Source of the DNA: Lachnospiraceae bacterium
Lineage (GTDB): Bacteria > Bacillota > Clostridia > Lachnospirales > Lachnospiraceae
Length of the DNA stretch: 64,000 nucleotides
Assembly (NCBI GenBank): GCA_034172985.1
Contig: JAXFDY010000189.1
Location: 10,023-74,022, forward strand
Reading direction: 5' to 3'
Both the position numbers and the translations under genes were made by a program. The notes beneath the pieces are model-generated. The model saw only the letters and a list, made by a program, of their open reading frames with translations, made no database searches and was not told the DNA's origin. Of the stretch, positions 1 to 64,000 are shown in pieces. How positions within the stretch are numbered: position 1 is the stretch's first letter; each line of letters opens with the position of its first letter.

Positions 1-1524
1 ATCCACATCTGCATCTGTCATAATGATAATCTTATTATATCGCAGTTTTGTAATATCAAAGTCGTTGCCATATCCTTCGGAAAATCCACAGCCGAAAGCA
101 TTGATCATTGTCTTTATCTCAGCATTGGCAAGGACCTTATCCATAGTTGCTTTTTCCACATTCAATATCTTACCGCGAATCGGCATAATTGCCTGTGTCC
201 GTCTGTTTCGTCCCATTTTTGCTGAACCGCCGGCGGAATCACCCTCTACGATAAAGACTTCACATTCTTCCGGATTTCTGCTTTCACAATTTGCCAGTTT
301 TCCGTTACTGTCAATGGAAAACTTCGGTTTACTGAGCATATTGATTTTTGCTTTTTCTTCTGCCTTTCGGATCCGGGCTGATTTTTCTGCACAGGCGATT
401 ACCTGTTTTAGTACATCAAGATGTTTATCAAAATAAAGTACCAGTTCTTCTGCCGTCACGTCGGCAGTGGCCTTTCCCGCATCGGGATTATCCAATTTCG
501 TCTTTGTCTGACCTTCAAATCTCGGGTCTGGATGTTTTACTGCAATGACTGCCGTCATGCCATTACGCACATCCGTTCCTGTAAAATTGCTGTCCTTTTC
601 TTTTAATACACCAAGTTCTCTTGCATACTGGTTTATGACAGTTGTATACTTTGTCTTAAAACCTACCAGATGGGTTCCCCCCTCCTGAGTATAGATATTA
701 TTACAAAAACCCAGCATATTTTCCTGAAATTCATCGACAAACTGAAAAGCAGCTTCGACCTCTATGCCATCCTTCATCTTTTTAAAATAGATTACATCAT
801 GAATCACTTCTTTCCCCTGATTCATATCCTTAACATAAGCCCTGATTCCTTCTTCCTCGTGATACTCTATTTTTTCATTTTCAGAAAATCGTTTATTTTC
901 AAAAATAATCGTAAGTTCCGGATTCAGATATGCAGTTTCATGAAGTCTTCCCTTGATGGCTTCTGCTTTAAAATATGTCTTATCGAATATTTCATGATCC
1001 GGCAAAAACTGTACCATTGTTCCCGATTCACTTTTTCTGCAGGTTCCGACTTCTTTTAAAGGGTACATCACTTTTCCCCGCTCGTATCTCTGCCTGTATA
1101 CAATTCCATCTTTCTTAATCGTAACCTCAAGCCACTCAGAAAGCGCATTCACAACAGAAGCTCCTACTCCATGAAGACCACCGGATATTTTATATCCGCC
1201 ATCGCCAAACTTACCGCCTGCATGCAGCATGGTGAATACAACTTCTACGGCAGGGAGGCCTGTCTTTTCGTTAATTCCCACTGGAATTCCTCGCCCGTTA
1301 TCTTCAATCACAGCTGTACCGTCTTTTTCCAGTGTAACTTTTATCTTATTGCAGTATCCCGCCAGATGCTCGTCCACAGAATTATCTACAATTTCATAAA
1401 TCAAATGATTCAATCCCTTTGTTGAAACACTGCCGATATACATACCCGGTCTTTTTCTTACTGCTTCCAGCCCCTCGAGAATAGAAATACTATTCGCATC
1501 ATAATTATTCGTTACTTTTGCCAT
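1..1524 (-). CDS. Type IIA topoisomerase B subunit (GyrB/ParE family), runs off the left edge
   Basis: Manual translation (absent from the ORF track): MAKVTNNYDANSISILEGLEAVRKRPGMYIGS...EIVDNSVDE...LHAGGKF...GGLHGVGASVVNALS...VEGDSAGGSAK...IMTDADVD (GHKL ATPase plus Toprim motifs). RBS AAGGAG upstream. gyrB vs parE-like paralog not resolved. Confidence 0.95.
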   Translation of the reverse strand, partial: MAKVTNNYDANSISILEGLEAVRKRPGMYIGSVSTKGLNHLIYEIVDNSVDEHLAGYCNKIKVTLEKDGTAVIEDNGRGIPVGINEKTGLPAVEVVFTMLHAGGKFGDGGYKISGGLHGVGASVVNALSEWLEVTIKKDGIVYRQRYERGKVMYPLKEVGTCRKSESGTMVQFLPDHEIFDKTYFKAEAIKGRLHETAYLNPELTIIFENKRFSENEKIEYHEEEGIRAYVKDMNQGKEVIHDVIYFKKMKDGIEVEAAFQFVDEFQENMLGFCNNIYTQEGGTHLVGFKTKYTTVINQYARELGVLKEKDSNFTGTDVRNGMTAVIAVKHPDPRFEGQTKTKLDNPDAGKATADVTAEELVLYFDKHLDVLKQVIACAEKSARIRKAEEKAKINMLSKPKFSIDSNGKLANCESRNPEECEVFIVEGDSAGGSAKMGRNRRTQAIMPIRGKILNVEKATMDKVLANAEIKTMINAFGCGFSEGYGNDFDITKLRYNKIIIMTDADVD

Positions 1525-1564
1525 CTCAAAACTCCTTCTGATCTTTCCATTACTACTTCCATTA

Positions 1565-1981
1565 CTACTTCAAATATTGTATCATTCCCGGCCCCAGATG
1601 TTCTGTAGGTCTTCCAATAAATCCAAACTTTTCATAAAATCTTTCTCTGCCTTTTGCACACATAAGGCAAAGCATCATTTCACTGTTTTCCATACGAAGC
1701 TGTTCTACATAACGGATGAGTCGTTCCATCATAAGTCTACCTATTCCTTCCCCCTGACAGTCAGGCTTTACAACAAAATCCTGTATATAACAGATCACAG
1801 CTCCATCCCCGACGATTCTGCCCATACCCACAGGTTTCCCATCTTTCATCGCAGTAATCGTATACAAACTGTTTTTTAATGCTTTTTCTGCCTGTTCTCT
1901 TTTTAATACTTTCCAGTGTACAGATGCCCTTATATCAAGATATGTATCTAAATCCAGACTATATTCTTTTATTTCTATCAT
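1565..1981 (-). CDS. GNAT family N-acetyltransferase
   Basis: VGMGRIVGDG...IQDFVVKPDCQGEGIGRLMM acetyl-CoA binding motif. Start moved to MIEIK because GGAG precedes it. Confidence 0.85.
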   Translation of the reverse strand: MIEIKEYSLDLDTYLDIRASVHWKVLKREQAEKALKNSLYTITAMKDGKPVGMGRIVGDGAVICYIQDFVVKPDCQGEGIGRLMMERLIRYVEQLRMENSEMMLCLMCAKGRERFYEKFGFIGRPTEHLGPGMIQYLK

Positions 1982-2028
1982 ACTTTTCTCCATTGTTTTT
2001 GCAAATTCTGCTAGTTACGCATTTCATT

Positions 2029-2057
2029 AGTATAAGCGAATTTTTTCTCTCTGTCAA
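2029..2057 (-). promoter_or_regulatory. Sigma-A-type promoter for GNAT-gyrB/parE
   Basis: Minus strand TTGACA-N17-TATACT. Confidence 0.7.
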
Positions 2058-2147
2058 ATCAAACAAAGCTGCTGTACCAAATATCCATACATCATATGCA
2101 TATACCTGATGTGATAGACATTTTGTACAACAGCCCTTATTCTTTCT

Positions 2148-2996
2148 TTAATGAATCAACCCAAAGTACAGCCACACAATGATACCCAGTACGATGCGGT
2201 ACCATCCAAATACTTTAAAGTCATGTTTTCTTATATAATCCAGCAATAACTTGATGACAAATACAGAAACAAGAAATGCTACTATCATACCTGTAAGTAA
2301 TACAGCTATCTCCATACCCGTAAAATGGAATCCAAACTTCACTATCTTTAACAAACTTGCTCCAAACATTACGGGAATAGCCAGATAAAAAGTAAAATCA
2401 GCCGCAGCTTTTCGTGAAACGCCTATCATTAATGCACCTATGATAGTTGCTCCGGAACGGGAAGTTCCTGGAAAAATAGCTGCAATCAACTGAAAGATTC
2501 CGATAATCAATGCCTGTTTGTATGTAATCTGAGAGGCCTTTAATGTGACAGGTTTCAGATTTTTATTATGATTCTCTATCACAATAAAAGCAATACCAAA
2601 CAAGATCAGCATTGTGCCAACTACATAAGAATTGTATAAATATTTATCAAGGAAATCATCCAGGGCCAGACCAACTACTGCTGCCGGTACACATGCCAGT
2701 AAAATCTTATACCATAAAATCATAATCGGCTTATCAATATGTGACCAGAATCCCTTTTTTGCATACGCTCTTTTGGGATTGTTCGTAATCGGCCAGATAT
2801 CTTTAAAATACAACAGCACAACTGCCAAAATGGCTCCCAGCTGTATAACCACTTCAAACATTTTAAAAAAATCCGGCGATACGTTTTTAAACTTAACGAA
2901 TTCCTCCAGCAAAATCATATGTCCGGTACTGCTGACAGGAAGCCATTCCGTGATTCCCTCTACAATGCCAAACAAAATAGATTTTAAAATATCCAT
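2148..2996 (-). CDS. uppP: Undecaprenyl-diphosphate phosphatase
   Basis: GIVEGITEWLPVSSTGH and PGTSRSGATI BacA motifs, multi-TM. Confidence 0.95.
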   Translation of the reverse strand: MDILKSILFGIVEGITEWLPVSSTGHMILLEEFVKFKNVSPDFFKMFEVVIQLGAILAVVLLYFKDIWPITNNPKRAYAKKGFWSHIDKPIMILWYKILLACVPAAVVGLALDDFLDKYLYNSYVVGTMLILFGIAFIVIENHNKNLKPVTLKASQITYKQALIIGIFQLIAAIFPGTSRSGATIIGALMIGVSRKAAADFTFYLAIPVMFGASLLKIVKFGFHFTGMEIAVLLTGMIVAFLVSVFVIKLLLDYIRKHDFKVFGWYRIVLGIIVWLYFGLIH

Positions 2997-3042
2997 TTTA
3001 TTGTCCTCTCTTTTCTCTCTTTCATTTATACGAATTCTCTTT

Positions 3043-3702
3043 TTAATTTATTCCACAAATATAATCCAGCAGTTCCTCTGGGGTATCTATGACACCAAGG
3101 GGTCTTAGTGCAATCAGTTTCTCCTTATCTCGGAATCCCCAGCTTACCAATACACAATCAATGCCTGCATTATCTGCGGTTTCCTTGTCCACTTCAGAAT
3201 CCCCCACATAAAGTACCTGATGTTTCTCTGCCTCCAGTTCTTGAATCACTGTCTCAACTTCATCGGGAAATGGTTTTTTTCGAACCCCTTTCTGCTCTCC
3301 TACAGCCAGATCCATACTGTCAGAAAAATAAATCTGATTCAGTTCCTGTACCGCTTCCATATTTTTATTGGAGACAATTGCCATTTTGCACTGATACTCT
3401 GTCCGCAATACATGGAGCAGCTCTGTAATTCCCGGATAGACATGGGTTTTTACCTGGCAATGGCTCGTATAGTATTCTTTAAAATCTCTAAAAATCTGCT
3501 CAAACATAGGATTTTCAACTCCCATAGGAGTTGCCCGTTCCATCAGTTTCCGAATCCCGTTTCCCACAAAACATCGTATTTCTTCCAGTGTATGAACAGG
3601 ATATCCATACTTCGCCATTATATAATTAACTCCGTCAGCTAAATCTTCCAATGTGTTTAAAAGTGTTCCATCCAAATCAAAAATCACAGTCGTATACTTC
3701 AT
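3043..3702 (-). CDS. HAD-superfamily hydrolase (phosphoglycolate phosphatase-like)
   Basis: FDLDGTLLNT motif I, VSNK, KKPFP, YVGDSEVD. Confidence 0.9.
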   Translation of the reverse strand: MKYTTVIFDLDGTLLNTLEDLADGVNYIMAKYGYPVHTLEEIRCFVGNGIRKLMERATPMGVENPMFEQIFRDFKEYYTSHCQVKTHVYPGITELLHVLRTEYQCKMAIVSNKNMEAVQELNQIYFSDSMDLAVGEQKGVRKKPFPDEVETVIQELEAEKHQVLYVGDSEVDKETADNAGIDCVLVSWGFRDKEKLIALRPLGVIDTPEELLDYICGIN

Positions 3703-3713
3703 TTTATCTCCTC

Positions 3714-5831
3714 TCAAGACAGTTTAAACATCTTATTGATGTAATCCCTTACCGCCAGATTATCTTCCGGCATTCTACATCCAACAATATAATTTCCTTC
3801 ATTATTGGAACTTCTGATAATACAGCCAACAAGGTGTCGTCCTTCTTTCAGTGGGAAATCAGAAACATCCACTTCGACATTCTTTCCCTTTACATTGGCA
3901 AATACTTCATTACTGCAGGAAAACGCAAATCCATTTGCACTGATATTTAACATCCTTCCATCAAAGGTATCCCCTGTTTCCTTTATGGTAATCTGACATA
4001 AATTTTTCAGTTCCAGTCTCTCATACTTTCTGCGGTTCATAACTTCCGGATTGGACTGAACTGCAATCTTATAACAATTTTCTGCCCGTTCCGGCTCATG
4101 AGTTGCTTTTGCATCCGCCCATTTATAAACTGTATTATTGACAACTATCGACAGACGGCATGTCTGTATCTTTTCCCTTGATTTCGGTATATTCCGGGAA
4201 TCTTTTAATGAAACAACTACCGTCTTATCCTGCTGTTCCAGAATCTCACCGAAAAATTCTGTTTCTTTCTGGTTCATTTCATCCGTGAATGCAACCGTAA
4301 CTTTCATACCAGGCGAAGCATCCTGAATTCCCATGAATCCGCCGGTTCCCAGTTCTTCCATCAGTTTTCCGATCACAGATTCGATGCTGTCCACATTTTT
4401 TGCGGATTCTTCATATTTACTCAACATCGTCTTTGTAGTGCTGTCAGCATTTTCAATTGACTCTGTCATCACCTTCATAACACCACAGATTTCTTTCATA
4501 TTGCCGACCATATTCTGATTGGAATCTTCCACCTCTTTCATGGCAGTATCCACCACCTGAATATTTTTTCCGAGTTTCACAGAATCATCCGCAATATTAC
4601 TGACACTTGAATTGACCTGATTGATTTTGTCTTTTGTAATCTGAATTAATTCCAGTGTCTTTGTTATAGATTTCGTCATTTTTTCAGATGTTTCTTCCAG
4701 GTTAGCTAATGCTCCCATGATTTTTTCAGAGGAAACCTGCGTTCCTGTACTGAGATTTCTTATTTCATCCGCCACCACTGAAAACCCTCTTCCGGCCTCT
4801 CCTGCTCTGGCAGCTTCAATTGAAGCATTTAATGCCAGCAGGTTTGTCTCAGAAGTAATGTTTTCTATGGTACCCGTCTCTTCTTTAACCATTTCAAACT
4901 CATGCAAAAATGTTTCAAGAATCTGTTCCACTTCATTTGAAAGCTGTGCCATGGTATTTGTGGTTTCTACCACATCTGCAAGCTGCGTGGAGCTGGCTGA
5001 AGAATGTTTTTCCGACTGGTGAATCAGTCCCACCATCTCCTCTATCATATCTGCCACATTTTCCACCTGAGTATTGATTTTCTCTGTCATATCCATGGAA
5101 GACATAGTTCTGTCATATAGTACATCATTATTCTGTGCCAATTCTGACATATTATCCACTACCACATTGGCTCCCTGCTTATTCTCATCAGACAGTTCTC
5201 TGACTACAGTAATACCATCTACCACTGTATTACTGGCAGTTTTTACCTGACCGATTGTAGTAATGACACGATTCAGATTATATTTAATAGAATCTGTTAA
5301 TGCTCCATCTGCCATATTTAAATGATTAATAGACATGACGAAACAGGAATAGCATAAAACAATACAGGATGCCTGCAATGGATAATTTCTTATGTCCTCC
5401 ATTGAATTCATTCCCCAGAACTGTATATGGACAAATGCATTAATAATAATAATCACAAAATTGGCAATTCCATAATAGATAAGGAAATTACGATTTTTAT
5501 ATAATACCAGCATACTTGCTAATGGCAGTATATAAATAAATGCAATCGGAGTTTCCGTGGTAAATAGTACATATGAATAGAATAGACCATATCCAACCGC
5601 TACAACTGTCCGGTAAGCCGATGTGCCCTTTCCCATTATTTTAAGAACAAAAAAGCCACACAAATATGGTATCCAGCATATTACAAGAAAAATATAAAAC
5701 CATTTCATCGGATATAGACCGTTTGACACATCCGAACCATACGATAAAGTAAGTATGGCACTTAAAATCATCCATGTAATACTTGCTTTTTTATTCGCAC
5801 TTTCTTTAAATTTCTCTTCATTGTATTCCAT
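3714..5831 (-). CDS. Methyl-accepting chemotaxis protein with N-terminal multi-TM region and C-terminal PilZN+PilZ-like module
   Basis: [36 protein letters not shown] tip; C-terminal NRRKYERL (RxxxR) and NISANG (D/NxSxxG) PilZ motifs. Confidence 0.9.
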
Positions 5832-5950
5832 TTGCACGTTCCTCCCTTGTAATCAATTCTACACGAATGTATTCGATTAACAAAAATACATTGCTATAAT
5901 ACCATAAATTTGAAAATTATTCCATAGTTTTTCAAAATTTCATTCACTTC

Positions 5951-5979
5951 TTGCAATCTGATTTTTTCCGATTTATACT
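5951..5979 (+). promoter_or_regulatory. Sigma-A-type promoter for the PAS-CPBP gene
   Basis: TTGCAA-N17-TATACT. Confidence 0.6.
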
Positions 5980-6014
5980 ATATAGAAATGAAAAATCAGA
6001 AAGAAGGAAATCTT

Positions 6015-7058
6015 ATGATAAACGATTCTTATTCCGAAAACTTTTCCGGTCTCACAAAAAAACAGCGCAATGCTGTTTTCATGAATATGAGTGATGCAGT
6101 GATTACGATTAACGAAAATCAGGAAATTACATATATGAATCCTGCCGGTGAATCTATGTTTGGAATATCACTCAACGAAGCCCAAAGCAAACAGGTCAGC
6201 CAATGTCTCACAAACAAAAAAAGTAACCGCTCCTTCAACCGGCTGATACTGATGGCATTAAAAAGTTCCAAAAGCTCTGATAATGCCGTGGTTACTTTTG
6301 ATAACGGAACAACAAAAAAAGTACTGAATATACGCATCAGCAGAATTAATCCAAAAGTTCCATCCGAAGGCATCATGCTGTTAGTGGAAGACATTACGGC
6401 CAAACATAATCTAAAAAAACATGAGCGTGACTGCGCCATTATTTTTGCAGGACTGATTGTCTGTATCTGTATCTATCTCATAACATGGAGTCTTCTGGAA
6501 TTTACTTTAAATATTCATTTAAAAACAAGCAGCTATACACTGATGATTGAAGGAATCGCTTTTATTCTTTTTCTGGAGATTATTTTTTTCACCAGCATGA
6601 CACCGGGAGATATCGGTATTTTTACACGGCCAAAGAGATTACTTCAGACTTTTATGCAATCCATCCCTCTTGCAGCTGTCATATGCGCTTTAATGGTGAT
6701 CCTAAATATTATTCTCCGGGTTATGGGACATCCTGTAAAGCCTTATTTTATCGGTGGTTCCATGGAAGGTGCATATAACTATATTTTCACTGCTATTCTG
6801 CAGGAATTTTTATCAAGAGGTGTCATTCAGACTTCCGTCAAAGCCCTGATGCAGGTTCGCTACCAGAAATTTTTCAGTATTTTTCTTACTTCTCTGCTTT
6901 TTGCACTGATGCACCTTCCATTTCAGGTTCCTTTTATGGCCGGAGCCTTTCTGCTAAGTATTGTACTTGGCATCATCTATGAGAAACAGGAAAATATCTG
7001 GGGCTGTGCATTTCTCCATTGGAGCTGTGGATATCTGGCCATGTGTATGTTTTTTTAA
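6015..7058 (+). CDS. PAS domain fused to a CPBP (CAAX/Abi) family intramembrane protease-like domain
   Basis: N-terminal MSDAVITINENQEITYMNPAGESMFG...LLVEDIT (PAS); C-terminal multi-TM region with QEFLSRG, FALMH, FLHWSCG. Start placed at ATG 6015 after AAGAAGGA. Confidence 0.8.
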   Translation: MINDSYSENFSGLTKKQRNAVFMNMSDAVITINENQEITYMNPAGESMFGISLNEAQSKQVSQCLTNKKSNRSFNRLILMALKSSKSSDNAVVTFDNGTTKKVLNIRISRINPKVPSEGIMLLVEDITAKHNLKKHERDCAIIFAGLIVCICIYLITWSLLEFTLNIHLKTSSYTLMIEGIAFILFLEIIFFTSMTPGDIGIFTRPKRLLQTFMQSIPLAAVICALMVILNIILRVMGHPVKPYFIGGSMEGAYNYIFTAILQEFLSRGVIQTSVKALMQVRYQKFFSIFLTSLLFALMHLPFQVPFMAGAFLLSIVLGIIYEKQENIWGCAFLHWSCGYLAMCMFF

Positions 7059-7060
7059 AT

Positions 7061-7798
7061 TTAATAATCTACCTTCATTAAACATAATCCTTCGGGAGGG
7101 GCGGTTGGTCCTGCCATTTTGCGGTCTTTGGCCTCCAGAATATCTTTCACCTGTTCTGGTGCCATATCTCCTCTCCCCACTTCCAAAAGTGTTCCTACCA
7201 GTATCCGTACCATATTCTGCAGGAATCCCGTCCCATGAAATGTAAAATAAATATATCCTTTATTTCTCCGAATCTCTATGCGGTCTACTATCCTTACCGT
7301 TGACTTTTTCATCTTGGGATTTCCACAAAAGCTCTTAAAATCATGTTCTCCAACCAGATAAGAAGCAGCCCTCTGCATTTTGTCCACATCTACTTCTGTA
7401 TTTAATCTGGTATAATATTTTCTATTAAAAACAGGTTTTACAGGTCCATCAAAACAGGTATAGCAATAAGTCTTCCCTGCCGCTTTATACCTTGCATGAA
7501 AACGTTCTGAAGCCTCTCTTACCTCTTCTACAGCAATATCATCCGGTAAATAACGATTCATATAATCTCTTATTTCCTCCGGTGTTTTATCAATATCCAT
7601 TACGGCATTGGCAACCATGGCCCTGGCATGGACTCCTGCATCCGTTCTTCCTGCACCGATCACATCAACGAACTCTCCGCACATAATCTCTAACACTGAT
7701 TCCAGTTTTCCCTGTATCGTATCTCTATCCGGCTGATGCTCCCATCCATAATATCTTGTCCCATCATAGCAAATCGTCATTTTATAATTTTTCTTCAT
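7061..7798 (-). CDS. truA: tRNA pseudouridine(38-40) synthase
   Basis: YDGTRYYGW, GAGRTDAGVHA, GFLQNMVR, AGPTAPPEGL. Confidence 0.95.
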   Translation of the reverse strand: MKKNYKMTICYDGTRYYGWEHQPDRDTIQGKLESVLEIMCGEFVDVIGAGRTDAGVHARAMVANAVMDIDKTPEEIRDYMNRYLPDDIAVEEVREASERFHARYKAAGKTYCYTCFDGPVKPVFNRKYYTRLNTEVDVDKMQRAASYLVGEHDFKSFCGNPKMKKSTVRIVDRIEIRRNKGYIYFTFHGTGFLQNMVRILVGTLLEVGRGDMAPEQVKDILEAKDRKMAGPTAPPEGLCLMKVDY

Positions 7799-7942
7799 AT
7801 CCCATAACTCCTGTCATTAATGCTCTATTATCTTCTTGTCGTATTATATCTTTATTTATTTTTTTAGGCAACAAGAATCTTCTTGACTTTCACCGCCGGA
7901 TATATGACAATAATAATTATTATATTATAACAGAGGAATCTC

Positions 7943-9163
7943 ATGAAAACAGTAGGCTTAATTACAGAATACAACCCTTTTCACAAAGGTCATAAATTTC
8001 ACATAGAAATGTCCAGACAACTTACAGGCTCAGACTATGTCGTAGTGCTCATGAGCGGAAATTATGTCCAGAGAGGAGAACCAGCCTTTTTTGACAAGTA
8101 TCTTCGCGCCCGCATCGCTCTGGAACAGGGTGCTGATCTGGTATTAGAGCTGCCGGTTCTCTATGCCACAGGAAGTGCCGAACTCTTCGCCAGCGGCTCC
8201 GTGTCTATTCTTGACCGTCTTGGTATGATTGACAGTATCTGCTTTGGAAGTGAAAACGCATCTGTGCAGGAACTGCAGACGATTGCGGAAATTCTTGCAG
8301 AAGAACCACCGGCTTATCAGACATCTCTAAAATCTCATTTAAAATCCGGCTTATCCTTTCCCGCAGCAAGAGCCCGGGCAGTTCTTGACTATGTGGGCAG
8401 TAATAATGAAAAAATAAACCAAATATTAAGTTCACCAAATCATATTTTAGGAATTGAATATCTGAAATCCTTAAAAAAACGGAAAAGTTCCATATGTCCT
8501 TATACCATTTCCCGTATTCATTCCGGATACCATGATACGGAGGAATGCCATCGTTTTTACTCAGCCAGTGCACTGCGAAATGTCATGGATAAAGCTCTGT
8601 TTTACGACAGCCTTTCAGAGATCAGTCCCTGTTACAAAGATTTTCTCAAAGATTATGGTCCTATTACTCCAAATGATTTTTCGCTGATTTTGGGTGAGAA
8701 ATTATTAAATCAGACGGAAGATAGCCTTTCCGGTTTTCTGGATATCAGTAGAGATCTGGCTCGCTCTATTTTAAATAAACGTAATGCTTTTCAGGATTTT
8801 GACAGTTTTATTTCCCTGATAAAATCAAAGAATCTGACTTATACCAGAATTTCCCGCTGTCTGATTCATCTATTGCTGGGAATTACAAATGAACTGGCCG
8901 CAATGGAAAAAAAATGCGATGGCCCTTCTTATGTGCGTGTCTTAGGATTTCGAAAATCCAGTCAGGAATTATTAAAGAAAATCTCACCAGATATTTCCCT
9001 GCTCACTAAAATGACAGCATATGAACCATGTTTATCTACTGAATTTGACCAAATGCTTTTCCACGCAAACCTCTATGGAGATCACTTATACCGAATGGTA
9101 CTTATGAATAAATATCATACAGAAATCCCCGGAGAATTTAACCGGAAATTTATTGTATCATAG
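7943..9163 (+). CDS. tmcAL: tRNA(Met) cytidine acetate ligase (YlbM/UPF0348 nucleotidyltransferase)
   Basis: ITEYNPFHKGH (HIGH-like), MSGNYVQRGEPA, PNHILGIEY, SASALR. Confidence 0.85.
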   Translation: MKTVGLITEYNPFHKGHKFHIEMSRQLTGSDYVVVLMSGNYVQRGEPAFFDKYLRARIALEQGADLVLELPVLYATGSAELFASGSVSILDRLGMIDSICFGSENASVQELQTIAEILAEEPPAYQTSLKSHLKSGLSFPAARARAVLDYVGSNNEKINQILSSPNHILGIEYLKSLKKRKSSICPYTISRIHSGYHDTEECHRFYSASALRNVMDKALFYDSLSEISPCYKDFLKDYGPITPNDFSLILGEKLLNQTEDSLSGFLDISRDLARSILNKRNAFQDFDSFISLIKSKNLTYTRISRCLIHLLLGITNELAAMEKKCDGPSYVRVLGFRKSSQELLKKISPDISLLTKMTAYEPCLSTEFDQMLFHANLYGDHLYRMVLMNKYHTEIPGEFNRKFIVS

Positions 9164-9175
9164 GATGAGCCAAGG

Positions 9176-9225
9176 GACAAATGGACATAAAATACATGCT
9201 TGCATGTATTTTATGTCCATTTGTC
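9176..9225. repeat. Perfect 24-bp inverted repeat with 2-nt loop between convergent genes
   Basis: GACAAATGGACATAAAATACATGC-TT-GCATGTATTTTATGTCCATTTGTC read directly. Confidence 0.9.
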
Positions 9226-9256
9226 GGGTAAATCATAGTTAGAGGCTTTTGACTCT

Positions 9257-10621
9257 TTAGTTCTTAAAGCTATGAATTGGGGCAGGAATTCTTCCTCCTC
9301 TGTTCACAAACGCCTCACATGAGAATTTATTTACAGGCATAATCGGTGCATATCCTAATAATCCGCCGAATTCTACAGTTTCTCCTACGCCTTTTCCTAT
9401 GACAGGAATCACACGGACTGCTGTGGTCTTCTGGTTAATCATACCGATGGCAGATTCATCTGCAATCACACCGGAAATAGTAGTTGCCGGTGTATCACCA
9501 GGAATTGCGATCATATCAAGTCCGACAGAACATACACATGTCATGGCTTCTAATTTTTCCAAGGTTAATGCGCCTTCATTCACCGCATCTATCATACCCT
9601 GATCCTCACTGACAGGAATAAATGCCCCGCTTAAACCTCCTACATAAGAAGATGCCATAACACCACCCTTCTTTACCTGATCATTTAATAAGGCCAGTGC
9701 CGCAGTTGTACCCGGAGCTCCGGCTCTCTCTAAACCGATTTCCTCCAGAATCTCTGCCACAGAATCTCCTACTGCCGGTGTTGGTGCCAGAGATAAATCG
9801 ATAATACCAAACGGAACACCTAATCTTCTGGAAGCTTCCTGTGCCACAAACTGTCCCACTCTCGTCACCTTGAATGCTGTCTTTTTAATAGTTTCACACA
9901 GCACCTCAAAGTTCTCTCCTCTGACTTTGCTCAATGCATTTTTAACTACTCCCGGTCCGCTGACACCTACATTAATAATCGCATCAGCCTCTGTCACTCC
10001 ATGGAATGCACCTGCCATAAACGGATTATCATCCGGAGCATTACAGAATACTACAAGCTTAGCACATCCAAGACAATCATTTTCTTTCGTCAGTTCTGCA
10101 GTTTCTAAGATTTTTTCTCCCAAGAGCTTAATCGCATCCATGTTCAGGCCTGTTTTTGTAGAACCTACATTGACAGAGCTACACACAACGTCTGTAGTTG
10201 CCAGTGCCTGAGGAATAGACTTAATCAGATTTTCTTCTGACGGAGTCATTCCTTTTGATACAAGTGCAGAATAACCGCCTAAGAAATTAACCCCGACAGC
10301 CTTTGCTGCTCTGTCCAAAGTCTGTGCAATCGTGACAAAATCCTCCGGTGTCTTGCATGCAGATGCACCTACTAACGCAATCGGAGTAACTGATATTCTC
10401 TTATGCACAATCGGAATTCCGATTTCTTTGCTGATTTCATTTCCTGTTTCTACCAGTTTTGCTGCCTTAGTCGTAATCTTATGATAAATTTTTTCATTCA
10501 GCTTATTCAAATCACTGTCAATACAATCCAAAAGACTAATACCCATGGTAATCGTACGAACATCAAGGTTCTCATGTTCTACCATGTTATTGGTCTCATT
10601 TACTTCAAATATATTAATCAT
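9257..10621 (-). CDS. UPF0210/DUF711 (PFL-like) family protein
   Basis: [42 protein letters not shown]; paired with an upstream ACT protein. Confidence 0.9.
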
Positions 10622-10650
10622 AATGATAAATCCTTTCTCTCACCGGCCAG

Positions 10651-10923
10651 TTAAATTCTGTGCATTGCATTAAAAATATCTTCTGACTGCATCTTAATCT
10701 GAACGCCAATTTCATCACCTAATGATGATAATTCATCTGAAAGCTGGCTGAATTCCTTCTGTGCTGCATTTGCGTCTACAATCATCATCATATTGAAATA
10801 TCCCTGAACAATTGTCTGGGAAATATCAAGAATGTTTACACTGTTCTCTGCCAAATATGTACATACTTTTGCGATAATACCTACGGTATCCTTACCAACT
10901 ACTGTAATAATTGTCTTTTTCAT
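10651..10923 (-). CDS. UPF0237 ACT-domain protein
   Basis: MKKTIITVVGKDTVGIIAKV...NILDISQTI; 90 aa; canonical partner of DUF711. Confidence 0.88.
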   Translation of the reverse strand: MKKTIITVVGKDTVGIIAKVCTYLAENSVNILDISQTIVQGYFNMMMIVDANAAQKEFSQLSDELSSLGDEIGVQIKMQSEDIFNAMHRI

Positions 10924-11016
10924 TTTAAAAATTTCCTTCCTATATGGTAAAATTTGCACTATTCTATGTATTGTACTTGAATATGCCACAAATTTCAATA
11001 CTAAATTCCTTTTTTA

Positions 11017-11814
11017 TCAGAATTCAAAACATTCTGAGCATTCACTTCTGGGAGCTACCGACATATAAAAATCATCTGCCCGATATTCACTATCACTCAT
11101 ATTTACTTCCATACGGACACTTTCATAAGCCAGCTCAGGATAATTATTTTCCTTACTGAGATGTCCTAAAAAAATACGTTTCATCTTATCTGACAAGACT
11201 GCATCCAGAAGCTGTCCTGACATTTCATTGCATAAATGACCATATTTTCCTAAAATACGCTGTTTTAACTGATATGGATAGCTTCCTGTCTGTAACATAC
11301 GAATGTCATGATTCGCCTCCAGCAAGATGGCATCCAGTCCTTTCAGATGCTCCACCGTATAGTCGGTATATACCCCCAGATCTGTGGCCACTGCCACACT
11401 TTTTTTCCCGGATTCCACACGGTAAGCAACCGGATTGGCTGCATCATGTGAAATTCTGAATGGTTTTAAAGTCAGAGAATTTACCTGAAAATCCTGATCC
11501 GGTTCAACTTCCCGAAACAGACCTTCCGGTATCTTTCCAAGGGAAGATACCCTTTTGATATAATTTAAAGTCTCCCTTGTTCCGTACATAGGAATTTCAT
11601 ACCTTCTGGCCATAACGCCCAACCCTTTGATATGGTCTGAATGTTCATGGGTAATAAAAATGCCATCCAAATCCTGCCCATCCAGCTCCAATTGGTGAAG
11701 CCCCGCTTCTATGGCCTTTTTACTGATACCTGCATCAATTAATATATGTGTATTCTCATCGCCTACATAAATACAGTTTCCACTGCTTCCGCTGGCTATG
11801 CTGCATATTCTCAT
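11017..11814 (-). CDS. MBL-fold metallo-hydrolase (YycJ/WalJ-like)
   Basis: ASGSSGN, THEHSDHIKG, SHDA, EANHD, GHLSKENN. Confidence 0.88.
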   Translation of the reverse strand: MRICSIASGSSGNCIYVGDENTHILIDAGISKKAIEAGLHQLELDGQDLDGIFITHEHSDHIKGLGVMARRYEIPMYGTRETLNYIKRVSSLGKIPEGLFREVEPDQDFQVNSLTLKPFRISHDAANPVAYRVESGKKSVAVATDLGVYTDYTVEHLKGLDAILLEANHDIRMLQTGSYPYQLKQRILGKYGHLCNEMSGQLLDAVLSDKMKRIFLGHLSKENNYPELAYESVRMEVNMSDSEYRADDFYMSVAPRSECSECFEF

Positions 11815-11848
11815 ATGTTACCTCTCTTATCTCATCCTCATAGGTCCT

Positions 11849-13288
11849 TTACCCCTGCTCAATCAAGGCTCTGACAAACCGGTAGATTTTTTCCGTTGAG
11901 GGAATGCTGAGTTTTTCTTCCGATGTATGAATATCATACATCTGGGGTCCGAAAGATATTATATCAAGCTTTGGATTTTTCTGCAATAAATATCCGCACT
12001 CCAAACCTGCATGAATTACATTTATTTTCGGTTCTTCCTGAAACATATCACGATAGAGCTCTGTCATTTTCTCCCGAAGCCTGGATTGTTTCTTAAAGGA
12101 CCATTCCGGATAATCGCCTGTCACAGTCACTTCCCCTCCCAGATAACCAGCCAGCATAGAAAGCTGACTGATCAGATGCTGTTTTCTGGAATGGACCGAA
12201 CTGCGTACAGAAGTGCAGCTTTCCAGTCTTGTCTGGTTTAGATCAAAAATCCCAAGATTTGCTGAAGTTTCCACTAGGCCCGGAATATCCTGACTCATTG
12301 CTCTGATTCCGTTTGGTACAAAATTCAAATACATCAGAAGTTTTTCTGTAGATTTTCTATCCAGTACTTCCTCACTGCCCTCTCCTTCTATAGATAAGAG
12401 AAAAGAAATATCAGGATCAGAAGTGGCATATTCCTCTCTTATTACTTTCTCCAAATCCTTTATTTTACCCGCATACGCTTCTGCTTTTTGATGCTCTCCC
12501 ACAAATCGTGTAACACACATTCTTGGAATTGCATTATCTTTTCCGCCTCCTGTCACCGAAATAATTCCGATTTCTCCATAAGAGCCCAAAAAATCTCCTA
12601 AAATTCTTCCCATCAGTATATTTGCATTGGCACGCTCTTTATCAATCTCCACTCCTGAATGTCCGCCCTTCAGTCCTCTTACAGTCAGTGAGAAAACAGT
12701 TCCCTGCTTTTTGATTCCGGATAAGGGTATCACAGTGTGAACTTTGGCACCACCTGCACAGCCTGCCGTAAAGATTCCTTCATCCTCACTGTCAAGATTC
12801 AGCACATAACTTCCTGTAATACAGGATAAATCGATATTCATAGCTCCGTCCATACCCGTTTCCTCATCTGTGGTAAAAATAACTTCCAGCTGTGGATGGG
12901 ATAATTCTTCATCATCTAAAATGGCAAGGGCTATGGCTACTGCAATACCATCATCCGCTCCCAATGTCGTATCTTTTGCGGTCAGGTATTCCCCCTCTAC
13001 CATTAATTCAATCGGATCCTTATAGAAATCATGCTTCGAACCCGGTACTTTTTCCGTAACCATATCCAGATGTCCCTGAATAATAATTCCTCTTTCGTTT
13101 TCTCTACCTGCCGATGATTGCTTTCGAATAATAACATTATTCCATGCATCCTGATATACTTCCAGATTTCGTTTCTTTGCAAATGCCACACAATAATCAC
13201 TGATTTCCCTGGTATTTCCGGAACCTCTCGGGATCTTTGAAATTTCTTCGAAATAGTAAAAAACTTTTTCAGGCTTTAACTCCATCAT
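11849..13288 (-). CDS. pepD: Aminoacyl-histidine dipeptidase (M20)
   Basis: IPRGSGN, QGHLDMV, TTLGADDGI, TTDEETGMDGA, IHAGLECG. Confidence 0.9.
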   Translation of the reverse strand: MMELKPEKVFYYFEEISKIPRGSGNTREISDYCVAFAKKRNLEVYQDAWNNVIIRKQSSAGRENERGIIIQGHLDMVTEKVPGSKHDFYKDPIELMVEGEYLTAKDTTLGADDGIAVAIALAILDDEELSHPQLEVIFTTDEETGMDGAMNIDLSCITGSYVLNLDSEDEGIFTAGCAGGAKVHTVIPLSGIKKQGTVFSLTVRGLKGGHSGVEIDKERANANILMGRILGDFLGSYGEIGIISVTGGGKDNAIPRMCVTRFVGEHQKAEAYAGKIKDLEKVIREEYATSDPDISFLLSIEGEGSEEVLDRKSTEKLLMYLNFVPNGIRAMSQDIPGLVETSANLGIFDLNQTRLESCTSVRSSVHSRKQHLISQLSMLAGYLGGEVTVTGDYPEWSFKKQSRLREKMTELYRDMFQEEPKINVIHAGLECGYLLQKNPKLDIISFGPQMYDIHTSEEKLSIPSTEKIYRFVRALIEQG

Positions 13289-13382
13289 CTTTCTTCCTTT
13301 CCTCAATCATTCCTGTAATGCATATTTTTTCCTGATTATTTATATATTATATTGATACAAAACGGATATTTCAATACATAAA

Positions 13383-14315
13383 ATGAAAAAGTCATTTTTC
13401 CCCCTTATATTAATCTCTTTGTTTTTTTTAATGCTGTTTCAGTCCGCTGCCACCTTCCGTGGAGCATTAAGCGGGCTGAATCTCTGGCTTTTTACCATTA
13501 TTCCGTCGCTTCTGCCTTATATGATTATTTCTTCATACATGACAGAAAGCGGTAGTTTTCAATATCTGTCCCGCTTTCTGTCTCCTGTTACAAAACACCT
13601 TTTTCATTTGTCTGATAGCTGTGGCTATGTCATTTTATTAGGATTTCTTTGTGGATATCCAATTGGAAGCAAACTATCCGCTGATTTAGTAAAAAAGGGA
13701 GAAATCACTGCCAGAGAAGGCCAGATTCTTCTTGCATTCTGCAATAACGTAAGTCCTGCATTTTTGATTACTTATTTAGCAGACCAGATTATCTGCCTTC
13801 CAGCTTTGCGCACACTACTGATTTCCATAATGATTCTTGTTCCCCTCCTCTTTGGCATATTTATTTCCCGTTTATCCTCATGGTTATTTCCCACAACAGG
13901 AAATCCTTCTTTCCACTACAGACAGCAGGAAAGAAAAGAAGCATCCATTGACTCATGCATTATCTCCAGTTTTGAAAATATCTTCAAACTTGGAGGATAT
14001 ATTATTTTATTCTCCATTCTCAACGAATTTTTGCGTCTTTTACTCATTCAGACTCCGGAATTGCAATACCGAATCTGCTCATTTCTTGAAATCACTTCCG
14101 GACTGACTACTTATACACAATATTCTGTTACTAATGCGGTACGATTTACTGAATGTGCTGCTTTTACCGCTTTCGGAGGTATTTGCTGTCTGGCACAGAC
14201 CCACAGCATGATACAGGGAAGTGGATTAAGCCTTCGCATTTACTTTGTCAGCAAACTGGCAATCGCAGGTATCACTTTCCTTCTCTGCAGTTTTTTATAT
14301 CATATGCTCTATTGA
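13383..14315 (+). CDS. ylbJ: YlbJ-like sporulation integral membrane protein (nucleoside recognition/Gate domains)
   Basis: IIPSLLPY, GFLCGYPIG, FCNNVSPAF, LEITSG, FGGICCLAQT; next to the coaD/rsmD block. Confidence 0.75.
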   Translation: MKKSFFPLILISLFFLMLFQSAATFRGALSGLNLWLFTIIPSLLPYMIISSYMTESGSFQYLSRFLSPVTKHLFHLSDSCGYVILLGFLCGYPIGSKLSADLVKKGEITAREGQILLAFCNNVSPAFLITYLADQIICLPALRTLLISIMILVPLLFGIFISRLSSWLFPTTGNPSFHYRQQERKEASIDSCIISSFENIFKLGGYIILFSILNEFLRLLLIQTPELQYRICSFLEITSGLTTYTQYSVTNAVRFTECAAFTAFGGICCLAQTHSMIQGSGLSLRIYFVSKLAIAGITFLLCSFLYHMLY

Positions 14316-14410
14316 CAGCCATTCCCTACTTACAATTCTACGCAAAAAGCAACCATATTGTCCGGCTCATTTTTTACGTAAATTTTTTCCGGTTTTTACT
14401 AATTTTACTG

Positions 14411-14491
14411 CTATTCGCCCATTCTCCTCACAATATCCAGCAGGACCTGTGCGCCTTCATAAAAATCCTGGTTATCTTCCTGATTTTTCAT
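14411..14491 (-). CDS. Candidate 26-aa small protein MKNQEDNQDFYEGAQVLLDIVRRMGE
   Basis: AGGAGG-N6-ATG, TG-A-TAAAAT extended -10 upstream, lying after a terminator; below ORF-track length cutoff. Confidence 0.45.
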   Translation of the reverse strand: MKNQEDNQDFYEGAQVLLDIVRRMGE

Positions 14492-14552
14492 AAATTTCCT
14501 CCTAATGTTTCAATTCATTTCCATTTTATCAGATAATTGTGACGACTATATG

Positions 14553-14597
14553 AAAAGACATATCCAAAGCAATTTTCTTACTCTGGATATGTCTTTT
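14553..14597 (-). terminator. Intrinsic terminator after the rsmD-coaD operon
   Basis: 14-bp inverted repeat AAAAGACATATCCA / TGGATATGTCTTTT. Confidence 0.75.
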
Positions 14598-14610
14598 TAT
14601 CTCTGTATCA

Positions 14611-15273
14611 TTACTCTTCTAAATCATCCATTTCTACAGTATAATCTTCAAATTCCGCATCTTCCTCTGAAAATGTTTCTTCCTCTGCTGCTTCCTGAAC
14701 CTTCTGGATATTCTGAGGATTCGCAATTGGTGTAGAAGGAACATTCAGTTCATTTCTATTTGCGATTACCATCTCAAGAGTTTTTTGAAGTGACTTCATA
14801 TAAGCTTCATATCTCATGGTGATATTTTCCATCGAATATGTAATGGTATTCTGTATTCCTTCCAGCAGACTGTCTGTATATTCAATCGCTCCCATTCGGA
14901 TACTGTCAGCCTCTGCATTGGCATTGTTCAAAATCTTCTGCGCTTCTTCCGATGCTTTTGCAACTATCTCATTTCCCTGAATATAAGCCTGTTGCATAAT
15001 CTCATGATCATTTACCATGGCACTGGCCTGCTCTGTTGCTTCTGCAATAATGTTCTCTGCTCTCTGCTTGGCATCTTCGAGAATACTGTTTTTATTGGCA
15101 AGCATACGCTGATATTTCTTTATTTCCCCCGGAGTTTTTAATTTCAGCTCCTCTAATAATTCCTCTAATTCATCCTTATTTACCATAATCTTTGTTGTGG
15201 ATAAGGGTGAAAATTTACAGGTATCAATATAATCTTCTATTTCGTTGATAATCTGCTCGATATTATTGCTCAT
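14611..15273 (-). CDS. Conserved coiled-coil protein (DivIVA/ATP-synthase-b-like) downstream of coaD
   Basis: E/A/K-rich heptads (ILEDAKQRAENIIAEATEQA); typical clostridial coaD neighbour. Confidence 0.7.
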   Translation of the reverse strand: MSNNIEQIINEIEDYIDTCKFSPLSTTKIMVNKDELEELLEELKLKTPGEIKKYQRMLANKNSILEDAKQRAENIIAEATEQASAMVNDHEIMQQAYIQGNEIVAKASEEAQKILNNANAEADSIRMGAIEYTDSLLEGIQNTITYSMENITMRYEAYMKSLQKTLEMVIANRNELNVPSTPIANPQNIQKVQEAAEEETFSEEDAEFEDYTVEMDDLEE

Positions 15274-15290
15274 AATCAAATCCGCCTTTC

Positions 15291-15788
15291 TTAACCTTCC
15301 GTATCTTCTTTGAAACGGTACTTCTCGTATATTTTTTTACTTACCTCTGCCGGCACAAATTTCTCAATATCTCCGCCAAAGCTTGCTATTTCTTTTACAG
15401 TCGTTGAACTCAAATAGGAATAATCGATACTCGCTGTCAGAAACATTGTGTCAACTTCACTGTTTAAAATACTATTCGTCTGTGCCATCTGAAGTTCATA
15501 TTCAAAATCAGTAATCGCCCGAAGTCCTCTGATAATACAATTTGCATGCTGTTCTCTGGCAAAATCTACCAGAAGTCCTCTGAAGGATTTGATTTTTACG
15601 TTAGGAATGTCTTTCGTCACTTCCTCTAACATTTTAACTCTTTCTTCCACAGTAAACAAGGGGGATTTTGATTTATTATTCAAAACTCCGACAATTAATT
15701 CATCACAATTTCTTGCTGCTCTGGTTATAATATCCAGATGTCCTAATGTCACCGGGTCAAAACTGCCGGGATAAATCGCTTTAATCAT
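15291..15788 (-). CDS. coaD: Phosphopantetheine adenylyltransferase
   Basis: [38 protein letters not shown]. Confidence 0.97.
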
Positions 15789-16356
15789 TCGACACCATGC
15801 CTTTCTTTTTTTTCATAAATACATGCATATTTGTCTTATACTCTTTCATCTTGATTATCTCATAACCTAATTCATCCAGATAGTCAAATGTCGTTTCTCT
15901 CGCCGCTTCCACTATAATATTAGTATATTCATCTACAAAATCAACGTTTCTCAATTCATCCAGAACATGAAACTCAAAATTTTTGCCATATGGAGGATCC
16001 ATAAATATAAAATCAAATGGATGTTCTTTCCCATTCAGTCTTTTAATCGCACTAATCGCATCACACTCCATCAGAACTGCCCTATCTTCCATATGAGTTT
16101 TTTTCAAATTATCGCAGATACATTTGGAGGCTTCTTTATTATTTTCTACAAAATAGCTTCGTCTTCCGCCTCTGCTCAAAGCTTCTATCCCTATGGCACC
16201 ACTGCCACTAAATAAATCAAGGAATAAGCAGTCATATAAATCACCCTGTATCATATTGAACAAGGTTTCCTTAATCCGGTCTGTCGTAGGTCTGGTACCC
16301 ATTCCTTCCACTGTTTTTAAGATGGTTCCTCTTGCACTTCCTGCAATTACTCTCAT
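15781..16356 (-). CDS. rsmD: 16S rRNA m2G966 methyltransferase
   Basis: [42 protein letters not shown]. Confidence 0.95.
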
Positions 16357-16379
16357 AATATGTCTCCCAAGACTTTCTG

Positions 16380-17153
16380 TTATTGCTTCTGATAGAAGAA
16401 AGAGCGGAATGAACTGTAATTCAATTCCTTATAGTTCATAATCTGTTCTGTACTTCCCACAAAAAGGAATCCGCCTGTTTTTAATGAATGATTAAATTTA
16501 CGATAAATTTCCGTCTTAGCCTCATCTGTAAAATAAATCAGTACATTACGGCATACGATCAGATCCATTCCGGATGGATATTTATCTTCCAACAGATTGC
16601 CTTCTTTGAAATCCACACATTTTTTTATTTCATTACTAATCTGATAATTATTCAGACCAACCTTAGTAAAATATTTCTGTTTGAATTCTTCCGGAAGTCC
16701 CGCTATACTTTTTTGATTGTACAACCCTACTCTTGCTTTTTCTAACACCTGCTTATCAATATCTGTGGCAAGAATTTTAATATTTGCTAATGGCATAAAT
16801 TTCGAAAGTAACATAACTAAAGAGTACGGTTCATCTCCTGTCGAGCAGGCTGCACTCCATACTTTCAGATTTTTTCCATTTGTCTTTATGAGTTCAGGTA
16901 ATACCTGTTTTTCCAATACCTGCCACTGCTCCGGGTTTCTCCAGAACTCAGATACATTTATCGTCAGATAATTGACAAACTCTTCAAACAGATCTGCATC
17001 TGTTTTTAATGCACTGACATATTCTTTATATCCCGGATACTTATGTTTTGATATCAAGGCATCGATTCTTCTCTTCATCTGTTTCTCTTTGTAGCAATTC
17101 AAATCGATCTTTGTGAGAGACATGATCTGGCTTTTAAACTGTTCGTAATCCAT
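16380..17153 (-). CDS. cheR: Chemotaxis protein-glutamate methyltransferase
   Basis: TINVSEFWRN, VWSAACSTGDEPYS, ATDID, CRNVLIYF, GFLFVGSTE. Confidence 0.93.
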   Translation of the reverse strand: MDYEQFKSQIMSLTKIDLNCYKEKQMKRRIDALISKHKYPGYKEYVSALKTDADLFEEFVNYLTINVSEFWRNPEQWQVLEKQVLPELIKTNGKNLKVWSAACSTGDEPYSLVMLLSKFMPLANIKILATDIDKQVLEKARVGLYNQKSIAGLPEEFKQKYFTKVGLNNYQISNEIKKCVDFKEGNLLEDKYPSGMDLIVCRNVLIYFTDEAKTEIYRKFNHSLKTGGFLFVGSTEQIMNYKELNYSSFRSFFYQKQ

Positions 17154-17181
17154 ACCTTTTACCTCCACTTTCTCTAAATGG

Positions 17182-17221
17182 AAAAATCGAGCAGGAGTTA
17201 ATCATCATTGACCCCTACTCG
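17182..17221 (-). terminator. Intrinsic terminator after rpsA
   Basis: Minus strand CGAGTAGGGG...CTCCTGCTCG followed by ATTTTT. Confidence 0.65.
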
Positions 17222-17270
17222 TTTCTCACTGAATTCAAAACGCTTAAGTCCTGAATTAATTTCTATTTTC

Positions 17271-18365
17271 TTATTCTTCAGTTGTTTCTTCCACTTCTTC
17301 TGTCTCATCAGCATTATCAAGCAAAGCTTTTCTGCTTAGGCTGATTTTCTTTTCTTCTGCATTGAAATCTACAACCTTTGTCTCAATCTTATCGCCAATC
17401 TTTAAAACATCTGCCGGCTTCTCAATATGTTCTTTTGCAATCTGTGAAACATGAAGTAATGCATCAATACCCGGTTCCAGCTCAACAAATGCACCAAAAT
17501 CTGTCATTCTTGCTACTGTACCTTCTACCACATTACCTACAGCATACTTCTCTGCTGCGTTTACCCAAGGATTTGTTTCGTCAAACTTAAGACTTAAAGC
17601 AATCTTTGTTCCGTTTACTTCCTTAACTAAAGCTTTTACCTGATCACCAACTTTGAACATCTTCTTTGGATGTTCTACTCTTCCCCATGACATTTCTGAA
17701 ATATGAAGAAGTCCATCTAAACCGCCAAGATCAATAAATGCACCAAAATCTGTTACATTCTTAACAGTTCCTTCTACAACCTGTCCTTCTTTAATGTTTG
17801 CAAGAAGTTCTTCCTGTTTTTCTTTCTTTGCAGCTACAAGCAGGCTCTTTCTGTCACCGATGATTCTTCTTCTCTTAGGATTGAACTCACTGATAACGAA
17901 CTCGATTTCCTGGCCTGCGTATTTGCTTAAATCTTTTTCGTAAGTATCTGATACAAGGCTTGCAGGGATAAATACCTTTGCTTCATCTACAACAACACTT
18001 AAACCACCTGTCATAACCTGTGATACAACAGCCTTCAATACTTCTTTGTTCTCGAAAGCCTCTTCTAATCTCTTGCTTCCCTTTTCCTGGGCAAGTCTCT
18101 TATAAGTAAGAGATACCTGACCTTCTCCATCGTTGACTTTTAAGACTTTTGCTTCCATCTTGTCGCCAACATTTACCATTGTTGTTAAATCTGCATTAGG
18201 TGTATTTGTATATTCGTTTCTAGCGATTATACCGTCTGACTTGTAACCTATATTTAAAACGATTTCATCTGGCTTTACGTCGATGACTGTTCCTTCAACG
18301 ATTTCTCCTGTTCTTATAGTTTTTAATGATTCTTCTAACATCTGCTCAAAGCTTAATTCTGACAT
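17271..18365 (-). CDS. rpsA: 30S ribosomal protein S1 (four S1 domains)
   Basis: Repeated S1 motifs (VEGTVKNVTDFGAFIDLGG, DGLLHISE; VEGTVARMTDFGAFVEL). Confidence 0.92.
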   Translation of the reverse strand: MSELSFEQMLEESLKTIRTGEIVEGTVIDVKPDEIVLNIGYKSDGIIARNEYTNTPNADLTTMVNVGDKMEAKVLKVNDGEGQVSLTYKRLAQEKGSKRLEEAFENKEVLKAVVSQVMTGGLSVVVDEAKVFIPASLVSDTYEKDLSKYAGQEIEFVISEFNPKRRRIIGDRKSLLVAAKKEKQEELLANIKEGQVVEGTVKNVTDFGAFIDLGGLDGLLHISEMSWGRVEHPKKMFKVGDQVKALVKEVNGTKIALSLKFDETNPWVNAAEKYAVGNVVEGTVARMTDFGAFVELEPGIDALLHVSQIAKEHIEKPADVLKIGDKIETKVVDFNAEEKKISLSRKALLDNADETEEVEETTEE

Positions 18366-19200
18366 TTGCCTGAACCTCCTCTATTATATTATTCGGGGTT
18401 GATGCCCCTGCTGTAATACCTACATTTCTACAGGTTTGCAGCTTTTCTAAATCCAAGTCTTCAAGTTGCTGTATATAGTAAGTATTTTTACATTCTTCTT
18501 TACATATTTCATAAAGTTTTTGGGTGTTTGAACTATTACTGCCCCCAATCACAATCATGGCGTCTGATTCAGAAGCAATCCTGCGTGCCTCCACCTGTCG
18601 TTCATTGGTTGCATTACATATAGTATTAAAAACTATTATATCATACCCCTTTTTTTCAATAATTTCAACCATTTTATTAAATTTCTTGTAATTAAATGTC
18701 GTTTGAGACACTACACAGAATTTTTTCTGGCCTTCTAAGTCCAGTTTTTTTGCTTCTTCTTCACTGTTAATCACATATGTCGGTGCATCTGACCAACCTT
18801 TAATCCCCTGGACTTCCGGATGATTTTCATTTCCGATGATAATAATAGCATATCCATCCCTGCTTTTTTCCATCACAATCTTATGGATTTTTTTTACAAA
18901 CGGACATGTCGCATCTATCAGTTTTAATCCCTGCCGCTCAATCATATCATATGTTTGTTTATCCACCCCATGGGAACGGATAATCACGGTGCCTTCCTGA
19001 AGAGCTTTTATTTCTTCTAAGGAATTCACTACTACGACTCCTTTTTCTTCCAAATCCCTGACTACCTGTTCATTATGAATAATCGGTCCATATGTGTATA
19101 TTTTTTCCCCGGTTTCTTTATCTATCTCATTATATACTGTAGTTACAGCACGCTTTACTCCGAAGCAAAATCCTGCTGTTTTTGCTGTTTTTACTTCCAT
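18346..19200 (-). CDS. ispH: 4-hydroxy-3-methylbut-2-enyl diphosphate reductase
   Basis: AGFCFGVKRA, IIHN, IRSHG, DATCPFV, NTICNAT, SNSSNT, TAGASTP. Confidence 0.97.
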   Translation of the reverse strand: MEVKTAKTAGFCFGVKRAVTTVYNEIDKETGEKIYTYGPIIHNEQVVRDLEEKGVVVVNSLEEIKALQEGTVIIRSHGVDKQTYDMIERQGLKLIDATCPFVKKIHKIVMEKSRDGYAIIIIGNENHPEVQGIKGWSDAPTYVINSEEEAKKLDLEGQKKFCVVSQTTFNYKKFNKMVEIIEKKGYDIIVFNTICNATNERQVEARRIASESDAMIVIGGSNSSNTQKLYEICKEECKNTYYIQQLEDLDLEKLQTCRNVGITAGASTPNNIIEEVQANVRIKL

Positions 19201-19859
19201 CCTGCCTCCACCATAAGAGCTTCTATTTGTTTTGCCACTTCTTCTATGGTCATGTCTGATGAATCAAGATACACTGCATCCTCCGCCTGACGAAGAGGAG
19301 CAATCTCACGGTTCATATCCCTGTTATCTCTTTCTATAATATCTTTTTCTATCTCTTCCAGATTGCAGGATTCCCCTTTCAGATTCAGCTCTGTATATCT
19401 TCTTTTTGCACGGGTTGCGGAACTGGCTGTCAGATATATTTTGCACTGGGCATCTGGCAAAACGTTTGTACCGATATCCCTTCCATCCATTACTACATTA
19501 TGCTCCTTTGCCATTTTTCTCTGCAAATCCAGAAGTTTTTTTCTTACTCCCTGATATGCAGCTATGGTAGAAGCTGTATTTCCCACTTCTTCCGTACGAA
19601 TATATGCATTTACATTCTCTCCGTTTAAGATTACCTGCTGCTCGTTATTTTCATGACGCAAAGTTACTTCAAGCTGTCCGCAATGCTCGGTCACTGCTTT
19701 TTCATCTTTCTGATCAACACCGTTTCTCAGACATGATAATGCCATGGTGCGATACATGGCACCCGTATCTACATATATAAAACCCATTTCTTTCGCAACT
19801 ATTTTTGCGATCGTACTTTTTCCTGCCCCTGCAGGTCCGTCAATTGCTACATTAAACAT
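19191..19859 (-). CDS. cmk: Cytidylate kinase
   Basis: IDGPAGAGKST, DTGAMYR, MDGRDIGT, RDNRDMNR. Confidence 0.97.
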   Translation of the reverse strand: MFNVAIDGPAGAGKSTIAKIVAKEMGFIYVDTGAMYRTMALSCLRNGVDQKDEKAVTEHCGQLEVTLRHENNEQQVILNGENVNAYIRTEEVGNTASTIAAYQGVRKKLLDLQRKMAKEHNVVMDGRDIGTNVLPDAQCKIYLTASSATRAKRRYTELNLKGESCNLEEIEKDIIERDNRDMNREIAPLRQAEDAVYLDSSDMTIEEVAKQIEALMVEAGWK

Positions 19860-19879
19860 CTTACTATCCTCCCTAATTA

Positions 19880-21124
19880 TCATGATACCGAAAAGCCTGC
19901 CAGCCTTCCCGTAGACCATGCGATTTGTAAATTAAAGCCTCCTGTCAAAGCATCTACATCCAATACTTCTCCAGCAAAAAACAGCCCTTTCACTTTTTTT
20001 GATTCCATGGTGCCCGGATTTACATCCCGCACATCCACGCCACCTTTTGTAATAATTGCTTCATTAAAGCCTCTTGTTGCTGTGATTGTAATCGGAAAAT
20101 GTTTGATTAAATCCACCAGTTTTTTACGTTCCTCCCTTGTTATCTCATGAACTTTCTTAAACTCATCAATTTCTGATAATCCGATGATTACTTTAATCAT
20201 GCTTTTCGGAAGAAGCTGATCTAGTGAATTTCTAAAATCCTTGTTAATATATTCCTTAAAATCTCTCTGTATCCTCTCATCCAGGGTATTCTCATCAATT
20301 GCCGGTTTTAAATCAATCATGAGTCTGACTTTTTTCCCCTGTTTTAATGGTTCCGTCATAAGGCTGCTTGCACTTAAAATGACCGGACCACTGACACCAA
20401 AATGTGTAAACAGCATCTCGCCAAAATCCGAATGTATCTTTTTTCCTTCCAGATAAAAATCAGCTCTTATATTTTTCAGGGATAATCCCTGTAAATCTTT
20501 CACATATTCTTCCTTTGCAACCAGTGGAACCAAAGCCGGCAAAATTTCTCTGATCCGATGTCCAGACATTTCTGCAAAACGATAGCCATCTCCTGTAGAA
20601 CCCGTGGACTGATAAGAGTATCCTCCTGTTGCAACGATAACACTGCTGCAAAAAAACTCTGTTCCGTCTGAAAGTGCCACACCTTTCACGCACTGTCCTT
20701 CCCCATCTCTGCGAAAAAGAATCTCTTTCACTTCTGTTCTCAGATGAATATGCACCTGATACTTCTTCAGAATTTTAAATAAACCATGAATCACATCCGA
20801 TGATTTGTCTGATATCGGGAATACACGATTTCCCCGTTCTACTTTTGTCTGAACCCCGGCTTCATTCAGCAGATAGATTACATCCTCATTTGTCATAGTA
20901 TATAGGGAACTGTACATAAACTTTGCATTTGTTACAATATTTTTCATGATTTCTTCCAAATCAGCAGCATTTGTAATATTGCATCTTCCCTTACCTGTAA
21001 TATATAATTTTTTTCCCAGTTTTTCATTTTTTTCAAAAATGTGTGTTTCATGTCCACATTCCGCTGCGGATATTGCAGCCATCATACCTGCCGCACCGCC
21101 TCCGATAATTGCTACTTTTCCCAT
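19880..21124 (-). CDS. HI0933/BaiN-family flavoprotein
   Basis: GGGAAG, KLYITGKGRCNITN, ATGGYSY, LFTHFGVSGP, TKGGV, GGFNLQIA. Confidence 0.9.
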   Translation of the reverse strand: MGKVAIIGGGAAGMMAAISAAECGHETHIFEKNEKLGKKLYITGKGRCNITNAADLEEIMKNIVTNAKFMYSSLYTMTNEDVIYLLNEAGVQTKVERGNRVFPISDKSSDVIHGLFKILKKYQVHIHLRTEVKEILFRRDGEGQCVKGVALSDGTEFFCSSVIVATGGYSYQSTGSTGDGYRFAEMSGHRIREILPALVPLVAKEEYVKDLQGLSLKNIRADFYLEGKKIHSDFGEMLFTHFGVSGPVILSASSLMTEPLKQGKKVRLMIDLKPAIDENTLDERIQRDFKEYINKDFRNSLDQLLPKSMIKVIIGLSEIDEFKKVHEITREERKKLVDLIKHFPITITATRGFNEAIITKGGVDVRDVNPGTMESKKVKGLFFAGEVLDVDALTGGFNLQIAWSTGRLAGFSVS

Positions 21125-21133
21125 GCTATCTCT

Positions 21134-22039
21134 TTAATCCTTTTCCTCTGCCATATCAGAATCATTTACCATATTCATCTCATCATTTCCGATGACGGCA
21201 TATTCATTACAAATATCTTCCAGCATTTCTAACCTGTTAATCAGATTTTTCTTACGTTTCGCCATAAGATAAGTCAGTATGGCATTTATAATACTCATTG
21301 GTGCTGCCAAAGATTCTGCTACCGACGTCATTTCACTTTTGGCCAAAAGATTACAGGAAGAATAGAGATTTAACGGAGAGTTACTGTTATCTGTAATCGT
21401 AATTACGCCAACGTTTCTGCTGTTTGCAAATTCCATAGCTTTTAATGTAAGCATGGAATATCTTGGGAAACTGATGCCTATCACACAGTCTTCTTCATTC
21501 ATCCGTAACATTTCCTCGAACAAATCGCTGGAATTTTCAGATGTAACCACAACCACTTCCTCAAGCATCATTTTCAGATAAAATCCCAGATAAGCAGCCA
21601 ATGGAGATGAATTTCTCATAGCGATAATATATACTTTTCTTGCTTCAAGAATCATGTTAGCTGCCACATCAAAAGCATTGTAATCCACATGCTCCAGAGT
21701 ATCCCGGATATTTTCCATATCCTTTTTCATCACCTGTTCCATAACTTCCCGTTTTGATATATTTGCGTTATCTATACTAATCTGTGGAGTTTCATGTATT
21801 CTTTTTCTCACCAGTTCTTCCAGCGCCTTTTGAAATTCCGGGAATCCCTGATAGCCCAAAAGAGAGGCAAAACGTACTACGGTTGATTCGCTGACACCAA
21901 CCTCTCTGCCCATACATGCCGCTGTCATAAAAGCAGCCCTGTCATAGTCCGCCATAACGAACTCTGCCAGTTTTTTCTGTCCTTTACTCATACCGGCAAA
22001 TTTTTCATTTATCTTTTCAAGTAATTCTCCACTATTCAT
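21134..22039 (-). CDS. MurR/RpiR family transcriptional regulator
   Basis: VSESTVVRFASLLGYQGF HTH plus SIS domain (GISFPRYS). Confidence 0.9.
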   Translation of the reverse strand: MNSGELLEKINEKFAGMSKGQKKLAEFVMADYDRAAFMTAACMGREVGVSESTVVRFASLLGYQGFPEFQKALEELVRKRIHETPQISIDNANISKREVMEQVMKKDMENIRDTLEHVDYNAFDVAANMILEARKVYIIAMRNSSPLAAYLGFYLKMMLEEVVVVTSENSSDLFEEMLRMNEEDCVIGISFPRYSMLTLKAMEFANSRNVGVITITDNSNSPLNLYSSCNLLAKSEMTSVAESLAAPMSIINAILTYLMAKRKKNLINRLEMLEDICNEYAVIGNDEMNMVNDSDMAEEKD

Positions 22040-22150
22040 ATCCTTCTGTTACAGATTCCTTTCTAAAAAAACAACGTTGTTATTATAGCACAAATTCTTC
22101 CCTGTCACAAGGAAAAATGTCTGGGCATACTGATTTTATCCTAAAAAAAT

Positions 22151-22192
22151 GGAAAAGCGTTTATTGTCTACTATATCCAACAAACGCTCTCC
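22151..22192 (-). terminator. Intrinsic terminator downstream of the RCC1-like remnant
   Basis: Minus strand GGAGAGCGTTT...AAACGCTTTTCC followed by ATTTTTTT. Confidence 0.6.
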
Positions 22193-22235
22193 CACCTTAA
22201 GGCTTATGTATTTTTAGCAGCCGCTAATCAATTTC

Positions 22236-23120
22236 AGCCAGCTTTTCCGTATATGTCCTGTGCTGATTCTCATCCTCCATATGCGCTCAACACCATCACA
22301 TTGCTCCAATCGTCAAGAACCGACATACGTTCCGCATTACTGATACCATTGTCCAAAGCATAAACAACACTTCCGTCCGATTTCAATCCTGCCACAAAAT
22401 CGAATCCCCAGTCTAAATAAACAATATCGCTCCAGGAAAGAATTTCAGTAGAATAACTGGCTTCTCCTCCTTCACAGGTTTCCGCTACAACGGTACCATC
22501 CTTTTTTAGGCCTAAAACAGTATCACTACCATGATTGAAAACCATGACAATATCATTCCAGCCTTCTATCTCATGACACTCTTCTCCTGCTCATGTGCTT
22601 GCCTTGGTTCCCATAAATCATAGGCACCAGTCCAGATTACTTTTCCTTCATCAGTAACGGCAACAAGCACCTCTCCACTTTGCGTACTTTTGCACGAAAA
22701 ATACGCTATGTTGTAATCCGGCAGAGGTTGTCTGCCGTTGTACCATAACTTTCCGTTGGAATCCAGAATTAAAGCCCCATCCTGATAGCTTTCGATTTGC
22801 ATTTGACGAATAGTAGAAGAAGCCTCACCAGACTCCACACACTTTGCATAATTTCCAAGCATATTCTCGAATGCAGTATTTACGGATCCATAAAGTTTTG
22901 TATCCACTGCATACAGTGAGTAGGAACCGTTGCAGGCAAAACGCATATGATTCTCAATTGCTTCCTCGATTGTCCAGTTAGCTGTCACCGTAGGAACGGA
23001 GTTTAAAGCTTCTTCCTCTTTCTTCTCCTTCTCATTGTAATTCTCCTCTTTGCTGCCGGAATCAGCACTGTTCGTATTTATTTCCTTTCTTTTTTTCTGC
23101 TTAAGACAAATGGAAAAATT
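22236..23120 (-). pseudogene. Broken RCC1/BLIP-II-like beta-propeller repeat gene
   Basis: Two frames (22566-23120 and about 22270-22590) carry repeats VAVTDEGKV, LGLKKDGTV, WSDIV, AGLKSDGSV, DWSNV; frame change near 22590; no ATG/RBS at the 5' end; early stop mid-repeat. Confidence 0.6.
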
Positions 23121-23148
23121 TTATTTCAATAGAAATCTTTTTTGAAAA

Positions 23149-23175
23149 GAATGAGGCTGTCAGTCAGCCTCATTC
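23149..23175 (-). terminator. Intrinsic terminator after the decarboxylase cluster
   Basis: GAATGAGGCTG / CAGCCTCATTC stem followed by TTTT on the minus strand. Confidence 0.75.
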
Positions 23176-23183
23176 CGTATCTT

Positions 23184-24605
23184 TTAAACCGGATATGCTT
23201 TATTCTCTGTATCCGCTGCGTTTAAATCGACTTTTTCTCTCTGAGCTTTTCTGTATTTGAAGAACTCTGTAGCCACCTGTGGGAACAGTGCATAAGATAA
23301 TACATCTTCATCCTGCTCTTTCCATTCAGCCATCTCAGCCTCAATCTTAGAAAGTTCCGGCTCCAGCAAATCTGCTGGTCTGCAGGTAATCGGCTCCTTA
23401 TCTCCAATAACTTTTTTCTGTACTTCTTTATTAAACGGTTTCACAGTCTGTCCATATTCGCCGCTTAACACAGCCTTTGTTTCCTTTGTGGCAATTTTAT
23501 ATCTCTCACCACCAATAACATTCATTACAGCTTGTGTACCAACAATCTGTGAAGAAGGAGTTACAAGAGGCGGTTCACCTAAATCTTTACGAACTCTTGG
23601 GATTTCTTCCAGTACTTCTTCATACTTATCTTCCGCATGCATCTCTGATAACTGAGATACCATGTTCGATAACATACCTCCAGGTACCTGGTAAAGCAGA
23701 GTCTTGATATTTACACCTAATACCTTTGGATTTAATAATCCGGACTTTAATGCTTCCTCTCTCATTGGGCGGAAGTAATCAGCGATTTCAGCAAGAAGCT
23801 GCTGGTCAAGACCTGTATCATATGGTGTACCCTTAAATGTTTCTACCATAACTTCTGTAGCCGGCTGGCTGGTACCAAGAGCAAATGGTGACATTGCTGT
23901 ATCAATCACATCCACCCCTGCCTCTACTGCTTTTAAGTAAGTCATAGAAGCTACACCGGAAGTATAATGTGTATGAAGCTGAATCGGAATACTAACTGTA
24001 TCCTTCAAAGTTCCAATCAGTTCTGTTGCCTTATATGGAAGTAACAGACCTGCCATATCCTTAAAGCAGATAGAGTCTGCTCCCATATCTTCAATTCTCT
24101 TGGCAATATCCTTCCAGTACTCTAAAGTATATGCGTCTCCTAATGTATAAGATAATGCAATCTGTGCATGTGCGTTTGGATTTTCATGCTTTACGACTTT
24201 TACAGATTTTACCGCACATTCCAGATTTCTTAAATCATTTAAACAATCGAAAATACGGATAATGTCCATTCCGTTTGCAATGGATTTCTGTACAAAATAT
24301 TCTACCACGTCATCTGCATAATGACGGTATCCAAGAATATTCTGTCCTCTGAAAAGCATCTGCAGTTTTGTATTTTTAAATCCGTCACGGAGTTTTCTAA
24401 GTCTCTCCCATGGATCTTCTTTTAAGAATCTAAGTGAAGCATCAAATGTGGCACCGCCCCAGCATTCTACGGAATGATATCCAACCTTGTCCATCTTATC
24501 GACAATTGGAAGCATCTGTTCCGTTGTCATTCTTGTGGCAATCAGCGACTGATGAGCATCACGCAAGACAGTTTCTGTAATTTTAACCGGTTTTTTTTCT
24601 GCCAT
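23184..24605 (-). CDS. oadA: Oxaloacetate decarboxylase alpha / pyruvate carboxylase B / transcarboxylase 5S-type carboxyltransferase, no fused biotin domain
   Basis: LRDAHQSLIATR, ECWGGATFD, FKDMAG, LHTH, QVPGGMLSN, PPLVTPSSQIVG. Confidence 0.88.
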   Translation of the reverse strand: MAEKKPVKITETVLRDAHQSLIATRMTTEQMLPIVDKMDKVGYHSVECWGGATFDASLRFLKEDPWERLRKLRDGFKNTKLQMLFRGQNILGYRHYADDVVEYFVQKSIANGMDIIRIFDCLNDLRNLECAVKSVKVVKHENPNAHAQIALSYTLGDAYTLEYWKDIAKRIEDMGADSICFKDMAGLLLPYKATELIGTLKDTVSIPIQLHTHYTSGVASMTYLKAVEAGVDVIDTAMSPFALGTSQPATEVMVETFKGTPYDTGLDQQLLAEIADYFRPMREEALKSGLLNPKVLGVNIKTLLYQVPGGMLSNMVSQLSEMHAEDKYEEVLEEIPRVRKDLGEPPLVTPSSQIVGTQAVMNVIGGERYKIATKETKAVLSGEYGQTVKPFNKEVQKKVIGDKEPITCRPADLLEPELSKIEAEMAEWKEQDEDVLSYALFPQVATEFFKYRKAQREKVDLNAADTENKAYPV

Positions 24606-24644
24606 TTCTTATTACCTCGTTTCCTTTCATATAATATTCTATTC

Positions 24645-25790
24645 CTACAGTAAGATTGCCATAAATGTTCCGGCTGCTACTGCTGTACCGATAACACCTG
24701 CAACATTCGGTCCCATGGCATGCATAAGCAGGAAATTCGTAGGATCTGCCTCCGCGCCAACCTTCTGTGAAACTCTGGCTGCCATAGGCACTGCAGATAC
24801 TCCGGCTGAACCAATCAGTGGATTAATCTTTCCACCGGATAACCTGCACATAATCTTTCCGATGATTACACCTGCAGCCGTACCACATGCAAATGCAATC
24901 AGACCCAATGCAACAATTTTCAAAGTACTCCAATTCAGGAATGCCTCTGCACTTGTACTTGCACCAACTGAAGTACCAAGTAAAATAACTACAATATACA
25001 TCAATGCATTTGATGCCGTCTCTGCCAGCTGTTTTACAACACCTGATTCACGGAACAAATTACCCAGCATCAGCATACCTACTAGAGGGGCTGTGGTAGG
25101 AAGAATCATAACTACTACGATAGTAACAATGATTGGGAACAGAATTTTCTCAAGCTTTGTAACCGGACGAAGCTGTTCCATCTTGATTTTTCTTTCCTTC
25201 TCAGTCGTGAGCAATTTCATAATCGGCGGCTGGATAATCGGCACCAGTGACATATAAGAATATGCTGCCACCGCAATTGGTCCCATCAAATCTGTCTGTC
25301 CCAGTTTACCGGCAAGGAAAATGGATGTAGGTCCATCAGCTCCACCGATAATGGAAATCGCTGCTGCCGCTTTATCATTGAATCCCATTGCAATTGCACC
25401 AAAATACGCAATATAAATACCAAACTGGGCTGCTGCTCCCATAAGGAAGCTCTTTGGATTTGCAATCAACGGTCCAAAGTCTGTCAGAGCACCTACTCCC
25501 AGGAAAATCAGGGAAGGTAAAATACTCCACTCATCTAAAATATAGAAATAATGCAACAAACCACCTACACCATTGGATGTCTCTTCCGGTGTTGCCATAA
25601 TGTCCGGATAAATATTTACAAGTAACATTCCGAACGCAATAGGCACAAGCAACAGTGGTTCATAACCTTTTTTAATTGCCAAATACAGGAAAATGCACGC
25701 TACCAGAATCATAACATAATTGCCCCAGGTAAGGCCAAAAAATGCTGACTGATGAATCAAATTTCCCATAACGTCTAAAACGTATTCCAT
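24645..25790 (-). CDS. oadB: Na+-translocating decarboxylase beta subunit
   Basis: [57 protein letters not shown]. Confidence 0.93.
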
Positions 25791-25841
25791 GTCGAAACCT
25801 CCTTTAAAATATTTGTAAAACTTCTTTGACCGGTCTTACAA

Positions 25842-26204
25842 TTAGTTTAAAGTAGCTAACACTGCTCCGGCTTCTACAGATGAGCCTTCTGCTGCATCAA
25901 TACTTGCAATTGTACCATCCTGTGGAGCAACAATTTCGTTTTCCATCTTCATTGCTTCAAGAACCATGATTACCTGACCTTTTGTTACTGCTGTACCAAC
26001 CGGAGCCTTCACTGAAAGAACTTTTCCAGGCATTGGTGCATTTACCTTAACTGCTCCCTGACCACCTGCTGCCGGTGCTGCCGGTGCTGCTTTTGGTGTT
26101 GCCGGTGCTGCCTTTGGTGCAACCGGTGCTGATGGTGCAGAACCTGTCTCTTCTACTGTTACGTCATATACATTTCCATTTACTGTGATTCTATAATTCT
26201 TCAT
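25842..26204 (-). CDS. Biotin carboxyl carrier protein
   Basis: EAMKM biotinylation motif; Ala/Pro-rich linker. Confidence 0.93.
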   Translation of the reverse strand: MKNYRITVNGNVYDVTVEETGSAPSAPVAPKAAPATPKAAPAAPAAGGQGAVKVNAPMPGKVLSVKAPVGTAVTKGQVIMVLEAMKMENEIVAPQDGTIASIDAAEGSSVEAGAVLATLN

Positions 26205-26222
26205 AATTAACCAATATCCTTT

Positions 26223-27008
26223 CTAATCGAATTTTCTCTTTGATTTGCGAATTGATCTTACAACAAATCCGTCCGATGAAGTACCTGTCGCAGCACAAAT
26301 TGCCGCCGTGATAACTGCTACTAGTTCTGAGTCATCTGCAAGCTCTTCTTTTTCCTCAATCTGTGAAGTTACATTTTCAACAGAAGCAATCACCTCTGTG
26401 CCTGATGCCTTTCTCTTTGCCATTTTTTCTTCCAGCATCGGAATATACTTAAATAAAGAAATAATAAATGAAATCAAAATCAGAATTGCAAATACGGTAA
26501 TCAATCCTATGATTGTATTTAAACCGGCATCTGCAAGTTTTTCACCCAATGACTTAGGATGATTTTCCTCAGTGGAAAATGTGATATCTGTCGGAGTAAT
26601 CTGTCCCCCTATATACATATAAGTCACTTTCATCTTAAGATTTACATTTTCAAACTCACCGGTACATACAACGTTATATCCTTTTTTTGTTTCTTTTACT
26701 TCTGTATCCTTCAGCTCTACAAAATCACCTAACGTATCATTTTCCAGATAAGTATAGTAACTTGCTGCTGCTACCTGAAGATATCCGGTCGCATTTTCTT
26801 TATAGTATTCTGCATCATCCAATGTCATAGATGCAAATGCTGACATATATGACTGTGCACTCTGCTTTACAGTGTCTTCTTCTGAAGCAGTCTGTGTCAG
26901 CTGGGAATAATAATCTGAAGCATCATCTGCATAAACGGCTGATGCTGAAAAGGCAAGTATCATGCAGAAGGCAATTAAAAACTTTTTCATTTTTTTCACA
27001 ATCGCCAC
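26223..27008 (-). CDS. OadG/MmdD-like small subunit with signal peptide and large N-terminal extracytoplasmic extension
   Basis: C-terminal GLITVFAILILISFII TM plus ELVAVITAAI OadG motif; N-terminal KKMKKFLIAFCMILAFSASAVYA signal. Confidence 0.8.
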   Translation of the reverse strand: MAIVKKMKKFLIAFCMILAFSASAVYADDASDYYSQLTQTASEEDTVKQSAQSYMSAFASMTLDDAEYYKENATGYLQVAAASYYTYLENDTLGDFVELKDTEVKETKKGYNVVCTGEFENVNLKMKVTYMYIGGQITPTDITFSTEENHPKSLGEKLADAGLNTIIGLITVFAILILISFIISLFKYIPMLEEKMAKRKASGTEVIASVENVTSQIEEKEELADDSELVAVITAAICAATGTSSDGFVVRSIRKSKRKFD

Positions 27009-27011
27009 CTC

Positions 27012-28463
27012 CTATACTGTTCCATGCTTCTTATATAAATTTTCCTCTTTCTTGGTATACAGCATTTCAAACGCGCCGATTACATACTTTCTTGTATCTG
27101 CCGGCTCAATAATACTGTCTACATAACCTCTTTTAGCAGCAGATGTTGCGCTTTCCTGTAACGCTGCATATTCTGCCTTTTTCTCATTGATGAATGCAAC
27201 AGAATCCTCTGCCTTTTTGATTTCATCTGCATAAATAATGCGTACTGCCGCATCCGGATCCATTGTTCCAATCTTTGCATTTGGCCATGCATATACAATG
27301 TCAGCTCCACATGCTTTACTGTTCATTACATTATAAGCACTTCCCATAGCTTCTCCCAGTACCACATTTACCTTTGGAACCGTTGCGCTGGCATAAGCAT
27401 ATGTAAGTTTTGCTGCAGCCTTTGCAATCGTCTTTTCTTCTTCCACTGTGGCGGTAAATCCTGATGCATTTGTCAGAGTAAGAACAGGAATATTGAACGC
27501 ATCACAAAAAGCTACAAATTTCGCTGCTTTTTCGCATCCTGCAGTTGTAAGCACGTTTTTATATTCTGACTTTTTGTTCATTTCGTCATCATAAACAACG
27601 GTACGATTTGCCACTGCACCAACCGTCATTCCATTCAATTTCATAAATCCTGTGACCATATCCTGTGCATACTGCTTCTTTACTTCCATAAACATGCCTG
27701 AATCGGCAAGATTCGAAAGGGCGATTGAAGTATCTTCTGCGCAATTTGCCAAATCTTCACAAACTCTATTTAAATCATCACTGCAGTCGCTTTCCGCAAA
27801 GTCATCGTTATTCAGCGGAAGAACAGAAACTAATTGTCTAAGTTCTGCTAACACTTCTTCCTCTGTGCCGATAAAGTCAGCTACACCTGATACAGATGCC
27901 TGATACTCCGCACTGGCAGTATCACATTTCTCTGTTCTGTTTCCATCCAGAGTATTTGGTGTATTAATAAACAATTTTCCATCATCTGCCATAAATGTAA
28001 AATCAGAAAGTGCAGCAGAGATACCCATACTGCCTCCACAAGTTCCAAATACTGCGGTGATCTGCGGTACAACACCCGATGCAGAAGCCTGCTTTGCATA
28101 AATTTCACCGACAGCATTTAATGCATCTGTCGCTTCTTCCAGTCTCAATCCGGCACAGTCTACAAGTGCAATCACTGGTGCACCCATCTTTACTGCCATA
28201 TCATAAATTCTGGAAATTTTCTTTGCATGCATTTCACCAATCGTTCCACCCAGTACTGATGCATCCTGACTGTAAACGTACACCAGACTATCGTCGATTA
28301 CACCATATCCCGTAATGACTCCGTCTGATGCGGAAGCATTATCCTGTAAATTAAAATCAGTGTTTCTGGCTGTTACTAAACCGCCAATTTCGACAAAGCT
28401 GTTTTCGTCAACTAAAGCATTGATTCTTGCCATTGCTGACTCTTTTGCCAAATTACTCATCAT
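27012..28463 (-). CDS. Acyl-CoA carboxyltransferase (MmdA/PccB/transcarboxylase 12S family)
   Basis: RINALVDENSFVE, DGVITGYG, SQDASVLGGT, FCDAFNIP, IIEPADTR. Confidence 0.85.
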   Translation of the reverse strand: MMSNLAKESAMARINALVDENSFVEIGGLVTARNTDFNLQDNASASDGVITGYGVIDDSLVYVYSQDASVLGGTIGEMHAKKISRIYDMAVKMGAPVIALVDCAGLRLEEATDALNAVGEIYAKQASASGVVPQITAVFGTCGGSMGISAALSDFTFMADDGKLFINTPNTLDGNRTEKCDTASAEYQASVSGVADFIGTEEEVLAELRQLVSVLPLNNDDFAESDCSDDLNRVCEDLANCAEDTSIALSNLADSGMFMEVKKQYAQDMVTGFMKLNGMTVGAVANRTVVYDDEMNKKSEYKNVLTTAGCEKAAKFVAFCDAFNIPVLTLTNASGFTATVEEEKTIAKAAAKLTYAYASATVPKVNVVLGEAMGSAYNVMNSKACGADIVYAWPNAKIGTMDPDAAVRIIYADEIKKAEDSVAFINEKKAEYAALQESATSAAKRGYVDSIIEPADTRKYVIGAFEMLYTKKEENLYKKHGTV

Positions 28464-28672
28464 TCAGCCCTCCATTTAATATATTTTTAAGCAGACTATG
28501 CTTACCATAAAATTATTGTTCATATTCCGATGAATATTCACATACATTTAATATAAAGTAATATTCAAAATTTCTGCCGATTTTAATTTTATATCTAAAA
28601 TAGAAAATTGGCAAGCTGTTTTTTGTGCAATTTTACATAAAATTACATATTTTTTTGTGAGGTAATACCCAA

Positions 28673-29923
28673 ATGTCTATTCTAAAACCATTTGCGTTTT
28701 CATCATTTATTCTAATACTGTCTCTGATTTTTTATCCCTGTCATTCGATTCAGGGAGATGAACTGCAGCCGGAAGAACTGCACTCACTGTCTGCTTGTCT
28801 GATGGATGCAGACAGTGGCCGTATTCTCTATGAAAAAGAAGGCGATGTTTCCCGGCCCAACGCCAGTACAACCAAGATTCTCACCTGTATCCTTGCATTG
28901 GAATATGGTAGTCCCGATGATATGGTCACAATCAGCAAATATGCTGCTTCTATGCCGGACGTCCAGCTAAATGTACAGGAAGGAGAGCAGTACCGCCTAG
29001 GGGATCTTCTGTATTCATTAATGTTAGAGTCCCACAACGATTCAGCAGTAGCTATCGCTGAACATATTGGCGGTGATGTAAAAACATTTGCAGCCATGAT
29101 GAATGAGAAAGCTTTAGAGCTCGGATGTTATAACAGTCATTTTATCACCCCGAATGGTCTGGATGCTTCGGAAACCATTGACGGAACAGAATATATTCAC
29201 TGCACAACTGCTTCCGACCTATGCCGTATTATGGCATATTGTATACAAAACGAAGACTTTCTGAAAATTACGCAAACCCCATCCTATAGTTTTACCAACT
29301 ATGTGACAGGAGATGACGGAAATATCGTGCCGGGCAGCAAAACATATTCTGTACAGAACAAAAACGCCTTTCTTACTATGATGGATGGAGTTCTGTCCGG
29401 AAAGACAGGTTTCACTGGAAAAGCCGGATACTGCTATGTCACTGCTCTCAGACAAGATGACAGAACTTATACTGTGGCTCTTTTAGGATGCGGCTGGCCA
29501 AACAATAAAACTTATAAATGGCAGGATGCAAAGCTTCTTCTTAACTATGGTCTTGAGCATTATACTAAAAATGATGTATTTGAATATAATAAGGTTCTCC
29601 CTTCTCTTACCGTATCCCAGGGCATCTACGATGCTTCTCTTCAATCCGGCATTCATGCAGACAAAACACCATCGGTATCACTTTCCTACCATTCCTCTCC
29701 TCTGGTTCTTCTCACGCGAAAAGAAGATACAGTTCAGGTAGACTATGATTTTCCTTCCAGTCTGCAGGCACCGGTACATAAAGGCGATGTGGTAGGCACG
29801 ATCACTTATACTTTAAATGAAGAAGTAATTCTGAAAACCAATATTTATGCAGATAAGAGTATTGAAAAATTCGACTTTCCCTTCTGTCTCAAAGCTATTG
29901 TACATCGCTTCTTCCTGTTTTGA
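28673..29923 (+). CDS. D-alanyl-D-alanine carboxypeptidase (S11, DacB-like)
   Basis: ASTTK (SxxK), ESHND (SxN), GKTG; signal peptide. Confidence 0.9.
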   Translation: MSILKPFAFSSFILILSLIFYPCHSIQGDELQPEELHSLSACLMDADSGRILYEKEGDVSRPNASTTKILTCILALEYGSPDDMVTISKYAASMPDVQLNVQEGEQYRLGDLLYSLMLESHNDSAVAIAEHIGGDVKTFAAMMNEKALELGCYNSHFITPNGLDASETIDGTEYIHCTTASDLCRIMAYCIQNEDFLKITQTPSYSFTNYVTGDDGNIVPGSKTYSVQNKNAFLTMMDGVLSGKTGFTGKAGYCYVTALRQDDRTYTVALLGCGWPNNKTYKWQDAKLLLNYGLEHYTKNDVFEYNKVLPSLTVSQGIYDASLQSGIHADKTPSVSLSYHSSPLVLLTRKEDTVQVDYDFPSSLQAPVHKGDVVGTITYTLNEEVILKTNIYADKSIEKFDFPFCLKAIVHRFFLF

Positions 29924-29932
29924 TCATTCCTG

Positions 29933-29967
29933 AAAAAAGACCGGTGCAAAGCGCATCGGTCCTTTTT
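29933..29967. terminator. Bidirectional intrinsic terminator
   Basis: AAAAAAGACCGGTGC-AAAGC-GCATCGGTCCTTTTT between convergent genes. Confidence 0.7.
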
Positions 29968-29968
29968 C

Positions 29969-30439
29969 TTATACTCTGTGATAACCTTTCTCCGGTTTCA
30001 TCCTATTTTGTTTTTCTTTTAATGCCATGATTCTTCCTCTTAATCCATTTTCCTCTAATTCATGAATCAGTAATTTTTCACCTTCACCTTGAAATGCAGG
30101 GCATATCTCTGCCAGTCCCAAATAAGCTGTCTTCTCATTTTCAAATATCCGCAGTGGCCAGATACTGCACTCAAATGGTTTATGCTCTCCCAACAGGCAG
30201 CCTCGTTCTTCATCCAGGCAAGGGCACAAAAGAATCTCCGTATCTGTTTGAAAGTCATATCTGGCAATATAATTTCCATCCTTCTGCTGTAAAAATCTGT
30301 CCCTGCCGATTCCTTTTTTCTCTATCTCCTCTATCTCTTGTTCACTGAACACAGGGGCTTCCCACACATCATTTTTTACAAAAGAGCAACAGATTCTGCA
30401 ATTTGCACAAGTTTCATGTTTCAACACATTTCTAAGCAT
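29969..30439 (-). CDS. YkgJ/CxxCxxCC family cysteine-cluster protein
   Basis: CANCRICC, CPCL...C...HKPFECSIWP, CPAF; start directly after scpB stop. Confidence 0.75.
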   Translation of the reverse strand: MLRNVLKHETCANCRICCSFVKNDVWEAPVFSEQEIEEIEKKGIGRDRFLQQKDGNYIARYDFQTDTEILLCPCLDEERGCLLGEHKPFECSIWPLRIFENEKTAYLGLAEICPAFQGEGEKLLIHELEENGLRGRIMALKEKQNRMKPEKGYHRV

Positions 30440-30440
30440 A

Positions 30441-31040
30441 CTAGTTATCTCCTTCATCCATATGTCCAATTTCCTGCTCTGCTTCCTGTTTAAATTCCGA
30501 GACCTTATCCCCATCAGGCTCCGGCAGATCGCTAATGGATGTTACACCAAATTTTCTTAAAAATTCTTCTGTAGTGCCAAAAAGTAATGGTCTTCCCGGA
30601 GCATCCAGACGGCCAAGCTCTGTCACCAGATTATATTCAATTAATTTATTTACCGCATGATCGCATTTTACGCCACGGATTGTTTCTATCTCAGTACGGG
30701 TAATCGGCTGTTTATAAGCAATAATTGATAAAGTTTCCAAAAGGACATCTGTCAGGACATGTTTCTTTGGCTGACTGGCCACTTTGATGAGATAATCATA
30801 GGTTTCTCCCTTTGTACACATCTGAACTGCATTTTCCAGTTCTACAATCTTCAGACCGTATTCTTTTCCCTCATACCGCTCCTTTAAGCCTGCGATAATC
30901 TCTCTTGTTTCCTTCTCTGTTTTATCAATAGCTGCTGCTATTTTAGTTACTTCTACCGATTCTCCCATCGTAAACAGAATAGCTTCCACAGCTCCCATAA
31001 GTTCCGGCTGTTCTTCCCATATTTTTTTCTTATCACTCAT
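30441..31040 (-). CDS. scpB: SMC segregation and condensation protein B
   Basis: VEAILF, LETLSIIAYKQPITRTEIETIRGV, GRPLLFGTTEEFL. Confidence 0.95.
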   Translation of the reverse strand: MSDKKKIWEEQPELMGAVEAILFTMGESVEVTKIAAAIDKTEKETREIIAGLKERYEGKEYGLKIVELENAVQMCTKGETYDYLIKVASQPKKHVLTDVLLETLSIIAYKQPITRTEIETIRGVKCDHAVNKLIEYNLVTELGRLDAPGRPLLFGTTEEFLRKFGVTSISDLPEPDGDKVSEFKQEAEQEIGHMDEGDN

Positions 31041-31055
31041 CTGTCTGTTCCTCTT

Positions 31056-31820
31056 CTAACTGCTCATACTTACCCTTACCGGTTTAAGCGATACAATAAT
31101 ATCATCAAATATTTCTTTCTGTTCTATCACAATCTCTCCCATTTTCATCAGTTCCAGAATAGCCAGAAATGAAACGATTACATGCATCTTACTATGCTGG
31201 GATTCCAGCAATTTCTTAAAGCTGAATGTTTTCTTATCTTTCACATAATCCCGAATAAAATTAATCTTATCCGGAAGACTTACTTCTTCTTTTTCTATAT
31301 TGCGAAACTTACTTCGTATGGGATCTATTTTGTCTTCTTTCCGCTTCATGACCTGCTTAAATATCTCATTTAGTTTTATCAATGTCACTCCTGAAAGTAG
31401 CTCGTCCAGATCCACCGGCTGTTCATATTTGGCTACTTCTTTCGGTATGGTAGGTCCCTTGTACATATTTCTCTCTGCATCCAGTTCTCTGTCACGCAAC
31501 TCATAAGACATATATTTATACATCTTATATTCTAAAAGTTTCTGAACAAGTTCATCCCTCGGATCTTCCTCTTCTCCATCTTCATTTATTTCTTTTGGAA
31601 GAAGCATTTTTGATTTGATATCCAGCAGAGTCGCCGCCATGACCAAAAATTCACTGACTACATCCAGGTCCTGGTGATCCATCTGATTTACATATGCCAG
31701 ATACTGTTCCGTAATCTCTACAATAGGAATGTCATAAATATTCACTTTATTTTTATCTATCAAATGCAAAAGCAAATCAAGAGGGCCTTCAAAGGCCTGT
31801 AGTTTTACAGATATTCCCAT
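31056..31820 (-). CDS. scpA: SMC segregation and condensation protein A
   Basis: FEGPLDLLLHLI, FLVMAATLLDIKSKMLLP, VSFLAILEL. Confidence 0.95.
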   Translation of the reverse strand: MGISVKLQAFEGPLDLLLHLIDKNKVNIYDIPIVEITEQYLAYVNQMDHQDLDVVSEFLVMAATLLDIKSKMLLPKEINEDGEEEDPRDELVQKLLEYKMYKYMSYELRDRELDAERNMYKGPTIPKEVAKYEQPVDLDELLSGVTLIKLNEIFKQVMKRKEDKIDPIRSKFRNIEKEEVSLPDKINFIRDYVKDKKTFSFKKLLESQHSKMHVIVSFLAILELMKMGEIVIEQKEIFDDIIVSLKPVRVSMSS

Positions 31821-31837
31821 ATTTATCTCTCTTTCTT

Positions 31838-32677
31838 TTATTTTTTGTCTATCAATACCGCAACCAGCTCCGATGGATTAAACAGACGGAAATGAATGGT
31901 ATGTGTCCCCGCTCCCGCCGATACAATCATGGTAGTGTTATCCTTTTTATACAAACCATATGAGTATCTGGGAAAAAAATGATAATCTGTAGAAATCACG
32001 CCTCTGATAAAGGGAAGTCTGACGATTCCACCATGATTATGTCCGGAATAGACAAAATCCGGCTTCCATTCTACATATTTTTCAAAATAATTCGGAGTAT
32101 GGGCTATCAGTACTCTGATAGATTTTTCTTTTGTATCTTGAAAAATGTCTTTTTCCGATAGACAAAATTTTTTCCTGTCTTTATAACAATCTTTTTCCAG
32201 CTCTAACCCATAGAACTGAAATTCTGTTCCTTTTAACCGACAGGTGAGTAATTCATTATTCAGAAGATGAATGTGCATTTTTTTAATTTCTCTCAAATAT
32301 TGTAAAAAACGTTCATCCTCTCTTACCCTGGTTTCATGATTTCCAAAACTGTATATCACAAGACAGATATCCTGGATTTCTTTTAGAAATTCCAATGCTG
32401 TCTCTGTTATGACCCGATTTCCTTTTCCCACAATCAGATCTCCACCAATGATGATACAATCCGGTTTTTCGTTCCGTATAGCCTCTACAAGTCTCTCATT
32501 TTTCTTTCCGAAACGATTCCCATGCAAATCGCTGATATAAATAATTTTCACAGTTTCCTCTATCCCTGTATCCACAAATTGATATCTCTTCAGTACAAAA
32601 TGATGTACTTCGTAATAGCTGATACACAGGATGATTCCAAAAAGAACTGCGACGCACAGTACGAAATAGTATATCAT
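31838..32677 (-). CDS. Calcineurin-like metallophosphoesterase (YkuE-like)
   Basis: SDLHG, GGDL, GNHE, AHTP, SGHNHGG. Confidence 0.88.
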   Translation of the reverse strand: MIYYFVLCVAVLFGIILCISYYEVHHFVLKRYQFVDTGIEETVKIIYISDLHGNRFGKKNERLVEAIRNEKPDCIIIGGDLIVGKGNRVITETALEFLKEIQDICLVIYSFGNHETRVREDERFLQYLREIKKMHIHLLNNELLTCRLKGTEFQFYGLELEKDCYKDRKKFCLSEKDIFQDTKEKSIRVLIAHTPNYFEKYVEWKPDFVYSGHNHGGIVRLPFIRGVISTDYHFFPRYSYGLYKKDNTTMIVSAGAGTHTIHFRLFNPSELVAVLIDKK

Positions 32678-32780
32678 AAAACCTCCTTGAAGTAAAACTT
32701 TTTTGTCCTTACCGCATATTTGAGCGATAAGGTATCCTCCCTGCTTCGCGGGTCCCTCCTTACCGCATATTTTACCATAT

Positions 32781-34013
32781 TTATAGAAAGAGTGCATTCA
32801 TTAATTTTTTGAAACAGTCTCCGTATTGCATTTTACGCACTGATTCTGCTGCTATAATATTCACACTTCCTACGAGTTTATCCCCAAGATAATATTCTGC
32901 TTTTCCCACTACATCCCCTTTCGTGACCGGTGCCTGGACAGTACTTTCTCCTGTTATTTTCTTTTCGATACTGCCTACGTTTTCTCCTGATGTACTTAAA
33001 TAAGAAAATTGGTCTGCGTATTTCGTCGCCACCTTTTCTTTGATTCCTAATGTCACCTTTACATCCGGAGGATTTTTTGTATCTTCATCCTGATAGAGAC
33101 TACAATGCCCATATCCATAATCTAAAAGCTTTGCTGCTTCTGAAAACCGTATTTTATAATCCGGAGCTGCCATGATAACAGCTATGAGATCAATGCCGTC
33201 TTTTCTGGCTGTAGCACTGACACAATACTTTGCCTTGCTGGTAGACCCTGTTTTTAATCCTGTCGTCCACTGATACTGTTTTAGCAATTTATTTGTATTC
33301 GCCAGCCCAAATTCACTGGTTCCTTTCGCAGTTACATGAGTAATATTTTCCATCCAGATAGTGGAGTAATTTGTAATCTGAGGATATTTTGTAATTAATT
33401 CCCTTGACATCAGTGCTACATCCCTTGCAGTCGTATAATGTCCATCAGAATCTGTCAGACCACAGCAATCCTCAAAGCAGGTATTCTCCATGCCAAGCCC
33501 TTTCGCACGTTCATTCATCATTTTTACAAATTCTGTTTCACTTCCTGCTATGTACTCTGCCATTGCCACGCATGCATCGTTTCCGGATGCCACAATAATA
33601 CATTTGATTAATGTGTCCACACTTTGTACTTCCCCTTCTTCCAGAAACACCTGGGAACCTCCCATGGATTTCGCATAGGCAGAGGTGGTAACAGAATCCT
33701 CCAGTGTAATCTGACCTTTTTCCAGAGCATCAAAAATCAGAATCAACGTCATGATTTTTGTAATGCTGGCCGGACTTAAACGCTCATCTGCATTATTTTC
33801 ATATATTACAGTTCCTGTAGATGCTTCCATCAGAATCGATGCTTTCGACTGCAAGCCTAAATCCGGCTGACCGGCTTCTTCTTCTCCATAAGCAGAAAGC
33901 GGCAGCAGGCATGATAGTAAAATACTTATCATTAGCCAGACTGCCACAATTCTTTTTTTTCTTTTCACTTTTATATCCACACTTCCATCAGTTCTTAGCA
34001 CATCTATATGCAA
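32781..34013 (-). CDS. D-alanyl-D-alanine carboxypeptidase (S11, DacF-like); true start probably slightly downstream
   Basis: PASITK, ASGND, GLKTG; signal peptide; upstream of scpA. Confidence 0.9.
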   Translation of the reverse strand: MHIDVLRTDGSVDIKVKRKKRIVAVWLMISILLSCLLPLSAYGEEEAGQPDLGLQSKASILMEASTGTVIYENNADERLSPASITKIMTLILIFDALEKGQITLEDSVTTSAYAKSMGGSQVFLEEGEVQSVDTLIKCIIVASGNDACVAMAEYIAGSETEFVKMMNERAKGLGMENTCFEDCCGLTDSDGHYTTARDVALMSRELITKYPQITNYSTIWMENITHVTAKGTSEFGLANTNKLLKQYQWTTGLKTGSTSKAKYCVSATARKDGIDLIAVIMAAPDYKIRFSEAAKLLDYGYGHCSLYQDEDTKNPPDVKVTLGIKEKVATKYADQFSYLSTSGENVGSIEKKITGESTVQAPVTKGDVVGKAEYYLGDKLVGSVNIIAAESVRKMQYGDCFKKLMNALFL

Positions 34014-34035
34014 GTGCGGTCAATATTATGAATGA

Positions 34036-36162
34036 TTATTCTGCAATTGAATCATCAACATTTGAAGCAATATAGATATATTCCTCTGAGGAGGCCACAA
34101 TGGACTTGCTCTTCCAAAGATTTTTCACAGTAAACGAATCAAGATTCTGTACATTTGATGTCTTTACAAGCAGCGTATTCTCGTCAATATACTGTGTTTC
34201 ACATTTTTCTTCATTGATATATACATAACAGAATGGTGAAAAATATGTGCCCTTTACGATATAGTATTCGCAATTTTCATCAATTTCTTCTGCTTCTTCC
34301 TGAGTAGGCTTACCGGAAGAATCTGATGAATTTGGAATAAACTGCAGCGGATTATTGTCCCTCGTTACCTGCTCAATCGTCACAGGATACGTTCCCATCT
34401 GCATATCCGTTGCTACATAAGGATTTTTTCCGTCAAAGACATATTCATCTCCGTAAAGAATATCATACTCTAATGTTTTCAATGATTTCAGATAATTCGG
34501 ATCATCCTGATAGATTCTGTGGAATTTGTTAATGACACCCTCATCAATTCCTAATTTTTCAAAAATTCTCGGATAAATCTGGAATGTCTCCAAATCTTCA
34601 TCCGGGAGTTCAAATCCAAAATTACTCCAGATGATATATTCTGTCTGGTACAAATTTCCATTTGTCAATTCATCTTCTGTCAGTTCCAGACTCGGAAGAT
34701 GATCTCCATACATAACAAGAATCACATCTTCTTCATATTCTGATAAAGCGTCTGTCAATTCACCAACAAAATCATCCATTTCCTTAATCTGATTTACATA
34801 ATATTCAAACTGATAACTTCTCTCTTCATCTTCAATGCCAGAGACCGTAATCAACGGATCTTCCAACACTTCATACGTCGGATAGCTTCCATGTCCCTGC
34901 ACCGAAATCGTATAAATAAAATCCTGTTCATCGGTAGAATCAAGCACTTTGATAATCTCGTCTGTCAAGATAGTGTCTTTTACCCAGCCTAATTCTGTAT
35001 AATCTGTCGGATTCATAAATTCCACACTGGTAAAAGTATTTAGTCCAAGATTCTTAAACACTTTATTTCTTGAGTAGAAGGATGCATTATTATTATGAAT
35101 TACATGGGATGTATATCCATAATCACGCAAAACATATGCCATACTTTCACATGTGGTTTCTTTCAGAATTGTTTTATATGGGAATTCTCCCGGTCCGAAA
35201 TCTTCCAGATTCATACCTGTCAGCATTTCAAATTCTGTATTTGCTGTTCCATATCCAACATTATTCACAGAAAGGTATCCTGATGGAAATTCTTCTTTCA
35301 ACTGATTAAAAATAGGGGTTGCTTCCTCGGAAAGCTCCAAATCCTTTACTTTATTTACATCAAAGAACGATTCCAGCTGAAGAAAAATAATATTCGGTGT
35401 CTGAGCATCTTCGACTGCACCACTCTCTGCATTGTCCAGATTCTTTTTAATCTTTTCAATCGTTTCCTCAGAATATTCCTTCGGCTTTTTCACACCTACA
35501 TTGACAACAGAGTTTGCAAAACAGTATGCAAAACCATATTTCTGATAGGCAATCGACAAATTCGGAAATTTAGTAGATAAACTTCCGATAGAAATACCAA
35601 TATTGGCGGAAGATACTGTAATAATGCCAATGATTGCTATCAATGCCACATTCCAGACATAATTTATTTTTTTCGAATATACCGGAACTTTTCTCCACAA
35701 ATAGATGACACCAACAATTACAAAAATAATCAGACATATAAGCAAAATTCCCAAAGGGCCGTTCAAATATTTATCCATGATGCCCATAACCGATGTAGCC
35801 ATACGAAGATCATTGGCCGAAAAAGGGGTTTCCCTATATGATTTTAACAGGAAATTTGCCACTCCGAATCCAATCCATACACAGGAGATCAATAACATCG
35901 GGGCAATTCTTTTCTTTAATATCAGAGCAAATGAAACTGTAAACAATACAATCAGATAATTAAGCAAAAATGTAATGGTACTTCCTGTCAAAAACTTAAA
36001 AAATCTTGATACAGACCTCTGATTTAATGCCTCCGCTATGGTATATGCCACAAGAGGTGCAAAAATATAAACAAGAAGTGTATACCGCTTCACCTTTGTG
36101 TTCCATATGTCTTTAAAATAATTTACAACTTTCTCTCTCACCTTTATAACCTCTTTTCCCAA
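34036..36162 (-). CDS. LTA synthase family protein (phosphoglycerol transferase/sulfatase)
   Basis: Five N-terminal TMs; NIIFLQLESF, GTANTEFE, VQGHGSY, YGDHLP. Confidence 0.88.
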   Translation of the reverse strand: MGKEVIKVREKVVNYFKDIWNTKVKRYTLLVYIFAPLVAYTIAEALNQRSVSRFFKFLTGSTITFLLNYLIVLFTVSFALILKKRIAPMLLISCVWIGFGVANFLLKSYRETPFSANDLRMATSVMGIMDKYLNGPLGILLICLIIFVIVGVIYLWRKVPVYSKKINYVWNVALIAIIGIITVSSANIGISIGSLSTKFPNLSIAYQKYGFAYCFANSVVNVGVKKPKEYSEETIEKIKKNLDNAESGAVEDAQTPNIIFLQLESFFDVNKVKDLELSEEATPIFNQLKEEFPSGYLSVNNVGYGTANTEFEMLTGMNLEDFGPGEFPYKTILKETTCESMAYVLRDYGYTSHVIHNNNASFYSRNKVFKNLGLNTFTSVEFMNPTDYTELGWVKDTILTDEIIKVLDSTDEQDFIYTISVQGHGSYPTYEVLEDPLITVSGIEDEERSYQFEYYVNQIKEMDDFVGELTDALSEYEEDVILVMYGDHLPSLELTEDELTNGNLYQTEYIIWSNFGFELPDEDLETFQIYPRIFEKLGIDEGVINKFHRIYQDDPNYLKSLKTLEYDILYGDEYVFDGKNPYVATDMQMGTYPVTIEQVTRDNNPLQFIPNSSDSSGKPTQEEAEEIDENCEYYIVKGTYFSPFCYVYINEEKCETQYIDENTLLVKTSNVQNLDSFTVKNLWKSKSIVASSEEYIYIASNVDDSIAE

Positions 36163-36168
36163 AACAAG

Positions 36169-36777
36169 TTAATAAAATATCTTTTCTTCCTGCAACACGT
36201 GATATTTTTGATTTACAAGTTCCACAATAATGACATTACAGTTTTTCTGCAACCCTCCGCTCCAGAAATCTGCAATTCCATGTCCCTTCACATACGACAT
36301 CAATGCCTTATTCATAGCACCATGTGCCACTATCATAACTCTCTCCCACTGATTTTCGTACGGTTCGATCTTGTCTTTCATAAAATCCGCTGCTCGTTCA
36401 ATCAAATGTTTCAGTGTTTCTCCGTTTTCATCCGGCTGATAATGTTCCGGCTGTGCAAAGAAATATTGAAAAGTTGTGGAAGTATCCTCTTTTAACTCCT
36501 CCATGACTCTTCCCTCATAACCGCCAAAATTTAATTCTATGATCCGTTCATCTTTTTCAATCGGAATATCTCTGTCTCCTCTTATCAAAAGTGCCGTTTC
36601 ATATGCCCGGTCCAACGGACTGGAATAGATTCGGTCAAATTTTACATTTTTCAATGCTTCACCTGTCCTTACAGCCAGCTCCCGTCCATATTCACTGAGT
36701 GGAATATTGGTTCTTCCCTGCAATCTGTGTTCTTTATTCCAGACGGTTTCTCCATGACGGATAATATATAGTTCCAT
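36169..36777 (-). CDS. Histidine phosphatase (phosphoglycerate mutase family)
   Basis: IIRHGETVWN, SSPLDRAYETA, IVAHG. Confidence 0.9.
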   Translation of the reverse strand: MELYIIRHGETVWNKEHRLQGRTNIPLSEYGRELAVRTGEALKNVKFDRIYSSPLDRAYETALLIRGDRDIPIEKDERIIELNFGGYEGRVMEELKEDTSTTFQYFFAQPEHYQPDENGETLKHLIERAADFMKDKIEPYENQWERVMIVAHGAMNKALMSYVKGHGIADFWSGGLQKNCNVIIVELVNQKYHVLQEEKIFY

Positions 36778-36788
36778 CTGTCTCTCCC

Positions 36789-37334
36789 TCACCTTCTCTG
36801 ATACTCTCTCCTCAGGTTTCCGTCTAAATCTTTCCATTGAAAACATCCCTGTTCAATAATCATATAACCATGATAGCTGTCTTCTTTTGGAATTGATACA
36901 GAACCGGGGTTCATATACAGATTCTTTCCAATACTTTCACATGCCGGTACATGTGTATGCCCATGTAATAATACTTCATTTTCAGACAAATTTGGCATAA
37001 AATTTTTATTAAATTTATGTCCATGAGTTGCAAATATGACAATATCGTCCAGACACAGATAACAATAATCTGCCATGACAGGGAATTCCAACACCATCTG
37101 ATCCACTTCCGTATCGCAATTTCCCCTGACACATATCACTTCATTCCTGATCATATTCAGTTTTTCAATCACCTTCTTGGGCTGATAATCTTTCGGAAGA
37201 TCATTTCTTGGTCCATGATAAAGTATATCTCCCAGAAGCAGCAATTTATCGCACCCTTCTTCCCGATATTTTTCTAATAATTTGTCACAATAATATGCAG
37301 AGCCATGAATATCTGCCGCTACCATTATCTTCAT
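36789..37334 (-). CDS. yfcE: YfcE-type phosphodiesterase
   Basis: ADIHGS, LGDILYHGPRN, VRGNCD, THGH, HGHTH, NPGSVSIPK. Confidence 0.85.
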   Translation of the reverse strand: MKIMVAADIHGSAYYCDKLLEKYREEGCDKLLLLGDILYHGPRNDLPKDYQPKKVIEKLNMIRNEVICVRGNCDTEVDQMVLEFPVMADYCYLCLDDIVIFATHGHKFNKNFMPNLSENEVLLHGHTHVPACESIGKNLYMNPGSVSIPKEDSYHGYMIIEQGCFQWKDLDGNLRREYQRR

Positions 37335-37435
37335 GGAAATCCTCTTTTCTTTTATCAAAATCAAAAATGCCATTATCATTTCTGACTTTGGCATTTTGAA
37401 GCAATAATATCACATATATATAGTTTTTGCAACTA

Positions 37436-38596
37436 TTAATTCTCTTCTATCTTTGTTCCCTTCAGTATCTTTAACAATACATCCAGCACTTTCAGATACT
37501 TTAACTGTTCTGTATGACCCACATCACACGGTACAAAAATTTTCTTCCCTTTCAGTGTATAAACTGCTAATCCCTGGGAAAAAGTTTTTCCTGTAAATTC
37601 AAAATGAGAAATTTGTTTTACCGGAATATCGCCACTTGTCAGCAGTCCATGATAATAAATCCTTTCCGTCGTAACTACCATTCCGCTTTTTCCATTTAGA
37701 CGTCTGGAAGTATCGTTAATTAACATAATATATTCAAATTTTCCGGAATTCACAAAAGATTTTTCTACCTGTTCTGCCTTTGTGCTGTTATCACCGAAAA
37801 ATATTCTTCCACTGGAGAGCTGCTTATCTGCAATGGCTTTTTTAAATTGTTCTAACTTTTCCTGCCATTTTATCTTTCCATTTTCATCAATGACTGTCTC
37901 TATATTCTTTATAAGTCTGTCCACATATACAGTTCTGCAGGGAATCCTCTCCAGCTGGCTGAATGCTTCATATAACTCCTTCTCGTGGATTGTCTCGTAG
38001 TCCCCGTATTTTTCCCTGATACAATTCTCCTGATTTTCAAAGAATTTATCTGTCACAGAGCTTATCGTCAGATCCGGCTTCTCAATCCTGATACCTAACC
38101 CCAGCTCATCTGCTTTTTTCTGAATCTCTTCCCAATGAATCAATTTTTTTGCATCTTCACTAATAAACCGGTCATATGCCCCTTTATAATCAAAATTCTC
38201 TGAAGGTTTAGCAAATTCCATGTCTGCCAGCCATTTTCCATATTTTTTCCGGATATAATCAATTGTCTGAGAATAATCCGAATATGTATTCTCACCCAGA
38301 ATTTCCGTAACAATTTTCTTCATTTTTGCTGAAACAACTGATTCCGGTGCATAACAAAATATTTGAAATAACACTGACTCACAATTTCTGACCAGTTCTT
38401 CTTCCTGAATCAGACATCCATATTCTTCCATCAGGCAAATAGCAACTATCTCAGCGACACCAGCCATTTTCCTTGCAGGAATTCTGTCTGAACTTCCTTT
38501 CACATAATAATACTTATCCCAGGCAATCTTTTTTATCACATTTTCCGATAAAGTCAATACAAAATCGGAAAAACCTGTCTTTACAATTTCTGCCAT
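37436..38596 (-). CDS. Hypothetical 386-aa protein, C-terminus possibly PH-like
   Basis: Long clean ORF co-oriented with neighbours; no recognised family. Confidence 0.75.
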   Translation of the reverse strand: MAEIVKTGFSDFVLTLSENVIKKIAWDKYYYVKGSSDRIPARKMAGVAEIVAICLMEEYGCLIQEEELVRNCESVLFQIFCYAPESVVSAKMKKIVTEILGENTYSDYSQTIDYIRKKYGKWLADMEFAKPSENFDYKGAYDRFISEDAKKLIHWEEIQKKADELGLGIRIEKPDLTISSVTDKFFENQENCIREKYGDYETIHEKELYEAFSQLERIPCRTVYVDRLIKNIETVIDENGKIKWQEKLEQFKKAIADKQLSSGRIFFGDNSTKAEQVEKSFVNSGKFEYIMLINDTSRRLNGKSGMVVTTERIYYHGLLTSGDIPVKQISHFEFTGKTFSQGLAVYTLKGKKIFVPCDVGHTEQLKYLKVLDVLLKILKGTKIEEN

Positions 38597-38617
38597 ATTG
38601 TTTTCTCTCCATCGTTC

Positions 38618-39271
38618 TTACAATACCATTTTCATCAGATATAAATTAACAAATGTTTCCAACCCTGAGGTTATCACATTTAAAATCAGCAATTGAAACA
38701 GGCCACGTAAATAACCCGGGATTTTCTTTTTTAGGAAACTATAAGATTTATTTTCCCGATATTCTTTCGAATCCCGGCATAACTCCCTGCTAAAATATAC
38801 TAAAACTAAAATCATCAGCACATAAGATATGTAATGCGGGAAAATAGATATTCCATACAATAGAACTCCTCCCATCCCATACTGAAGCACATATACACTA
38901 ACCAGAATCCCTATGGAAAATCCTTTATACAAAAGAAAAAGCTCCGAAGTCAGGTAGCCAAGTGATGTCAGACTCAGCAGTAAAATCAGTAAAATCTCTT
39001 TGCTTTGTCTCCAGAAGGAATATAAGAATAAATCCTTTTTTTCCACTGAGACACCACTAAACCGGTCAATAAAGTATTCGCTATAAACGCCAAACTTTTC
39101 ATATCCTTCACTGCAAAAAAGATTCAGAAATAATGTTCCAAACACAATACCGCCCAGAAACAAACACAGAAGAACCATATCCTGACTGTTTCTCTTCACT
39201 TTTATTTTTTTTTGCACACTTTTCTTTTTTGATGCACTGATGTACGCAAATCCTCTCAACATATGCTTCAT
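38618..39271 (-). CDS. spoIIM: Stage II sporulation protein M
   Basis: Multi-TM; KGFSIGILVS, SIFPH, LETFVN; follows the NUDIX gene as in other Firmicutes. Confidence 0.75.
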   Translation of the reverse strand: MKHMLRGFAYISASKKKSVQKKIKVKRNSQDMVLLCLFLGGIVFGTLFLNLFCSEGYEKFGVYSEYFIDRFSGVSVEKKDLFLYSFWRQSKEILLILLLSLTSLGYLTSELFLLYKGFSIGILVSVYVLQYGMGGVLLYGISIFPHYISYVLMILVLVYFSRELCRDSKEYRENKSYSFLKKKIPGYLRGLFQLLILNVITSGLETFVNLYLMKMVL

Positions 39272-39328
39272 TCCTTTCAGGGGTTATCCCACATAATATC
39301 TATATGACAGGAATGAAAAAATATGATT

Positions 39329-39871
39329 TTAATTCTTTAATACATATTTGGCATAATAAGTCATAATAGCTGCAACTGTTTTTGCATCCTGTATGGTGAA
39401 ATCATATACCATCTGAACCAGTTCCATGATATCATAAGCAGCTACATCTACAAACTCTCCTTCGTCAAGATGCTGATGTGATTTTTTTAAATCAGTAGCC
39501 ACATAGATATCTATTAATTCATTACAAAAAGCAACTGTTGTTTTTATGCTGAGCAATTGTTCCAAATGGTCTGATTTGTATCCGGTTTCTTCTTCCAATT
39601 CTCTTGCCGCACAAAGAATCGTAGGTTCATCTGCTCCGTTTCTTCCTCCTGCCGGCAATTCAAGGGTAAACCGATCCAGTGCATTTCGATACTGCTTCAC
39701 CATCAATATCTTTCCGTCTTCCATAACCGGAAGCACCGCTGCCGCCCCTTTATGATTGATAAAATCATAGTGCTGTACAGTGCCATCCGGCAATTGAATG
39801 GTATCTTCGTATAAATCTATGATATTACCTTTCTTTACGATTTTTCTTTCTACACGTTTTAACGGTTCCAT
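39329..39871 (-). CDS. nudF: ADP-ribose pyrophosphatase-like NUDIX hydrolase
   Basis: VKQYR, ELPAGG, AARELEEETG Nudix box, IQDAKT. Confidence 0.88.
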   Translation of the reverse strand: MEPLKRVERKIVKKGNIIDLYEDTIQLPDGTVQHYDFINHKGAAAVLPVMEDGKILMVKQYRNALDRFTLELPAGGRNGADEPTILCAARELEEETGYKSDHLEQLLSIKTTVAFCNELIDIYVATDLKKSHQHLDEGEFVDVAAYDIMELVQMVYDFTIQDAKTVAAIMTYYAKYVLKN

Positions 39872-39885
39872 ATTTCCTCCCACGA

Positions 39886-40683
39886 TTATTTCATTCCCTC
39901 TGCTTTCGCATAACATGCATCTGTAGCTTTCATAATGCTATTGCGAAATCCATACTCTTCCAAAGCTGCCACTCCTTGAATGGTAGTACCTCCCGGTGAA
40001 CATACTGCATCCTTCAGTTCGCCCGGATGCTTTTCTGTTTCCAATACCATTTTTGCTGCACCTAATACAGTCTGAGCTACCAGTTCGTAAGCATCCTGTC
40101 GCGAAATTCCATATTTCACAACACTATCTGCCAATGCTTCAATAAACATATATACATAAGCAGGAGAACTTCCTGACGCACAGGTAACAGCGCTCATTAA
40201 CTTCTCATCCACCTGTACATATTTTCCAAAAGACTTAAATATCCTGTCAAGCATATCCTTTTCTGTCAATGTAAACATCGATGCATCATAGCTGACGCCG
40301 GTCATACCTTCCCCTAATAACGCCGGTGTATTCGGCATGGCACGCACTACTCTGGAATCAAATCCAAGCATATCTGTCAAATACTCAATGCTGATTCCCG
40401 GTGCTAAAGAAATCACCACATGCTCTTTTGTAATTACATTTTCTATATTTTTAATCACCTGCGGATATACCTGAGGTTTCACAGCAAGTATCAGATACTT
40501 TACATTATTCACCAATTCTGCATTGCTCTCAACATAGCGAATTCCTTTTTCTCTCGCCATTTCTCTTCCCAATGCTTCATTTTTTCTGGTAAAAAGGATA
40601 TCATCCTTTTCGAATACTTTCATCACTCCCTGCAACATGGCAGAGCCCATATTTCCCATACCGATAAAACCAATTTTAGCCAT
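39886..40683 (-). CDS. proC: Pyrroline-5-carboxylate reductase
   Basis: GFIGMGNMG, LAVKPQ, RAMPNTP, SGSSPAY, VCSPGGTT. Confidence 0.96.
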   Translation of the reverse strand: MAKIGFIGMGNMGSAMLQGVMKVFEKDDILFTRKNEALGREMAREKGIRYVESNAELVNNVKYLILAVKPQVYPQVIKNIENVITKEHVVISLAPGISIEYLTDMLGFDSRVVRAMPNTPALLGEGMTGVSYDASMFTLTEKDMLDRIFKSFGKYVQVDEKLMSAVTCASGSSPAYVYMFIEALADSVVKYGISRQDAYELVAQTVLGAAKMVLETEKHPGELKDAVCSPGGTTIQGVAALEEYGFRNSIMKATDACYAKAEGMK

Positions 40684-40719
40684 TTTTCCTCATCCTTTCT
40701 CTAATAAGCTGTAAGAAAA

Positions 40720-40749
40720 TAAAGTCAGATGCTTCCACATCTGACTTTA
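40720..40749 (-). terminator. Intrinsic terminator after the aminotransferase
   Basis: TAAAGTCAGATG / CATCTGACTTTA stem, T-rich tail on minus strand. Confidence 0.7.
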
Positions 40750-40772
40750 CCACAGTTTTTATAAAATTTCTA

Positions 40773-41972
40773 CTATTTTAGTTCATTTAAGAAGCTTTCT
40801 ATTCTTGTAAGGCCCTTATCAATTTGTTCAATTGAAATCGCATAAGATAATCTGATATGATCTGCAAAACCAAAATCTGCACATGGAACGACTGCCACAT
40901 TATAATCTTCTATCAGAATTCTTGCAAACTCAGCAGATGTCTCAACTTTCTTTCCCTTATAAGACATTTCCAGAGCTTTACTGATATCTACAAATACATA
41001 AAATGCACCTAATGGCTCTGTCACAGAAATATTCGGCATCTTAGACATCTTTTCATACATGAATTTTCTTCTCTTATCAAACTCACCAAGCATCATAGTT
41101 ACCGTAGACTGGTCACCTGTCAATGCTTCTACAGCAGCCTTCTGGGCAATTGAATTCGGATTTGATGTCTGATGGCTCTGAACACTTCCCATCAATTTTG
41201 CAATTTCTTCACTGGAACCGGTGTAACCAATTCTCCAGCCTGTCATTGCATAACTTTTTGCAAGTCCACTGACTGTAATCGTTCTCTTATATATTTCATC
41301 ATTAAATGAAGCAATACTTACATGTTTATTGCCATTATATACCAGATGCTCATACATTTCGTCAGATACAACATAAATATCATTCTTTACCACATAATCT
41401 GCAATAGCACGCAACTCTTCCTCTGAATAAATCATACCGGTAGGATTATTTGGCGTATTTAATACTAATGCCTTCGTTTTTTCTGTTGTCACAGACTGTA
41501 ATTGTTCTGCAGTTACTTTATATCCGTTTTCTTTATCTCCTCTGACAAATACAGGAACACCATCCGAAAGTTTTACAATTTCAGGATAGCTTAACCAATA
41601 TGGTGCCGGAATAATAACCTCATCTCCAGGATTTAAGATAGCTTCAAACACATTTGTAAGAGAATGCTTTCCACCATTGCTGATTACAATCTGGCTTGGC
41701 TTATAATCCAATCCATTAAATTTCTTGAATTTATCGCAAATAGCCTCCTTTAATTCATTAATTCCTGATGCTGGTGTATATTTTGTAAATCCACTCTTAA
41801 TCGCATCAATTGCTGCATTACATATATTATCAGGTGTGTTAAAATCCGGTTCTCCTGCACCAAATCCTACTACATCTAATCCCTGTTCCTTTAATTCTTT
41901 TGCCTTTGCAGTAATTGCTAATGTTGAAGAAGGTTTCACTGCCTGTGCTTTTCTCGATAATGTTAATGCCAT
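40773..41972 (-). CDS. aspC: Class I/II PLP aminotransferase (aspartate aminotransferase-like)
   Basis: GAGEPDF, NTPNNPTG, SDEMY, SGLAKSYAMTGWRIG. Confidence 0.88.
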   Translation of the reverse strand: MALTLSRKAQAVKPSSTLAITAKAKELKEQGLDVVGFGAGEPDFNTPDNICNAAIDAIKSGFTKYTPASGINELKEAICDKFKKFNGLDYKPSQIVISNGGKHSLTNVFEAILNPGDEVIIPAPYWLSYPEIVKLSDGVPVFVRGDKENGYKVTAEQLQSVTTEKTKALVLNTPNNPTGMIYSEEELRAIADYVVKNDIYVVSDEMYEHLVYNGNKHVSIASFNDEIYKRTITVSGLAKSYAMTGWRIGYTGSSEEIAKLMGSVQSHQTSNPNSIAQKAAVEALTGDQSTVTMMLGEFDKRRKFMYEKMSKMPNISVTEPLGAFYVFVDISKALEMSYKGKKVETSAEFARILIEDYNVAVVPCADFGFADHIRLSYAISIEQIDKGLTRIESFLNELK

Positions 41973-42099
41973 TTTTCTATCATCCTTTCTCTTTCCAATC
42001 GGTTATCATTTCAAAATTAAGTATCTTCCATACCCATCTCATGATTTCCTGTGTCCGTCTCACATGTACTTTAGTTTGTACTCCGCAGACACTTGCTAC

Positions 42100-42128
42100 A
42101 TTATAATACAAAGAGAATCTATTGTCTA
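42100..42128 (-). promoter_or_regulatory. Sigma-A promoter of aspC, giving an approximately 120-nt 5' leader
   Basis: TAGACA-N17-TATAAT. Confidence 0.75.
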
Positions 42129-42158
42129 GTTTTTTATGAATTTTTTTATAATTTAATT

Positions 42159-42291
42159 ACTTTGATACCAGGGGCAAAAGTTCTGAACTCACATGTTTTT
42201 GCTGTATTCACAGGCAACTTGAAACAAAGTAGCTGAATCATTAAAGTTCCTACGAAAAAAAAGGACTACATAAAATGTAATCCTCTTTTTT
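42159..42291 (+). ncRNA. Candidate small RNA (possibly a shortened 6S-like element)
   Basis: TATAAT at 42147-42152, extended hairpin potential, and a terminator with a T tail on the + strand; not model-confirmed. Confidence 0.25.
42255..42291 (-). terminator. Intrinsic terminator after rny (T tracts on both sides)
   Basis: Minus strand GGATTACA-TTTTA-TGTAGTCC-TTTTTTTT. Confidence 0.8.
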
Positions 42292-42327
42292 AACTATCCA
42301 TTTCCCTTGGATTTTAATGGTCGTAAA

Positions 42328-43875
42328 CTATTTTGCATATTCCACGCATCTGGATTCACGAACCACACTTACTTTAATCTGTCCAGGATATTCAAGTTCA
42401 TTTTCTATCTGTTTTGAAATATCCCTCGCCATCAATACCATATCAGCATCGCTTACCTGTTCCGGTATTACCATAACACGAACCTCTCGACCTGCCTGTA
42501 TTGCAAAAGATTTTTCAACTCCCTTGTAAGAGTTACTGATGTCTTCCAGCTGTTTTAAACGGTTTGTATATGTCTCTAAAGTTTCTCTTCTTGCACCTGG
42601 TCTTGCTGCAGATATTGCATCAGCCGCCTGTACAAGACATGCAATTAATGATTCCGGTGCCACATCTCCATGATGTGCCTCAACCGCATTAATCACAACT
42701 GCTGATTCCTTATACTTTCTACACAAATCAACACCAATCTGAATATGTGAGCCTTCCATCTCATGATCTACCGATTTACCGATATCATGAAGTAATCCCG
42801 CTCTCTTAGCCTGTCTTACATCAACACCTATTTCACCTGCAAGCAATCCTGCCAAATGAGCAACCTCTATCGAATGCTTCAATGCATTCTGACCATAGCT
42901 TGTTCTAAATCTCATCTTTCCTAAAAGTCGAATCAACTCTGGATGAATACCATGAACGCCTACTTCCAACGCAGCCTCTTCACCGGTCTCACGCATCATT
43001 GTCTCTACTTCTTTCTGAGCTTTCTCAACCATCTCTTCGATTCTCGCCGGATGAATACGTCCATCTACAATCAGTTTTTCAAGAGCAATTCTTGCAACTT
43101 CTCTTCGAATCGGGTCAAAACTTGATAAGATAACTGCTTCCGGAGTATCGTCAATAATCAAATCAACACCGGTAAGAGTTTCCAATGTACGAATATTTCT
43201 ACCTTCACGTCCGATAATACGGCCTTTCATCTCATCGTTCGGAAGTTGTACAACAGAAATCGTCGTTTCTGATACATGGTCAGCTGCACATTTCTGTATC
43301 GCTGTCACCACATATTCCTTCGCTTTCTTTCCTGCTTCTTCCCTTGCTCTGGTTTCAAGCTCTTTGATCAGTTTCGCTGTGTCAAGCTTCACATCATCTT
43401 CTACTGTCTTTAACAGCAAATCTTTTGCCTGTTCGGAGGTAAGCCCCGAGATTCTCTCCAGTTCCTTTGTTCTCTGCTCGTTCAGCTTCTCAATATCAGC
43501 TTTCTGCTTCATCAGCTTGTCTTCTTTTGCGGCTAGAGCAACTTCTTTCTTTTCCAGCATCTCAGATTTCTTATCAACAGCTTCTTCTTTTGATAATACT
43601 CTCTTTTCATAACGCTGTAATTCATTTCTTCTTTCTTTTGTCTCTCTTTCCAGCTCATTTTTCGTCTTTAGCGACTCTTCTTTTGCTTCCAAGAGAGCTT
43701 CTCTTTTTTTAGTTTCAGCTGTTTTTAATGCTTCATCTATGATTTCGTTTGATCTGGCTTCCGCACTGCCAATTTTGGCTTCTACACCTTTTTTATAGTA
43801 TGTAATCGCAACAAACCAGATAATAATAGCAGTTACAACAAATGTTATTACAACAGCAATTATAATATCAGTCAC
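42328..43875 (-). CDS. rny: Ribonuclease Y
   Basis: N-terminal TM, coiled coil, KH ([13 protein letters not shown]), HD (LLHDIGK). Confidence 0.97.
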
Positions 43876-43921
43876 AGGAGCACCTCCTTATTAAATTTTC
43901 ATTGTACAATACAACATATTA

Positions 43922-43950
43922 ATTTTATACTTTTTCGCTTATTATGTCAA
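43922..43950 (-). promoter_or_regulatory. Sigma-A promoter of rny
   Basis: TTGACA-N17-TAAAAT. Confidence 0.75.
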
Positions 43951-44013
43951 GTATATATACTATTTTTTTATACTACTTGCACAATATTTTGTGCCTGTTA
44001 CTGATAAAAAACA

Positions 44014-44640
44014 CTATACATTCGATTCCTGCGGATTTTTCATACAATATTGTATATCTTCCATCTCAAAACCTTTTCTGACTAAAAATGCCATAATTTT
44101 ATTTTTTTCCTTATAATCCGTCTGTCCATAATCATACTTTTTCTTTTCCAGCAGTCGATAAATCATCTGCTGTTCCTGATTCTCTTGCTGAGTTTCTTCC
44201 ATAGAATCAAAGACTTCCCGAATCATATCTTTTGAAATACCTTTCAGTATCAGTGACTGAGTAATCAACTGTCTGCTCTTTCTTCGCTGATTTTCATGTA
44301 TGTAGTTTTCTACATAACGCCGGTCATCTACATACCCATATTTTTTTAAAAATTCTATACCATAATCAATCACTTCCTGAGGATAATATCCTCGTTTCAA
44401 TTTCATCCTGATATCATTCTCCGCCCGGTCTCTGTCTTTCAACAAATATAAAGTACGCTCTTTGACCCTTTTTTTCAGCACTTCCTCCACAATGTTCTGA
44501 TAAATACTCTCCGGCAAATCATCACCCTCTGAAATACCATAGCGTCTAATCTCTCCATTGTAGAGTGAAAAAGGTTCCATACCTGCAATTACAATCTTTG
44601 ACTTCTTTTTATCAATAGGAATAATCTCTGCCACTTTCAT
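44014..44640 (-). CDS. recX: RecA regulator RecX
   Basis: LKDRDRAENDI, YVDDRRY, FLVRKGF; directly after recA. Confidence 0.88.
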   Translation of the reverse strand: MKVAEIIPIDKKKSKIVIAGMEPFSLYNGEIRRYGISEGDDLPESIYQNIVEEVLKKRVKERTLYLLKDRDRAENDIRMKLKRGYYPQEVIDYGIEFLKKYGYVDDRRYVENYIHENQRRKSRQLITQSLILKGISKDMIREVFDSMEETQQENQEQQMIYRLLEKKKYDYGQTDYKEKNKIMAFLVRKGFEMEDIQYCMKNPQESNV

Positions 44641-44642
44641 GC

Positions 44643-45683
44643 TTATTCCTCTGTCTCTTCTATTGCTTCATCATGACTTTCCTGAATATCTGTCTTAAAA
44701 TATCTTTCTCTTACAGCAGCTTCTACTGCATTACAGATTTCAGGATTATTTTTCAGGAACTGTTTTGCATTCTCACGTCCCTGACCGATTTTATCACCAT
44801 TATAGGCATACCATGCTCCACTTTTATTAATAATGCCACTTTCCGCCGCAAGATCAAGGATATCCCCCACTGTAGAGATGCCTTCTCCAAACATAATGTC
44901 AAATTCTGCCTCTTTAAATGGAGGAGCAATCTTATTTTTTACAACTTTTGCTCTGGTTCTGCTTCCTATCACCTCTCCTCCAGCCTTTAATGTCTCAATT
45001 TTTCTTACATCTAACCGAATAGAGGAGTAGAATTTCAATGCACGACCGCCGGTGGTAGTTTCCGGATTTCCAAACATCACTCCCACCTTTTCTCTCAACT
45101 GATTAATAAACACAACGATACAGTTTGACTTACTGATAATAGCAGTAAGTTTTCTGAGTGCCTGGGACATCAGTCTGGCTTGTAAACCGATATGACTGTC
45201 TCCCATCTCACCATCAATTTCTGCTTTTGGGACAAGTGCTGCCACAGAATCCACAATAATAATATCTACCGCACCGGAACGCACCAGAGTTTCTGTGATT
45301 TCCAATGCCTGCTCACCATAATCCGGCTGTGATATATATAAATCATCAATATTTACACCTATATTTTTGGCATAAACCGGATCCAGTGCATGTTCTGCAT
45401 CGATAAATCCTGCTATACCTCCTCTTTTCTGCACTTCTGCAATCATATGAAGAGCAACTGTCGTCTTACCACTTGATTCCGGACCATAAATCTCCACAAT
45501 ACGTCCCTTTGGAATGCCTCCAAGTCCAAGTGCAATATCAAGACTTAACGAACCGGTAGGCACAGTCTCTATATTCATATTCGAACTGGAATCTCCCAGT
45601 TTCATAATAGAACCTTTTCCATGCTGTTTCTCAATTTGTGCTAACGCAGCATCTAATGCCTTTAATTTATCATTATTATCCAT
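44643..45683 (-). CDS. recA: Recombinase A
   Basis: [36 protein letters not shown]. Confidence 0.99.
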
Positions 45684-45741
45684 ACAAAAAAATCCTCCGC
45701 TATAAAATATTATTACTCATCTCTGCAAACATGATTTTATT

Positions 45742-45769
45742 CGAAAGTATGTTTGCGAATATTTGTTCG
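45742..45769. promoter_or_regulatory. Tandem LexA (Cheo/SOS) box-like sites
   Basis: CGAATATTTGTTCG (1 mismatch to CGAAC-N4-GTTCG) abutting CGAAAGTATGTTTG, just downstream of the recA -10. Confidence 0.7.
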
Positions 45770-45778
45770 ATTACTCAT

Positions 45779-45807
45779 ATCATATTATAAATTAAATCAT
45801 TTGTCAA
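45779..45807 (-). promoter_or_regulatory. Sigma-A promoter of recA
   Basis: TTGACA-N17-TATGAT. Confidence 0.75.
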
Positions 45808-45862
45808 CTTATTTTATTCCCATTTTAATGTTACATGCATTTGCGTTATTATTACGGTATCA

Positions 45863-46330
45863 TTAATTTTTTATTATGTCAAGTGTAAATTTTAAAGCAT
45901 GATTTGCTGCTGCCTCCCTGATTTCCAGACGATTTCCGGGAAATATTTTTGATGTCACATATACTTTTTTGTCATAAAAGCAGCCAAACCAGACTAATCC
46001 TACCGGTTTTTCTTCTGTTCCTCCTCCCGGACCTGCGATACCCGACGTAACCACTGTAACGTCTGCCCCTGTTTCTCTGGCACAGCCTTCTGCCATTTCT
46101 CTGACTGTTTCTTCACTTACTGCTCCAAACTGCTCCAGTGTGTTCTTATTCACTCCGAGATATTTCATTTTTGTCTCATTGGCATAAGTTACAAATCCGG
46201 TTTGAAAAACCTCCGAAGCTCCTGAGACATTTACAATTTTTGAAGCTACCATTCCACCTGTACAGGATTCTGCCGTAGCAATAACATATTTTTTTTCATT
46301 TAATAACGTAACCAATTCTTCTTCCCACAT
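45863..46330 (-). CDS. CinA C-terminal domain protein (NMN deamidase PncC-like), stand-alone
   Basis: ATAESCTGG, VTYANETK, GAVSEETV, SGIAGPGGG, KPVGLV; AGGAG before MWEEE. Confidence 0.88.
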   Translation of the reverse strand: MWEEELVTLLNEKKYVIATAESCTGGMVASKIVNVSGASEVFQTGFVTYANETKMKYLGVNKNTLEQFGAVSEETVREMAEGCARETGADVTVVTSGIAGPGGGTEEKPVGLVWFGCFYDKKVYVTSKIFPGNRLEIREAAANHALKFTLDIIKN

Positions 46331-46409
46331 ATTTTCTCCTAACTGAAAGAAAAGTAACTGCTGTTTTGGTACATTTTTGAATATGTCCGTCACAACAGTT
46401 ACTTATTTC

Positions 46410-46949
46410 TTAATTATTGCTTTCTTTTAACACATCTTTATTTTTCATCAGATAATCCACCAGAGATATAATCGTAAGAATCAGGGATACATAAACCAGT
46501 ACCTGTCCTACAATAGTATAAAGGCTGAAGTTCAAATCAAGAATCAGCCATATAATCATTACCATCTGGCATACAGTTTTTATCTTTCCCCAATAGCTTG
46601 CAGCAATTACAATTCCATTATCTGCAGCTATCGTACGAAAACCACTGATAATCAATTCACGGCTTATGATAATGATAACAATCCATTTCGGAATCACATT
46701 TGTCAGGCAAATTAATGCAGAACAAACTAAAAGCTTGTCTGCCAAAGGATCCATAAATTTTCCGAAATTAGTTACCAGATTATACTTTCTCGCAATTTTT
46801 CCATCCAAAGTATCTGTGATACTTGCAACTACAAAAATAGCCAGAGCAATATACTTATCAGCCCCCGGGAAAATCGTACACTCCATAAAGAGTACAAAAA
46901 ACGGAATCATGCACATTCTTAAAATAGTAAGTTTGTTTGGTAAATTCAT
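46410..46949 (-). CDS. pgsA: CDP-diacylglycerol--glycerol-3-phosphate 3-phosphatidyltransferase
   Basis: MNLPNKLT, TDTLDGKIARK...GKFMDPLADK. Confidence 0.95.
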   Translation of the reverse strand: MNLPNKLTILRMCMIPFFVLFMECTIFPGADKYIALAIFVVASITDTLDGKIARKYNLVTNFGKFMDPLADKLLVCSALICLTNVIPKWIVIIIISRELIISGFRTIAADNGIVIAASYWGKIKTVCQMVMIIWLILDLNFSLYTIVGQVLVYVSLILTIISLVDYLMKNKDVLKESNN

Positions 46950-46980
46950 CTTTTCCTCCTATTCCATAAGAGAACCGGTA

Positions 46981-48303
46981 TCAAATCAGTTCTCCTATCA
47001 AATCATAGTCCGATGCACCTGTGATTTTCACTTTGACAAAGTCACCGGTCATTAATGCCTCACCGGTATTAATAAAAACATATCCGTCAATATTTGGTGC
47101 ATCCATATATGTTCTTCCAATATATGCGTTCTCATCAGCAACTTTTCCTTCGATAATTGCAATCATTTCTCTTCCAATTTTTTCTTCTGATTTTTCAAAT
47201 GCAATATCCTGCTGTAATTCCATTAACTCGCACTGCCGGTCAGCCTTTAATTCCTCGTCAATCTGATGTGCAAATTCTGCCGCAGGTGTTCCCTCCTCTG
47301 GAGAATAGGTAAATACACCCAGACGATCAAATTCCATTTGATCCACAAAATCCATCATTTCTTCGAATTCTTCCTGGGTTTCTCCCGGAAATCCTGTAAT
47401 CAGCGTAGTACGAATCACAATATCATCCATCTCGCTTCTCAGTTTTTCTACTATATCGACGATTTCCTGTTTATTTGTCCGACGACCCATTTTCTTTAAT
47501 ATCGCATCACTGCAATGTTGTATCGGCATATCGATATAATGACATATTTTCTTTTCTTCCTTCATCACCTGAATCAGTTCATCATAGATTTCCTCCGGAT
47601 AGCAATACATAATGCGGATAAACATGATTCCATCTACTTTGCATAATTCTTTCAACAACTTATGCAATGATTTCTCGCCATAAAGATCTTTTCCATAAAC
47701 AGTCGTTTCCTGAGCCACCAGAATCAGTTCTCTGACGCCTTTTGCGGCCAGTGCTTCTGCCTGCCGAATCAACTGTTCCATAGGAACACTGCGATACTTT
47801 CCCCTGATTTTAGGTATAATGCAGTATGTGCAGTGTTTATCACATCCCTCTGCAATTTTTAAATGAGCATAGTAACCACCTGTTGTTACCACTCTCTCTG
47901 TCCGGATATCCGGTAACCTGTCTAAGTCTTTAAATACCTGTGGCTTTGTGCCTTTCAACGCACCATCCACAGCCTCCAGAATAGCATCGTAAGAAGATGT
48001 TCCCAAAACAGCATCTACTTCCGGTATCTCTTTATAGATTTCATCCTTATATCTTTGAGCGAGACATCCGGTCACAATCAGAGCTTTACAGCAATAATGA
48101 ATTTTGCACTGTGCCATATCCAGAATCGTATTGATACTCTCCTCTTTTGCATCATTGATAAAGCAACAGGAATTCACTATAATTATATCAGCTTCCCGCT
48201 CATCATCCGTAAACTCATATCCCCTGCTTTGCAGAATTCCCAGCATTTCCTCTGAGTCTGCAAGATTCTTATCGCATCCTAATGATATGAATAGTATTTT
48301 CAC
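46981..48303 (-). CDS. rimO: Ribosomal protein S12 methylthiotransferase
   Basis: SLGCDKNLADSE, NSCCFI, EGCDKHCTYC radical SAM motif, TRAM tail; GTG start after GGAGGT. Confidence 0.93.
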   Translation of the reverse strand: MKILFISLGCDKNLADSEEMLGILQSRGYEFTDDEREADIIIVNSCCFINDAKEESINTILDMAQCKIHYCCKALIVTGCLAQRYKDEIYKEIPEVDAVLGTSSYDAILEAVDGALKGTKPQVFKDLDRLPDIRTERVVTTGGYYAHLKIAEGCDKHCTYCIIPKIRGKYRSVPMEQLIRQAEALAAKGVRELILVAQETTVYGKDLYGEKSLHKLLKELCKVDGIMFIRIMYCYPEEIYDELIQVMKEEKKICHYIDMPIQHCSDAILKKMGRRTNKQEIVDIVEKLRSEMDDIVIRTTLITGFPGETQEEFEEMMDFVDQMEFDRLGVFTYSPEEGTPAAEFAHQIDEELKADRQCELMELQQDIAFEKSEEKIGREMIAIIEGKVADENAYIGRTYMDAPNIDGYVFINTGEALMTGDFVKVKITGASDYDLIGELI

Positions 48304-48357
48304 AAAAACCTCCACTTGCAAAAGAAACCGCCCATGCGGTCTCTTTCATCTTATTCT

Positions 48358-48654
48358 CTATTCTTCAGTCACATTTACTTCCTGTGTTTCCACTGTCTCG
48401 TTATTTTCCTCCGCCACTTCTTCCTCAGACAAAATCCGGATTTTAGAATCATGTAATTCTTCAACTGCAATAGATAATGGCTTAATACCTTTTCCCTTTG
48501 CTTTTACTAATGGCTCCTGTCCCGCAATAATCTGTCTTGCACGTTTTGCTGTTGCCAGTACAATTGAGTAACGGCTCTGAACAACTGGCTGTTCCCCCTG
48601 CTCTACCTCACTGTTTACTACTGCCATTAAGTCTGTATAAGATGGATGTAACAT
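48358..48654 (-). CDS. rpoZ: RNA polymerase omega subunit
   Basis: MLHPSYTDLM, SRYSIVLATAKRARQI, KPLSIAVEEL. Confidence 0.93.
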   Translation of the reverse strand: MLHPSYTDLMAVVNSEVEQGEQPVVQSRYSIVLATAKRARQIIAGQEPLVKAKGKGIKPLSIAVEELHDSKIRILSEEEVAEENNETVETQEVNVTEE

Positions 48655-48682
48655 ATCTTTTCTCCTTTCAATACTTTCTTTT

Positions 48683-49561
48683 TTATTCTATATTCTGAAT
48701 CTGTTCCCTGATCTTTTCAATCTCAGTTTTCAGCTCGATTCCTTTATTTGTCACTTCCAGATTATTTGCCTTTGATAAAATAGTATTTGCTTCACGATTC
48801 ATTTCCTGTGCCAGAAAATCCAATTTTCTTCCCTGCTTATCCCCATGAAGCAATTCTTCTTTCATGCCCAGTACATGGCTTTTCAATCTGACAACTTCCT
48901 CGTCCACGCACATCTTATCAGCAAATATAACAACCTCAGAAGCAATCCTTGCATCATCAATCTGAGTATCACTTAGTATCTCATGCATTTTTTCTTCCAG
49001 TTTGTTTCGATAGTCTTCCAAAACCTGTGGAGATTTTTTCTCAACAAACTCTACTGTATCCAAGAGTCCGTCTAATTTCTGACATAAATCTGCTTTCAGA
49101 TTCTCGCCTTCTTTTATCCTTGCCTCTGCCAGTTTTTCGCAGGCACCTTTCATGGTCTCTTCCATCAGTTCCCAGATTTCAGCTTCATTAATCTGTACGT
49201 CTTCCATTGTAAGAACATCCGGATATCTGGATAATGAACTGACTGTAATATCATTCCTTAATCCAAGTTCTTCTTCCATCACCTTGAAATACCGCATATA
49301 CTCCTGTGCAATTTTCTTATTAAACTTTAGTTGTTCATCAGTACCACTCATATCTTCATATGAAACTACAATATCAATCTTACCGCGAACTGCATATTCT
49401 TTTAAAATACCTCTCATACCGGTCTCGAACATATTGAGCAGTCTCGGAAGTTTTATATTCACATCCAGATATTTATGATTTACTGATTTCATCTCTATGG
49501 TGAGTTTACGGCTGTTCCTGACTACCTCATAACGGCCGAACCCTGTCATGCTTCTTACCAT
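48683..49561 (-). CDS. YicC/YloC family endoribonuclease
   Basis: SMTGFGR, KSVNHKYLD, GRKLDFLAQEMNREANTILSK, EQIQNIE. Confidence 0.92.
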   Translation of the reverse strand: MVRSMTGFGRYEVVRNSRKLTIEMKSVNHKYLDVNIKLPRLLNMFETGMRGILKEYAVRGKIDIVVSYEDMSGTDEQLKFNKKIAQEYMRYFKVMEEELGLRNDITVSSLSRYPDVLTMEDVQINEAEIWELMEETMKGACEKLAEARIKEGENLKADLCQKLDGLLDTVEFVEKKSPQVLEDYRNKLEEKMHEILSDTQIDDARIASEVVIFADKMCVDEEVVRLKSHVLGMKEELLHGDKQGRKLDFLAQEMNREANTILSKANNLEVTNKGIELKTEIEKIREQIQNIE

Positions 49562-49678
49562 GATATCCTTTCCCGAACAAAGCATCTATCAGTCTGTGGC
49601 TGGTTTTCCATTTATCGTATCGCTTTTTCTGCTTTGTCCTACCAGCCCATAATCTTTGATATTATATCCTAAATAACT

Positions 49679-50401
49679 TCATTCGTCAACTATTTGCCCT
49701 AGGATTTCCCCGATTTTACCTTTTATCACTAAATCGGCCATTCCATCCCTTGATGTCGGGTCCAGATTTATCAATACAAGTTTATTTCCTGTATAATAGT
49801 CAATCATGCCAGCCGCCGGATACACTACCAGAGAAGTTCCACCCACAATAAGCATATCCGCATTTTTCAACTCATAGACAGCTTCATTTATTGTATTTGT
49901 ATCCAATCCCTCCTCGTATAACACTACATCAGGTTTTACCGTTCCCCCACAGCTACACTTCGGCACTCCCGGACTTTTCAAAATATAATCAAGATCATAA
50001 AATTTTCTGCATTTTTCACAATAATTTCTATGGATACTTCCGTGAAGTTCCAAAACCTTTTTACTGTCGGCCATCTGGTGCAGGCCATCAATATTTTGTG
50101 TAATAACTGCGCTTAATTTCCCCTGCTGCTCCAGCTTTGCCAGTGCCTTATGTGCCTTATTTGGCTTTGCATCGGGATAAATCATTCTATCCTTATAAAA
50201 CCGATAAAACTCCTCCGGATTCCTTTTATAGAAAGAATGACTAATAATGGTCTCCGGTGGATAATCATATTGCTGATGATACAGTCCATCCACACTTCTA
50301 AAATCCGGTATGCCACTCTCAGTCGATACGCCGGCCCCGCCAAAAAAAACAATCCTATGAGAATCATTTATCCACTGCTTTAATGTTTCCAAATCTTCCA
50401 T
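49679..50401 (-). CDS. cobB: NAD-dependent protein deacylase (Sir2/CobB)
   Basis: GAGVSTESGIPDFRS, TQNIDGLH, HGS, CxxC...CxC, KPDVVLYEE, GGTSLVVYPA. Confidence 0.88.
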   Translation of the reverse strand: MEDLETLKQWINDSHRIVFFGGAGVSTESGIPDFRSVDGLYHQQYDYPPETIISHSFYKRNPEEFYRFYKDRMIYPDAKPNKAHKALAKLEQQGKLSAVITQNIDGLHQMADSKKVLELHGSIHRNYCEKCRKFYDLDYILKSPGVPKCSCGGTVKPDVVLYEEGLDTNTINEAVYELKNADMLIVGGTSLVVYPAAGMIDYYTGNKLVLINLDPTSRDGMADLVIKGKIGEILGQIVDE

Positions 50402-50668
50402 AACCAGTCTCCTCTCGTATTTAAGAAATTAGGTCTTTCCACAACCCTTTGGTGAAGAGGGAATTATATTTATTTGCACTTTGTTATTATAACAATAAAT
50501 TATTTTCACATATTTGTCAATATTATTTAATATTTTTATTTTTTAATCTTTGATACAATTTGTCCAACCTTAATAAAGTTAGTAACCTCTAAAACAGACT
50601 ATGCTTGTTTTTTCTCCTCATATCTGCTATCATATAGACACATTTTCAATAGAAACGAGGTAAATATC

Positions 50669-52414
50669 ATGGCTTTAGATGGAATTTCCATTTCTGCTCT
50701 TGTCCACGAACTAAATCAGAAGCTTTCCGGCGGCCGTTTTTTCAAGATTGCCCAGCCGGAAACAGATGAATTACAGATTACAGTCAAACAGGCAAGAGAA
50801 CAATATAAACTTTTAATATCTGCCAGCGCATCTCTGCCGCTAACTTACATTACCGAAAACAGCAAAACAAGTCCGCTGACTGCTCCAAATTTTTGTATGG
50901 TATTAAGAAAACATTTATCCAATGCAAAGATTCTTGAGATTACCCAGCCTGGACTGGAAAGAATCATTCACTTTAAAATGGAACATTATAACGAAATGGG
51001 TGATTTATGCCAGAAACTTTTGATTATTGAACTTATGGGAAAACATAGCAATATTATCTTTACGGAACCTGATGGAAAAATCATCGACAGTATTAAACAT
51101 ATCTCTGCCAATGTCAGTTCTGTAAGAGAGGTATTACCCGGAAGAACCTATTTTATTCCTGATACTGCACACAAAGCAAATCCTCTTGAAATCAATTGCG
51201 AAGATTTTTGCCATTTGATTGGTTCAAAACCTATGGGATGTGCCAAAGCTATTTACACATCACTCACCGGAATCAGTCCGCTTGCCGCACAGGATATCTG
51301 TTATCGTGCAGACATTGATGGGGATAAACCTGCCAATGTTCTGGCAGAGAATGAGCTTCAGAAGATTTATGAACAATTTTCATTGATAATAAATATGATA
51401 CGAAAAGGTGATTACCATCCAAATATGATATGTAAAGGAGGCATTCCCGTTGATTTCAGTTCTTATCCGCTGACAGTATTTGGCTCTGATTATGAACAGG
51501 AAAATTATCAATCCATGAGTCTCCTGTTGGAAAATTATTACGGAAAAAAGAATCTTGTGACAAGAATTCATCAAAAATCTGTGGATTTACGAAAAATAAT
51601 TCAGACAGCACTGGAAAAAGATTACAAAAAATATGATATTCAGGAAAAACAGCTTTCAGATACAAAAAAGCGGGAAAAATATCAGATATACGGAGAATTG
51701 CTGACTGCCTATGCTTATCAGATTCCGGCTGGTCAGAAAGAAACTACCGTATTAAATTATTATACCAACGAGAATATTAAAATTCCTTTAGATCCTGAAC
51801 TTTCACCTATGGATAATGCAAAAAAATATTTTGATAAATACGGAAAACTTAAACGGACTTACGAAGCACTTCATACAATTATTGTTGAAACAAAAGAAGA
51901 AATCCAGCATCTGGAATCTTTGATGAATTCTTTAGATATTGCTGTCTCTGAAGATGATTTAAAAGAGCTGAAAGAAGAACTGATTCAATCGGGATATATT
52001 CGCAGAAAATCGGGCGATAAAAAGGCCCGATATAAAAGTAGACCTTTTCACTATTTATCCAGTGACGGTTTCCATATGTATGTAGGTAAAAACAATCTTC
52101 AGAACGAAGAACTGACTTTTAAAACTGCAAATGGAGGCGACTGGTGGTTTCATTCCAAAACCTTTCCCGGTTCTCATGTGATTGTGAAAACAGAGGGAAA
52201 AGAGCTTCCTGATAAAACATTTGAAGAAGCAGCCCGCCTTGCTGCTTACTATTCAAAAGGAAAAGATCAGGAAAAAGTTGAAATTGATTATATTGAGCGA
52301 AAACATGTTAAAAAGGTTGCCGGTGCAAAACCGGGGTTCGTGATTTATCACACCAATTATTCCATGGCCATCCAGCCTGATATAACCGGAATTCAAGAAA
52401 TCTCAAATTCATAA
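50669..52414 (+). CDS. rqcH: Ribosome quality-control factor RqcH (FbpA/NFACT family)
   Basis: MALDG, FCMVLRKHL, IIELMGKHSNII, VGKNNLQNE, WFH, PGSHV, AAYYSK. Confidence 0.92.
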   Translation: MALDGISISALVHELNQKLSGGRFFKIAQPETDELQITVKQAREQYKLLISASASLPLTYITENSKTSPLTAPNFCMVLRKHLSNAKILEITQPGLERIIHFKMEHYNEMGDLCQKLLIIELMGKHSNIIFTEPDGKIIDSIKHISANVSSVREVLPGRTYFIPDTAHKANPLEINCEDFCHLIGSKPMGCAKAIYTSLTGISPLAAQDICYRADIDGDKPANVLAENELQKIYEQFSLIINMIRKGDYHPNMICKGGIPVDFSSYPLTVFGSDYEQENYQSMSLLLENYYGKKNLVTRIHQKSVDLRKIIQTALEKDYKKYDIQEKQLSDTKKREKYQIYGELLTAYAYQIPAGQKETTVLNYYTNENIKIPLDPELSPMDNAKKYFDKYGKLKRTYEALHTIIVETKEEIQHLESLMNSLDIAVSEDDLKELKEELIQSGYIRRKSGDKKARYKSRPFHYLSSDGFHMYVGKNNLQNEELTFKTANGGDWWFHSKTFPGSHVIVKTEGKELPDKTFEEAARLAAYYSKGKDQEKVEIDYIERKHVKKVAGAKPGFVIYHTNYSMAIQPDITGIQEISNS

Positions 52415-52415
52415 T

Positions 52416-52459
52416 AAAATAGACCTTATTGCAATTCAAATTACAATAAGGTCTATTTT
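52416..52459. terminator. Bidirectional terminator between rqcH and glgA
   Basis: AAAATAGACCTTATTG / CAATAAGGTCTATTTT 16-bp arms. Confidence 0.8.
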
Positions 52460-52512
52460 CATCTTATAGGAATTTCCTATGCAATCACTCTTTCAGAGTG
52501 TTTACATTTATT

Positions 52513-53958
52513 TTACCATCCCAGTAATCTTGTATATAATTCTTCATATTTTCTTGCAGAACGTTTCCAGGAGAAATCTGCCTCCATGCCTCTATCTATA
52601 ATCTTGTTCCATTCACGTTTTTTGTTATAGAACGTATGCTCAGCATAACGGATCGTATTCAACATCTCATGAGCATTATAATTGGCAAAAGAAAATCCTG
52701 TTCCCTTTGATTCATATTCATTGTAAGGTTCTACTGTATCTTTTAATCCTCCCGTTTCACGAACAATCGGCACTGTACCATATCGCAAACTCATTAACTG
52801 TGATAATCCACATGGTTCAAACAGTGACGGCATAAGGAATGCGTCACAAGATGCATATATCTTATGTGACAGTTCTTCAGAATAATAGATATTTGCAGAC
52901 ACGGTATTGTTATATTTCCAATCATAATGACGGAACATATTCTCGTACTTTTCTTCGCCTGTACCTAAAATGACAAACTCAATTCCATCGGAACAAATCT
53001 CATCCATCACGCACTGGATTAAATCAAGTCCTTTCTGACTTGTCAATCTGGACACAAGACCTATCATGAAACGTCTCTCATCCTGTTCCAATCCTAACTG
53101 TTGCTGCAGACTACGCTTATTCTTAATCTTTTCTTTTCTGAAATTATTTACAGAATAATTCTGCACAATATACGGATCTGTTTCCGGATTATATGTATCA
53201 TAATCAATACCATTAACAATACCAAATAGATTATTGCTTCTGGCCCTCATCAAGCCATCCAGAGTTTCTCCGTAAAATTCAGTCTGTATTTCCTGAGCAT
53301 ATGTCTCACTGACTGTCGTTACATAATCTGCATAAACGATACCACCTTTCAGGAAATTAGCATCCTTATAATGAAGGAGCTTATCTGAGGTGAAATAATA
53401 GTCAGAAAGACCAACCATATCTTTTACCGTTTTTGCATCCCAGATACCCTGGAATTTTAAATTATGAATCGTCATGATAGACTTGATTCCCCGATAAAAA
53501 TCACCCTGTGCAAAAGTATCTTTCAGGAACACAGGAATCAAACCTGTCTGCCAGTCATGACAATGGATAATATCCGGTCGGAATCCTATTACCGGAAGTG
53601 CTGACAGTGCTGCTCTTGAAAAGAATGCAAACTTCTCAAGATCATAACAGATATCGCCATATGGTTTTGGACCACTAAAATAATATTCATTATCAATAAA
53701 GTAATAAGTGATACCCTCATACTCTGTCTTTAAAACACCCACATACTGGCTTCTCCATGCAAGATCCATGTAAAAATGAGTAACATATTCTAATTTATTT
53801 GCAAACTCTCCTTTCATACACTTATATTTTGGGATAATTACTCTGCAATCGTATTCGTCTTTATTAAAACTCTTTGGCAGAGAACCTACAACATCTGCAA
53901 GTCCTCCTGTTTTGATAAAAGGAACTGATTCAGAAGCGACAAATAATATTTTTTTCAT
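52513..53958 (-). CDS. glgA: Glycogen synthase
   Basis: KTGGLADV, HCHDWQT, TIHNLKFQG, NGID, SRLTSQKG, PSLFEPCGLSQL. Confidence 0.96.
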   Translation of the reverse strand: MKKILFVASESVPFIKTGGLADVVGSLPKSFNKDEYDCRVIIPKYKCMKGEFANKLEYVTHFYMDLAWRSQYVGVLKTEYEGITYYFIDNEYYFSGPKPYGDICYDLEKFAFFSRAALSALPVIGFRPDIIHCHDWQTGLIPVFLKDTFAQGDFYRGIKSIMTIHNLKFQGIWDAKTVKDMVGLSDYYFTSDKLLHYKDANFLKGGIVYADYVTTVSETYAQEIQTEFYGETLDGLMRARSNNLFGIVNGIDYDTYNPETDPYIVQNYSVNNFRKEKIKNKRSLQQQLGLEQDERRFMIGLVSRLTSQKGLDLIQCVMDEICSDGIEFVILGTGEEKYENMFRHYDWKYNNTVSANIYYSEELSHKIYASCDAFLMPSLFEPCGLSQLMSLRYGTVPIVRETGGLKDTVEPYNEYESKGTGFSFANYNAHEMLNTIRYAEHTFYNKKREWNKIIDRGMEADFSWKRSARKYEELYTRLLGW

Positions 53959-54053
53959 ACGTTTCCTCCATAATGAAATTTTTTCTCCGTACAACGATAT
54001 TTTTTTTATGAATAAAAATATTATACATCATTTTTACAAATCTGAAAAGTGTT

Positions 54054-54674
54054 TTATGACATTTTACTCAATCTAATTTTATCTGCAATTAATGCTATAA
54101 ATTCAGAATTTGTTGGTTTTCCTTTTCCTTCATTGATGGTATATCCGAATAACTCTTCGATTGTATCTATCTTTCCCCTGCTCCATGCTACTTCTATCGC
54201 ATGACGAATCGCACGTTCTACTCTGCTGGATGTGGTATTATTTTTTTTTGCAATTGCAGGATATAAAATTTTGGTTACTGCTCCCAGCATCTCCATATCA
54301 TTGACAGACATAATAATCGCATCTCTCAGATAATGATATCCTTTGATATGTGCCGGTACACCTACTTCATGGATAATAGCTGTAACTTCACTTTCCAGCG
54401 TCTTTGCCATTTTTTCCGGACTTTTTTCTTCCTGATTTGTCAGTTCTTCACTGATTGTCCTATACTTTTCTTCAGAAGGCAGATAATTTCCTTTTGGAAT
54501 AATTACTTCAAAAACAAATGTATCAGAACGTTCCTTTTTTATCACTTCACATACCTGTTCACCACTTTTCGCTCTTCTTATGAAATTAACGCACTCATTA
54601 TTATTCAACATTTTATCAAGAACATTCAATATTGTCTCATTCTCTTCCTGTATCAAATCAGCTGTTCCATTCAT
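54054..54674 (-). CDS. spo0A: Spo0A with intact DNA-binding domain and degenerate, truncated receiver
   Basis: [60 protein letters not shown]; directly after spoIVB; about 206 aa. Confidence 0.85.
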
Positions 54675-54749
54675 CATTATAACCTCCACAAAGATTTTTG
54701 CTTTTTCGCTCTCTTTCGAAAAGATTTTAAAATGATTAAGTAGTCTTAC

Positions 54750-54777
54750 AGTAAAGTCAATGTAAAGTTAATGTAAA
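54750..54777 (-). promoter_or_regulatory. Three 11-bp-phased direct repeats upstream of spo0A
   Basis: Minus strand TTTACA-TTAAC-TTTACA-TTGAC-TTTACT. Confidence 0.5.
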
Positions 54778-54833
54778 TTGTCGTTTTTGAAGTTTTTTCT
54801 GTCTGATATGATTTCTGCTTTTCCCTAAGGGGA

Positions 54834-55916
54834 TCAATCGTGATTCAGCATATTTTCGATAAAAATCCCATAACCTCTTGTGGAATCATTCACAAATACA
54901 TGTGTAACTGCCCCGATTATCTTTCCGTCCTGTATAATGGGCGTGCCACTCATTCCCTGCACAATTCCATTTGTTAATCCCAGTAATCTTTCATCCGTCA
55001 CTTCCAATACCAGTCCTTTATTATCATTGCTTGATTTATTTATCTTTTCAATCTCCACCTCATAATCGCAGAGTTGTCCTGATACATTGGAACGGATATA
55101 TGCTTTTCCTTTTTGAATCTCTGAAGACATGGCTGTCTGCAATGGTTCAAGTCCGTATGCATCTATCAGTTGCTGTACCTTATTTTTATTTGATAATGTT
55201 CCATAAATACCTATAGAAGTATTTTCAAGAATACTTCCCTGAATTTTGTCATCTTCATATGAAATCATTCCATATAAAGCTCCCGGATTTCCTTTTTCAC
55301 CCTTTTTAATGCCCCACACATTTGCCTGATAAAGTATTCCGCCCTTACTGTCCAATAATTCTCCGGTATCGATATCACTTATTCCGTGTCCTAATGCTCC
55401 ATAGCTGCCATCTTCTGTGAGATAAGTCATGGTACCGATTCCCTGTGTGTCATCTCTTACCCAGATTCCCAGTTTATACTCATCCTTGCCTGTCTTCACG
55501 GGCGAAATTTTCACCTCTATTGTTTGTCCGTTACGCAGAATCGTAAGCACTACATCTTCATCACCATATTTATTTACAAGAAATACCAGCTGACTTTTAG
55601 AGCTCACATCAATATCATTTATTTTTGTAATATAATCTCCCGCCTTCACTTTATTTAATGCAGGATTCATATTAACTCCATTCTCATCCTCCACTTCATC
55701 TGTTCCTATTATCATGACTCCTTTTGTCTGAAGATAGATTCCTACCTGAAATCCACAGGGATATACATATTCTTCTTCGGATGCATTGACTGACATCAGA
55801 CTTCTTTCTTCTATTTCTTCTACTGGCAAAGTACGATCAATATAATAAATAGAAAAAACTAAACTCATTGCTAAAACTAACAATAAAACCCTTCGATACA
55901 CCATCTTTCTGTTCAT
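54834..55916 (-). CDS. spoIVB: SpoIVB peptidase (S55) with PDZ domain
   Basis: GIYLQTKGV, KLGIWVRD, GIGTMTY, GALGHGI, GIVQGMSGTP, GAVTHVF; start after GAGGTGG. Confidence 0.93.
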   Translation of the reverse strand: MNRKMVYRRVLLLVLAMSLVFSIYYIDRTLPVEEIEERSLMSVNASEEEYVYPCGFQVGIYLQTKGVMIIGTDEVEDENGVNMNPALNKVKAGDYITKINDIDVSSKSQLVFLVNKYGDEDVVLTILRNGQTIEVKISPVKTGKDEYKLGIWVRDDTQGIGTMTYLTEDGSYGALGHGISDIDTGELLDSKGGILYQANVWGIKKGEKGNPGALYGMISYEDDKIQGSILENTSIGIYGTLSNKNKVQQLIDAYGLEPLQTAMSSEIQKGKAYIRSNVSGQLCDYEVEIEKINKSSNDNKGLVLEVTDERLLGLTNGIVQGMSGTPIIQDGKIIGAVTHVFVNDSTRGYGIFIENMLNHD

Positions 55917-55995
55917 TCTTCCACCTCGATTATTTTTTTCTATTAGTAGTATGGAAGTTTTCATACAGAATAGTCTGCATCATTTTTCCTAAAAT

Positions 55996-56028
55996 AAAAA
56001 CCCTATCTGACACTAAGGTCAAATAGGG
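55996..56028 (-). terminator. Intrinsic terminator overlapping the citrate synthase stop
   Basis: Minus strand CCCTATTTGAC-CTTAGT-GTCAGATAGGG-TTTTT. Confidence 0.7.
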
Positions 56029-57407
56029 GTACTTATACGCTCATCTATGTTTTTATATTCTTTATGTGTACCTACATAGCGATAAGCAGGACGTATAATT
56101 TTTCCTTTATTTACTAACTCTTCCAGACGATGAGCACTCCATCCGGAGATACGCGCAATAGCAAAAATAGGAGTGAACAATTCTTCCGGAATACCTAACA
56201 TAGAATATACAAATCCACTGTAAAAATCCACATTGGCACAAACCGGTTTAAAAGTATTTCTATTTTTCATAATGAGTCCCGCTGCAATTTTCTCCACGCA
56301 CTCGTATAATTCAAATTCCTTTGTCAGACCTTTCTCTTCTGAAAGGCGTCTCGCATAATCTTTCAAGATGACTTCTCTTGGATCTGATACTGTGTAAACA
56401 GCATGTCCCATTCCATAAATCAGACCGGAACCATCAAATGCCTGTTTATCAAGAATCTTCTGCAAATATGCTGCCAGTTCCTCTTCATCTTCCCAATCAT
56501 TTACATTTGTCTTAATATCAGCAAACATATGCTGTACTTTCAGATTCGCACCACCATGTCTTGGTCCTTTCAAAGAAGCCACGGAAGCCGCCACTGCAGA
56601 ATAAGTATCTGTTCCTGATGAAGTAACCACATGATTCGTAAAGGTAGAATTGTTACCGCCACCATGCTCTGCATGTAATACAAGAGCCACATCCAGCACC
56701 CTTGCTTCCAACTCCGTATATCTGCTGTCCGGTCTCAACATCCTTAATATATTTTCAGCTGTAGAACAATTTTTGTCAGGATTAATAATAATGAGACTGT
56801 CATCTAACTTAAAATGACGATAAGACTGATATGCATAAACCGAAATTAATGGCATCTTACCGATTAACTGCAATGATTGTCTCAAAACATTTGGTACTGA
56901 GATATCTTCTGCATTGTCATCATAAGAGTATAGCGTCAAAATACTCTTCTGCAACATATTCATAATATTTTCTGTCGGTGCACGCATAATAACATCTCTT
57001 ACAAACTGTCCGGATAACTCCTGAAGCTGTGAAAGAATATTACAGAAACTTTCAAACTGTTCTTCTGTAGGCAGTTCTCCAAACAACAGCAGATAAGTAA
57101 CTTCTTCAAACAGAAATCTCTTCTTCTGGTTTCCCTGAATCAAATCTTGTACATTATATCCTTGGAAAAACAATTGACCGTCTGCCGGGATTTTCTCACC
57201 ATTCATTGTTTTGTATGATAATACGTCAGATATTTCTGTCAATCCCGTAAGCACACCTTTTCCGGATGAATCACGAAGACCACGTTTTACGTCGTATTCA
57301 ATATATAAGTTTTGATCAATCGCACCAGATACCATACAATACTTGACCAGTTCATCAAACTGATTATTCATTTTTGGATCCAGTTCCATCATAGTCTTAT
57401 TATCCAT
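56019..57407 (-). CDS. gltA: Citrate synthase (GltA/PrpC family)
   Basis: LHAEHGGGNNSTF, GPRHGGAN, GMGHAVY...DPR, NVDFYSG, FAIARISGW. Confidence 0.9.
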   Translation of the reverse strand: MDNKTMMELDPKMNNQFDELVKYCMVSGAIDQNLYIEYDVKRGLRDSSGKGVLTGLTEISDVLSYKTMNGEKIPADGQLFFQGYNVQDLIQGNQKKRFLFEEVTYLLLFGELPTEEQFESFCNILSQLQELSGQFVRDVIMRAPTENIMNMLQKSILTLYSYDDNAEDISVPNVLRQSLQLIGKMPLISVYAYQSYRHFKLDDSLIIINPDKNCSTAENILRMLRPDSRYTELEARVLDVALVLHAEHGGGNNSTFTNHVVTSSGTDTYSAVAASVASLKGPRHGGANLKVQHMFADIKTNVNDWEDEEELAAYLQKILDKQAFDGSGLIYGMGHAVYTVSDPREVILKDYARRLSEEKGLTKEFELYECVEKIAAGLIMKNRNTFKPVCANVDFYSGFVYSMLGIPEELFTPIFAIARISGWSAHRLEELVNKGKIIRPAYRYVGTHKEYKNIDERISTPI

Positions 57408-57470
57408 CTTTTTTCCTCCATATCTAACGATTGTCTAACACACTCTATCATAATTTTACTTTTTTTTCAA

Positions 57471-59155
57471 CTAATTTTTTGTTTTCACATAATTTTGGGC
57501 CATTCTTTTCATTTCTCTTGCATTTTCTCTTACCGTATCGGTTATTTCTGCTCCTCCAAGCATTCTTGCAAGCTCCTCCACTGAATTTTCTTCCGAAAGC
57601 TGAATCATACCCGTCACAGTTTTTCCATCATGGACCGATTTCTCAATGAGATAATGGCTGTCTGCCATCGATGCAATCTGCGGCAAATGAGTGATACAAA
57701 TAACCTGATGATTCCGGCTGATTTGTTTCAGTTTTTCAGAAACCATTTGTGCCGTTCTTCCACTGATTCCAGTATCAATTTCATCAAAAATAAGTGTTTC
57801 TACCTGATCTTTCCCTGCAAGAATACTCTTAAATCCCAACATAATTCTGAAAGTTCACCACCGGATGCTACTTTGGACAATGGTTTCACTGTTTCCCCCG
57901 GATTCGTAGAAATCAAAAACTGTACAACATCATTACCATTTGCAGAATAATGATCTGCCTTTTTAAATTCTACTTCAAACACTACCTCAAGAAAATTTAA
58001 ATCTTTTAACCCCTTCACGATATTCTCCTTCAGGGCACTTGCAGATTTTTCTCTTAACCCGGTCAGTTTATCACATAAAATACTTAACTCTCCATCCAGT
58101 TTTTTTAATTCTTCCTGCGCTTTCACTTTTTCTTCTTCAAAATTCTGATAGAATTTTAATTTTTCGTAAGCAGCCTCTTTGTGCTCCAAAATATCACTTA
58201 TGGTTTTGCCGTATTTCAGTTTCAAACGATTCAGAAGATCAATCCTCTGTTCTAATTCATAATATTTTTCCCCATCAAAAATCATATCATCCATATAACC
58301 GGATATTTCTCTTGCAAGATCTGTACATAATCCTTCGATATCCGAAATCAGTCCTGCGAACTCTTCGATTTTTTCATCATAACTACACAATTCGCTGATT
58401 TCTTTGACTGACCGGCCTACTAACTCACGGATACTTCTGTCTTCCCCATCTATCATCTCATATACTCCGCCAAGCCCTGCGGTGATTTTTTCAGCATTCG
58501 ACATTTTTCTATACTCTTCTTCCAATGTCTCATCCTCACCAATAGTCAGATTAGCAGTTTCAATCTCATTTACTTCAAATTCTAAAAAAGAAAGCTCTCT
58601 TCTGCGCTCCTCTTCATCCTCCGTGAATTCCGACAGTTTTTCTTTCATTTCTTTATATTGATGATATTTTTCGCATAATTTTTTCTTTATTTCAGAAACT
58701 TCTGAACCTCCATATTCGTCCAGCATTTCCAGATGTCTGGAAGTCTTTAACAAGCTCTCATTATCATGCTGTCCATGAATATCCATCAGCATCGAAGCAA
58801 TTTCTTTCAGCATAGTTACCGATATGGTTTCCCCATTCACTTTAACAATATTTTTTCCATTCATGATTTTTCTGGAAATAATAATCTGCCCTTCTTCCCA
58901 CGACAAATCGTGGTTCAAAAAATATTGCTGAATATCTTGCCTTTTTGTGTCAAATATTAATTCCACTAATGCATATTCTGCACCTGTTCTAATGATATCT
59001 TTCGTAACTTTTCCACCGAGAGCAATATTAACCGAACCAATAATAATGGATTTTCCGGCACCAGTTTCACCGGTCAGTATATTTAAGCCCTCTTTAAAAT
59101 CCACTTCAGCCTCTTCAATTAAAGCCAGATTTTTCACATGTAAATTTAGCAGCAT
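57471..59155 (-). pseudogene. recN: DNA repair protein RecN split by a 1-nt frameshift near 57847 (real or sequencing error)
   Basis: GETGAGKS Walker A...VASGGELS in one frame; MLGFKSIL...LIFDEIDTGISG...ITHLPQIAS in the next frame; DNA reads TCA GA ATT ATG instead of TCA AGA ATT ATG. Confidence 0.85.
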
Positions 59156-59176
59156 ATGTTTTTCCTCCGCAAATAG

Positions 59177-59626
59177 TTATTTCAATATCTCTCGTAACTT
59201 ATTCATGACCTCATACGCTTCATCCATATTTCTCACAGCACAAAAAATGGTATCGTCACCTGCTATACATCCCACAATTTCATGCCATTTTAATGCATCC
59301 AATGCCACTGCAACTGCCATGGCCATACCGGATACCGTTTTTATAACTAAAAGGTTCTGGGCCATATCCATGGAAAGAAACCCATCCTTTAGTATTCGAT
59401 ATAATTTTTTGTTCATCACAGCCTCTGTAGTCTGGGCTGCCACATAACGCTGAGTTCCATTTTCCAGCGTCACTTTTGCCAACCCCAGTTCCCTGATATC
59501 ACGGGAAACTGTGGCCTGGGTTACAATGTATCCATTGTCAATCAATCTGTCTGCCAGCTCTTCCTGCGTTGCGATTTTATATTTCCCAATAAGTTCCAGA
59601 ATTTTTCTATGCCTCTGTTCTTTCAT
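59177..59626 (-). CDS. argR: Arginine repressor
   Basis: TQEEL, VTQATVSRDIREL, GCIAGDDTIF. Confidence 0.96.
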   Translation of the reverse strand: MKEQRHRKILELIGKYKIATQEELADRLIDNGYIVTQATVSRDIRELGLAKVTLENGTQRYVAAQTTEAVMNKKLYRILKDGFLSMDMAQNLLVIKTVSGMAMAVAVALDALKWHEIVGCIAGDDTIFCAVRNMDEAYEVMNKLREILK

Positions 59627-60461
59627 GACTACCCATCTTCTTTCCCAAAATCTCTAAAAAGCTCCTGCTTTTTAATTTGATAATTTCCACAGATAATTTA
59701 GACTTTTCGATTACAACTTTATCCCCTTCTTCTAAAATAATGTTATCATCTCCATCAAAAAAAACTTTTTTGATATCATTATCATATTTTCTTCTGGAAC
59801 AAGCCTGTATCTCGATTACATCCTCCCCATCCAAAATAATACTTCTGGTATTTAATGTATGCGGACAAATAGGAGTCATTAATATCAACTGGGCAGATGG
59901 TTTTACGATTGGTCCGCCTGCTGACATACTGTATGCTGTGGAACCTGTAGGGGTTGAAATAATAATGCCGTCAGCATTATATTCACTGAGACGCATACCA
60001 TTTACAAATATCGTAAGCTGCATGACTCTCATGAGGCTGCTCCGGTTAATAACAATATCGTTTAATGCCACATTTTCCATAACTACCTTGTCTCCCCGGA
60101 CAATGCTTCCTTTCAGAAGCATCCTCTTTTCCACGAAAAACTGGTCTGCAATCAGCCGGTTTAAAGTCCCGATAATGTCATCTTTTTCCACCTCAGCCAA
60201 GAAACCCAGATTTCCGAAATTGATTCCGATTAATCTGATATTTGTCTCTACCAGTTCTCTGGCTGCCTGCAAAAGTGTGCCATCGCCTCCCAGTACAATG
60301 GCACACTGTGTATCTCCTGATATATTCTCTTTTTTAACATATCCGGAATTTATCGTACAAATACAGCCTTTTTCTTCCAGATATTTTTTTATCTCTTTTG
60401 CCGCTTCTGCAATTTCCGGCCTTTCTCTCATGGCTACCACACAAAACCTATTCATGCACAC
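59607..60461 (-). CDS. nadK: NAD kinase
   Basis: LGGDGTLL, GNLGFL, ALND, ADGIIISTPTGSTAYSMSAGGP. Confidence 0.95.
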   Translation of the reverse strand: MCMNRFCVVAMRERPEIAEAAKEIKKYLEEKGCICTINSGYVKKENISGDTQCAIVLGGDGTLLQAARELVETNIRLIGINFGNLGFLAEVEKDDIIGTLNRLIADQFFVEKRMLLKGSIVRGDKVVMENVALNDIVINRSSLMRVMQLTIFVNGMRLSEYNADGIIISTPTGSTAYSMSAGGPIVKPSAQLILMTPICPHTLNTRSIILDGEDVIEIQACSRRKYDNDIKKVFFDGDDNIILEEGDKVVIEKSKLSVEIIKLKSRSFLEILGKKMGSHERTEA

Positions 60462-62352
60462 CTCTTACTTCCATCTTCTCAAATTCATCCATTGAATGAA
60501 CCTTTCTGACGATCTTATTTATAATTGAATCTGTATCTAATCCACATTCTTTTCGTAAAAGTTCTACCGCACCATGCTCCAGATAAAGATTTGGCACACC
60601 GATATTGCATACTTCAATTTTTCTGTCAAAGCCGCTTATAAAACGTGTAACGATTTCCCCATATCCACCGTTTAACACATTTTCTTCCAATGTAACAATA
60701 AGTTTATGATCCTCTGTCAGCTTCTCGATACATTTTTCATCAATTGGCTTAACAAATCTGACATTTACAACCGTTACACGATATCCCATTTTCTTAAGCC
60801 TGTCTCTTACCTCTACAGCCGTCTCAACCATGGAACCCACAGCCAGAATTGCAATGTCTTTTTCTTTATAAAGAATCTCACTCCTTCCGTATACAATCGG
60901 TGCCCGAAACTCTTTTAATCCCTCATATGCCTCTCCTCTCGGATAACGGATGGCAAATGGACCTTCATAATATGTGGAATATTTCAATACATCTGCAAGC
61001 TCATATTTATTCTTTGGTGCAAATATACTCATATTGGGAATAGAATTCAGATATGATAAATCGAAAATTCCCTGATGAGTCTCACCATCTCCACCTACTA
61101 ATCCCGCACGGTCTATGGCAAATACTACCGGAAGATCCTGAATACAGACATCGTGGAGTATTTGGTCATAAGCCCTTTGAAGAAATGAAGAATAAATGGC
61201 TACATATGGTTTTAAACCTGCCGCAGCCAGACCTGCACTAAACGTTACTGCATGTTCCTCCGCAATTCCAACATCAAAAAATCTTGACGGAAAATGCTTG
61301 CTGAATTTATTCAACCCTGTACCATCTGCCATGGCAGCCGTAATAGCTACTATCTTTCTATTCTCCGCTGCCAGGTTTGTGATCACTTTTGAAAATATAT
61401 CGGTATAACTCGGCCTGTTTTTTGGCTTTAATATCTCACCGGTATTTTTATCAAAAGGTTCAACTCCATGAAATTTAGATGGCTTACGCTCGGCATATTC
61501 ATATCCTTTCCCCTTTTGGGTTACAACATGAACAAGCACCGCATGGTCCAGTTTTTTTGCCTCATTAAAAACTTTCACCATCTGTTGGATATTATGTCCA
61601 TCAATAGGTCCAAGATAGGTAATACCCATATTTTCAAAAAACATTCCCGGAACCATTAACTGCTTTAAACTGCTCTTTGTTTTATCTACATGATGAACAA
61701 TTTTTTCACCCACAACCGGAATCTTATTTAATGTATTTTTTACTCCTGATTTTAATTCCGTATAAACGTCCGCCGTACGAAGACCGGAAAGATATGCAGA
61801 AAAACCGCCCACATTTTCTGATATAGACATATTATTATCATTTAAAATAATAATAAAATTCCTTTTTAACTGTGCGGCATTATTCAAGGCTTCATAGGCC
61901 ATTCCGCCTGTGAAAGCCCCATCTCCAATCACTGCCACCACAGTACTGTTATTTCCGTTGATTTGAAATCCATTGGCAATACCCAGTGCAGCCGATATGG
62001 ATGTGGAGCTATGACCTGTCCCAAAAGGATCGCACTCACTCTCCCTGCGTTTTGGAAATCCGCTGATTCCCCCATATGTCCGGAGTCCGTTAAACTCATC
62101 TTTTCTTCCTGTCAGGATTTTATGGGTATAAGACTGATGTCCTACATCCCATATTATTTTATCCTCCGGCATATTCAGGCAAAGATGAAGTGCCATGGTC
62201 AGTTCAACTACTCCCAGATTGGATGCCAGATGTCCACCGCAATCTGATATTTTTTCTATTAAAAATTCCCTTATTTCATCAGAAAGAATATTATAATCTT
62301 CTCTATCAATTTTTTTTATGTCATTGGGATTAACAATTTGATCTAATAACAT
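60448..62352 (-). CDS. dxs: 1-deoxy-D-xylulose-5-phosphate synthase
   Basis: GHLASNLG, WDVGHQSY, GHSSTSIS, GDGAFTGG, DVGIAEEHA, DRAGLVGGDGETHQG. Confidence 0.97.
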   Translation of the reverse strand: MLLDQIVNPNDIKKIDREDYNILSDEIREFLIEKISDCGGHLASNLGVVELTMALHLCLNMPEDKIIWDVGHQSYTHKILTGRKDEFNGLRTYGGISGFPKRRESECDPFGTGHSSTSISAALGIANGFQINGNNSTVVAVIGDGAFTGGMAYEALNNAAQLKRNFIIILNDNNMSISENVGGFSAYLSGLRTADVYTELKSGVKNTLNKIPVVGEKIVHHVDKTKSSLKQLMVPGMFFENMGITYLGPIDGHNIQQMVKVFNEAKKLDHAVLVHVVTQKGKGYEYAERKPSKFHGVEPFDKNTGEILKPKNRPSYTDIFSKVITNLAAENRKIVAITAAMADGTGLNKFSKHFPSRFFDVGIAEEHAVTFSAGLAAAGLKPYVAIYSSFLQRAYDQILHDVCIQDLPVVFAIDRAGLVGGDGETHQGIFDLSYLNSIPNMSIFAPKNKYELADVLKYSTYYEGPFAIRYPRGEAYEGLKEFRAPIVYGRSEILYKEKDIAILAVGSMVETAVEVRDRLKKMGYRVTVVNVRFVKPIDEKCIEKLTEDHKLIVTLEENVLNGGYGEIVTRFISGFDRKIEVCNIGVPNLYLEHGAVELLRKECGLDTDSIINKIVRKVHSMDEFEKMEVRGVHE

Positions 62353-62381
62353 ATTACCCTCCATACCTGACGGCATATCTA

Positions 62382-63272
62382 CTACTTTTCTCTTGAAATG
62401 AGACTTATCAATAGTTCACGTAAAAACTCATTTTTATATTCAAATTCATCCAACAGACGAATTGCCTCATCTGAATACTCCCGGACTTTTGTTCTTGCTC
62501 CCTCCAGTCCTAAAATAGTCACATAAGTAGTCTTATGATTTTTCTCATCACTTAACACCGGTTTTCCCAAAACCTCTGTAGTACTGGTTACATCCAGTAT
62601 ATCGTCCTGCACCTGAAATGCAAGTCCCACATACAATGCAATTTTTCCGATTTTTTCCACTTCTTCGTCTCTTGCCCCTGCCAATACAGCCCCGGTCATC
62701 ATAGAAGCCTGAATCAGGGCACCTGTCTTTAACTCGTGAATAAAATGCAGTATTTCTTCATCGAGGGATTTGTCTGTATATTCCACATCTACTGTCTGTC
62801 CACCTATCATACCATAAATACCGGCTTTTTCTGCTAACACCTGCATCGCTTTCGCAGCCCGGTCCATATGCTGGCTATTTACAACTGCTTTTGCACAGGT
62901 TTCAAAAGCAAAGTTTAACAATCCATCTCCTGCCAGTACACCCATTGCATGACCATATTTTTTATGTGTCGTAAGTTTGCCTCTTCTGTAATCATCGTTA
63001 TCCATCGCAGGAAGATCATCATGTACCAAGGAATATGTATGAATCATCTCCATCGCCGCCATAAATGGTTCCACATCTTTTCCCTCATATCCGAAAAGTC
63101 TTGCAGTCTCCTGCAGCAGCATTGGACGAAGCCTCTTACCTCCGGCACTGATACTGTAGTTCATTGCTTCTATTATTGTTTTCTGGTATCCTTCTTCTTT
63201 TGGCATATAAGCATAAATTATTTTTTCTACCTCTGCAGTTCTTCCTGCAAGTTCTTTCTTAAAATCAGACAT
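62382..63272 (-). CDS. ispA: Farnesyl/geranylgeranyl diphosphate synthase
   Basis: GGKRLRP, SLVHDDLPAMDNDDYRRG, KTGAL, FQVQDDILD. Confidence 0.93.
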   Translation of the reverse strand: MSDFKKELAGRTAEVEKIIYAYMPKEEGYQKTIIEAMNYSISAGGKRLRPMLLQETARLFGYEGKDVEPFMAAMEMIHTYSLVHDDLPAMDNDDYRRGKLTTHKKYGHAMGVLAGDGLLNFAFETCAKAVVNSQHMDRAAKAMQVLAEKAGIYGMIGGQTVDVEYTDKSLDEEILHFIHELKTGALIQASMMTGAVLAGARDEEVEKIGKIALYVGLAFQVQDDILDVTSTTEVLGKPVLSDEKNHKTTYVTILGLEGARTKVREYSDEAIRLLDEFEYKNEFLRELLISLISREK

Positions 63273-63287
63273 GATGCTCCCTCCAAA

Positions 63288-63485
63288 CTATTCCTCGTGT
63301 TTCTCATTTAATACAATGATTTTCTTTTCCGTCTCATCTAATTTTTCCCTGAGCTGTTTTACAATTGTGATTCCTTTATGATACAAATCAAAAGATTCCT
63401 CAAGACTAATCTCATCTTTTTCCATCTGCGACATTATTTCCCCCAGTTGCTCAAATCCCTGATCTATCGTCATCTTTTTCGCCAT
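63288..63485 (-). CDS. xseB: Exodeoxyribonuclease VII small subunit
   Basis: 65 aa; LGEIMSQME...[12 protein letters not shown]...LDETEKKI; follows xseA. Confidence 0.88.
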
Positions 63486-64000
63486 AAATTACCTCCACAA
63501 CTTCCGTGTCTATCTCACCGTCACTTACTAATATTTTTAATTTGTCTCCTCTTCCGACTCCCCGGACCGTCTTTACATTTTTTCCATGACTGTCCTGCAC
63601 ATAAGAAAATCCACTTTCCAATTTCGTTAAAGGAGATAAACCATTCAAACGTTCTGCTGCCAAACTAAGCCGATGCTTATTAAACTGTAGCTTTCGATTC
63701 AACAATTCCCCCATCTTATCCATATTATAATCTAATCGTTGTCTTTTATCCTGAATCATCTTTACCGGATTCATTCGTTCCAGTCTGAGATGATAATTTT
63801 CCAGAAGGTTCCTTTTCTGTTCATATTTGTTTCTGACATTTTTCTTTAAAGTGTAACAAATATTATCCATATCCTCCCGGAATTTCAGATAATCAAAAAC
63901 TGCCAGCTCCGCTGCCGCTGATGGAGTCGGTGCGCGCATATCTGCCACAAAATCAGTAATGGTTGTATCTGTCTCGTGACCGACTGCTGAAATCACTGGT
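63451..64000 (-). CDS. xseA: Exodeoxyribonuclease VII large subunit, C-terminal part (starts beyond the right edge)
   Basis: [31 protein letters not shown]; LSPL...GFS. Confidence 0.95.

Follow-up and report, generated by a model that had tools for sequence, protein, structure and literature searches.

The only Spo0A of the Lachnospiraceae bacterium considered here is a short ortholog of this regulator, in which a complete DNA-binding domain is preceded by half a receiver, and whose control by phosphorylation has, to judge from its sequence, almost certainly been lost. The gene lies in the window, meaning the whole stretch of 64,000 nucleotides that was analysed, and the same form recurs in related species; in these bacteria control of Spo0A probably dispenses with phosphorylation. 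In the textbook account, the decision to form an endospore falls when Spo0A is phosphorylated. Phosphorylated Spo0A dimerises through the alpha4-beta5-alpha5 face of its receiver, while in Bacillus subtilis the unphosphorylated receiver inhibits the effector domain, and removal of the receiver leads to phosphorylation-independent activity. Lacking the acceptor Asp, the switch Thr, the aromatic switch residue, the conserved Lys and the alpha4-beta5-alpha5 face, the short protein almost certainly cannot be switched by a histidine kinase or a phosphorelay. If this is true, the sporulation signal enters elsewhere, with spo0A transcription, protein partners or protein turnover as candidates. Sporulation governs the transmission of gut Lachnospiraceae between hosts and its triggers in these bacteria are poorly understood; since the clade that carries the short form includes a cultured isolate, 48-33, the question is directly testable. 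The protein is, moreover, a natural experiment on the capabilities of half a receiver domain.

The gene occupies a single open frame (54054..54689, reverse strand), in which direct reading finds a GTG at 54689 and ATGs at 54677 and 54674 (the features of the locus are collected in the table, where residues are counted from the first ATG). Orthologs in an alignment of clade members start at the position of the second ATG, 54674, which is the start chosen in the initial annotation of this DNA, made from the sequence alone. At the place of the ribosome-binding site, four of the other five genomes with the short form have GTGGAGGT upstream of the gene, and G004 has ATGGAGGT. That the DNA-binding domain is intact, as the initial annotation held, is confirmed by a Pfam match to PF08769 (Spo0A_C) over positions 1-104 of 104 (153 bits, E 2.8e-45) and by the alignment of residues 91-204 to 1LQ1, the B. 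subtilis Spo0A DNA-binding domain with DNA (E 5.8e-51). The NCBIfam equivalog model for Spo0A, TIGR02875, is matched above its cut-off (225.4 bits vs 200), with a score that comes almost wholly from model positions 127-259, beside a weak match at 7-74. The Pfam Response_reg profile reaches 15.5 bits against a cut-off of 30.2 and is matched at positions 2-54 of 111 only.

Table. Features of the short spo0A locus and other features of the window; coordinates are positions in the window.
Feature	Coordinates	Strand	Evidence and remarks
Short spo0A CDS	54054..54677	-	207 aa from ATG 54677, or 206 aa from ATG 54674; stop codon 54056-54054
Ribosome-binding site GGAGG	54683..54687	-	Read directly in the sequence
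Receiver remnant, residues 1-62 (beta1-alpha1-beta2-alpha2-beta3 and IIPK loop)	54492..54677	-	Partial Response_reg; 1DZ3 alignment
Variable acidic linker, residues 63-93	54399..54491	-	Occupies the place of alpha3-alpha5 and the normal inter-domain linker
Spo0A DNA-binding / transcription-activation domain, residues 94-207, including the recognition helix	54057..54398	-	PF08769; 1LQ1
Three TTTAC repeats with an exact 11-bp period	54777-54773, 54766-54762, 54755-54751	-	Sequence reading
spoIVB	54834..55964	-	Peptidase_S55 272 bits; TIGR02860 320 bits vs cut-off 305; directly upstream of spo0A
glgA (glycogen/starch synthase)	52513..53994	-	Glyco_transf_5 286 bits; downstream of spo0A
spoIIM-like gene	38618-39271		57.5 bits vs cut-off 100

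What precedes the DNA-binding domain can nevertheless be placed on a receiver. A gapless alignment pairs residues 9-74 with positions 7-72 of the Geobacillus stearothermophilus Spo0A receiver (1DZ3/1QMP), at an E of only 0.09, in a register that puts IQEEN on IADDN and FVFEVIIPK on LLLDIIMPH; an alignment of 60 sequences that includes full-length relatives supports the same register, in agreement with the gapless N-terminal alignment to Spo0A claimed earlier. E11 and E12 (54647-54642) take the place of the Asp-Asp pair, and E57, whose GAA codon was found at 54509-54507 where the initial annotation had read it, that of the phosphoacceptor Asp56. Compared with the full-length relatives in the 60-sequence alignment, about 60 residues (alpha3-beta4-alpha4-beta5-alpha5) are gone in frame, and with them, again as claimed, the switch Thr, the aromatic switch residue and the conserved Lys. 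The replacement of all three pocket Asp residues by Glu thus stands for the window protein but not for its clade, most of whose members keep Asp at the second pocket position (QEDN) while a few, the window protein among them, have Glu. At the D56 position Glu prevails in the clade; one cluster has Asn, two have Gln, and Gly occurs a single time. Among the features of the Spo0A family, then, the protein has the full Spo0A_C domain, the equivalog score, the locus beside spoIVB and sole-copy status, and lacks the complete receiver with its D10, D11, D56, Thr and Lys. AlphaFold2, with either the 60-sequence alignment or one of 32 sequences, gave no confident N-terminal fold (residues 1-93 at pLDDT 38-70, the linker below 50), and the secondary structures predicted for residues 1-93 conflict between the two alignments; the DNA-binding domain was predicted at pLDDT 85-95.

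The source genome (2.66 Mb in 202 contigs, 95% complete) was found by profile search to hold no second spo0A, the only other Spo0A_C match having an E of 0.18, and so a full-length copy elsewhere, one of the points on which the initial annotation had made its reading depend, did not emerge: the window gene is the sole Spo0A_C gene. A receiver split between two genes was likewise ruled out, since a tblastn search of the genome with the C-terminal receiver half of the sister clade returned only ordinary full receivers, so that the missing half is not encoded elsewhere as a gene of its own. The gene lies directly after spoIVB, as the initial annotation had said, and spoIVB adjoins spo0A in each of the six short-clade genomes as well as in outgroup genera; on the downstream side, glgA follows spo0A throughout the 11 species of the genus and also in several outgroups. 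The order spoIVB-spo0A-glgA is thereby common to the short-form genomes and to an outgroup genus with a full-length Spo0A, which makes the short spo0A a positional ortholog. As a side observation, spoIVB no longer adjoins spo0A in the full-length sister clade, where spo0A-glgA is kept, so that the canonical spoIVB-spo0A linkage is broken in the clade that keeps the canonical protein.

Of the ten other species-level genomes in the genus, five encode this short form, at 68-76% identity along its whole length, and the remaining five a canonical Spo0A of 266-267 aa with ADDN and LLDIIMPKLDG. The short-form genomes include those of Lachnospiraceae bacterium 48-33 (the cultured isolate), Roseburia sp. 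CAG:303, the mouse-gut metagenome-assembled genome (MAG) MGBC130214 and "Roseburia sp." E16__bin188. A search of 5.8 billion proteins added about 30 further clusters at 90% identity with the same architecture (198-216 aa, Spo0A_C as the only Pfam domain, 59-79% identical to the query). A maximum-likelihood tree of GlgA recovers the genus, the full-length clade and the short-form clade with ultrafast bootstrap/SH-aLRT values of 99/98, 100/98 and 91/96%, respectively; the short-form clade is monophyletic and sister to the clade with canonical Spo0A, which is consistent with a single truncation event. Isolate 48-33 alone among the short-clade genomes has an extra, distant Spo0A_C-like paralog (G007:C1:392017-392358, 37% identical, in a 268-aa frame).

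This distribution also bears on the suspicion that the short gene is an assembly artefact, the product of a chimeric contig or a fresh pseudogene. The assembly, in 202 contigs, does contain at least two broken genes, and two of the related metagenomic proteins, P0030 and P0040, look like chimeras of short-form and full-length sequences joined inside the DNA-binding domain, and probably are assembly chimeras. Against this, six independent assemblies, including that of a cultured isolate, agree in architecture and deletion boundary, as do about 30 clusters from several sources, and the frame is intact and under purifying selection. A deletion common to six species-level genomes and about 30 clusters is neither an assembly artefact nor strain-level decay, and an artefact, named in the initial annotation among the outcomes that would refute its reading, is effectively refuted as an explanation.

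Selection was estimated by region as omega (Nei-Gojobori, NG86) from the six genomic short-form sequences. The DNA-binding domain has an omega of about 0.03. In the half receiver (residues 2-62), dN is 0.2-0.4 and omega 0.07-0.23 where dS is unsaturated, and in the linker, which is not reliably alignable between species, dN is 0.7-2.2 and omega, ranging from about 0.5 to above 1, is near neutral; dN of the N-terminal part is thus 3-5 times below that of the linker. No stop codon was found in the N-terminal part of any clade member, and the examination of N-terminal dN/dS and stops proposed at the outset accordingly points to purifying selection. Across 32 clade sequences, E49, D52 and I59-I60-P61-K62 are invariant in this part and E11, D12, K15, L20, K22, E28, F32, I33, G39, Q41, F56 and E57 nearly so. 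Identity of the DNA-binding domain is 94% within each clade and 85% between them, against 64% (short clade), 85% (full-length clade) and 33% (between the two) for the N-terminal half. The receiver remnant, that is, changed strongly after the truncation and now evolves faster than a working receiver, yet is clearly constrained, a pattern unlike that of a decaying leader sequence.

The genes for sporulation, early and late ones alike, are kept as well. In all 11 species of the genus spoIVA is found (about 600-635 bits against a cut-off of 460), as is each of a spoIIE-type phosphatase gene, spoIIGA, gpr and spoVAD, with no difference in sporulation gene presence between the short and the full-length clade; spoIVA, the spoIIE-like gene, spoIIGA, spoIVB, gpr and spoVAD are full length and free of stops in all short-clade species except for one gpr stop. 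The earlier statement that spoIVB, spoIIM and dac are intact in the window holds for spoIVB and for a D-Ala-D-Ala carboxypeptidase gene, which is present, and is weakened for the spoIIM-like gene, whose score lies below the family cut-off. The gpr exception is in the source genome itself (G000:C31:30687-31574), with an in-frame TAA at about codon 13 (TDLALE*KERF) of a gene that is intact in the other ten species; in recN (57471-59155, reverse strand), a 1-base frameshift near 57842 falls within the conserved SGGELSRIML motif and leaves two overlapping frames, of 451 and 123 aa. Both may be assembly errors, or real lesions and early decay. Spo0E-type phosphatases were considered as a marker of lost phospho-control and set aside as uninformative, being absent from all 11 species and hence equally from both clades.

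Retention of these genes is itself open to another reading, in which sporulation has disappeared from the lineage, the DNA-binding domain serves a non-sporulation regulon, for instance of metabolism, motility or biofilm formation, and the receiver was lost as sporulation signalling became unneeded. In a genomic survey, spo0A was found along with many sporulation genes in 32 of 42 clostridia that form no spores, and many non-spore-forming Lachnospiraceae have kept them too, so that gene retention is no proof of sporulation; the gpr nonsense codon and the recN frameshift of the source genome would fit such a relic or repurposed regulator, as would the faster evolution of the N-terminal half (64% identity as opposed to 85% in the sister clade, with DNA-binding domains equally conserved in both). 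On the other side, the sporulation genes are stop-free, that one gpr stop aside, in short-clade species so diverged that dS saturates, and retention over so long a time implies that the sporulation programme is under selection; in the family, furthermore, genomes without Spo0A also lack spoIVA, which was absent from all six such control genomes. We consider loss of sporulation unlikely. With the N-terminal part under purifying selection and the sporulation genes kept, a rewired Spo0A is better supported than random decay, and the distribution of the short form adds to these two in upholding the initial annotation, which had preferred a rewired, non-phosphorylatable regulator.

How might such a Spo0A be controlled? 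We propose that an ancestor of one sublineage of the genus lost alpha3 to alpha5 of the receiver in frame and that the phosphoacceptor Asp was replaced, mostly by Glu, leaving a protein that would still be the master regulator of sporulation and would act on 0A boxes. By analogy with sad67 and with the isolated C-terminal domain of Spo0A, the short form, freed of the inhibitory receiver fold, may be intrinsically active, in which case the decision to sporulate would be set by the amount of Spo0A made from a conserved promoter with TTTAC repeats; the retained N-terminal module may add control through partner binding or self-association. On balance it seems likely, with appreciable doubt, that the short Spo0A remains the sporulation master regulator and is controlled by its abundance or by partners. 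Glu is the commonest state of the acceptor position in pseudo-receivers and can mimic phosphorylation (PMC12632262). The sad67 allele of spo0A is constitutively active, and its sudden induction in B. subtilis does not by itself bring about efficient sporulation (PMC4689505), so that a constitutive Spo0A would need other checkpoints. In Clostridioides difficile Spo0A, D56 is the phosphorylation site and is required for full activity, according to a 2022 mutagenesis study, which describes all Spo0A proteins studied so far as regulated by phosphorylation.

The promoter on which control by abundance would depend is shared by both clades. The third TTTAC repeat lies 20 bp upstream of a -10-like TAAAAT, which is followed by elements containing CGAA/CGACA, and the repeats precede spo0A in all 11 species, whether the protein is short or full length; the downstream elements, too, occur before the full-length spo0A of the sister clade. 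Being present in both clades, the repeats are not specific to the atypical gene, and promoter rewiring was rejected as an explanation of the short gene, the same architecture standing before the full-length spo0A of the sister clade; the spo0A promoter may well be the control point all the same, though it did not change together with the protein. Repeats of TTTAC much like these also stand before spoIIGA (G000:C122, upstream of 15772). A scan of the source genome for 0A boxes detected no strict TGNCGAA between genes ahead of spoIIGA or spoIIE; one TTCGACA, at -223, is inside ftsZ.

Control could, on the other hand, be post-translational and still dispense with phosphotransfer, if the half receiver docked on the DHp domain of a kinase or on another regulator through the surface formed by alpha1 and the beta3 loop, or if it masked the DNA-binding domain until released by a ligand or protein. 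The invariant IIPK loop, the conserved alpha1 pattern and the purifying selection on the N-terminal 62 residues speak for such a partner-gated switch, the N-terminal part being constrained where a mere spacer would drift like the linker; in C. difficile, moreover, mutation of P60 destabilises Spo0A and residues of the receiver surface matter for regulation (2022 mutagenesis study). It is set back by the want of a gene for the other receiver half in the genome and of any identified partner, while the N-terminal structure predictions, like the absence of Spo0E-type phosphatases from both clades, are uninformative, and we regard gating by a partner as the main mode of control as distinctly improbable.

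Set beside known systems, the short Spo0A shares its locus, a nearly identical effector domain with its recognition helix and 60 alignable N-terminal receiver residues with the canonical proteins of B. subtilis, G. stearothermophilus and C. difficile, which, however, have a full receiver, whereas the window form is without alpha3-alpha5 and a dimerisation face and has Glu for Asp56 and both pocket Asp residues. There is also a likeness to laboratory constructs, sad67 and the isolated C-terminal domain, in which the receiver is likewise removed after beta3 or wholly and activity is phosphorylation-independent. The sad67 deletion, which we take to span about residues 63-81, presumably starts at about the same point as the natural one. 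Yet the laboratory alleles are artificial and stand under inducible promoters, whereas the natural form has lost about 60 residues, is the sole copy and keeps its native promoter; it was fixed by evolution and has persisted beside the sporulation genes while species diverged.

Phage-encoded and stand-alone Spo0A_C proteins likewise pair a Spo0A effector domain with no functional receiver, the phage homologs being effector domain and nothing else, and independence from host phospho-signals has likewise been proposed for them (Schwartz et al. 2023, PMC10294663), but they have no receiver remnant and are accessory or viral, present alongside the Spo0A of the host, whereas the window gene is chromosomal, syntenic and single-copy, and its product has a conserved remnant of 62 residues. 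In pseudo-receivers the acceptor is likewise replaced, mostly by Glu, phosphorylation independence is presumed, and control by synthesis level or by partners has been proposed (PMC12632262). The window protein has the acceptor replacement and lacks the full fold: pseudo-receivers keep the complete (beta-alpha)5 fold recognised by Pfam, whereas the window form has half of it and falls below the Pfam threshold. By its effector domain and locus, the short Spo0A thus classifies as a true ortholog, and as neither a classical pseudo-receiver nor a stand-alone effector. In the full-text literature searched, a natural, chromosomal, sole-copy Spo0A with a truncated receiver is not described, the truncated forms there being phage homologs and laboratory alleles, and truncated Spo0A goes unmentioned in a survey that covered 180 Firmicutes genomes.

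Truncation of the Spo0A receiver is not unique to the window clade, and independent truncations are common in Lachnospiraceae. Among 401 genomes of the family, 287 have Spo0A_C, and in at least 26 of these, from 23 genera, the best Spo0A copy lies in a stop-to-stop frame of 178-223 aa; a renewed search of these 26 genomes gave no canonical, high-scoring, full-length Spo0A. A widespread second type, of about 170-180 aa ('MEQLNV..TKDNE..KEFQIMITVPS'), retains beta1-alpha1-beta2 only; its carriers are mouse-gut isolates and MAGs under the labels Acetatifactor or Eisenbergiella. In G309, beta1-alpha1 is joined to beta5-alpha5, and in the metagenomic cluster P0065 Asp56 is intact and the deletion follows alpha3. 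The boundaries of the deletion differ among these forms and from that of the window protein, so that these are independent events, alike with the window form in having a truncated receiver; type 2 and the G309 form are also the best Spo0A of genomes that keep spoIVA, a gene found above its family cut-off in 25 of the 26 genomes with truncated forms (in one of the 25 with an internal TAA).

That the receiver was truncated independently in many other genera suggests that the case is no curiosity but part of a general trend in evolution. We raise more tentatively, as a possibility we rate somewhat short of even, that Spo0A without a working receiver is a recurrent and selected state in gut Lachnospiraceae, with at least three to four independent truncations and a truncated form as the best Spo0A in no fewer than 24 genera with spoIVA retained; sporulation would then begin without Spo0A phosphorylation in a considerable part of the gut commensals, and the half receiver of the window clade would be a new module of regulation or self-association, made from a broken receiver. 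The forms differ in company: most of the 26 genomes have a second Spo0A_C match, in an open frame of 126-201 aa that is too short for a full receiver, and such a paralog is carried by the type 2 genomes, unlike that of the window. A few of the 26 have additional low-scoring, divergent Spo0A_C-like matches, in frames of 219-308 aa.
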